Part shown: positions 1 to 13,222 of the stretch, piece by piece
How the letters are laid out: every line of letters begins with the position of its first letter
Position numbering within the stretch: position 1 is the stretch's first letter
From: Gemmatimonadota bacterium
Lineage (GTDB): Bacteria > Gemmatimonadota > Gemmatimonadetes > Palauibacterales > KS3-K002
Direction of reading: 5' to 3'
Assembly: GCA_020344375.1 (NCBI GenBank)
Contig: CP070823.1
Span: 1,613,706 to 1,626,927 of the forward strand
Length of the DNA stretch: 13,222 nucleotides
Made by a program: the position numbers and the translations under genes
Notes under the pieces: model-generated
Seen by the model: only the letters and a program-made list of their open reading frames with translations
The model's database searches: none
Told to the model about the DNA's origin: nothing

Positions 1-138
1 GGCGCGCAGGCGATCGGCTGCCTGGGGATCCTCGTACGCACGGGCAAGTTCCGCGCGGCGGAGTTGGATAACTCCGACGTGCAGCCGGATCTCGTGGTGG
101 ATTCAATCGCCGCCCTTCCGAAGTTGCTCCTGCCCTGA
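1..138 (+). CDS. 3' end of a HAD-superfamily hydrolase gene; the 5' part lies upstream of the window. Frame 1 reads ...GAQAIGCLGILVRTGKFRAAELDNSDVQPDLVVDSIAALPKLLLP* with stop TGA at 136-138.
   Basis: The frame is open from the window edge to TGA 136-138. The tail pattern G-x-A-x-G-(V/L)-G, then PD-(V/L)-V-x-S, then a terminal L-P-x-L-L is typical of HAD type IA phosphatase C-termini (Gph-like). No start codon is visible, so it is absent from the ORF track. Confidence 0.4.
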   Translation, partial: GAQAIGCLGILVRTGKFRAAELDNSDVQPDLVVDSIAALPKLLLP

Positions 139-308
139 GTGGCGATGGTGCCACAATCGCCTCTGATCCTTGCAGCGCCAGCGTCTGTGAATCTCAGCGC
201 GCACCCAAGACCCGTGAGTGATCGGGCTGTCGCCCAAGACGTGGAAGTCGATATCCCCGGTGAGAACCAACGCTTGGGGGATTCCGTAGTGATGCTGTAG
301 AAGCGCTC

Positions 309-671
309 GTGCGTGGCAACCTCTATGCGAGATTGGGGGGAAGTGTGTTCAGGAAGAGCGACCCGGCCGGTTACGTCGAGGCAATGAAGGGCGTGAGCCG
401 CAAGACGATGGTCTACGGCGGGAATACCCTCTTGACCGAGTTCAGGCTTGCCAAGGGCGCGCTCATACCGGGTCACAAGCACCCGCAAGAGCAGACCGGC
501 TACCTAGTCTCGGGCCGGCTGAATTTCCGTATCGGCGACGAGACGATGCGGGCCGAGGCCGGCGACAGCTGGTGCATACCTGGCAACGTCGAGCACGGCG
601 CAGAGGCTCTGGACGACTCGGTCGTGATTGAGGTCTTCTCGCCCGTGAGGGAGGACTACTTGCCGGACTAG
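309..671 (+). CDS. Cupin-2 domain protein, small single-domain cupin. The start may instead be ATG ~384 (MKGVSRK...), giving ~95 aa.
   Basis: Translation carries both canonical cupin motifs: G-x5-H-x-H-x3-E in 'GALIPGHKHPQEQTGY', and G-x5-P-x-G-x2-H in 'AGDSWCIPGNVEHGAE'. Size is 95-120 aa. The frame is open and ends at TAG 669-671. Confidence 0.7.
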   Translation: MRGNLYARLGGSVFRKSDPAGYVEAMKGVSRKTMVYGGNTLLTEFRLAKGALIPGHKHPQEQTGYLVSGRLNFRIGDETMRAEAGDSWCIPGNVEHGAEALDDSVVIEVFSPVREDYLPD

Positions 672-788
672 CGCGACCGACGTCGCCAACGCATCCCGCG
701 CAGCGTCGTGCCGGTCGAGTGCGGCCAAGCAACGTGGCCACGCGGAATGTAACCAATCCTACCAGACCAGCTCCTCACATAGAAAGGG

Positions 789-817
789 TTGACACACCCG
801 GCCGCCGATTGTACTAT
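789..817 (+). promoter_or_regulatory. Sigma70-type promoter: TTGACA (789-794), 17-bp spacer, TACTAT (812-817). Predicted TSS ~824-826.
   Basis: Read directly: 'ttgaca cacccggccgccgattg tactat'. -35 is a perfect consensus and -10 matches 5/6. It sits 51 bp upstream of the GntR start codon. Confidence 0.5.
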
Positions 818-821
818 TGCG

Positions 822-849
822 CTAGATGAATAGTTATCTAGAGTTCTAG
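822..849 (+). promoter_or_regulatory. Operator-like palindrome overlapping the predicted TSS: CTAGAT-gaatagtt-ATCTAG (822-841), then a third CTAG at 846-849. Candidate autoregulatory site for the downstream GntR/YtrA regulator.
   Basis: Perfect 6-bp inverted arms 'ctagat'/'atctag' separated by 8 bp. Three CTAG cores lie within 28 bp in an otherwise GC-rich region, immediately downstream of the -10. GntR-family operators are typically short AT-containing palindromes overlapping their own promoters. Confidence 0.4.
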
Positions 850-867
850 CGAAGGAGCCGTACAGCT

Positions 868-1242
868 TTGGTATTCTGGATCGACCATAAGAGCGGCGTC
901 CCTTTCTACCGGCAGATCATCGAGCAGGTCAAGTTCGCCATCGGCCGGGGTGATCTGAAGGCGGGGGACCGCCTACCGACGGTCCGGCAGCTTGCCGTGG
1001 ACCTTTCCATCAATCCCAACACGGTGATCCGCGCCTACCGGGAGCTGGAGATCGAGGGTGTGCTCGACACGCAGCAGGGGTCGGGGACGTTTGTGGGCGA
1101 GCGTCGTCCCGAGATCGACGCGCTGGAGCGGCAGCGGATGCTGGACCAGATCCTGACCGAACTGCTTGCCCGTGCCTCGGGGTACGGGTTCACCCTCGAT
1201 GAAGTGCTCAAGGGGTTGCGTCAGCGAAAGGAGGAGTCGTGA
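868..1242 (+). CDS. GntR-family transcriptional regulator, short YtrA-like subfamily: winged HTH plus a short C-terminal helical dimerisation region, 124 aa.
   Basis: N-terminus 'WIDHKSGVPFYRQIIEQVKFAIGRGDLKAGDRLPTVRQLAVDLSINPNTVIRAYRELEIEGVLDTQQGSGTFV' matches the GntR HTH signature (P-x-Y-x-QI, G-x-L-x-x-GD-x-LPS/T-x-R-x-LA, NPNTV-x-x-AY-x-EL-E-x-EG, G-x-GTFV) and aligns closely with B. subtilis YtrA. Start is TTG 868, since an in-frame TAG at 847-849 excludes a longer N-terminus. SD GAAGGAG at 851-857. The stop overlaps the next gene (ATGA). Confidence 0.85.
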   Translation: MVFWIDHKSGVPFYRQIIEQVKFAIGRGDLKAGDRLPTVRQLAVDLSINPNTVIRAYRELEIEGVLDTQQGSGTFVGERRPEIDALERQRMLDQILTELLARASGYGFTLDEVLKGLRQRKEES

Positions 1243-2381
1243 TGAACGGAGAGTCGAGAGCCGCCGGTGGCAGGCGGCACCATATATCACTCGAGAGATT
1301 CGCCACCACCATGCGGGCCGATTTCCGCTTCGCGCCGCTCAACGCACTGCTGCTGGTGGCGATCTTGGTGGCGGGGCTCGTGGCTCACCTGAACGTCCAT
1401 CCGTTCAGCGTGCTGGCCGTCGTCCTCGCGCTGGGCTCGGCTCTGGGCCTGGTCGCTATCCTGCGCGTGTTCCAGGTGTGGGAGGCCGTCGTCGTCTTCG
1501 GCACCGCCGACTGTCTGCTCGTCTTCCTCGAGCTGCGACCCGACAGCGAGATCCTGCTGGCGGCGATCATCGTGGGGCTGGTCGTCGCGCCGGCGATCCA
1601 GATCGCCTACCAGTGGGAGCGGGCCGTGCTGCTGCGGTTCGGGAAGTTCCGCGGGCTGCGGAAGTCGGGTCTGTTCGTGCTGGTGCCGGTGATCGATAAG
1701 GTGGCTCAGTTCGTCGACCAGCGGGTGCGGGTCACGGACTTCAGGGCGGAGACGACGCTCACCGCCGACACGGTCCCGGTCAACGTCGACGCCATCGCGT
1801 TCTGGATGGTCTGGGACGCGCAGAAGGCGGTGCTCGAGGTCGAGCGCTTCGATGAGGCGGTGATCCTGTCGGCGCAGACGGCGTTGCGGAACGCGATCGG
1901 GAAGGACGCCCTGGCGGTGCTGCTATCCGAGCGTGATCGCTTGGGTCAGGAGATCCAGAAGGTGCTGGACGAGAAGACGAGCGGCTGGGGGATCACGACC
2001 CAGGCGGTAGAGATCCGCGACATCATCATCCCCAAGGGGCTCGAGGACGCGATGTCGCGCCAGGCCCAGGCGGAACGTGAGCGCCAGAGCCGCATCATCC
2101 TCGGCACCGCCGAGACCGAGATCGCGGAGAAGTTCGCCCGCGCGTCCGAGCATTACCGCGATAACCCCGTCGCCCTCCACCTGCGGGCCATGAACATGGT
2201 GTTCGAGGGACTGCGGCAGAAGGGCTCGATGATCATCGTCCCGTCCACCGCGGTCGAGACCATGGGCCTGGGAGCGCTGGGCGGGTTGACCGCGTTCGGC
2301 CAACAAGCGTCGCCGGAGACGCCGCAGGACCGCGCCGGACCCGAGGCGAGCGGCACGGCCTCCGAGGATACGGCGCGCTGA
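1242..2381 (+). CDS. SPFH/band-7 (stomatin-like) membrane protein with an unusual ~130 aa polytopic N-terminal extension; 379 aa from ATG 1242. GTG 1239 is an alternative start one codon upstream.
   Basis: The core 'YQWERAVLLRFGKFRGLRKSGLFVLVPVIDKVAQFVDQRVRVTDF...' matches the stomatin/SPFH domain. The N-terminal region has three hydrophobic helices, and a coiled, charged Ala/Gln/Glu-rich tail follows. Strong SD AAGGAGG at 1228-1234 lies 7 nt before ATG 1242. It is translationally coupled to the GntR gene (TGA 1240-1242 overlaps the ATG). Confidence 0.85.
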   Translation: MNGESRAAGGRRHHISLERFATTMRADFRFAPLNALLLVAILVAGLVAHLNVHPFSVLAVVLALGSALGLVAILRVFQVWEAVVVFGTADCLLVFLELRPDSEILLAAIIVGLVVAPAIQIAYQWERAVLLRFGKFRGLRKSGLFVLVPVIDKVAQFVDQRVRVTDFRAETTLTADTVPVNVDAIAFWMVWDAQKAVLEVERFDEAVILSAQTALRNAIGKDALAVLLSERDRLGQEIQKVLDEKTSGWGITTQAVEIRDIIIPKGLEDAMSRQAQAERERQSRIILGTAETEIAEKFARASEHYRDNPVALHLRAMNMVFEGLRQKGSMIIVPSTAVETMGLGALGGLTAFGQQASPETPQDRAGPEASGTASEDTAR

Positions 2382-2434
2382 GCCGGCCGGCGGCGGCGGA
2401 TCACCCGCACCAGGCACCTGCGCTCGGGGGGATC

Positions 2435-2596
2435 ATGAAGGCGCTCATCCTGCCCGGTCTCATCCTCGTGCTGAGGGTCACCGTGGCCTTCGTGCTCAGG
2501 CCTCTGTTGCCCGGCTCTGTGAGGTCCGTCTTTGCGCTGGTCCGGGTGCTCCGCCTCGATATTGCGGGTGTTTCCCTGCTCGATCTTCTGATGTAG
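2435..2596 (+). CDS. Possible small hydrophobic peptide, 53 aa: MKALILPGLILVLRVTVAFVLRPLLPGSVRSVFALVRVLRLDIAGVSLLDLLM. Too short for the supplied ORF track.
   Basis: ATG at 2435 is preceded by the G-rich 'cggggggatc', and the frame stays open to TAG 2594-2596. One or two predicted TM helices. It lies in an otherwise ORF-poor 1 kb stretch. Hydrophobic ORFs can arise by chance in GC-rich DNA, hence low confidence. Confidence 0.2.
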   Translation: MKALILPGLILVLRVTVAFVLRPLLPGSVRSVFALVRVLRLDIAGVSLLDLLM

Positions 2597-2759
2597 TGGG
2601 CGATTGTGCCGTGCACCGCCGGGCCAGCCGGAACGAATAAAGAGGCCGCTGGTGGGTATTCCAGTGTAGAGAACACAGCAAGGTCAAGAACCCGCGGGGA
2701 TACCAGTGCGATCGGGCGAAAGCAGGCACGGAGTCGTTGACGTTCTCAGGTGGGGGCGC

Positions 2760-3020
2760 ATGGAGCAACTGGCCAGGGGGTATTTCATGCTAGGAGTGCG
2801 GAGGCTGTACTTGCCGCGTTGGGTTCCCTGGTGCGCCCAGTTGATCCTCCTCCCGCTCTGGCTGTGGCTGACCTACGGTGTCTTCCTTGGCGAGCGGGGC
2901 CGGGCGGACCTCGGGATCGGCAACTGGATCGTGGTGAGCCTCGTGCTCGCCGTGGTCTCGTTCTATCTGTTCTTGCTGGGTTACCGGAAACTGCCCGCAG
3001 GCCTCGACGAAGGGTGCTGA
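2760..3020 (+). CDS. Small membrane protein of unknown function, 86 aa with two predicted TM helices. The track ORF begins at ATG 2706; I prefer ATG 2760.
   Basis: Translation MEQLARGYFMLGVRRLYLPRWVPWCAQLILLPLWLWLTYGVFLGERGRADLGIGNWIVVSLVLAVVSFYLFLLGYRKLPAGLDEGC. Two long hydrophobic segments flank a charged loop. ATG 2760 is preceded by 'aggtggggg' at SD distance. No recognisable family. Confidence 0.4.
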   Translation: MEQLARGYFMLGVRRLYLPRWVPWCAQLILLPLWLWLTYGVFLGERGRADLGIGNWIVVSLVLAVVSFYLFLLGYRKLPAGLDEGC

Positions 3021-3307
3021 CTCGCCATAACAAGCTCCTGTGGAGCGGCGCCTCCCGCGACCTGCAGCACCCCGCCTGTGACCTTCCGGACATCATTGGC
3101 TGCATCGCCGTATGATCCCGCAGCTTGCGGGAACCGGCGAGGAACCTCTCGATAGCCCTTGAGGGAAGTGAAGATGTGGCCTACGTAGCAACGGCCTACG
3201 GCAAGCATGGTCGGCTGGGCACCAACGTCGGCTGCGGCGCTGTTCCGGACGGCTGAGCCTTGCGGGGCGCACGCCCAAGAGCTACATTGCGAACAACAAC
3301 AGAGATC

Positions 3308-3346
3308 CCGCCACTTTCGAGCTCCGGCTCGGTGGCGGTTTTTTGT
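3308..3346 (+). terminator. Rho-independent terminator on the + strand: compound hairpin ccgccac-ttt-cgagc-tccg-gctcg-gtggcgg, followed by TTTTTTGTT.
   Basis: Read directly: outer 7-bp stem ccgccac/gtggcgg (3308-3314 / 3332-3338), inner 5-bp stem cgagc/gctcg with a 4-nt loop, then a T6 run at 3339-3344. No A-run lies upstream, so it is unidirectional for +. It lies 288 nt after the nearest upstream stop (3020) and 82 nt before the KaiC-like gene. Confidence 0.55.
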
Positions 3347-3427
3347 TGGGTTGCCGTTGTCCGCTGACTTCCCCCCCTCGGCCCCCAACCGTCGGCGTCT
3401 ACTCGACGCTGATACGGGTTCGCCATC

Positions 3428-4897
3428 TTGTTACAGAATACAAGCTCTTTCGGCATCGGGGTTCTCGACGAACGTCTGAGCGGTCCCGTCTCCGGTGGCC
3501 TGCACGTGGTCATCGGCGGCCCGGGCACCGGTAAGACGGTCGTCGCGCTCCAGTTCCTGTACGAAGGCATCCGGCGGGGCGGGCGAGTGGCGATGCTGAC
3601 GCAGGCGCGGCCCGGAGACGTGGTCGACCTGGCGGCCTCCATCGGCATTGATATGACGCCCCACCTGCGCTCCGGTCGCTGGGTGCTGCTAGGCTATCAG
3701 TCGGGGTTCCGCGAGCGCTACCGCCGTAGCATCGAGCCCGGCGAGCTGTTCCAGGAGCTGGAGGAGTTCGTCACAGCCGAGGCCGTGCCCGATCGGCTCG
3801 TCATCGATACCTGCAGCCCGCTGGTGGAGTCCCGCGAGTCGGGGAACGGGGCGGAGCATCTGATTGACCTGCTGAGCGGCGTGAGCAGCACCGTGCTGCT
3901 CACCTTCGCGGCCGAGCACCCCGGCGCGCTGGACAGCGGCTTCGATCTTATCTCGCAGCGCGCGGCGCTCGTGCTCCATCTGATACTGAGCAGCGAGGGG
4001 CGCCGCGAGATCCTCGTGCGCAAGACCCCGGGGCCCGTTGAGTCGACGGGCCCCATCACCTTCGAGATCCGCGACGGGCTGGGGATCGTGCCGGCGCAGG
4101 CGATCCAGGGGAAGCGGCGCAGCGACCTGGCGCCGGAGGTGCGGCGCCGCGTGCTGTTCGTTGACGTGCCGGCCGATCTGCCGGCGGAGCTGCGCATCTG
4201 GCTGCAGGAGTCGTTCGAGCTGGTCTACACCGCCGATCCCGTGGATGCCTTCCCCGAGCTGGCACGTCGCGACTTCGGTCTGGTGGCCATCCACATCGAC
4301 CGGCGTAGCGTGGACCGCGGGCTGCACGTGATGTATCAGCTCCGCCGCGCCGCTAGCCGGCCGCCCATCCTGGTCATGTCGCCGGTCGATGTGCGGGCCA
4401 GTGACCGGGCCCGCGCGCTACGCGCCGGTGCGGACGACTTCATCTCCGGCGGCCTCGATCCAGAGGAGCTGGCGTCGCGCATCGAGGCGTTGCTGCGGCG
4501 CGGTCGCACCGATGTCGCCGATGGGGAGGAGACCCTTGAGGCGCCGAAGCCAGAGCGGCCCGAGGGACCCGACGAGCCGGCGGACGTGCATGAGATCATC
4601 CGCGCGCGACTCACGTCGCCGGGATCGCCGATCTTCTCGCTGATCTTGCTGCGGGCGGGCAACGGCAGCCGACTGGAGGAGCTGGCCGAGCACGTCGCCC
4701 GGCAGATGCGGCATGATGGTGGCGACCGCATGAACGTGAGAGAGGAACGCGTGGAGGTCTACTTGCACGGCGCGATGCACAAGCACGCCGAAAGCTTCCT
4801 CAAGCGCGTGCGCACGGATCGCTTCGCGCGGGTGGGCGCCGTGGTTTACACGTCACCCACCGACCGTGACGAGCTGCTCAAGATCATCGACCAGTAG
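3428..4897 (+). CDS. Three-domain regulatory protein, 489 aa. It has an N-terminal KaiC/RecA-like P-loop domain (~1-230) in which the catalytic Glu-Glu pair is substituted. A degenerate CheY-like receiver domain follows (~238-360). The C-terminal ~110 aa domain is unrecognised.
   Basis: 'SSFGIGVLDERLSGPVSGGLHVVIGGPGTGKTVVALQFLYEG' matches the KaiC/RadA N-terminal motif with Walker A GGPGTGKT. The Walker B-like 'RLVIDTCSPL' corresponds to KaiC 'LFILDASPD'. The segment 'VAMLTQARPGD' aligns with KaiC-CI 'VFVTFEETPQD', so E-E becomes Q-A. The receiver region is 'RRVLFVDVPADLP ... LVAIHIDRRS ... PILVMSPVD ... GADDFISGGLDPEEL'. It has the acidic pocket residue, the candidate phospho-Asp in 'IHID' and the Ser of beta4, but lacks the conserved Lys of beta5 (K to G). 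Start is TTG 3428, since an in-frame TGA at 3410-3412 blocks any upstream extension; there is no obvious SD. The stop is 1 nt before the next start. Confidence 0.85.
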   Translation: MLQNTSSFGIGVLDERLSGPVSGGLHVVIGGPGTGKTVVALQFLYEGIRRGGRVAMLTQARPGDVVDLAASIGIDMTPHLRSGRWVLLGYQSGFRERYRRSIEPGELFQELEEFVTAEAVPDRLVIDTCSPLVESRESGNGAEHLIDLLSGVSSTVLLTFAAEHPGALDSGFDLISQRAALVLHLILSSEGRREILVRKTPGPVESTGPITFEIRDGLGIVPAQAIQGKRRSDLAPEVRRRVLFVDVPADLPAELRIWLQESFELVYTADPVDAFPELARRDFGLVAIHIDRRSVDRGLHVMYQLRRAASRPPILVMSPVDVRASDRARALRAGADDFISGGLDPEELASRIEALLRRGRTDVADGEETLEAPKPERPEGPDEPADVHEIIRARLTSPGSPIFSLILLRAGNGSRLEELAEHVARQMRHDGGDRMNVREERVEVYLHGAMHKHAESFLKRVRTDRFARVGAVVYTSPTDRDELLKIIDQ

Positions 4898-4898
4898 C

Positions 4899-7064
4899 AT
4901 GGCTGAAGTACGCTGGCCCTACTGGGGACGTTTCACTGCGCTCGCCGCTGTCTCGCTGAGCCTGCTCCTCTTCTTCGTCTTCGGGTTTCTTCCCCAGCGA
5001 TTCCTGCTCGAGCTCGACTTCAGCGAGAGCGGGTTCGCCTATCCGGTCATCCGTTCGCCCCTGCCAACGCCGCCGATCCCACCGCCCGCGCCGGTGCAAC
5101 GGCCCGTGGCGCGCGGCCCGGCGGAACGCTTCTGGGCGGAGTACCTGCCGCTGGTTCAGGCCGGCGCTGATGAGGCGGCGCTGGGGCTCTTGCGCGCCTA
5201 CCTGGCTCGTCAACCGGAGGACATGGGGGCCCAGCTCGAGTACGGGCGTGCGCTCTGGCGGTTGGGTCGGCTAGATGCCGCGATCGGCGAGTATCGCCGC
5301 GCCCTCGCCCGCGCGGGGGACTCTGAGCTCAAGAGAGAGCTGGCGCGGCTCTACGTCACTGCCGGTCGCTGGGCTGAGGCCCTGGCCACCTACAAAGCCC
5401 TCGCGAGCGCGGCGCCGGATGATCTTGAGCTGCTGCGCGAGTACGCGCAGACGGCGACCTGGGGCGCGCGCTACGAACTGGCGGTTCAACTCTATGCGCG
5501 ACTCGTGGAACTCGACCCGGATGACGCGTCGCTGCGGCTCGAGTGGGCGCGCGTCCTCTACTGGTCGGATCAGCCAGAGCTCGCCGCGGAGGTCCTGGAT
5601 GGGTTGCCGGCCGGTCATGCCGGACCTGGTTTCGACTCGCTGCGGGCGGCGATCGTTGCGGCGCTGCCGCCACCGGATACGGCGACTCTGAGCCTGCTGG
5701 AGCGCGCCCGCGGCCTGGCGCTGGCGGGCGACGTAGCGTCGGCGCTGGCGATCTACCGGCTGCTAATGAGCGAGGGGCTGGCGGCCGACTCGCTGCTGTT
5801 GGAGATGGCGGACGTCTTCGAGTACCGGGCGAACGCGCCGGACAGCGCTCTGAGCTACCTGCGCGCCTACCTGGCTCGTCACCCGGACGGCAACGAGGTG
5901 CGGCTACGCATGGCCCAGCGGCTCGCCTGGTCCGGCCGGCTCGCTGAGGCGGAGGCGGACGCCGAGGCCATCCTGCGGGTGCAGCCGGAGAATGCCGAGG
6001 CCTGGGCGCTGCTGGGAGAACTGCGTCGCTGGCGTGGTGATCGTGCGGGCGCGGTGGAGGCCTATCAACGGTCGTTGGACCTCACCCCGGACGAGGCCAC
6101 GGCCGCTGAAGGCCTCGCCGCGCTCCGCGCGCAGGTGGATGCCGAGCTTTCGGCGCAGGGCAGCATCGGGCCGGCGAGCGGGTTCGAGTACTTCGCCGAC
6201 TCGGACGAGTTCAGTCTGGCACGCTGGCGCGCCGGCTGGACGGCGGGCGTGCCACGGACGCGGGGCGGCGTAGAGGTGGCGCTGGAGCGGCTTGAGGGCT
6301 TCGAGCTGACGGGTGAGCAGGATGGATTGACCGCCGCCGCCGCCCGGGCCGTAGGTGAGCGCTGGTGGCTGGAGGGCGGCCTGCACACGACGGCCACGCT
6401 GGGCGCCTGGGTTCCGGAGTCGGGCGCGCAAGCGCAGCCGATCATCGGGCTGGTGCTGGCGGCGCCGAGCTGGGGCGGCGCGTCCTATCGCTTCGAATAC
6501 CGGCGCGAGCCCGCCTACCGGGAGACGGCGACGCTGGAGGCGGCAGCGGCCGAGCTGCGCGTCGACGTGGCCGGGCTCGAGACCTATCGCCCGATCGCGG
6601 AGCGCTGGGACCTGTCGGCTCGCGCCCGCGTGGCCCGCTTCTCCGGCGTCGGCGACGCCAACCTGCGGGGCGACGCCGCGCTGGGCGTGTTCTTCCGTCC
6701 GGACGCGAGGTGGATTCTCGGGTTCGAGAGCCGTGGGCTGACTTTCGGCGATCCGGCGCCGCGCCCCGGGCGGCGACTCTACTGGGACCCGAACTGGTCG
6801 TGGGAGAACACGCTGCTCGTCGCCTGGCGCGGGGCGCCGGCCCCGGGCTGGGAGCTGGAGGCCCGAACGACTCCGGGCCTCGCCTGGCTGGACGAGCACG
6901 AACTCGACCCGACCGTTGTCTTCGTGTTCGGGGCGACCCTGGATGCCCGTTATCGGGTGGGCGTCTGGACGCTGCAGGGACGTGCCGGCTTCAGCCAGAG
7001 CCGGGCCGGCGGCTACCGGGTCTTCCGCCTGGAGCTGGGGCTGAGCCGCGGGTTCGGAGGCTAG
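4899..7064 (+). CDS. PgaA/BcsC-like exopolysaccharide export protein, 721 aa from ATG 4899. It has a signal/anchor helix, a Pro-rich linker, multiple TPR repeats (~80-420) and a C-terminal predicted beta-barrel porin domain (~430-721). The track ORF starts 33 nt earlier at GTG 4866.
   Basis: TPR-like repeats are 34-aa helical units, e.g. 'AQLEYGRALWRLGRLDAAIGEYRRALA', 'AEAWALLGELRRWRGDRAGAVEAYQRSLDLTPDE' and the recurring 'LRAYLARQPED/LRAYLARHPDG'. The C-terminal third shows alternating hydrophobic/polar dyads with aromatic girdle residues and an aromatic-rich end ('VFRLELGLSRGFGG'), typical of outer-membrane beta-barrels. ATG 4899 lies 1 nt after the upstream TAG, i.e. coupled. The N-terminus is hydrophobic (AAVSLSLLLFFVFGFL). 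Confidence 0.8.
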   Translation: MAEVRWPYWGRFTALAAVSLSLLLFFVFGFLPQRFLLELDFSESGFAYPVIRSPLPTPPIPPPAPVQRPVARGPAERFWAEYLPLVQAGADEAALGLLRAYLARQPEDMGAQLEYGRALWRLGRLDAAIGEYRRALARAGDSELKRELARLYVTAGRWAEALATYKALASAAPDDLELLREYAQTATWGARYELAVQLYARLVELDPDDASLRLEWARVLYWSDQPELAAEVLDGLPAGHAGPGFDSLRAAIVAALPPPDTATLSLLERARGLALAGDVASALAIYRLLMSEGLAADSLLLEMADVFEYRANAPDSALSYLRAYLARHPDGNEVRLRMAQRLAWSGRLAEAEADAEAILRVQPENAEAWALLGELRRWRGDRAGAVEAYQRSLDLTPDEATAAEGLAALRAQVDAELSAQGSIGPASGFEYFADSDEFSLARWRAGWTAGVPRTRGGVEVALERLEGFELTGEQDGLTAAAARAVGERWWLEGGLHTTATLGAWVPESGAQAQPIIGLVLAAPSWGGASYRFEYRREPAYRETATLEAAAAELRVDVAGLETYRPIAERWDLSARARVARFSGVGDANLRGDAALGVFFRPDARWILGFESRGLTFGDPAPRPGRRLYWDPNWSWENTLLVAWRGAPAPGWELEARTTPGLAWLDEHELDPTVVFVFGATLDARYRVGVWTLQGRAGFSQSRAGGYRVFRLELGLSRGFGG

Positions 7065-7067
7065 GCG

Positions 7068-8381
7068 ATGCGAAGTCGGCGTCCGTTCCTGCTCGTTATA
7101 GCCGCGGCGATCATCCTTGTTATCGGCCTCCTGCTCCTGGTCTGGGCCAGCCGGGCGCCGCTCGAGGTGCAGACGTTCATCGTGCGGCTCTCGATCGTCA
7201 CGCTGGTTCTGTTCCTGGTCATCCTCATCGCCCGCTACTTCACGCTGCTCTGGTTCGGCTACCTGCACCACCTCGAGTCGGGCGCTGAGGCGCCGCGGAA
7301 CGGGGTGGAGTATCCGCCGGTCTCGCTCCTCGTGCCGGCCTATAACGAGGGGAAGGTGATCGAGTCGGCGCTGAAGAGCCTGCTGAAGCTCGACTACCCG
7401 CACTACGAGATCATCGTGGTGGATGACGGCTCGACCGACGACACGCTGGCCAATGCCTCGCGCATGGCCGGCGGGTACGGGGGTTGCCGGGTGCGGGTGA
7501 CGACGAAGAGGAACGGCGGCAAGGCGACCGCGCTGAACGCGGGGCTAGCGATGGCTGAGTATCCCATCGTGCTCTGCATGGATGCCGACTCGCGGCTCGA
7601 ACCAGGTACGCTGAAGTCGGCGGTCGTGCACTTCCGCGATCCGTCGGTAGGCGCGGTGGCGGGCAACGTGAAGGTGGTGAACCGGCGGAACCTGTGGACG
7701 CGGCTGCAGGCACTCGAGTACGTCGAGGGCCTCAACATGGCGCGACGCGCGCAAGGGTTCCTCAACGCGGTGAACATCGTACCCGGGCCGATCGGGCTGT
7801 TCCGGCGCGAGGTGCTCCTGGCAGTGGGCGGCTACGAGCGCGACACCTTCGCCGAGGACGCCGACCTCACGCTCAAGATCCTCACGGCCGGCTGGAAGAT
7901 CCGCTACGAGCCGAAGGCGGTCGCTTGGACGGAAGCGCCGGAGCGGCTGGTGGATCTCATCCAGCAGCGCTATCGCTGGACGCGCGGGATCCTGCAGGCG
8001 CTAGGCAAGCACAAGCGCACGCTCGTCTTCCCACTGCCGGATCTACCGCTCTGGCTGTCGCTGGTGCAGATGGGGTTCGAGGCGGTCGTCTGGCCGGCGA
8101 TGAACGTTTACGGCCACCTGTTCTTCGCCTACGTGGCGATCGCCTTCGGATTGGGTGAGATGCTGCTGGCGTGGTGGGTGCTGCTCACGCTGCTCGACCT
8201 CGTGGCTGCGCTGGCGAGCGTCGGTATGGAGGAGGAGCAGCTGTCGCTGGTGCCCCATGCGCTGGTCTATCGTTTCTTCTTCATTCTGTTGATCGATGTC
8301 GTGAAACTCTGCTCCACGCTGGAGGAGGGCCTCAACCTGCGGATGGGCTGGGGGAAACTGGAGAGGGTGGGACGCATATGA
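7068..8381 (+). CDS. GT2-family processive beta-glycosyltransferase (polysaccharide synthase) of the PgaC/IcaA/NodC/HasA type, 437 aa. TM helices flank a cytoplasmic catalytic domain.
   Basis: Canonical synthase motifs are present: 'VSLLVPAYNE', 'IIVVDDGSTDDT' (DDG/DXD), 'CMDADS' (DAD), 'GNVKVVNR', 'FAEDADLT' (ED) and 'QQRYRWTRG' (QxxRW). Two N-terminal and several C-terminal hydrophobic helices. Length matches PgaC/IcaA (~410-440 aa). SD GGAGG lies 7 nt upstream, and the ATG is 3 nt after the TPR gene stop. Confidence 0.9.
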   Translation: MRSRRPFLLVIAAAIILVIGLLLLVWASRAPLEVQTFIVRLSIVTLVLFLVILIARYFTLLWFGYLHHLESGAEAPRNGVEYPPVSLLVPAYNEGKVIESALKSLLKLDYPHYEIIVVDDGSTDDTLANASRMAGGYGGCRVRVTTKRNGGKATALNAGLAMAEYPIVLCMDADSRLEPGTLKSAVVHFRDPSVGAVAGNVKVVNRRNLWTRLQALEYVEGLNMARRAQGFLNAVNIVPGPIGLFRREVLLAVGGYERDTFAEDADLTLKILTAGWKIRYEPKAVAWTEAPERLVDLIQQRYRWTRGILQALGKHKRTLVFPLPDLPLWLSLVQMGFEAVVWPAMNVYGHLFFAYVAIAFGLGEMLLAWWVLLTLLDLVAALASVGMEEEQLSLVPHALVYRFFFILLIDVVKLCSTLEEGLNLRMGWGKLERVGRI

Positions 8382-8671
8382 GCATCATCCAGATCATGGT
8401 GACGATCATCATCGTGACCATCCTGGTCACGGTGATCCTCGGTGTGGCTTCCTACGGCGCCTACTGGCTGCGTCGCGGTCGGCGCCCGGCGCCGCCCGTG
8501 GCGGTGGATACGAGGCCGCGCTTCTTCTACCGCTACGTCCCTGAGGATCAGGTTGCGGCCGAAGACACAGCAGCCGGGTCGGAGGTCGCGTCCGAGTCCG
8601 GCGAACCGGAGTCAGTGCCGGAGCTGGCGGCGAGTTCCGCCGATGCCGGGAATGGCCGGTCGCGTCGCTGA
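8378..8671 (+). CDS. Small single-pass membrane protein with an acidic disordered tail, 97 aa: MSIIQIMVTIIIVTILVTVILGVASYGAYWLRRGRRPAPPVAVDTRPRFFYRYVPEDQ.... Candidate accessory subunit of the synthase (PgaD/IcaD-like by position). The track lists it within a longer 8171-8671 ORF.
   Basis: ATG 8378 overlaps the synthase stop (ATGA at 8378-8381), the classic coupling seen for pgaC-pgaD and icaA-icaD. The N-terminus is an Ile/Val-rich TM helix, followed by a basic stretch and then an Asp/Glu/Ser-rich tail. Nothing upstream of 8378 in this frame is needed. Confidence 0.55.
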   Translation: MSIIQIMVTIIIVTILVTVILGVASYGAYWLRRGRRPAPPVAVDTRPRFFYRYVPEDQVAAEDTAAGSEVASESGEPESVPELAASSADAGNGRSRR

Positions 8672-10526
8672 GCCTCCAGGCCCGCGCACGCCCTGGACGT
8701 GGGCCGGCGCGATTCTGCTGCTGGGCACGCTGGTCGCCGGGCTGGTCGGCGCGGCGATCCTGCTCTGGCGTTTCATCGACGTCGATGCGCTGCTCGAAGC
8801 GAACGATGAGATGCCGCCGTCGGTCGAGGAGGTGGTCGCCGAGATCGTGCTGCCGGAGCTCCCTGCGACGGTCGCCTGGACGGCGTACCTGTACGAGTCC
8901 CCGCGCTCCGCTCGCTTCTTTCCCAATCAGGACTACTACTCGGCCTTGCTGGTTCGCTGGGGTTCGTTGCTCGAGGTTGTCGGCGCAACGGTTGAGCGCG
9001 TCTCCGGTGCAGCGGCCATCGATTCCCTCGGCCAGGGCGAGCTGCTGGTGATGCCCGCCGCGGTCTGCTTGGACGACGAGGAGCGAGATGCTCTGCTCCG
9101 CCACGCTGAGCGGGGCGGTCACATGCTGGCCACCTGGGCGCTGGGCGCACGCGACGAGGAGTGCGACTGGCTGGGGTACGAGTTCCTGAGGGACGTGGCC
9201 GGCGCCGAGACGGCCGGGACCCTGGAAGGACGACCTCCCACCTACCTTGTAGCTCCGCACGGCAGCGTGATCGCGGCCGGCCTCCCCCCTGGCTCACGTA
9301 TCGAGCTCAGAACCGAGCCGTGGATCACGCTGCGTGCGCACGCATCGAGCGTCTTCTGGTCCGACTGGGCGCTCAACCCTCGGCCGGCGCCCGAGGGCGG
9401 TGCGGGCGGCGCGGCCCTCGCCCATAGGCTCGATTCCGGTGGTCGCTTCACCTGGTTCGGCTACCGGGTCGATGTCGCTGCCAGCGAACCCGACCAGCGT
9501 CTTGTCGATCGCCTGGCCCAGAACGCGGCGCTCTGGGCGGCCGGCCACGTAGTGGCGGACGTGGATCCCTGGCCGGGTGGCTACGAAGCCGCGATGGCCG
9601 TGACCCTGGACGTGGAGCACAGCTTCAGGAACAGCCGGCGCCTGGCACGGCGCTTCGGTGCCATCCACGTCCCCGTCACCTTCTTCGTCGTGACCCAGCT
9701 CGCCCTTGAGCATCCCGAGCTCGCCCCTGCGCTCCGTGCTGTGGGCGAGATCGGCAGCCACAGCGTCGACCATCGCCAGATTGCCGGCCGGAGCTGGAAC
9801 ACCCAGCTGGCGGGTGCGAATCAGGCGCGAGCCGACATCGCGGCCTGGTCCGGCGATCTGCCCCTGGGATTGCGACCGCCGCGTGAGTTGTTCGACTCGC
9901 TGACGCTGGAGGCGTGGCGGCGGTCCGGCGGCACCTACCTGGCCGCGTCGAACGGCGCGCGCAGTGCCGCTCCGGACATCTTCGACGTTGAGTCGGGCGC
10001 GATTGTCGTGTTGCCGCGCGTCGTGGACGATGACTACACGGTGATAGTGACGCGCGGGCAGACCCGGCCGGATTCGTTGCGCGCCGCGTTCGCGAGCGGG
10101 CTCGAGAAGATGAGGTCGCTCGGTGGTCTCGACCTTGTCACCCTGCACACCCAGCTCGTCGATTCCGATCGCCGCCTGGACGCGTTGGAGTCGGTGGTCC
10201 GTCTGGCCCAGGAGGCCGGTGATGTTTGGATCGCTGGCGCGTCCGAGATCGCTGACTGGTGGATGCAGCGCGCCGGGCTCGAGCTAGGGGTACGGGAGCG
10301 CGCCGACCGCAGCGCGATCCTCTGGGTCCACAATTCCGGAACCGAGCCCGTGACCTCGGCCTGGCTTCGCATCTATCTGCCGGGGGAGCGCGCGACCTAC
10401 GCGGCCCCGGAAATCGGCGAGGTCATCCCCGAGTCCCACTACGGTCCCTGGGGCCTGCGGGTGAGGCTGCCGATAATCGAGCCGGGTGAGTCCCTCGGGA
10501 TCCTTCTGCCTCGGCGCGCCGGCTGA
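8643..10526 (+). CDS. Membrane-anchored two-domain protein, 627 aa from ATG 8643. It has an N-terminal TM helix, an unrecognised ~280 aa extracytoplasmic domain and a C-terminal CE4/NodB-type polysaccharide deacetylase domain of the 'DVE' motif-1 variant. It is the candidate PgaB/IcaB-equivalent. The track ORF starts at GTG 8442.
   Basis: CE4 motifs: motif 1 variant 'AVTLDVEHSF' (the T-[LV]-D-V-E-[DH] form seen in EPS-locus deacetylases, instead of TFDDG), motif 2 'GSHSVDH' (H-S-x-x-H) and motif 3 'LRPPRELF' (R-x-P-[YF]-like). The TM helix 'WAGAILLLGTLVAGLVGAAILLW' directly follows M-8643/M-8652. The first 200 nt of the track ORF overlap the upstream gene in another frame and are not needed. 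Stop is TGA 10524-10526. Confidence 0.8.
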   Translation: MPGMAGRVAEPPGPRTPWTWAGAILLLGTLVAGLVGAAILLWRFIDVDALLEANDEMPPSVEEVVAEIVLPELPATVAWTAYLYESPRSARFFPNQDYYSALLVRWGSLLEVVGATVERVSGAAAIDSLGQGELLVMPAAVCLDDEERDALLRHAERGGHMLATWALGARDEECDWLGYEFLRDVAGAETAGTLEGRPPTYLVAPHGSVIAAGLPPGSRIELRTEPWITLRAHASSVFWSDWALNPRPAPEGGAGGAALAHRLDSGGRFTWFGYRVDVAASEPDQRLVDRLAQNAALWAAGHVVADVDPWPGGYEAAMAVTLDVEHSFRNSRRLARRFGAIHVPVTFFVVTQLALEHPELAPALRAVGEIGSHSVDHRQIAGRSWNTQLAGANQARADIAAWSGDLPLGLRPPRELFDSLTLEAWRRSGGTYLAASNGARSAAPDIFDVESGAIVVLPRVVDDDYTVIVTRGQTRPDSLRAAFASGLEKMRSLGGLDLVTLHTQLVDSDRRLDALESVVRLAQEAGDVWIAGASEIADWWMQRAGLELGVRERADRSAILWVHNSGTEPVTSAWLRIYLPGERATYAAPEIGEVIPESHYGPWGLRVRLPIIEPGESLGILLPRRAG

Positions 10527-10594
10527 TCATCTTGCCCGGGCTTCAGATCCGGCCAGATTGCTGCTCAATAAAGCCCCCTTCGACATCCAAGAGA

Positions 10595-10624
10595 GGATGA
10601 GAGCGATCGACAGACCTCTCATCC
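10595..10624 (+). promoter_or_regulatory. Stem-loop in the 5' leader of the small-TM/SSS transporter pair: ggatgagag, a 12-nt loop, then ctctcatcc.
   Basis: Perfect 9-bp inverted repeat at 10595-10603 / 10616-10624, read directly. No U-tract follows, so it is not a canonical terminator. It lies 70 nt upstream of GTG 10694, in an AT-richer intergenic region. Confidence 0.3.
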
Positions 10625-10693
10625 GGAACGACACTCTGCACTGGCTCAAGAGACCGGAGCAGAAATCTGAACAGCCTTAAAGGAGGCCGGGCG

Positions 10694-10963
10694 GTGAAAT
10701 TCGACGAAGACCCGAGAATAAGAGTTAGCCGGAAGATCCTCGCGCTTGCCTGGCTCTTCTTCAGCCTCTATCTGGCCGCCATCATGGGCCTGTCCTTCAA
10801 CGTGGGCACAGAACCTTACCTCTGGGGACTGCCACGCTGGGTGGCGATCGGCAACATCATCGTTCCTGTCGTCTTTGTACTCCTGCTGATCTTCGTCGCC
10901 GAGAGGTTCATACCCGACGTGCCCATGACAGAGGACACGGGGGACACAGAGGAAGAGCGATGA
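10694..10963 (+). CDS. Small 2-TM membrane protein, 89 aa, of the kind found upstream of SSS-family transporters (DUF485/YjcH-like or DUF997/YhdT-like). Probable transporter accessory subunit.
   Basis: GTG start, with strong SD AAAGGAGG at 10679-10686. Two hydrophobic helices (LALAWLFFSLYLAAIMGL; VAIGNIIVPVVFVLLLIFVA) and an acidic C-tail. The stop overlaps the start of the downstream symporter (ATGA at 10960-10963), the arrangement typical of yjcH-actP and yhdT-panF pairs. Confidence 0.7.
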   Translation: MKFDEDPRIRVSRKILALAWLFFSLYLAAIMGLSFNVGTEPYLWGLPRWVAIGNIIVPVVFVLLLIFVAERFIPDVPMTEDTGDTEEER

Positions 10964-12420
10964 ACTGGGCAATCGTCTCTTTTCTCGCTTATACAGGAAT
11001 ACTGATCGCTATCGGAGTCTGGTCCTACCGGATTGTCGAGAAGGTCCCGATCACCAAATACGAGAATGAATTCTACGCGGCGGGTAGAGGCCTGGGCGGC
11101 ATCGTGGTTGCGCTGATCATAGCTGGTGGGTTGGCCAGTGCGGGGACCTTCATCGCTGGACCGGGCATGACCTATGCCTACGGATATTCCTGGGTCCTGA
11201 TCAACAACTTCCAGATCTTCATGAACCTGCTGCTCCTGGCTCCGATCGGCATCATTGTCGGGATCGTGGCGCGCAGGGTGAATGCGGTCACCTACCTGGA
11301 CATCTTCAGGGCTCGCTACCAGAGCAGGGCGATCATCGTGATCCTGACGCTCTTCGTGACCGTGTTCTTGTTGCCTTACATGGCCACTCAGTTCGTGGGG
11401 GCCGCCAGAGTCATCGCTCGGATGACTGGGATGGGTTACCTGGCTTCCCTGGCTCTCGGCTCACTGGTGGTCCTGGTCTACTGTGTTCTGGGTGGCATGC
11501 GAGGTACATCGCTTGCGACTCTGATTCAGGGCATCGTGATCACGCTTGGATGCATCGTGCTGTTCGTCGGAACCGTCGTGTACGCCGGCGGATTCCAGCG
11601 GTCGACCGAGATCCTGGCTGCCCAGGACATCAACTTCCTCTCACCGAGCATGGGTGGTGCTTTCCCGCCCATGTTCGCCTTCTCGCTCGCCTGCCTGACA
11701 GGCTATTTCATCGTCGGCATGCCGCACGCGATGTTAGGGGCGCTGACCTACAAGAACACGAGAGCGCTCAAGCGAGGCATCTGGATGGGCGCGATTCTGG
11801 TGCTTCTCTGGACACTGCTCTTGTGCATGGCCGGGGTCATCGGACGCTCGCTGGTGCCTGACCTCGCTGTGCCGGATGAGATCGCTCCCTGGCTGGCCAT
11901 GCACGTGGTACCGGAGGCGCTGGGCGGCATCGTCTTGGCGGGCATCGTGGCCGGCATCCAGACCACAGTGGCGGCCATGGCGATCATCATCACCTCCAGC
12001 ATCGCCAGTAACCTCTTGAGAGAGCTCAAGCCGGATGTTTCGGCCGAAAGAGTAAAATTCGCCTCCAGGGTCACCATGGGAGCCTGCCTGGCCATAGCCA
12101 TAGGCTTCGCTCTGCTGCAGCCTAGGCTGATCCAGTGGATCATCTTCTTTTCGATAGGCGGACTGGTCACCGCCACCTTTGGGCCGATACTCCTGGGGCT
12201 GTTCTGGAAGCGTGGGAATCAGTGGGGCGCCATAGCCTCGATATGCTGGGGGATGGTCATCTACGGGCTGGGAAACACGGTTGTGCCCCAGATGAGTCTC
12301 TGGGGCACGCATCCCTCCTTCGTTGCCGTGATCAGCTCGGTGATCGTCTACGTTCTGGTCAGCTCGGCGACGCCTCCCCCATCAGAAGAGATAGCCCGGA
12401 CCTTTTGGGGAAAGCGGTGA
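10960..12420 (+). CDS. Sodium:solute symporter (SSS) family transporter, PutP/PanF/ActP-like, 486 aa with ~13 TM segments.
   Basis: Polytopic membrane protein with SSS hallmarks: an N-terminal 'FLAYTGILIAIGVWS' helix, then 'FYAAGRGLGGIVVALIIAGGLASAGTFIAGPGMTYAYGYSW' (the GR-x-LG / G-x-x-xG core of SSS TM1-2), and a Gly-rich TM set throughout. Translationally coupled to the small 2-TM gene upstream. Confidence 0.9.
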   Translation: MNWAIVSFLAYTGILIAIGVWSYRIVEKVPITKYENEFYAAGRGLGGIVVALIIAGGLASAGTFIAGPGMTYAYGYSWVLINNFQIFMNLLLLAPIGIIVGIVARRVNAVTYLDIFRARYQSRAIIVILTLFVTVFLLPYMATQFVGAARVIARMTGMGYLASLALGSLVVLVYCVLGGMRGTSLATLIQGIVITLGCIVLFVGTVVYAGGFQRSTEILAAQDINFLSPSMGGAFPPMFAFSLACLTGYFIVGMPHAMLGALTYKNTRALKRGIWMGAILVLLWTLLLCMAGVIGRSLVPDLAVPDEIAPWLAMHVVPEALGGIVLAGIVAGIQTTVAAMAIIITSSIASNLLRELKPDVSAERVKFASRVTMGACLAIAIGFALLQPRLIQWIIFFSIGGLVTATFGPILLGLFWKRGNQWGAIASICWGMVIYGLGNTVVPQMSLWGTHPSFVAVISSVIVYVLVSSATPPPSEEIARTFWGKR

Positions 12421-12441
12421 GAGCTCCCGGCTCGTCGGCGC

Positions 12442-12629
12442 CTAGTGTTCGACTACAGTAGTGATGACGCGCAGAGAGGGGACGTCGGGGACGGTGGGGG
12501 AATCCTCTCGCTTCATGTCGCGCTGTGTGGGGCCGCGACTGAGGACGGGCCGGGGCGCTCCCAATGTCTGCTCTGAGGATCCCCTGCCGTCCCAATCCCC
12601 GCCTCATGACCACTGTGGTCGAACATTAG
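12442..12629. repeat. ~188-bp element bounded by 26-bp imperfect terminal inverted repeats: ctagtgttcgactacagtagtgatga at 12442-12467, and its reverse complement tcatgaccactgtggtcgaacattag at 12604-12629. MITE-like, or a long structured RNA / bidirectional terminator between convergent genes.
   Basis: Read directly: 22/26 identical positions. Two of the four mismatches would be G-U wobbles as RNA, giving 24/26 pairs. The interior is GC-rich with G-runs (ggggacgtcggggacggtggggg), C-runs and a nested gagagg...cctctc repeat. The right arm overlaps the stop codon of the minus-strand MBL gene. It sits at the right edge of the low-GC transporter island. Confidence 0.4.
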
Positions 12630-13222
12630 TGCGGCAGCGGAGTCCGCGTCCCCAATCCTACGTCCACGAAGTCCTGGCCGTAGACCTCCCTGAAGATCTC
12701 GATCGCCTCGTCGCCGGTGCAGTGCGTCGCCGCGGCCCGGCGCACCCCGAGCTCCTCCTTCATCATCCGGGCGAGGTCTGTGACATATTCCGCCGAATAG
12801 GGGCTGAGGTGGAAGCCTCCCGTGACGAGCTCGACGCCGGCACCGGTCGCCCGCTTGGCCTCCTTCACGATCTCCTCGATGCCGCTGTGTGAGCAGCCGG
12901 AGATCAGCACCAGCTCGCCGCCCTCCGTCTCCAGGGCGAGCGAGAGCTCCGGCAGATTGACCAGCCTCGGCTCGTCTTCGTTCGGTGGGTAGCGCCAGAA
13001 ATAGCCGGTGTGCGGGGAGGTGGTGTATATAAGGTGCACCCCCTCTTCGACCTCCTTGTTCGCGCCGACGAACTCCATGTTATCGGTCCGATAGCGATAG
13101 CCGGGCCGGTATTCCCTTCCTTCCTGCACATTGTAGCCCAGGTACCCATCATCTGGAACGTACAGGCGGACGGACGGATTCACTTCCAGCAGGTAGTCGA
13201 GCCCGGCCGTGTGGTCGCCGTG
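12626..13222 (-). CDS. Metallo-beta-lactamase-fold hydrolase (COG1237-like). Only the C-terminal ~198 aa lie in the window; the gene continues past the window end at its 5' side.
   Basis: Extending the track ORF in frame to the window edge gives 'HGDHTAGLDYLLEVNPSVRLYVP...'. The HGDH is the tail of the MBL H-x-H-x-D-H zinc motif. Later 'LISGCSHSGIEEIV' and 'ATHCTGDEAIE' match the conserved C-terminal His/Cys/Asp ligand regions of this family. Stop is TAA on the minus strand (12626-12628). Confidence 0.8.
   Translation of the reverse strand, partial: HGDHTAGLDYLLEVNPSVRLYVPDDGYLGYNVQEGREYRPGYRYRTDNMEFVGANKEVEEGVHLIYTTSPHTGYFWRYPPNEDEPRLVNLPELSLALETEGGELVLISGCSHSGIEEIVKEAKRATGAGVELVTGGFHLSPYSAEYVTDLARMMKEELGVRRAAATHCTGDEAIEIFREVYGQDFVDVGLGTRTPLPH

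Follow-up and report, generated by a model that had tools for sequence, protein, structure and literature searches.

The locus lies in a window of 13,222 nt, the whole stretch of DNA that was analysed. A ytrA-like regulator gene of 124 aa was found at 868-1242 on the forward strand. It begins with TTG, and a ribosome-binding site read from the sequence, GAAGGAG (852-858, forward strand), stands 9 nt ahead of this start; the regulators of the relatives begin with TTG, GTG or ATG at the same position. The Pfam GntR domain PF00392 was matched at residues 14-76 (E = 4.4e-17, 61.9 bits against a cut-off of 27), and the 48 residues that follow the wHTH make up a C-terminal domain of about 48 aa. Along its full length, the regulator profile aligned with the short YtrA-type structures 3BY6, 4HAM, 4R1H, 3NEU, 6SBS and 2DU9/2EK5, with an E value of 1.8e-18 against 6SBS across residues 3-121. 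The protein is thus the short, YtrA-type GntR regulator of 124 aa that an earlier note on this DNA had described. In a single-sequence model of the regulator (pLDDT 68), C-terminal helices were predicted at residues 85-105 and 110-123, and a Foldseek search with this model returned the same YtrA-type proteins as its best matches, at a TM-score of only about 0.4. The top NCBIfam matches were Rv1152 (NF053730, 72.7 bits against 170) and PmtR (NF047563, 64.8 against 200). Since these scores fall far under the equivalog cut-offs, the sequence places the regulator in the YtrA subfamily but not as an orthologue of Rv1152 or PmtR.

The regulator gene runs into the next gene at GTGATGA (1239-1245, forward strand), where the TGA stop occupies 1240-1242 and overlaps one of two starts, GTG at 1239 (4 nt of overlap) or ATG at 1242 (1 nt). 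The earlier note had claimed translational coupling through an ATGA overlap. Coupling stands in substance, as a 4-nt ATGA/GTGA overlap was present in 33 of 67 readable junctions (66 loci and the window), but the junction itself reads GTGATGA, and the ATGA at 1242-1245 holds only a second in-frame stop.

The downstream gene encodes a slipin, a stomatin-type SPFH protein of 379 aa with a Band_7 domain (1242-2381, or from the GTG at 1239, forward strand). The SPFH/Band_7 domain, located from the PF01145 match and the solved relatives, extends over 1611-2111 on the same strand; PF01145 was matched at residues 124-290 with an E value of 6e-31 and 108 bits against a cut-off of 23.6, confirming that a band-7/SPFH protein follows the regulator. 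The best solved relatives were the P. horikoshii stomatin 3BK6 (3e-39), human stomatin (about 6e-35) and QmcA (2e-26). The match to HflK/HflC reached about 2e-7, and the HflK/HflC NCBIfam scores were far under their cut-offs. By these comparisons the protein is closer to the stomatins than to either HflK/C or the flotillins. An NCBI protein of 100% identity carries the name 'slipin family protein' and is annotated from Met24; the conserved residues S16, E18 and F20 lie ahead of that methionine.

Four hydrophobic segments were identified by hydropathy in the slipin N-terminus (1332-1610, forward strand; residues 31-49, 55-75, 79-98 and 103-123), the segment at 79-98 being weaker. An AlphaFold model from a shallow alignment, with sequences at least 74% identical and a pLDDT of 44, was used for helix positions only and placed helices at 31-52, 57-77, 80-98 and 103-133. 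The topology check proposed in the earlier note, which had described about 130 aa with three transmembrane helices ahead of the SPFH domain, therefore gave four segments by hydropathy and by the low-confidence model; the region is indeed long and more hydrophobic than in textbook stomatins, but it spans about 123 aa. Four hydrophobic segments in 123 aa stand here against the single N-terminal anchor or hairpin of stomatins. The last of them, 103-123, is the ordinary stomatin membrane anchor and the sole segment that aligns with the anchor of the solved stomatins. K/R clusters lie before segment 1 and after segment 4, and the hydropathy and charge distribution predict that the N-terminus and the SPFH domain are both cytoplasmic. 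Related slipins have either four segments (long form) or two (short form), and in the long form an invariant motif, SLERFATTxRADFRF, precedes the first membrane segment. By analogy with solved homologues, deposited as 16- and 26-chain assemblies, the slipin probably forms an oligomeric cage.

Distribution of the regulator-slipin pair

A tblastn survey that started from the slipin showed the regulator upstream in 79 of 80 genome loci from about ten phyla. In the remaining locus, L005, the sequence starts inside the slipin gene, and three of the 79 regulator matches are partial (L020 and L074 at a contig edge; L017, C-terminal part only). The reverse search, starting from the regulator, gave a slipin downstream in every one of the 67 metagenome loci whose sequence ran on for 500 nt or more past the regulator. 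The two genes adjoin or overlap in nearly all loci, L019 and L022 being the exceptions, and each locus carries one pair. Slipin identity is 61-80% across several phyla, and the identities of regulator and slipin co-vary (r = 0.86). The phyla are Gemmatimonadota, Acidobacteriota, Bacteroidota, Planctomycetota, Spirochaetota, Latescibacterota, Krumholzibacteriota, Myxococcota, Desulfobacterota and Chloroflexota; among the Bacteroidota carriers is Parabacteroides distasonis, a culturable gut commensal (WP_009275952/WP_009275953), and complete carrier genomes include CP070722, CP070815 and CP070631. Within one large slipin clade the gene is always accompanied by a YtrA-type repressor of its own, and what had been regarded as an unusual local pairing is a fixed module across about ten phyla. 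Literature searches that paired GntR or YtrA with SPFH, stomatin or slipin gave no description of the pairing; the two Bacteroidetes mentions that turned up were unrelated table rows.

The surroundings of the pair were compared by tblastx and by clustering of neighbouring ORFs, and no flanking gene was common to more than 16 of the 80 loci. On this result the idea that the operon has a third member was dropped, and with it the 53-aa ORF at 2435-2596 as a candidate. No terminator was found after the slipin gene in the window. No NfeD domain was detected in the window ORFs scanned, nor was NfeD a conserved neighbour across the loci, and the 13-kb window as a whole gave no ABC transporter match. 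Among the Spirochaetota, five loci have a module that continues, directly after the slipin, into an ABC ATPase and two FtsX/MacB permeases. Because these loci run on into a MacB/FtsX-type transporter, the module is related to the classical YtrA-ABC operons and does not depart from them.

Promoter and predicted operator

The promoter described in the earlier note was borne out, with a -35 hexamer TTGACA at 789-794, a 17-bp spacer and a -10 hexamer TACTAT at 812-817, all on the forward strand. At 10 of 12 positions, this is the strongest sigma-70-like match in the window. Of 67 sites with at least 11/14 operator matches, the window among them, 14 have a TTGACA-like hexamer at this offset, -21 relative to the operator start, and 'ttGTACTAT' is kept across the related upstream regions. 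Transcription is predicted to start at about 823-826.

Comparison of 77 upstream regions from the genome loci gave a family consensus operator, the 20-bp palindrome TGTACTA-N6-TAGTACA. The TGTACTA/TAGTACA pair, with half starts 13 nt apart, was found in 61 of the 77, and 60 of them carry an operator matching at 12 or more of the 14 consensus bases. The operator was found again in 80 independent metagenome loci, where 67 of 77 held-out regions reached at least 12/14. The counterpart in the window is TGTACTA-TTGCGC-TAGATGA, TGTACTATTGCGCTAGATGA, at 810-829; it matches 11 of the 14 consensus bases and is the sole site of at least 10/14 in the 13.2-kb window. The left half holds the -10 box and the right half spans the predicted start. 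Across the loci the operator always overlaps the core promoter, lying on the -10, between the -35 and the -10, or just past the -10. At the level of sequence conservation, the GT at positions 2-3 and the AC at 18-19 correspond to the YtrA-type layout, in which GT/AC stand far from the centre.

The operator is also exclusive to this position in the loci scanned, which covered about ±4 kb per genome locus and ±2.5 kb per metagenome locus, so that more distant targets are possible. In 654 kb of genome loci, every one of the 63 sites of at least 12/14 precedes the regulator gene, 61 of them by no more than 130 nt and another by 159 nt; the last stands ahead of a frameshifted copy. In 292 kb of the held-out set, all 68 strong sites lay no more than 160 nt upstream of the regulator. 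Taken together, 131 of 131 strong matches in about 0.95 Mb were just upstream of the regulator gene. Nearly all loci have this almost invariant operator; L077, the one locus from Chloroflexota, has no recognisable match. Furthermore, residues P37, T38, R40, N49, N51, T52 and Y57 of the regulator are invariant across the family, the DNA-reading region being conserved in step with the operator. This pattern suggests that the regulator binds the TGTACTA-N6-TAGTACA-type site as a repressor. An RNA hairpin was also considered for the palindrome and was rejected, because many loci place the site between -35 and -10, where it would go untranscribed; an Rfam search of the window gave no matches.

Downstream of the core operator, the position-frequency matrix of 67 aligned sites showed TA peaks at +13/14, +21/22, +29/30 and +37. 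In the window these correspond to three auxiliary 8-bp boxes within 830-853, ATAGTTAT (830), CTAGAGTT (838) and CTAGCGAA (846), in register with the right half-site CTAGATGA at 822. The 8-bp phase of the boxes does not fit the DNA helical repeat.

Proposed regulation and relation to known systems

We consider it quite probable that the two genes form a self-contained ytrA-slipin operon, translationally coupled and under negative autoregulation. The sigma-70-type promoter would drive both genes. A dimer of the YtrA-type repressor would bind the 20-bp palindrome at 810-829, and further copies would probably load on the three 8-bp-phased (C/A)TAG boxes at 830-853, so that bound repressor excludes RNA polymerase. 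When repression is relieved, one mRNA would yield repressor and slipin in a fixed ratio through the overlapping stop and start, and the slipin, with its four putative N-terminal membrane segments, would assemble, by homology to stomatin and QmcA, into an oligomeric cage that marks off a patch of the inner membrane. The tight autorepression proposed in the earlier note is supported in that a predicted repressor site lies on the core promoter and the predicted start, but the window site is weaker than most, its right half reading TAGATGA in place of TAGTACA or TAGAACA. Since the site matches only 11/14 and its right half has diverged, repression in the window may be partial.

The inducibility of the operon is an assumption, and membrane or envelope stress is the most likely inducing signal by analogy with other YtrA regulators and other SPFH proteins. 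The possibility was considered that there is no inducer, and that autoregulation and coupling act as a homeostat, holding the slipin at a constant set-point and buffering it against copy number and growth rate. The regulator C-terminal domain of just 48 aa or so would agree with this, as would the fact that the physiological ligand of YtrA-type regulators was still unidentified as of 2019. Additionally, the local regulon appears limited to this one promoter, and the conservation of the stop/start overlap fits ratio control. However, cell-wall antibiotics act as a signal for B. subtilis YtrA, S. aureus PmtR is released by substrates of its transporter, and many bacterial SPFH genes are induced by envelope stress. 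The multi-box operator also suggests cooperative, switch-like repression. We regard an operon without an inducer as doubtful.

Alternatively, the slipin could be sensor as well as cargo, its cytoplasmic N-terminal motif or its cage capturing and releasing the repressor according to the state of the membrane. The two-way co-occurrence of regulator and slipin, the co-variation of their identities and their translational coupling are consistent with such an interaction, as are the invariant cytoplasmic motif of the long-form slipins and a regulator lacking an obvious ligand pocket. Plain cis-regulation, however, accounts equally well for the co-occurrence, and the short-form slipins, which do not have the long N-terminal motif, still have the same regulator and operator. 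This reading is quite unlikely. If true, it would supply the long-missing 'effector' of YtrA-type regulators and the first defined regulatory role for a bacterial stomatin, in a closed membrane-to-promoter feedback loop kept in about ten phyla.

A further alternative concerns the site that the repressor reads. The earlier note had proposed the palindrome CTAGAT-N8-ATCTAG with an extra CTAG as the operator, placed on the transcription start; the repressor would then read 822-841 and the third CTAG, and TACTAT would be merely a promoter element. The palindrome is exact and present as written (CTAGAT at 822-827, ATCTAG at 836-841; CTAGs at 822, 838 and 846), and it does overlap the predicted start, a position predicted from the -10 box alone. 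The imperfect 11/14 match of the window to the family consensus would also leave room for such a reading. CTAG is scarce in the window, with 15 sites against 23-41 expected, and three CTAGs in 28 bp are above chance, occurring in none of 1000 local shuffles and in 4 of 300 whole-window shuffles. Nevertheless, a palindrome with 6-nt arms is within chance, since, when the intergenic region was shuffled 1000 times with its dinucleotides preserved, 167 shuffles contained no fewer such repeats. The palindrome overlaps the right half-site and two of the auxiliary boxes and is unconserved as a palindrome. The closest relatives carry CTAGAACA-type direct repeats in the same phase as the auxiliary boxes (CTAGAACA CTAGAACT CTAGATCA in L001 and CTAGAACA CTAGTTAT CTAGTT CTAG in L002), and the CTAG triplet is absent in most other phyla. 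About 150 related loci show TGTACTA-N6-TAGTACA instead as the conserved element. The invariance of the DNA-reading residues makes a change of specificity in one genome unlikely, and the CTAG cluster is explained because the right half-site and the weaker (C/A)TAG boxes recur every 8 bp. The CTAGAT palindrome was consequently rejected as the operator, and a repressor that reads it is very improbable.

That the pair is a mobile accessory or defence cassette, with an abortive-infection or toxin-like membrane effector and its repressor spread horizontally, would suit the unconserved flanking genes and the slipin identity of 61-80% over several phyla but is hardly credible, and a defence or phage origin was rejected: PADLOC matched neither regulator nor slipin, 2.9 million viral contigs gave one weak regulator relative only, the plasmid matches were large replicons or more distant slipins with none covering at least 80% of the slipin, clustering of the neighbours brought out no integrase or transposase, and each locus has a single regulator-slipin pair.

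The proposed autoregulated ytrA-slipin operon has a close precedent in that of S. acidocaldarius YtrA (6SBS), also a short YtrA-type protein, whose gene leads an operon that includes a gene for a membrane protein and which represses its own operon (PMC6746942). It acts through a palindrome that lies across the start site, and the extra half-sites on the flanks (PMC6746942) repeat, as here, the adjacent half. The regulon of the archaeal YtrA is very small, and the local regulon here is seemingly one promoter. The archaeal system differs in a core motif of 14 bp against 20 bp, in a cargo that is an uncharacterised membrane protein and not an SPFH protein, and in that binding and repression were demonstrated there, whereas here they are inferred. 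The same source cites Tsypik et al. 2016 for actinomycete YtrA-like regulators co-encoded with membrane proteins; as cited, the operon partner of this YtrA subgroup is likewise a membrane protein and not an ABC transporter. The cited passage of PMC6746942 makes no mention of an SPFH partner, and Actinomycetota are absent from the phyla found here. As far as the 2019 review text extends, no effector is known for YtrA-type regulators.

Regulators of the same subfamily as the one in the window control B. subtilis ytrGABCDEF (YtrA) and S. aureus pmtABCD (PmtR), and M. tuberculosis Rv1152 is a further member. Their genes stand first in the operons that they repress, as the regulator gene of the window does in the operon that it is predicted to repress, and in both cases the operator is a long palindrome whose GT/AC lie well away from its centre. 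The difference from YtrA- and PmtR-type operons is the cargo, typically an ABC transporter there but the slipin alone here and in most loci. The slipin, in turn, resembles P. horikoshii PH1511 and E. coli QmcA in having a stomatin-type SPFH domain followed by a C-terminal helical region of the kind from which the solved assemblies form their cage. The operon partner of PH1511 is the NfeD/STOPP protease PH1510, whereas no NfeD partner was found here in the ORFs and loci compared; PH1511 and QmcA have one N-terminal segment against four (long form) or two (short form), and the slipin here is paired with a dedicated transcription factor.

As a mechanism, an autorepressor that occludes its own promoter is ordinary. 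The Spirochaetota version, in which the slipin is joined by a MacB/FtsX transporter, ties the pair to the classical YtrA-ABC envelope operons. Moreover, the conserved operator and the dedicated repressor provide a portable handle on this slipin clade, and the condition that opens the switch would reveal the role of the slipin.

The regulator-slipin gene pair

The window is GC-rich (66%), and a less GC-rich intergenic region of 196 bp separates a cupin gene (309-671) from the gene of the regulator (868-1242), a 124-residue protein in which a GntR wHTH domain was found. The promoter and open reading frames described in the earlier note were both found as sequence features. The -35 box TTGACA (789-794) and the -10 box TACTAT (812-817), with a 17-bp spacer, form the top sigma-70-like match of the whole 13.2-kb window. 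Downstream of a ribosome-binding site, GAAGGAG (852-858), the TTG at 868 is the earliest possible start of the regulator gene because of an in-frame TAG at 847-849; relatives have TTG, GTG or ATG at the equivalent position. The regulator stop codon TGA (1240-1242) overlaps the GTG (1239) or ATG (1242) of the slipin gene, which ends at 2381. The 379-residue slipin is of the stomatin type, with a Band_7/SPFH domain at residues 124-290, and matches an NCBI protein of a Gemmatimonadota metagenome-assembled genome with 100% identity.

A scan limited to one genome per species, with the slipin aligned to its relatives as query, gave 80 loci whose names place them in ten phyla (Gemmatimonadota, Krumholzibacteriota, Latescibacterota, Myxococcota, Acidobacteriota, Planctomycetota, Desulfobacterota, Bacteroidota, Spirochaetota and Chloroflexota). 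A regulator homologue lies upstream of the slipin in 79 of the 80, three of these matches being partial (two at a contig edge, and one, L017, with the C-terminal part only); the remaining locus starts within the slipin gene. The 4-nt ATGA/GTGA overlap was the most frequent junction (33 of 67 readable pairs). In the reverse test, the regulator was used as query against metagenome contigs and 80 loci were recovered at 48-82% identity. The slipin was present in all 67 loci whose sequence extends at least 500 nt downstream and directly followed the regulator in every one except L107 (contig Ga0316217_10004939), where it lies 2.3 kb downstream and an insertion appears to separate the genes. Furthermore, regulator and slipin identities co-vary (r = 0.86). 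The pair is a fixed module, with no other conserved gene and no NfeD gene in its neighbourhood. In Parabacteroides distasonis, RefSeq names the pair 'GntR family transcriptional regulator' and 'slipin family protein'. A Methylocystis slipin of 52% identity has no adjoining regulator gene annotated in the PLSDB gene table, which is incomplete; linkage to the regulator therefore seems to characterise a single slipin clade.

The regulator has the traits that define the YtrA subfamily. Two helices are predicted in its C-terminal part of 48 residues, its profile can be aligned from end to end with solved YtrA-type proteins, 6SBS and 2DU9/2EK5 among them, and its putative site is long and palindromic, with the distal GT/AC of that subfamily. 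It does not qualify as an equivalog of either Rv1152 or PmtR. The DNA-reading part is invariant throughout the family, which is consistent with one shared site.

The putative operator and the CTAG boxes

The earlier note had proposed CTAGAT-N8-ATCTAG as the operator. That sequence (822-841) and a third CTAG (846) are present, but the aligned upstream regions of the related loci show a quite different motif, TGTACTA and TAGTACA, 13 nt apart from start to start, which together form a 20-bp palindrome with 14 specified bases. A match of at least 12/14 was found in 60 of 77 genome loci, and each of the 63 sites at this level in the 654 kb of retrieved DNA sits upstream of a regulator gene. In the metagenome set, which is independent of the first, 67 of 77 loci reached at least 12/14 and 75 of 77 at least 11/14; the 68 strong matches, from 292 kb, all lay no more than 160 nt from the regulator start. 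The window operator, TGTACTATTGCGCTAGATGA (810-829), agrees with the motif at 11 of 14 positions, and no other site in the window reaches 10/14. Its left half includes the -10 box, and its right half opens with the first CTAG and spans the predicted transcription start.

Downstream of the palindrome, the position matrix has TA peaks at 8-bp steps (+21/22, +29/30 and +37), which are direct repeats of the right half-site that decay with distance. In the phase of the matrix, the boxes of the window are ATAGTTAT (830), CTAGAGTT (838) and CTAGCGAA (846). The three CTAGs belong to the right half-site and to these 8-bp-spaced boxes, so that the triple CTAG is genuine and has meaning; the palindrome drawn through it is incidental. 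Three CTAGs within 28 bp are unusual (0 of 1000 local shuffles and 4 of 300 shuffles of the whole window, which has only 15 CTAGs), whereas a palindrome with 6-nt arms is not, as the intergenic region, when shuffled, did equally well in 167 of 1000 cases. Moreover, the closest relatives have plain direct repeats at this place.

Relative to the TTGACA box, the operator lies on the -10 box, between the -35 and -10 boxes, or just past the -10 box, and all three positions would suit occlusion of RNA polymerase. An RNA element was considered and rejected, since several operator positions would lie outside the transcript and an Rfam search of the window found nothing. In P. distasonis (NZ_OY725779.1, L082, 2449-2478), the operator TGTGCTATACAAATAGTACA stops 2 nt short of the regulator ATG, so that the transcript in Bacteroidota may lack a leader or begin within the operator. 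The source, a 375-kb record labelled 'plasmid 34', contains housekeeping genes (serB, for example) and is possibly a piece of a chromosome.

The slipin N-terminus and adjoining genes

The NCBI gene model of the identical protein (P0002) starts at Met24, giving 356 residues and skipping 1242-1310 of the window. Conserved residues before Met24 (S16, E18 and F20) and the placement of relatives' starts at the stop/start overlap indicate that the longer reading frame, starting at 1239/1242, is the better call; the deposited model is probably 23 codons too short. Instead of the three transmembrane helices previously noted, four hydrophobic segments were found (residues 31-49, 55-75, 79-98, which is weaker, and 103-123), the last being the counterpart of the usual stomatin anchor. 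Lysine and arginine are concentrated before segment one and after segment four, which predicts a cytoplasmic location for the N-terminus as well as for the SPFH domain. A long form of about 380 residues with three or four detected segments, to which the window slipin belongs, and a short form of about 290-345 residues with two segments were distinguished. The segment count is likely even in both, which would place both ends on the same side of the membrane. The window slipin differs from textbook prokaryotic stomatins in its multi-segment N-terminus and the lack of an NfeD partner.

Some loci carry added genes. In five Spirochaetota loci (L044, L045, L052, L063 and L073), an ABC ATPase and two MacB/FtsX-type permeases directly follow the slipin, so that regulator, slipin and ABC transporter form one run; this version ties the module to classical YtrA-ABC operons. 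In two Planctomycetota loci, a double-DUF3592 membrane protein of 276-290 residues (L019, 3098-3970; L022, 3072-3902) is inserted between the pair, with an ATGA/GTGA overlap with the regulator. The largest cluster of neighbouring reading frames, at 16 genome loci (e.g. L011, L020, L023, L028 and L032) and within 2.5 kb of the pair, has an 'EELGWRGY' motif reminiscent of CPBP/CAAX-type intramembrane proteases; it is too infrequent for module membership and may be mixed.

In the window, no terminator directly follows the slipin stop codon, and the next 1 kb or so (2382-3427) has no recognisable gene, no Pfam match in its reading frames and no Rfam match. A hydrophobic 53-residue reading frame (2435-2596) is not conserved in relatives, and a weaker promoter-like site (3087-3116) precedes a same-strand gene run at 3428-10526. 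This run encodes a KaiC-like ATPase fused to a response-regulator receiver (3428-4897), a 732-residue TPR protein (4866-7064), a PgaC/IcaA-like family-2 glycosyltransferase (7068-8381) and a 694-residue polysaccharide deacetylase-domain protein (8442-10526), and resembles a PNAG-type exopolysaccharide cluster whose regulator, a KaiC-receiver fusion, is unusual. Farther on, the gene of a PanF-like sodium/solute symporter (10960-12420; 300 bits, below the cut-off of 328) begins within that of a small DUF997 membrane protein (10694-10963).

Probable autoregulation and its significance

The likeliest reading, in which we have considerable confidence, is an autorepressed, translationally coupled ytrA-slipin operon. 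The regulator would repress its own operon from the palindrome over the core promoter, excluding RNA polymerase, and the stop/start overlap would couple slipin translation to that of the regulator. The best-studied parallel is Sulfolobus acidocaldarius YtrA, the first gene of an operon also holding a membrane-protein gene, which represses through a start-site palindrome with flanking repeated half-sites and has a tiny regulon (PMC6746942). By analogy, the inducing signal of the ytrA-slipin operon may be envelope or membrane stress. Alternatively, the operon may be a pure set-point circuit without an inducer, or the slipin itself may control the repressor in a feedback loop. A defence or mobile-element cassette is unlikely.

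On the reading favoured here, the module is a YtrA-type autoregulated operon with a stomatin as its cargo. Both genes carry routine annotations, and full-text literature, covering few subscription journals, yielded no description of a GntR/YtrA-slipin module or of the operator, a silence that is absence of evidence and not proof of novelty. The proposed mechanism itself, YtrA-type autoregulation, is unsurprising; the interest rests on the breadth and fidelity of conservation, and on slipin function becoming experimentally approachable.

Follow-up and report, generated by a model that had tools for sequence, protein, structure and literature searches.

We report that the DNA analysed here, a stretch of 13,222 nucleotides from a Gemmatimonadota bacterium (hereafter the window), carries a five-gene operon that we read, with a probability of about 0.6, as a synthase-dependent system for a poly-N-acetylhexosamine, under the control of a BcsE-type sensor of c-di-GMP and probably also of ATP. 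The operon would most likely make, partly de-acetylate and export a PNAG-like sugar polymer. Its lead gene product, neither a clock protein nor a two-component regulator, is a distant BcsE homolog over its full length, with a RecA/KaiC-like N-domain, a pseudo-receiver and a degenerate GGDEF domain. The operon occurs across the phylum Gemmatimonadota, where its gene set and gene order are conserved. The features of the locus are as follows.

3260..3288, + strand: promoter-like element; -35 TTGCGG (3260-3265), 17-nt spacer, -10 TACATT (3283-3288)
3307..3344, + strand: terminator-like hairpin with an inner stem between arms at 3307-3314 and 3332-3338, then T6
3428..4897, + strand: lead gene; starts with TTG and encodes a tripartite BcsE-like regulator of 489 aa
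3428..4123, + strand: KaiC/RecA-like N-terminal domain of the lead protein, aa 1-232; Walker A GGPGTGKT 3515-3538, Walker B Asp127
4139..4507, + strand: pseudo-receiver domain (REC*), aa 238-360, in which R323-A-S-D326 (4394-4405) is near-invariant
4583..4894, + strand: degenerate GGDEF-like domain, aa 386-489; R428...G432-D433 at 4709-4726
4899..7064, + strand: exporter made up of a hydrophobic helix at the N-terminus (aa 6-43), a TPR array (aa 74-420, nt 5118-6158) and a beta-barrel porin of 16 strands (aa 422-718, nt 6162-7052)
7068..8381, + strand: processive family-2 glycosyltransferase (GT2, PgaC/IcaA-like), 437 aa; two N-terminal and about three C-terminal TM segments
8378..8671, + strand: small membrane protein of 97 aa with a single TM (aa 6-24), followed by a stretch of basic residues and a conserved P..FF.R motif
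8643..10526, + strand: CE4 polysaccharide deacetylase of 627 aa, anchored in the membrane by a TM at aa 23-41; an N-terminal domain whose type is uncertain precedes the CE4 domain at about aa 309-545 (nt 9567-10277)

An ORF check confirmed the five + strand ORFs at 3428-10526, and direct reading bore out all the coordinates and coupled junctions given by the initial annotation. The lead gene ends with TAG at 4895-4897 and is separated by a single C (4898) from the ATG of the exporter gene at 4899; the exporter gene ends with TAG at 7062-7064, followed after a 3-nt gap (GCG) by the GT2 ATG at 7068; the GT2 and small ORFs overlap in an ATGA at 8378-8381; and the small ORF, which stops at 8669-8671, overlaps the deacetylase gene by 29 nt if the in-frame ATG at 8643 is used as its start. 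In the related locus L001 the corresponding small ORF/CE4 junction is a 20-nt overlap. The order BcsE-like gene, TPR-porin, GT2, small protein, CE4 is repeated in L001, L003, L007, L009 and L010, and a partial version is found in L004, L008, L011 and L012; every related locus long enough to display the whole order keeps it. The same five genes in the same order were found in Gemmatimonadota metagenome-assembled genomes and in a Longimicrobiaceae contig, between flanking genes that are unlike one another, with lead-protein identity down to about 30%. The description of the locus as a self-contained, tightly coupled synthase and export module holds, and the module is co-conserved with its lead gene.

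Upstream of the operon, the CTTGCG and TA.ATT columns of the promoter-like element are invariant in six loci (the window, L001, L003, L009, L010 and L011) despite differing upstream genes. The element, which was absent from the output of the initial promoter scan, may function as a promoter. The hairpin is present in the same six loci, with some compensatory changes in its inner stem. It folds with -31.6 kcal/mol (z = -5.2; none of 200 shuffles folded as well), and no Rfam family matched it. An upstream terminator at 3308-3346 had been taken to insulate the module. The hairpin and its T-run are real, but simple insulation is not the reading we retain, since the hairpin travels with the operon behind the conserved promoter-like element; it is part of the operon's conserved leader.

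The kinship of the lead protein with BcsE was established by profile and structure comparison. Against eight BcsE sequences hhalign returned a probability of 95.2% and an E-value of 2.4e-8 over 445 columns (query 7-482, target 8-482), and against E. coli BcsE alone an E-value of 3e-4. Identity between the lead protein and BcsE is about 14%. The AF2 model of the protein has three domains, the last with an alpha-beta-alpha-beta-beta-alpha-beta-alpha secondary structure in its GGDEF-like part. The first-ranked PDB match in Foldseek, over the full length, was 9fnn_U (E 1.8e-17), a 511-residue chain of the E. coli Bcs macrocomplex, which we read as BcsE because chain E of 9fnn is so labelled and the rank 4 match is the BcsE2F2 subcomplex. 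In profile searches the lead protein of the window reached no Pfam BcsE or GIL threshold, and CBP_BcsE gave a weak match in 3 of 33 family members.

The two proteins share the same three domains in the same order and both are promoter-proximal in their operons; BcsE heads its own, and its N-domain recruits it to the membrane via the single-pass BcsF (PMC7439463, PMC11470070). The hhalign alignment sets R323-A-S-D326 against I-site II of BcsE (R306-A-T-D309) and G432-D433 against G417-D418 of the RTGD I-site in its GGDEF* domain, so that a REC* RxxD stands at the position of I-site II and a conserved Arg...Gly-Asp at that of I-site I. R428 is placed against BcsE R412 and not against the I-site R415, the motif of the window subfamily being R-x3-G-D rather than R-x-x-D; remote family members have the canonical R-x-x-D at this second site. 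Experiments have validated both BcsE sites as c-di-GMP I-sites (PMC7840130, PMC11470070). Across 77 full-length representatives conservation is highest at R323, D326, R327, G334, D336, R428, D433 and R460, with R323 kept in 76, D326 in 62, R428 in 72 and D433 in 74. The conserved RxxDR lies on helix alpha4, where it could alternatively serve receiver-type dimerisation. The P-loop, intact here, is lost in BcsE (a gap in the hhalign alignment), whose domain is termed catalytically incompetent in the BcsE papers, so the N-domain may work differently in the two. From these motifs, the lead protein may bind both c-di-GMP and ATP. It departs further from the Bcs system in its hosts (Gemmatimonadota, as against the beta- and gamma-proteobacteria of BcsE) and in its synthase, a PgaC-like GT2 without a PilZ domain and not BcsA; the window also lacks BcsQ and BcsR, the partners of BcsE. 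The architecture itself, given the homology to BcsE, is already characterised, in cellulose systems rather than in pga/ica ones. Remote relatives of the regulator adjoin a Tad-like gene or two-component genes, so that this architecture is not confined to loci with a polysaccharide synthase.

The remaining genes supply the machinery. The GT2 (Glyco_tranf_2_3, 1.3e-38) shares 35% identity with E. coli PgaC (E 1e-44), has a PgaC-like TM layout and carries all four processive-synthase motifs (DD119, DAD172, ED263, QRYRW300). The exporter, correctly annotated as a TPR and beta-barrel protein, matches many TPR Pfam families and ends in a PgaA/BcsC/PelB-type porin; it has no significant sequence similarity to PgaA. 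The small protein lies directly 3' of the GT2 in L001, L003, L007, L009, L010 and L012; its invariant residues are S25, Y26, A28, R32, R35, P37, F50 and R52, and homology was detectable neither to BcsF (probability 5.6%) nor to PgaD (0.2%). The anchored deacetylase with a 'DVE'-type motif was likewise upheld: it matches Polysacc_deac_1 (2.2e-10, 41 bits against a cut-off of 23.1), carries the motifs TLDVE321, HSVDH373, RPP411 and LHT500, has 3rxz (TFDVD at the aligned position) as its closest PDB relative and shows no detectable similarity to PgaB.

Three other readings were weighed. The lead protein could join a KaiC-like ATPase to a working two-component receiver, the operon being controlled either by an unlinked kinase that phosphorylates the receiver Asp or by autophosphorylation of the KaiC type. 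Its KaiC/ATPase match (2.8e-18), intact P-loop, receiver-like fold and sequence, and Asp291 at the acceptor position would fit, but Response_reg reaches 29.3 bits against the Pfam gathering score of 30.2, only 23 of the 77 representatives have the acceptor Asp, G, S or other residues stand in place of the conserved Lys, and the beta1 acidic pair is absent. Moreover, the protein has one KaiC-like domain and not the two of KaiC, lacks the catalytic Glu pair, and ends in a GGDEF-like domain without a DNA-binding output domain. We regard this reading as very improbable, and the novel phospho-regulator proposed by the initial annotation gives way to a distant BcsE homolog with a third, degenerate GGDEF-like domain. 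It is also rather unlikely that the protein serves the secretion machine as a nucleotide-driven factor for assembly or scaffolding, comparable to FlaH/ArlH of the archaellum or with a BcsQ-like role, that senses no c-di-GMP and uses its Arg/Asp motifs for oligomerisation or partner binding: its two best-conserved motifs match, position by position, the pair of c-di-GMP sites validated in BcsE (PMC7840130), and the canonical RxxD is restored in remote members. Scaffold and sensor roles are in any case compatible, because BcsE does both.

The product, for its part, might be a polymer other than beta-1,6 PNAG, namely a beta-1,4 chitin/chitosan-like chain, a poly-ManNAc such as NfrB makes, or a glycan of mixed hexosamines, in which case 'PNAG-like' describes the machinery only. 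The GT2 scores 214 bits with PgaC_IcaA (TIGR03937), its best NCBIfam family, below the equivalog cut-off of 422, and also matches NodC (111 bits) and chitin-synthase profiles; none of the porin, the CE4 protein and the small protein is a Pga ortholog, and the DVE-type CE4 motif 1 recalls PuuE-like and 3rxz-like enzymes. PgaC_IcaA is nevertheless far ahead among the synthase families, and the pairing of GT2, CE4 and TPR-porin follows the logic of PNAG systems; we consider a different polymer possible, if somewhat doubtful. We infer the polymer's identity and linkage and the direction of its regulation; neither the sugar nor its linkage can be read from sequence.

Under the BcsE-type reading, the inner-membrane PgaC/IcaA-type GT2 would polymerise a UDP-N-acetylhexosamine, most likely UDP-GlcNAc, and translocate the chain, the periplasmic CE4 enzyme would remove some of its N-acetyl groups, and the polymer would leave through the TPR-porin of the PgaA/BcsC/PelB class. 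The lead protein would control activity after translation, binding c-di-GMP between REC* and GGDEF* via R323-x-x-D326 and R428...G432-D433, and ATP at its intact P-loop, where hydrolysis is probably poor. By analogy, the cytosolic tail of the small protein may hold the regulator at the membrane, where it would activate or stabilise the synthase. The bcs operon of E. coli similarly includes a small single-pass membrane protein, BcsF, and a membrane-anchored periplasmic polymer-modifying enzyme, BcsG (PMC11470070).

With PgaABCD and IcaADBC the locus shares its functional logic: a processive GT2, a small membrane accessory protein, a CE4 enzyme for de-N-acetylation and, in the diderm systems, a 16-strand porin with TPRs. 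Its gene order differs, and unlike PgaB its deacetylase is TM-anchored with an unrelated N-terminal domain. All four Pga functions in the order A-C-D-B had been proposed; the GT2 is indeed PgaC-like, but the kinship was overstated, as PgaA, PgaB and PgaD show no significant similarity to the porin, CE4 and small proteins. Judged by sequence, the locus is not a rearranged pga operon, its synthase alone resembling a Pga counterpart. In E. coli, Steiner et al. 2013 are said to have found, c-di-GMP is sensed jointly by PgaC-PgaD, whereas the candidate sensor here is a separate BcsE-like protein. In the Pel system, too, a synthase-dependent secretion system is activated by a c-di-GMP receptor with a degenerate GGDEF domain, PelD; this receptor differs in being a membrane protein that combines GAF and GGDEF domains, and Pel uses a GT4 glycosyltransferase. 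BcsE, a cyclic-di-GMP sensor, has so far been known only from cellulose machines of the E. coli type, and here a distant relative of it heads an operon for a polymer that is most likely PNAG-like.

All five open reading frames of the initial annotation were found at their coordinates, on the + strand of this high-GC window, and the coupled junctions between them can be read directly in the sequence as gaps of 1 nt and 3 nt followed by an ATGA overlap and one of 29 nt. Profile searches of each ORF against Pfam and NCBIfam back the domain content assigned to the cassette, which is laid out as follows.

Genes of the cassette and their profile matches
3428-4897, + strand: lead gene, encoding the 489-aa regulator; KaiC/ATPase 2.8e-18 (Pfam/NCBIfam) and a receiver-like stretch of 29.3 bits
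4899-7064, + strand: second gene, encoding the exporter; many TPR families (Pfam/NCBIfam)
7068-8381, + strand: third gene, encoding the GT2 synthase; Glyco_tranf_2_3 1.3e-38, best NCBIfam family PgaC_IcaA
8378-8671, + strand: fourth gene, encoding a small membrane protein
8643-10526, + strand: fifth gene, encoding the CE4 deacetylase; Polysacc_deac_1 2.2e-10, 41 bits against a cut-off of 23.1

The observation was confirmed, and its interpretation as a rearranged pga operon headed by a KaiC-receiver regulator is partly supported. The cassette is, as judged from its sequence and predicted folds, a PNAG-like synthase-dependent exopolysaccharide machine with a dedicated BcsE relative that retains its P-loop.

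The GT2 protein carries DD119, DAD172, ED263 and QRYRW300, the complete set of motifs known from processive beta-glycan synthases, and has five hydrophobic segments, of which two are N-terminal and about three C-terminal; this is the D, DxD, (T)ED, QxxRW signature of the general class in a membrane-embedded GT2; the QxxRW motif on which its assignment as a processive enzyme hinged is therefore present. It shares 35% identity with E. coli PgaC and scores 214 bits against the 422-bit cut-off of the PgaC_IcaA equivalog TIGR03937, below the equivalog level, yet this is its best family. The AF2 model of the exporter (pLDDT 88.7) comprises a long N-terminal helix, a linker (aa 34-54, pLDDT <50), TPRs (aa 74-420) and a 16-strand barrel (aa 422-718), the fusion of TPR scaffold and 16-strand outer-membrane porin typical of the general class, so that its reading as an exporter rather than a mere TPR scaffold holds in the model. 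The isolated barrel had no Pfam match, and the exporter did not reach the level of the PgaA porin model TIGR03939. Its first 44 residues (4899-5030) are predicted to form one long helix, with a hydrophobic core of 19 residues and no lipobox, and are unusually well conserved (at least 90% at Y8, W9, P32, Q33, R34, F35, F41, E43 and S44); in appearance this segment is closer to a membrane anchor that is retained, or to a helix for interactions, than to a signal peptide of the usual, cleaved kind. The CE4 protein is, as had been described, TM-anchored with a 'DVE'-type motif. It has a single N-terminal TM segment, and Polysacc_deac_1 is matched together with the Asp, His-His, Arg-Pro and Leu-x-His motifs of the family (TLDVE, HSVDH, RPP and LHT), the first in the variant form TLDVE, which aligns with TFDVD of the closest solved structure, 3rxz. 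Within its first 308 residues (8643-9566), a stretch of about 260 residues between the TM anchor and the CE4 domain has only weak, sub-threshold matches to DUF4350 and to a beta-galactosidase trimerisation domain.

Kinship with the Pga system is nevertheless easily overstated. Orthology of the exporter with PgaA and of the CE4 protein with PgaB was ruled out, neither having a significant BLASTP match to its counterpart; PgaB, a lipoprotein, begins with its CE4 domain and ends in a glycoside hydrolase domain, whereas the protein of the window is anchored by a TM segment and has the CE4 domain in its middle. The small protein had no PgaD Pfam match at E <= 10, and its sequence does not support homology with PgaD (hhalign probability 0.2%). 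As PgaA, PgaB and PgaD thus show no significant similarity to the proteins found here, the designation 'rearranged pga operon' goes too far; 'PNAG-like synthase-dependent system' is a fair label.

The small protein is a conserved single-pass protein (one TM segment) whose cytosolic tail bears a basic stretch and a P...FF.R motif. Homology with BcsF is not supported by sequence (hhalign probability 5.6%); the pattern of TM segment, basic stretch and FF common to the two was seen by eye and is no evidence of homology. In E. coli, single-pass BcsF recruits the N-domain of BcsE through beta-strand addition (PMC11470070). This precedent makes a BcsF-like role attractive, in which the small protein would recruit the regulator as BcsF recruits BcsE, a role that we infer by analogy only.

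The identity of the lead protein is the point on which our reading departs most from the initial annotation, which had described a KaiC-receiver fusion. The response-regulator-type match (29.3 bits) lies below the Pfam cut-off of 30.2, and a family alignment of 33 sequences keeps the P-loop, lacks a conserved phospho-acceptor Asp or Lys in the receiver-like domain, and ends in a conserved domain, about 100 residues long, which matched no Pfam family when searched in isolation. Response-regulator receivers have a phospho-acceptor Asp, an acidic pocket, a Thr/Ser and a Lys; in the regulator there is neither a DD pair nor a conserved Lys, and the acceptor Asp occurs in 23/77 representatives, so a functional receiver is not borne out. 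In KaiC, two RecA-like domains stand in tandem and a pair of Glu residues is catalytic, whereas the regulator has one such domain only. Its AF2 model (pLDDT 81.8) has three domains, the last with the topology alpha-beta-alpha-beta-beta-alpha-beta-alpha. This is the layout of BcsE, namely a RecA/KaiC-like N-domain followed by a degenerate receiver (REC*) and a degenerate GGDEF domain (GGDEF*) (PMC7439463). Profile comparison by hhalign aligned the family with eight BcsE sequences taken from plasmid records over 445 columns and all three domains (probability 95.2%, E 2.4e-8), and with E. coli BcsE alone over 161 columns (E 3e-4). A Foldseek search of the whole PDB returned Bcs-macrocomplex chains, aligned over the full length, at ranks 1, 3 and 4. 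We read these as BcsE on two grounds: the match at rank 4 comes from the BcsE2F2 subcomplex, and the entry at rank 1 has a chain E that bears the label BcsE. The Pfam family CBP_BcsE (PF10995) was matched weakly by 3/33 family members (best E 4.6e-4); the window regulator had no match to it at E <= 10 and did not reach its curated threshold. On these profile and fold comparisons we consider the lead gene BcsE-like and its putative product a relative of BcsE that retains the P-loop. Its surroundings differ from those of BcsE, whose loci include BcsF, BcsQ, BcsR and the BcsA cellulose synthase; Pfam/NCBIfam annotation of the window revealed no BcsQ-, BcsR- or BcsA-type genes.

BcsE holds c-di-GMP as an intercalated dimer between R306-A-T-D309 in REC* (I-site II) and R415-T-G-D418 in GGDEF* (I-site I) (PMC7840130; PMC11470070). 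In the hhalign alignment, the regulator places R323-A-S-D326, an RxxD motif, opposite the former site and G432-D433 opposite G417-D418; the Arg of its GGDEF* domain is R428 (R-x3-G-D), which pairs with BcsE R412. An HMM search of 1.84 billion representatives yielded 210 relatives of the regulator at E <= 1e-30, and conservation of the motifs was counted over 77 full-length three-domain representatives, in which the eight residues listed first below are the best-conserved positions of the family.

Conservation of regulator positions in 77 representatives
R323: kept in 76/77
D326: kept in 62/77
R327: kept in 68/77
G334: kept in 77/77
D336: kept in 70/77
R428: kept in 72/77
D433: kept in 74/77
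R460: kept in 73/77
Phospho-acceptor position, for comparison: Asp in 23/77

At the second site the cassette-linked subfamily has R-x3-G-D where remote members carry the canonical R-x-x-D, so R428 is plausibly the I-site Arg shifted by a two-residue insertion, although hhalign sets it opposite BcsE R412. These alignments make the regulator a candidate c-di-GMP receptor of a PNAG-like synthase. Its N-domain contains the Walker A motif GGPGTGKT (Lys in 63/77, Walker B Asp in 67/77); Walker A and B are intact here, in contrast to BcsE, which has a gap at the position of the P-loop in the hhalign alignment. The catalytic Glu pair of KaiC, E77 and E78 in its CI domain, aligns with Q59-A60 of the regulator and is not conserved in the family. 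Because the Walker motifs are kept and the Glu pair is not, we infer that the N-domain binds ATP and hydrolyzes it weakly.

The order regulator, TPR protein, GT2, small ORF and CE4 recurs beside unrelated neighbours on the contigs of relatives. It is kept at 60-70% lead-protein identity in four related loci (L001, L003, L009 and L010), and at about 30-34% identity in L007 and, in part, in L004 and L008. That L007 might represent another phylum was ruled out by its PheS, which places it in Longimicrobiaceae, within Gemmatimonadota; the cassette therefore spans at least two classes of that phylum. All organism-named sequences among about 76 word-index relatives of the lead protein are from Gemmatimonadota, as are at least four true regulator relatives among the matches listed in a scan of a genome collection, and the cassette has so far been seen in Gemmatimonadota only. 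Literature searches (KaiC with deacetylase, glycosyltransferase or TPR; 'BcsE-like') found no account of such a cassette. A Gemmatimonadaceae locus (L012, 2524-7662) keeps the first four genes, from the regulator through porin and GT2 to the small protein, with no adjacent CE4 gene, the next long ORFs after the small-protein gene being on the opposite strand. L008 also contains a GAF-GAF-GGDEF gene of diguanylate-cyclase type (3671-5230), some 3 kb upstream of the one for the regulator.

The three-domain architecture is broader than the cassette, as two remote relatives (P0319 and P0320) do not adjoin a GT2; another distant one, P0259, is on a short contig. Remote relatives with canonical RxxD in the GGDEF-like domain, in L063 (171-3024) and at the P0320 locus, adjoin no glycosyltransferase gene; one lies next to a Tad/TadG-like gene with GGDEF genes nearby, the other next to HisKA_3/LuxR two-component genes. 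Within the window, the cassette is followed at 10694-12420 by a small membrane ORF (weak PRK10633 match), which shares an ATGA with the start of the gene for a PanF-like sodium/solute symporter (300 bits against a 328-bit cut-off). GC content in this region is about 0.58-0.62, down from about 0.70 across the cassette. A small ORF at 2750-3020, upstream of the leader, had no Pfam or NCBIfam family match; its counterpart at the same position in L001 (8847-9644) is 43% identical.

The lead gene is preceded by a strong hairpin with a T-run (3307-3344), which lies within a leader conserved in six loci.

Conserved leader of the cassette
Window: 3260-3390
L001: 9826-10000
L003: 3868-4000
Also in L009, L010 and L011

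In all six, a -35/-10-like pair with invariant TTGCG(G/C), a spacer of 17/18 nt and TA.ATT (TTGCGG, 17 nt and TACATT in the window) lies 5' of the hairpin, and a conserved GCTGAC.TCCCCCC block lies 3' of it. The hairpin had been taken for a terminator insulating the cassette from the upstream gene. All three elements are kept although the upstream genes differ, which makes the hairpin part of the leader of the operon itself, with which it travels. It begins 19 nt past the -10-like hexamer, about 12 nt downstream of a probable start site, and for this reason an attenuator or short leader RNA would fit better than insulation. Scanned against Rfam at E <= 1, the whole window produced only two chance-level matches, none of them in the 3020-3427 leader, and a tRNA search of the window found none. 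E. coli BcsE binds NusE/S10; a parallel with the leader hairpin and the regulator is speculative.

Taken together, these features would accommodate a BcsE-type protein that has kept its ability to bind ATP, combines ATP state with c-di-GMP in gating the synthase of a polymer other than cellulose (a poly-N-acetylhexosamine), and feeds back on its own operon through the leader terminator, echoing BcsE-NusE/S10; we put the probability of this full scheme at roughly one in five. To our knowledge, BcsE has been regarded as an accessory peculiar to the cellulose machines of beta- and gamma-proteobacteria, with a dead ATPase domain. The presence in a distant phylum of a homolog with an intact P-loop, apparently wired to a PgaC-like synthase, suggests that this type of regulator predates, or moves between, polysaccharide systems. 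Comparison of the P-loop-bearing regulator with BcsE should help to reveal the role of the N-domain, and the regulator is a candidate for the c-di-GMP receptor of a PNAG-like synthase that lacks both PilZ and PgaD. The cassette also suggests that Gemmatimonadota, of which few representatives are in culture, make a biofilm-matrix polymer. If gating by ATP and c-di-GMP and feedback through the leader hold true, BcsE-type regulators would form a portable module, shared across phyla, for the control of synthase-dependent polysaccharide secretion, and no mere speciality of enterobacterial cellulose.

Follow-up and report, generated by a model that had tools for sequence, protein, structure and literature searches.

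To our knowledge, reports of BcsE have so far been confined to cellulose systems of the E. coli type, and the NTPase-like module at its N-terminus (NTPase*) has been regarded as a dead relic. BcsE is a c-di-GMP-sensing regulator of cellulose secretion (PMC7439463, PMC7840130, PMC11470070) whose second c-di-GMP contact, I-site II (R306ATD), has been validated (PMC7840130). Its N-terminal domain carries a degenerate Walker A, is predicted not to bind ATP and is read as a dead KaiC/RecA-like module (PMC7439463); it serves for head-to-head dimerisation and for docking onto BcsF (PMC7439463, PMC11470070). Among proteins nearer to KaiC, loss of the catalytic glutamates has been studied directly. The E77Q/E78Q form of KaiC loses its CI ATPase activity (PMC5007536), in agreement with what a sequence-only reading of the DNA considered here had stated. 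ArlH proteins bind ATP, yet ATPase activity is absent in standard assays. The ArlH of P. furiosus, whose catalytic position is naturally Gln, shows no measurable ATPase and autophosphorylates slowly, with its Q63A variant behaving as wild type; SaArlH keeps the Glu, and its E57A/Q mutants lose both activity and function (bioRxiv 10.1101/2021.03.19.436134).

The gene of interest lies in a window of 13,222 nucleotides (the whole stretch analysed) on contig CP070823.1, positions 1,613,706 to 1,626,927, of the Gemmatimonadota assembly GCA_020344375.1. It occupies 3428–4897 on the plus strand, as do all features given below on that strand, begins with TTG and encodes 489 amino acids; a 95%-identical homologue is called at the same length, and the translation agrees with the earlier description. 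The domain order, in a protein for which the AF2 model has a mean pLDDT of 82.6, is a KaiC-like NTPase, a pseudo-receiver (REC*) and a degenerate GGDEF domain (GGDEF*) – the same order of three degenerate domains as in BcsE (PF10995, 'GIL'; PDB 6ybb, 6ybu, 9fnn, 9fp0, 9fo7). When the full-length model is compared with the PDB using Foldseek the top matches are BcsE chains (9fp0_E, 9fnn_U and 9fo7_E; E ~5e-17, with ~520 columns aligned along the whole chain), ahead of KaiC; for the C-terminal domain, too, no solved structure is closer than BcsE. The protein is a BcsE-type exopolysaccharide regulator, a relative of the cellulose-secretion c-di-GMP sensor. The sequence-only reading had thought such an input unusual in an EPS operon; the NTPase*–REC*–GGDEF* architecture makes it a known kind of input, and that claim is not supported.

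The N-terminal domain (residues ~7–225; 3446–4102) passes the curated threshold of the KaiC profile (Pfam PF06745, RecA superfamily) and has a RecA-like fold. Its Walker A, GGPGTGKT (residues 30–37; 3515–3538), satisfies the consensus GxxxxGK[ST]. Conservation was measured in a core clade of 59 close homologues with pairwise identities of 47–95%, in which G30, G31, G33, G35 and K36 are 100% conserved and T37 is 91% conserved, being Ser elsewhere. A KaiC-like domain with an intact Walker A, as originally proposed, is thus what the alignments reveal. For Walker B the proposal was half right: the Asp is intact and invariant (D127), but the pairing of LVIDTCSPL with KaiC LFILDASPD was wrong. LVIDTCSPL in fact pairs with KaiC RVSID145SV, the true Walker B, and LFILDASPD pairs with WVLLGYQSG; in the strand itself, RLVID (3794–3808), both R123 and D127 are invariant in a 64-sequence alignment.

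The central claim, replacement of the catalytic Glu-Glu pair of KaiC by Gln-Ala, stands. HMMER alignments made with the single sequence and with the family profile place Q59 opposite the first KaiC-CI Glu (E77) and A60 opposite the second (E78), with LT-QARP against (V)TFEESP, so that Q59-A60-R61 (3602–3610) occupies the place of KaiC E77-E78-(S/T). The alignment to KaiC-CII is offset by one residue and sets A60/R61 opposite E-E; because residues 59–61 are Q-A-R, no register gives a carboxylate at the catalytic site. The glutamates that end strand 2 in KaiC (E77/E78; E318/E319) are therefore missing from the regulator. A survey of homologues, which the sequence-only reading had suggested, found the Q-A pair in 54 of the 59 members of the core clade (column conservation 93% for Q59, 93% for A60 and 95% for R61). 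D127, R198, K199 and E163 are, like the Walker A Gly and Lys positions, conserved at 100%, the mean for the N-terminal domain being 75%.

Other features of the domain are a mixture of the kept and the lost. K199, in the pair R198-K199 (4019–4024), aligns with the trans-acting KaiC K224 and is preceded by the invariant R198; opposite KaiC R226 the regulator has Pro, and the family L, V or P. E163, in the loop after strand 5, is invariant and E134 is well conserved, and either could provide a substitute carboxylate. An Arg-rich segment, YQxGFRERYRR, is also conserved in the core clade. These alignments support strong purifying selection on the P-loop and the Walker B Asp, and catalytic Glu positions that are non-acidic clade-wide. 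From the motifs it is plausible that the KaiC-like domain would bind nucleotide with little or no hydrolysis. It does not follow from the motif alone that the domain is not an enzyme, as had been concluded, because the Gln-bearing ArlH of P. furiosus still autophosphorylates slowly.

Two better known families were considered and rejected as identities for the protein. Circadian KaiC proper is a duplicated CI-CII protein, whereas the regulator has a single KaiC-like domain fused to REC*–GGDEF* and scores 35.9 bits with NF006799 (cut-off 408); it also differs from KaiC CI in lacking both catalytic glutamates, an R226 equivalent and any kaiA/kaiB context. ArlH/FlaH (NF052589, 32.8 bits, cut-off 215) is a stand-alone archaeal archaellum-motor protein in which only one position is changed and for which autophosphorylation has been demonstrated, whereas the regulator has several domains, is bacterial and is encoded in an EPS operon.

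The remainder of the chain contains the putative c-di-GMP module. REC* (residues 240–360; 4145–4507) falls just below the Pfam threshold (PF00072, 29.3 bits, cut-off 30.2), and profile alignment to PhoB and CheY puts H289 at the phospho-acceptor Asp, S318 at the Thr and G341 at the conserved Lys; like the REC* of BcsE, it is phosphorylation-incompetent. GGDEF* (residues 385–489; 4580–4894) shares with BcsE a truncated GGDEF fold devoid of cyclase motifs, and has REERV at the hairpin where the GGDEF motif would be. Comparison of family and superfamily profiles with BcsE using hhalign gave E values of 7.6e-4, 6.1e-4 and 8.7e-5, with modest probabilities of 25–60%, and paired RASD with R306ATD, LRPxxG with L396RPxPG, and GD...R[VL]x[VL][YF]L with G417D...RLVLFL. 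The RxxD motif R323-A-S-D326 on REC* (4394–4405) is thereby aligned to I-site II of BcsE, and the G-D of R428-H-D-G-G432-D433 (4709–4726), which is kept, to G417-D418 of I-site I (R415TGD). Judged by these profiles, the C-terminal tandem is shown to be homologous to the GIL region of BcsE. Among individual sequences, weak matches to CBP_BcsE (PF10995) come from 4 of the 64 in the family and 3 of the 85 in the superfamily (best E 3.9e-5), with no match on the regulator itself at E up to 1, and GGDEF_2, GGDEF and PelD_GGDEF are matched by 17, 10 and 5 relatives, respectively.

Within this module, no family member departs from R323 or D326; in the superfamily alignment – 85 sequences only 20–34% identical to the regulator – R323 and R428 are each conserved at 90% or more, and D433 is the only invariant column. 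The putative I-site I is non-canonical, with the invariant Arg (R428) at -5 rather than -3 and an Asp at -3 (RxxxGD), although a few members have RTGD. Across the superfamily, then, the best-conserved residues are the equivalents of the c-di-GMP I-sites and not the P-loop. The KaiC-like domain probably has an accessory part, in assembly or switching, and is not the principal sensor.

Against this likeness must be set a number of differences from BcsE. The Walker A and the Walker B Asp, destroyed in BcsE, are intact and strictly conserved in the regulator, whose N-terminal domain is much nearer to KaiC and FlaH than to its BcsE equivalent in both sequence and fold. The hhalign comparison of the two N-terminal domains was not significant (E 0.37 for the local alignment, the global alignment being meaningless), and the case for homology of this module to that of BcsE is one of co-linearity and fold class only. 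In I-site I the Arg has shifted (RxxxGD); the ~40-residue C-terminal tail with which BcsE binds BcsQ is missing, the chain ending right after GGDEF*; the loci are without bcsRQ, bcsF and bcsG; the partner synthase is a PgaC-like GT2 accompanied by a CE4 deacetylase rather than BcsA/BcsB; and the organism belongs to the Gemmatimonadota, whereas BcsE has been characterised in enterobacteria such as E. coli and Salmonella. PelD, the c-di-GMP receptor of the Pseudomonas Pel system, differs in being membrane-anchored with a GAF domain and without the KaiC-like and REC-like domains that the regulator has.

As with BcsE, the regulator is encoded with genes for synthase-dependent exopolysaccharide production, including one for a small single-pass membrane protein. 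The ATG of the next gene (4899–7064) lies 1 nt past the regulator stop; it encodes a 721-aa TPR protein, a PgaA/BcsC-like export scaffold that starts with a membrane or signal anchor and is beta-rich over its last ~280 aa, and it neighbours the regulator in every homologous locus examined. There follows a processive GT2 of the PgaC/IcaA/NodC-like type (7068–8381; PF13641, E 1.3e-38), which scores 214 bits with TIGR03937 PgaC_IcaA (cut-off 422) and is thus related but not an equivalog. The product of the third gene (8378–8671), 97 aa long, crosses the membrane once and carries the conserved cytosolic segment YWLRRGRRP...PRFFYRY; it is a candidate BcsF- or PgaD-like partner, and a small membrane protein holds the same position in six of six loci compared. 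The last (8643–10526), its start inferred from homologue calls of 624–627 aa, encodes a membrane-anchored CE4 polysaccharide deacetylase (PF01522, E 2.6e-10) with a PgaB-like role. Seven loci, reaching down to 31% identity, share the order regulator–TPR–GT2–small ORF–CE4, and their frames abut or overlap. With the pgaABCD-type PNAG system the locus shares a CE4 de-N-acetylase and a TPR export protein (with a putative porin C-terminus) in one operon, but the synthase here falls below the PgaC/IcaA equivalog cut-off. The combination of PgaC-like GT2, TPR/porin, small membrane protein and CE4 deacetylase suggests that the polymer is probably of GlcNAc type and partly de-N-acetylated. No RNA features were found in the window with Rfam at gathering thresholds or with ARAGORN, and on that ground a riboswitch or other RNA element was discarded as an explanation of the sequence preceding the regulator gene.

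A pattern-based scan of GTDB representative genomes, of a kind that under-samples divergent relatives, recovered only nine members at full length, of which eight carry the label Gemmatimonadota and the ninth comes from an unclassified uncultured bacterium, the remaining matches being unrelated KaiC-like or REC proteins; family members all come from uncultured MAGs or metagenomes. The wider superfamily comprises ~200 representative clusters at 50% identity, and its P-loops are found in different states: intact with acidic catalytic positions, intact without them (the core clade), and destroyed. Walker A is degenerate in 39 of 96 other tripartite representatives (SPPVPART and GAPGPAKL are examples) and has been lost in at least three tripartite lineages, of which P0068, the one locus examined, keeps the same neighbours. 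That sister lineages show a decayed Walker A means that the motif erodes when not needed; that P0068 without it sits in the same operon context means that the core function can do without nucleotide binding.

The explanation that we favour, at somewhat better than even chances, is that the protein works in the cytosol as an accessory regulator, of BcsE type, for a synthase-dependent EPS machine, and that c-di-GMP acts through REC*–GGDEF* and ATP through the KaiC-like domain. The tandem would bind c-di-GMP between R323xxD326 and R428/G432-D433, the ligand probably being an intercalated dimer, and would hold or deliver an activating signal to the synthase complex. The KaiC-like domain would still bind ATP-Mg through the Walker A Lys/Thr and the Walker B Asp; because both water-activating glutamates have been lost (Q59, A60), turnover would be extremely slow or nil, and a nucleotide bound but barely turned over would support dimerisation or oligomerisation, and membrane docking, either as a structural cofactor or as a slow switch. 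By analogy with BcsF–BcsE, it may be the 97-aa membrane protein that is docked onto, by way of its conserved cytosolic tail. The domain itself would be an intermediate toward the fully dead NTPase* of E. coli BcsE.

Slow chemistry by the KaiC-like domain is conceivable even so, because PfArlH with its natural Gln, an ATP binder devoid of ATPase activity in standard assays, autophosphorylates, and does so at wild-type levels as Q63A. From this stems a reading, unlikely in our estimation, in which the domain still catalyses, though very slowly, as an autokinase or timer in the manner of ArlH or KaiC-CII: it would transfer the gamma-phosphate to a Ser/Thr of the protein or slowly hydrolyse ATP, the phospho-state controlling oligomerisation and interaction with the synthase complex. 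In favour of this, R198, K199, E163 and YQxGFRERYRR are conserved beyond the needs of simple binding. However, both Glu positions are non-acidic here, while SaArlH keeps its Glu and loses activity and function as E57A/Q; the second trans-acting basic residue, KaiC R226, is replaced by Pro, Leu or Val; a conserved phospho-acceptor Ser/Thr was not found; and sister lineages dispense with the P-loop altogether. The last observation leads in the opposite direction, to an N-terminal domain that binds no nucleotide and is purely structural, as in E. coli BcsE, its Walker-like motifs kept for folding or as an interface for protein or another ligand, with only dimerisation and membrane docking of consequence. 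The BcsE precedent, the 39 of 96 tripartite relatives with degenerate Walker A and the unchanged operon context of P0068 speak for it, as do weak matches to MEDS (PF14417), which we take to be a KaiC/RecA-like sensory domain without a P-loop, in 38 of 64 family members. We nonetheless hold it to be quite improbable: glycines 30, 31, 33 and 35, K36 and D127 fixed, with T37 or Ser beside them, across 47–95% identity are the signature of a working phosphate-binding loop, and Walker A visibly decays in lineages where it is unconstrained. Scarcely credible is the notion of a conventional two-component response regulator or transcription factor whose phosphorylated receiver controls a KaiC-like output on EPS-gene transcription. 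JGI labels homologues as OmpR or NarL family, and there are weak NCBIfam matches to OmpR-, PhoB- and CtrA-type receivers. Yet His289 and Gly341 replace the acceptor Asp and conserved Lys, the Pfam receiver match is sub-threshold, neither Pfam nor NCBIfam finds a DNA-binding domain, the C-terminal domain is GGDEF-like and closest to BcsE, and no histidine kinase is called among the neighbours of the loci examined; the canonical reading was rejected for want of the Asp, the Lys and the DNA-binding domain.

Returning to the BcsE-type regulator, the protein opens no new class of mechanism: pseudo-NTPases have precedents, and so, in ArlH, do KaiC-like ATP binders without the glutamate. A bolder version of the proposal is possible, though we would sooner doubt than expect it: that BcsE evolved out of an intermediate of which this family is the living form, a dual-nucleotide coincidence sensor in which unhydrolysed ATP on the glutamate-less KaiC-like domain drives dimerisation and docking on the cytosolic tail of the BcsF-like 97-aa peptide, c-di-GMP is clamped between REC* and GGDEF*, and both gate a non-cellulose, GlcNAc-type synthase. 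If true, BcsE-type vestibule regulation would be an ancient and general trait of synthase-dependent EPS systems, not a speciality of enterobacterial cellulose. What we describe is a three-domain BcsE-like regulator that, in another phylum, goes with a different polymer machine. The series of decaying P-loops in its superfamily offers an evolutionary route for BcsE, and a natural set with which to ask what nucleotide binding contributes once hydrolysis is lost. For the Gemmatimonadota, a phylum with few cultured members, these regulators are candidate c-di-GMP receptors for EPS synthesis.

A central issue is the identity of the regulator, the 489-aa protein encoded at 3428-4897 (+), in which a KaiC-like NTPase domain precedes a degenerate receiver (REC*) and a degenerate GGDEF domain (GGDEF*). 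The top Foldseek matches of its full-length AF2 model (pLDDT 82.6) are BcsE chains of the Bcs macrocomplex, over ~520 aligned columns, with KaiC ranking behind them. When hhalign was run against BcsE, as either the E. coli protein or an enterobacterial alignment, the family profile gave E values of 7.6e-4 and 6.1e-4, and the 85-sequence profile of the superfamily – the wider set of tripartite relatives – gave 8.7e-5 at a probability of 60%. These scores are modest; the motifs they align are telling. The family's dlRAsDRArALRaGAD falls opposite slRAtDerlLlgcGAn of BcsE, a pairing that makes the invariant R323-A-S-D326 the counterpart of BcsE I-site II, R306ATD; lVlLRPxnG falls opposite vmVaLRPvpG; and GDrxsVxxxRVeVyL opposite GDivtIgdnRLvLFL, by which G432-D433 would correspond to G417-D418 in I-site I, R415TGD. 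Contacts with c-di-GMP have been validated at both BcsE I-sites (PMC7439463, PMC7840130). BcsE I-site I, however, has Arg at -3, whereas the regulator family has an invariant R428 at -5, with a few members carrying RTGD. A few members give weak matches to Pfam CBP_BcsE (best E 3.9e-5); other relatives match GGDEF_2, GGDEF and PelD_GGDEF. No significant sequence alignment was obtained between the N-terminal domains of the regulator and BcsE, and the former is structurally much nearer KaiC and FlaH than the BcsE N-terminal domain.

The receiver-like region, residues 240-360, scores just below the PF00072 cut-off (29.3 against 30.2 bits). Alignment of PhoB and CheY to the family profile places His289 at the position of the phospho-acceptor Asp and Gly341 at that of the conserved Lys, and leaves one member only of the acidic pair; the region is a pseudo-receiver.

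The KaiC-like domain carries Walker A (GGPGTGKT, residues 30-37) and a Walker B strand, RLVID127. A sequence-only reading had paired this strand with KaiC LFILDASPD, but HMMER alignments set D127 opposite RVSID145, and it is WVLLGYQSG that aligns to the former segment. The same reading was right that the KaiC glutamates are replaced by Gln and Ala: regulator RVAMLTQARPGD aligns to KaiC-CI GVFVTFEESPDD, thus placing Q59 and A60 at E77 and E78. The KaiC-CII alignment is shifted by one residue relative to KaiC-CI, but a carboxylate appears in neither register, because residues 59-61 are Q-A-R. The trans-acting K224 of KaiC lies opposite K199, while the R226 position is Pro, Leu or Val in the family. 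An Arg-rich YQxGFRERYRR (residues 90-100, nt 3695-3727), without counterpart in KaiC, stands in place of the DASPDPEGQ loop after strand 3; its G93, R97, R99 and R100 are at 100% in the core clade.

A word-index search recovered 69 homologues, full-length or partial, those with a named source being Gemmatimonadota MAGs. Conservation was measured across the core clade, 59 close homologues of 47-95% pairwise identity. The Walker A G/G/G/K columns, D127, R198, K199 and E163 (from the loop that follows strand 5) stand at 100%, against a mean of 75% for the N-terminal domain, and the substitution itself persists across the clade (Q59 93%, A60 93%, R61 95%). Set against that mean, this retention makes the Q-A state a clade feature kept by selection, and the phosphate-binding loop is strongly constrained.

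When 1.84 billion representatives were searched exhaustively with the profile, 198 clusters came back at E <=1e-30, many of which are 480-540 aa long and match profile positions 5-488, and therefore share the three-domain plan. We mapped motifs in 96 tripartite representatives other than the core clade: 57 have an intact Walker A, and the other 39 a degenerate one (for example SPPVPART, GAPGPAKL, GGEVDTRH). At least one Asp or Glu occupies positions 59-60 in 36 of the 57 (THDDP, TQEDP, SSEEP), with a carboxylate at the first catalytic position in only 7. The Gemmatimonadota core clade combines an intact P-loop with the lack of a carboxylate. When the regulator is aligned with 84 representatives 20-34% identical to it, D433 is the sole invariant column; R323 and R428 belong to the small set of columns conserved at 90% or more, and K36 does not. 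This makes the c-di-GMP-site equivalents the superfamily core and the P-loop dispensable. Some tripartite relatives are entirely without Walker A (SPPVPART, APPAPPRT); three such representatives, P0068 (locus L007), P0201 and P0202, keep the RxxD and GD motifs, and P0068 also has TPR-GT2 neighbours. In others the catalytic positions read EE, ED or DD. The superfamily forms a natural series of NTPase decay.

A single base separates the regulator stop (4895-4897) from the ATG of the next gene, which encodes a 721-aa TPR protein (4899-7064, +). This protein has a hydrophobic anchor at its N-terminus, and its C-terminal third is beta-rich, features that suggest a PgaA/BcsC-like TPR-plus-porin exporter. 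Its C-terminal ~280 aa are rich in alternating beta-like sequence and end ...LELGLSRGFGG. Next come a PgaC/IcaA/NodC-like family-2 glycosyltransferase (7068-8381; TIGR03937 214 bits, under the equivalog cut-off), a 97-aa single-pass membrane protein (8378-8671, +) whose gene overlaps the glycosyltransferase stop and the deacetylase start, and a membrane-anchored CE4 deacetylase (8643-10526). This order recurs beside regulator homologues of 95%, 70%, 64% and 60% identity, and beside 31-34% identical relatives including the Walker A-less P0068. Members of the 97-aa family keep a TM helix, a juxtamembrane YWLRRGRRP and a PRFFYRY motif, after which the tail varies and is acidic in several; the helix and the cytosolic YWLRRGRRP...PRFFYRY segment are highly conserved. 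In E. coli, single-pass BcsF recruits BcsE through a beta-strand of its cytosolic tail that joins the N-terminal-domain sheet of BcsE, and two such N-terminal domains form a head-to-head dimer (PMC11470070). The analogy is attractive: the 97-aa protein is possibly a BcsF-like anchor for the regulator, or else a PgaD-like synthase partner.

Beyond the deacetylase, 10694-12420 (+) holds a DUF997-like small ORF and a PanF-like sodium/solute symporter (300 bits against TIGR02119, slightly below its cut-off), present in the closest relative and absent from more distant loci, and so probably not part of the cassette. Upstream, a strong hairpin resembling an intrinsic terminator at 3297-3348 (+) (dG -31.6 kcal/mol, z -6.3; A-run before, U-run after), missed by a simple scan because of a bulge, leaves only ~80 nt before the TTG start for an operon promoter and leader. 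The 95%-identical relative GCA_039586495.1 (locus L001) has ~2.1 kb extra (7706-9798) relative to 3154-3225 of the window, encoding a 658-aa Big_1/Laminin_G_3 protein that the window lacks; identity is only 86.5% over the upstream block 872-3154 and 94% downstream, which makes this site a mosaic junction, immediately upstream of the regulator. ORF 868-1242 (+), the positional counterpart of a GntR-family gene in L001, runs 4 nt into the gene for a 380-aa SPFH/Band-7 protein (1239-2381, +), and the pair is conserved in L001.

Our data establish the domain plan, fold assignments, motif states with their conservation, and a conserved operon. As to mechanism, the REC*-GGDEF* tandem would bind c-di-GMP, as BcsE does. 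The N-terminal domain would bind ATP-Mg, given a P-loop constrained here and visibly decayed elsewhere in the superfamily. Hydrolysis would be absent or extremely slow, by comparison with KaiC, where E77Q/E78Q abolishes CI ATPase activity (PMC5007536), and with ArlH proteins, which bind ATP with undetectable ATPase; the nucleotide would then stabilise an assembly state rather than power work. The chief caveat is that the domain may instead be a slow kinase or timer: P. furiosus ArlH has a natural Gln at the catalytic position and yet autophosphorylates, an activity that Q63A does not lower. The earlier view that the domain binds but does not hydrolyse ATP is reasonable.

That view had also, wrongly, judged the domain unusual as an input to an EPS operon: the domain forms the N-terminal module of a regulator of the BcsE type, and that class is known. 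Our literature search found no report of such a BcsE-like family, cassette coupling, retained P-loop or graded decay. Apparently undescribed are a BcsE-like family that lies beyond both cellulose systems and the Proteobacteria, the coupling of such a regulator to a PgaC-like/CE4 cassette, the keeping of a functional-looking P-loop within it, and a superfamily in which NTPase decay is graded.

Follow-up and report, generated by a model that had tools for sequence, protein, structure and literature searches.

A 188-bp hairpin between convergent genes of a Gemmatimonadota bacterium as a probable MITE with IS630-type ends and several orientation isomers

The long near-palindrome that separates two convergent genes of a Gemmatimonadota bacterium (assembly GCA_020344375.1) is, with a probability of roughly 90%, a non-autonomous DNA transposon (MITE) with ends of the IS630/Tc1-mariner type. 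This assignment is based on comparison of the 13,222-nt stretch analysed here (contig CP070823.1, positions 1,613,706–1,626,927; below, the window) with related contigs, genome and metagenome collections. The element is shorter than approximately 500 bp and lacks coding capacity, possesses terminal inverted repeats (TIRs), lies in a duplicated target for which the empty counterpart is available, and has a transposase-bearing partner. Thus, among the several readings offered in a preliminary description of this locus the MITE-like one was borne out: copies exist elsewhere, TA within CTAG is duplicated, close relatives keep empty sites, and an insertion sequence (IS) of the IS630 family carries the same ends.

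The near-palindrome occupies exactly the 188 bp assigned to it before, with the arms in the expected places: CTAGTGTTCGACTACAGTAGTGATGA at positions 12442–12467 and TCATGACCACTGTGGTCGAACATTAG at 12604–12629. The left arm differs from the reverse complement of the right one at four of 26 positions, which reproduces the 22/26 match claimed for DNA, and two of these four mismatches become G-U pairs on the plus strand, which gives 24 of 26 pairs in RNA, as had also been stated. In a repeat search the arms reached 50 nt each, with 72% complementarity and 88 nt between them. The left arm is present in the window only once (0 expected from 200 shuffles) and no other copy of the element was found within these 13 kb. 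Folding of the region 12421–12650 gave a single long rod continuing beyond the terminal stem, with predicted energy of −126.4 kcal/mol for the plus strand (z = −5.43, not equalled by any of 200 shuffles) and −109.8 kcal/mol for the minus strand (z = −4.54). The G-tracts (12478–12500) and C-tracts (12578–12603) noticed earlier are indeed there and pair with each other in the predicted rod, and the right arm does overlap the TAA stop codon of the MBL-fold gene. The motif gtccccaatcc near 12648, which had been described as recurring just outside the element, is located in the MBL coding sequence and does not belong to the element, because it is also present in element-free relatives (L071/L072; here and below contigs are designated by L-numbers). 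Open reading frames across the element, which measures 178–188 bp in different relatives, are long overlapping frames having no family matches. Its parts are listed in Table 1.

Table 1. Parts of the element and adjacent features, in window coordinates
Feature	Position	Strand	Basis or comment
Sodium:solute symporter gene, upstream flank, outside the element	10960..12420	+	Pfam SSF, E = 2.5e-48
Whole feature, MITE with both CTAG target copies	12442..12629	.	188 bp; inverted repeat, rod fold, filled versus empty site
Left copy of the inferred TA duplication, within the left CTAG (12442-12445)	12443..12444	.	Empty/filled comparison and IS630-family behaviour
Element proper between TA copies, 182 bp, start GTGTTCGAC, end GTCGAACAT	12445..12626	.	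Empty-site comparison; IS ends in L110, L094
Left TIR, presumed transposase-binding end, CTAGTGTTCGACTACAGTAGTG	12442..12463	+	Match to IS end in L110/L094
Right TIR, reverse complement CTAATGTTCGACCACAGTGGTC	12608..12629	-	Same end in L073, L078, L053 and IS copies
Arm alpha, 55 nt	12442..12496	.	89% identical to L073 left arm
Core, 88 bp, bounded by GGGGAATCCTC and GAGGATCCCC	12497..12584	.	Inverted versus L073/L130 form
Arm beta-prime, 45 nt, complementary to alpha	12585..12629	.	82% to L073 right arm; 87% to reverse complement of L066 left arm
MBL-fold gene stop codon TAA, from right-hand copy of duplicated target	12626..12628	-	ORF end

Contigs with the same gene order were reached via close homologues of the symporter (SSF) and members of their clusters, and the SSF-MBL gene pair was found on nine related contigs. 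Two types of sites were observed there. In the empty ones (L071/L072 and L125/L126), whose flanking genes are 90–93% identical, only 31 bp lie between the genes, and the sole CTAG there provides the MBL stop codon with its TAG. In the filled ones (the window, L066–L070/L129, L073/L130/L057/L104 and L127/L128) the element of 178–188 bp is placed exactly at this CTAG, bordered by CTAG on the left and by CTAG (L073), TTAG (window) or CTAC (L066) on the right. As judged from these alleles, CTAG-element-CTAG opposed to an empty site with only one CTAG is the signature of transposon insertion with target duplication, for which the preliminary description had suggested looking. Since CTAG is palindromic, duplications of 2 bp (TA) and 4 bp (CTAG) look the same in the sequence, and it is by analogy with the behaviour of the IS630 family that we infer TA to be the duplicated unit. 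The MBL stop codon is provided by the right-hand copy of the target and its position is unchanged throughout the filled alleles; translated alleles terminate in PLPH*, PLPQ*, PLPR* or PLPD*. A neighbour-joining tree of the flanking genes has the topology ((((L127-type, L073-type), L066-type), L071-empty), (window, L125-empty)). The nearest relative of the window is therefore empty, which means either repeated insertion into this site or two precise losses of the element. More distant SSF orthologues (P0004, P0009 and P0017, 83% identical) were tried as a guide to the ancestral state and set aside as uninformative, because the SSF-MBL pair is missing there.

A partner with the same ends was found by scanning metagenomes for the terminal repeat with the pattern CTARTGTTCGACYACAG. 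Most of the 46 matches turned out to be coding-sequence look-alikes devoid of an inverted partner; one of the 46, in L110, has CTAGTGTTCGACCACAGT together with its imperfect inverted copy 1190 bp apart (L110:57-1246), and the two enclose a transposase of the IS630 family. The protein scored 123.5 bits with NCBIfam NF033545 (cutoff 100) and matched Pfam DDE_3 (2.5e-21) and HTH_32 (3.8e-17). A copy of this IS with 99.5% identity is found in L094, and L090 has a more distant relative (72%) that shares the end. The IS end in L110/L094, CTAGTGTTCGACCACAGTAGTA, coincides with the left terminal repeat of the window at 20 of 22 positions, or at 21 of the first 22 when the last base is disregarded, and the consensus end CTAGTGTTCGACCACAGT is common to all copies. 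CTAG adjoins all IS copies, while CTAG or its one-base variant adjoins every copy in the whole set (window, L066, L073, L127, L078, L053, L110, L094 and L090). It is known that IS630-family elements insert at TA, which becomes duplicated (PMC2170065), and IS630 itself favours the TA of 5'-CTAG-3', according to papers of Tenzen and Ohtsubo as cited there. Beyond the ends the interior of the element has no similarity to the IS, and the full-length IS copies, all from metagenome contigs, contain 51–58% G+C versus 66% for the window. No transposase gene was found within the 13-kb window or in the approximately 20-kb flanks of the relatives. A search for homologues of the transposase collected over 8000 relatives, most of them located on contigs about 1.2 kb long.

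The IS copies have some features of their own. In L110 and L094 the frame is interrupted by a stop (AE*HG instead of the AALHG of L090), and, as far as the sequence tells, these may be dead copies. In all three (L110:57-1246, L094:1-1106 and L090:1-1100) the HTH and DDE parts are joined only by a −1 shift at a conserved TLKK / LKPW junction. The same place of the shift in copies that are only 72% identical suggests programmed frameshifting in these IS630-type elements. The transposase frame closes with ...TTVVEH* within the terminal repeat, where the TAG of the target CTAG serves as its stop codon.

Related copies were also registered outside the SSF-MBL site, on metagenome and MAG contigs; the preliminary description had proposed looking for dispersed copies in the same genome. 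One of them, L078:2066-2243, again sits at CTAG, between unrelated flanks, and over 142 nt shows 95% identity with the L066 form. It originates from the same JGI metagenome sample as L070 and L057, and is placed between a GDSL lipase gene (minus strand) and a trypsin-like peptidase gene (plus strand), i.e. between divergent genes; for this reason the family is not tied to 3'-ends of convergent genes. Another one, found in a Chloroflexota MAG (L053:2969-3100), is 132 bp long and has the same ends of 17–19 nt with CTAG on both sides, while its interior, also hairpin-forming, is wholly different. It is thus the ends rather than the interior that define the family, as expected if ends are what the transposase recognises. 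The interior of the L053 element is a different palindromic repeat (GTCATTCTGAG...GAAGAATCCG), and a similar sequence is located about 40 nt downstream of the element (3139-3175, within the region L053:2969-3180), so that one repeat family may be nested there inside another. The pattern used for scanning the genome collection, TGTTCGACYACAGTRGT, was too strict at its inner end and gave 65 single matches. Of these 63 were discarded as chance or coding ones, for instance a conserved LFDHSG-type stretch in Gemmatimonadota MAGs L014 and L045, and only L053 and L057 were real. High copy number is a usual trait of MITEs; this particular element was found at only two loci in exact-match scans of public collections.

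Taken together with the known behaviour of the family, these data allow one to assume the following scenario. A transposase supplied in trans would recognise ends of approximately 20 bp with the consensus CTAGTGTTCGACCACAGT, on which it presumably acts, and the element would be pasted into the TA of the CTAG holding the MBL stop codon TAG. Repair would then duplicate TA and rebuild the stop codon at the same position, so that neither flanking gene was damaged. The long hairpin would be simply the shape of this element family, with arms complementary over about 50 nt. Internal flips, arising presumably by recombination between the arms or with other copies, would generate isomers, and the extended complementarity of the arms, which makes the element prone to such flips, may explain why four isomers are met at one site.

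A hairpin of this stability in such a position might also have been co-opted as a functional RNA, serving as a bidirectional terminator, a 3'-end stabiliser or an RNase target for two convergent genes, a role on record for REP, ERIC and Correia elements, so that its origin from a transposon becomes secondary. The predicted fold is very stable on both strands and the rod is kept in all isomers, the element lies in the 3' untranslated region of both genes, and its core is 93–95% conserved, as compared with 84–93% in the flanking genes. It is also known that MITE hairpins in transcripts are substrates of RNase III and RNase E (PMC10969869). An effect on the two mRNAs, for example hairpin-dependent protection of 3'-ends or cleavage by RNase III, is by this analogy possible. 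However, the stem is not followed by a U-run on either strand, nor was a terminator-like site detected, two related lineages devoid of the element manage with the 31-bp spacer, the sister copy in L078 is located between divergent genes rather than at 3'-ends, and no Rfam family was matched. We consider such a co-option doubtful, though worth keeping in mind. Two more specific versions of this idea, both present in the preliminary description, fared worse. A giant hairpin terminator received no support: a search for a stem followed by a U-run found none on either strand of 12300–12800, and the stem is followed by TGCGGCAGCGG on the plus strand. A processed sRNA is disfavoured by the lack of matches in Rfam 15 (whole window with gathering thresholds, region 12350–12720 with E ≤ 10), by the variable orientation of the element among relatives and by the position of the sister copy. 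Neither a sigma-70-like promoter on either strand of 12300–12800 nor tRNA or tmRNA genes were detected by the corresponding scans. The elevated conservation of the core could reflect, judging by the alignments, either a recent spread from a common pool or a selected function.

Four orientation isomers were observed at the SSF-MBL site, where the core, the interior or the whole element is flipped. If the arms are designated alpha and beta, with primes for their complements, and the core is taken as in the window, then the window form reads alpha, core(+), beta'; the L073 form reads alpha, core(−), beta'; and the L066 form reads beta, core(+), alpha'. Against the L073 core, that of the window shows 93% identity when the former is reverse-complemented and 56% when it is read forwards, while the arms of these two forms align forwards with identities of 89% and 82%. 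With L066 the window core is 95% identical in the forward direction, and the entire L066 element corresponds to L073 read as its reverse complement (identity of 88% overall and of 96% over 142 nt). The fourth form, L127/L128, is closest to L073/L130, with flanks identical by 96–99%; the outer 16–19 nt are kept on each side and everything between two GTGATSAC motifs is inverted. Thus, relative to L073 there are three nested flips, of the core, of the interior and of the whole element. The alpha arm carries a short tandem duplication GGGGACGTC GGGGACGG (12478–12497), common to the window and the L073 form. The 178-bp forms (L066, L078 and L127) lack about 11 nt of it, and it is the presence or absence of this duplication that accounts for the difference between 188 and 178 bp. 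The interior of L127 is devoid of the 11-nt duplication that its sister has, and its core has the GGCG variant met also in the L078 copy. This is a slender hint, coming from two shared substitutions, that the interior was replaced from another copy and not simply flipped in place. All isomers are predicted to fold as rods on both strands with −93 to −114 kcal/mol and, being similarly stable, favour no strand or orientation at the RNA level. An assembly chimaera as the source of the flipped core in the window was considered and rejected by reasoning: the edges of the core share, by eye, a perfect inverted repeat of only about 10 nt, shorter than typical assembler k-mers, and the window core has its own substitutions.

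With isomers of this kind at hand one can imagine that repeated recombination or template switching between the arms, complementary along their whole length, inverts nested segments at different depths of the stem and makes the element a self-contained flip-flop cassette, whose unusually well-conserved core is a payload, such as an orientation-dependent RNA or protein-binding site, switched relative to the convergent genes; we regard this as unlikely. A programmed invertible switch (inverton), in which a site-specific recombinase flips the core or the whole element and alters expression of the neighbours, appears quite improbable. It would be compatible with the four isomers at the same site and with co-occurrence of L127 and L130 in one sample (JGI 3300057017) on contigs with flanks identical by 96–99%, and Correia elements are a reported case of MITE inversion in place (Elbeyioglu et al. 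2017, cited in PMC10969869). Yet the breakpoints differ, falling at the G-run on the core edge, at the GTGATSAC motifs and at the termini, and a single recombinase site would not fit three such levels. Besides, the element has no sigma-70-like promoter, no recombinase gene was noticed in the window or in the relatives' flanks examined, the isomers are fixed differences between diverged lineages rather than mixtures demonstrated within one population, and the interior of L127, which differs from that of its nearest relative in lacking the 11-nt duplication and has the GGCG core variant in common with L078, fits replacement better than a clean flip. An IS5-family MITE targeting CTAG with duplication of all four bases, like MITEPsy1 among the known CTAG-duplicating IS5-related MITEs (PMC3189936), would leave a 4-bp duplication compatible with the sequence at this palindromic target, but is hardly tenable, as the only full-length elements with these ends encode IS630-family transposases scoring above the NCBIfam equivalog cutoff and none of those found encodes a DDE_Tnp_1 transposase of the IS5 type.

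For the MITE with IS630-type ends, which we prefer, the genomic neighbourhood offers a simple account of the landing place. The stop codon of the symporter gene lies 21 nt before the insertion, and the convergent MBL-fold gene (12626-13222, minus strand) runs off the window end; its orthologue in L066 matches Lactamase_B. CTAG is scarce in the window, with 15 occurrences versus 41 expected from mononucleotide composition or 23 from a Markov model, and several of them coincide with the ends of listed ORFs, for instance at 668 and 7061. Landing on a stop codon is therefore unsurprising, and elements targeting CTAG in this genome would often do the same.

Some other peculiarities of this neighbourhood were registered. 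The cluster 3428-10526, upstream of the symporter gene, is kept in all relatives and looks like an exopolysaccharide synthesis module; its products are a KaiC-like ATPase bearing a receiver domain, a large TPR protein, a glycosyltransferase of family 2 and a polysaccharide deacetylase. Members of the symporter-homologue clusters include two labelled Gemmatimonadota bacterium and Gemmatimonas sp. SM23_52, by which the window is assigned to Gemmatimonadota. Homologues labelled Latescibacteria, KSB1, Aminicenantes and Desulfaltia are 81–84% identical, which is unusually high across nominal phyla and, at the level of sequence, points to horizontal transfer or loose labels of MAGs. In L071 a lineage-specific insertion of 1.6 kb (L071:4125-5734), which neither the window nor L066 has, separates the genes for the polysaccharide deacetylase and DUF997; it contains a CTAG cluster at 5154-5612 and a 356-aa ORF on the minus strand. 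This insertion was considered as a candidate partner IS and discarded, the product of its ORF having no NCBIfam match.

Several consequences may follow. For annotation, a conspicuous hairpin becomes a transposon remnant rather than a regulatory RNA. The signature CTAGTGTTCGACCACAGT links MITEs of Gemmatimonadota and Chloroflexota to IS630-type elements abundant in environmental metagenomes. Targeting of CTAG would let such elements land on TAG stop codons harmlessly, since the duplication rebuilds them. The isomers at one site represent a natural case, outside Neisseria, of MITEs reshuffled in place, which matters only if orientation affects the neighbouring genes.

By its kind the element is an ordinary IS630-family MITE, i.e. 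belongs to a previously known type. Like IS and MITEs of this family (IS630 and ISY100, Tc1/mariner superfamily), it has TIRs of approximately 20 bp and is inserted with duplication of TA in CTAG; the cut-and-paste logic is alike, and the partner IS is about 1.2 kb long with an HTH + DDE_3 transposase (NF033545). What distinguishes it is that these terminal repeats and the 88-bp core matched no named element in the sources compared, to which ISfinder did not belong, that the MITE interior shows no relation to the IS found, and that the host phylum, Gemmatimonadota, is little studied with respect to MITEs.

ERIC/IRU and REP/BIME repeats of enterobacteria resemble the element in being intergenic palindromes, often placed at 3'-ends of genes and able to affect mRNA stability. 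REP units are short palindromes (tens of nucleotides, about 20–40 nt), clustered, linked to RAYT (IS200/IS605-like) and devoid of TIRs and target duplication. The element in turn has TIRs, the TA/CTAG duplication and an IS630 partner, and no RAYT-like gene was found within the 13-kb window. The REP/BIME reading of the preliminary description thus gives way to the anatomy of a cut-and-paste transposon, in which a single 188-bp unit has TIRs, the TA/CTAG duplication and IS630-family ends. Small hairpin-loop inversions of chloroplast non-coding DNA show recurrent flips between short inverted repeats, which create orientation differences among close relatives. These inversions are not transposons, whereas in our case a MITE provides the inverted repeats as its arms and further copies may serve as donors.

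Similar in appearance are Correia elements of Neisseria (CREE/NEMIS), which are 100–200 bp long, have TIRs of 26 bp, duplicate TA and form long hairpins. They share no sequence similarity with the element described here. Where Correia elements reach hundreds of copies in a genome and are equipped with promoters and an IHF site, our element is known from two loci only and revealed no promoter motif; its flips are nested at three levels of the stem. Their subtypes are distinguished by which end sits on which side, much as the isomers are here, and it has been reported both that the subtype at a given locus switches between strains by recombination between copies (Siddique et al. 2011) and that these elements invert in place (Elbeyioglu et al. 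2017), the two papers being cited in PMC10969869. By analogy, Correia elements are the nearest described parallel to the four isomers of the SSF-MBL site, and isomer switching of this sort has a precedent in them.
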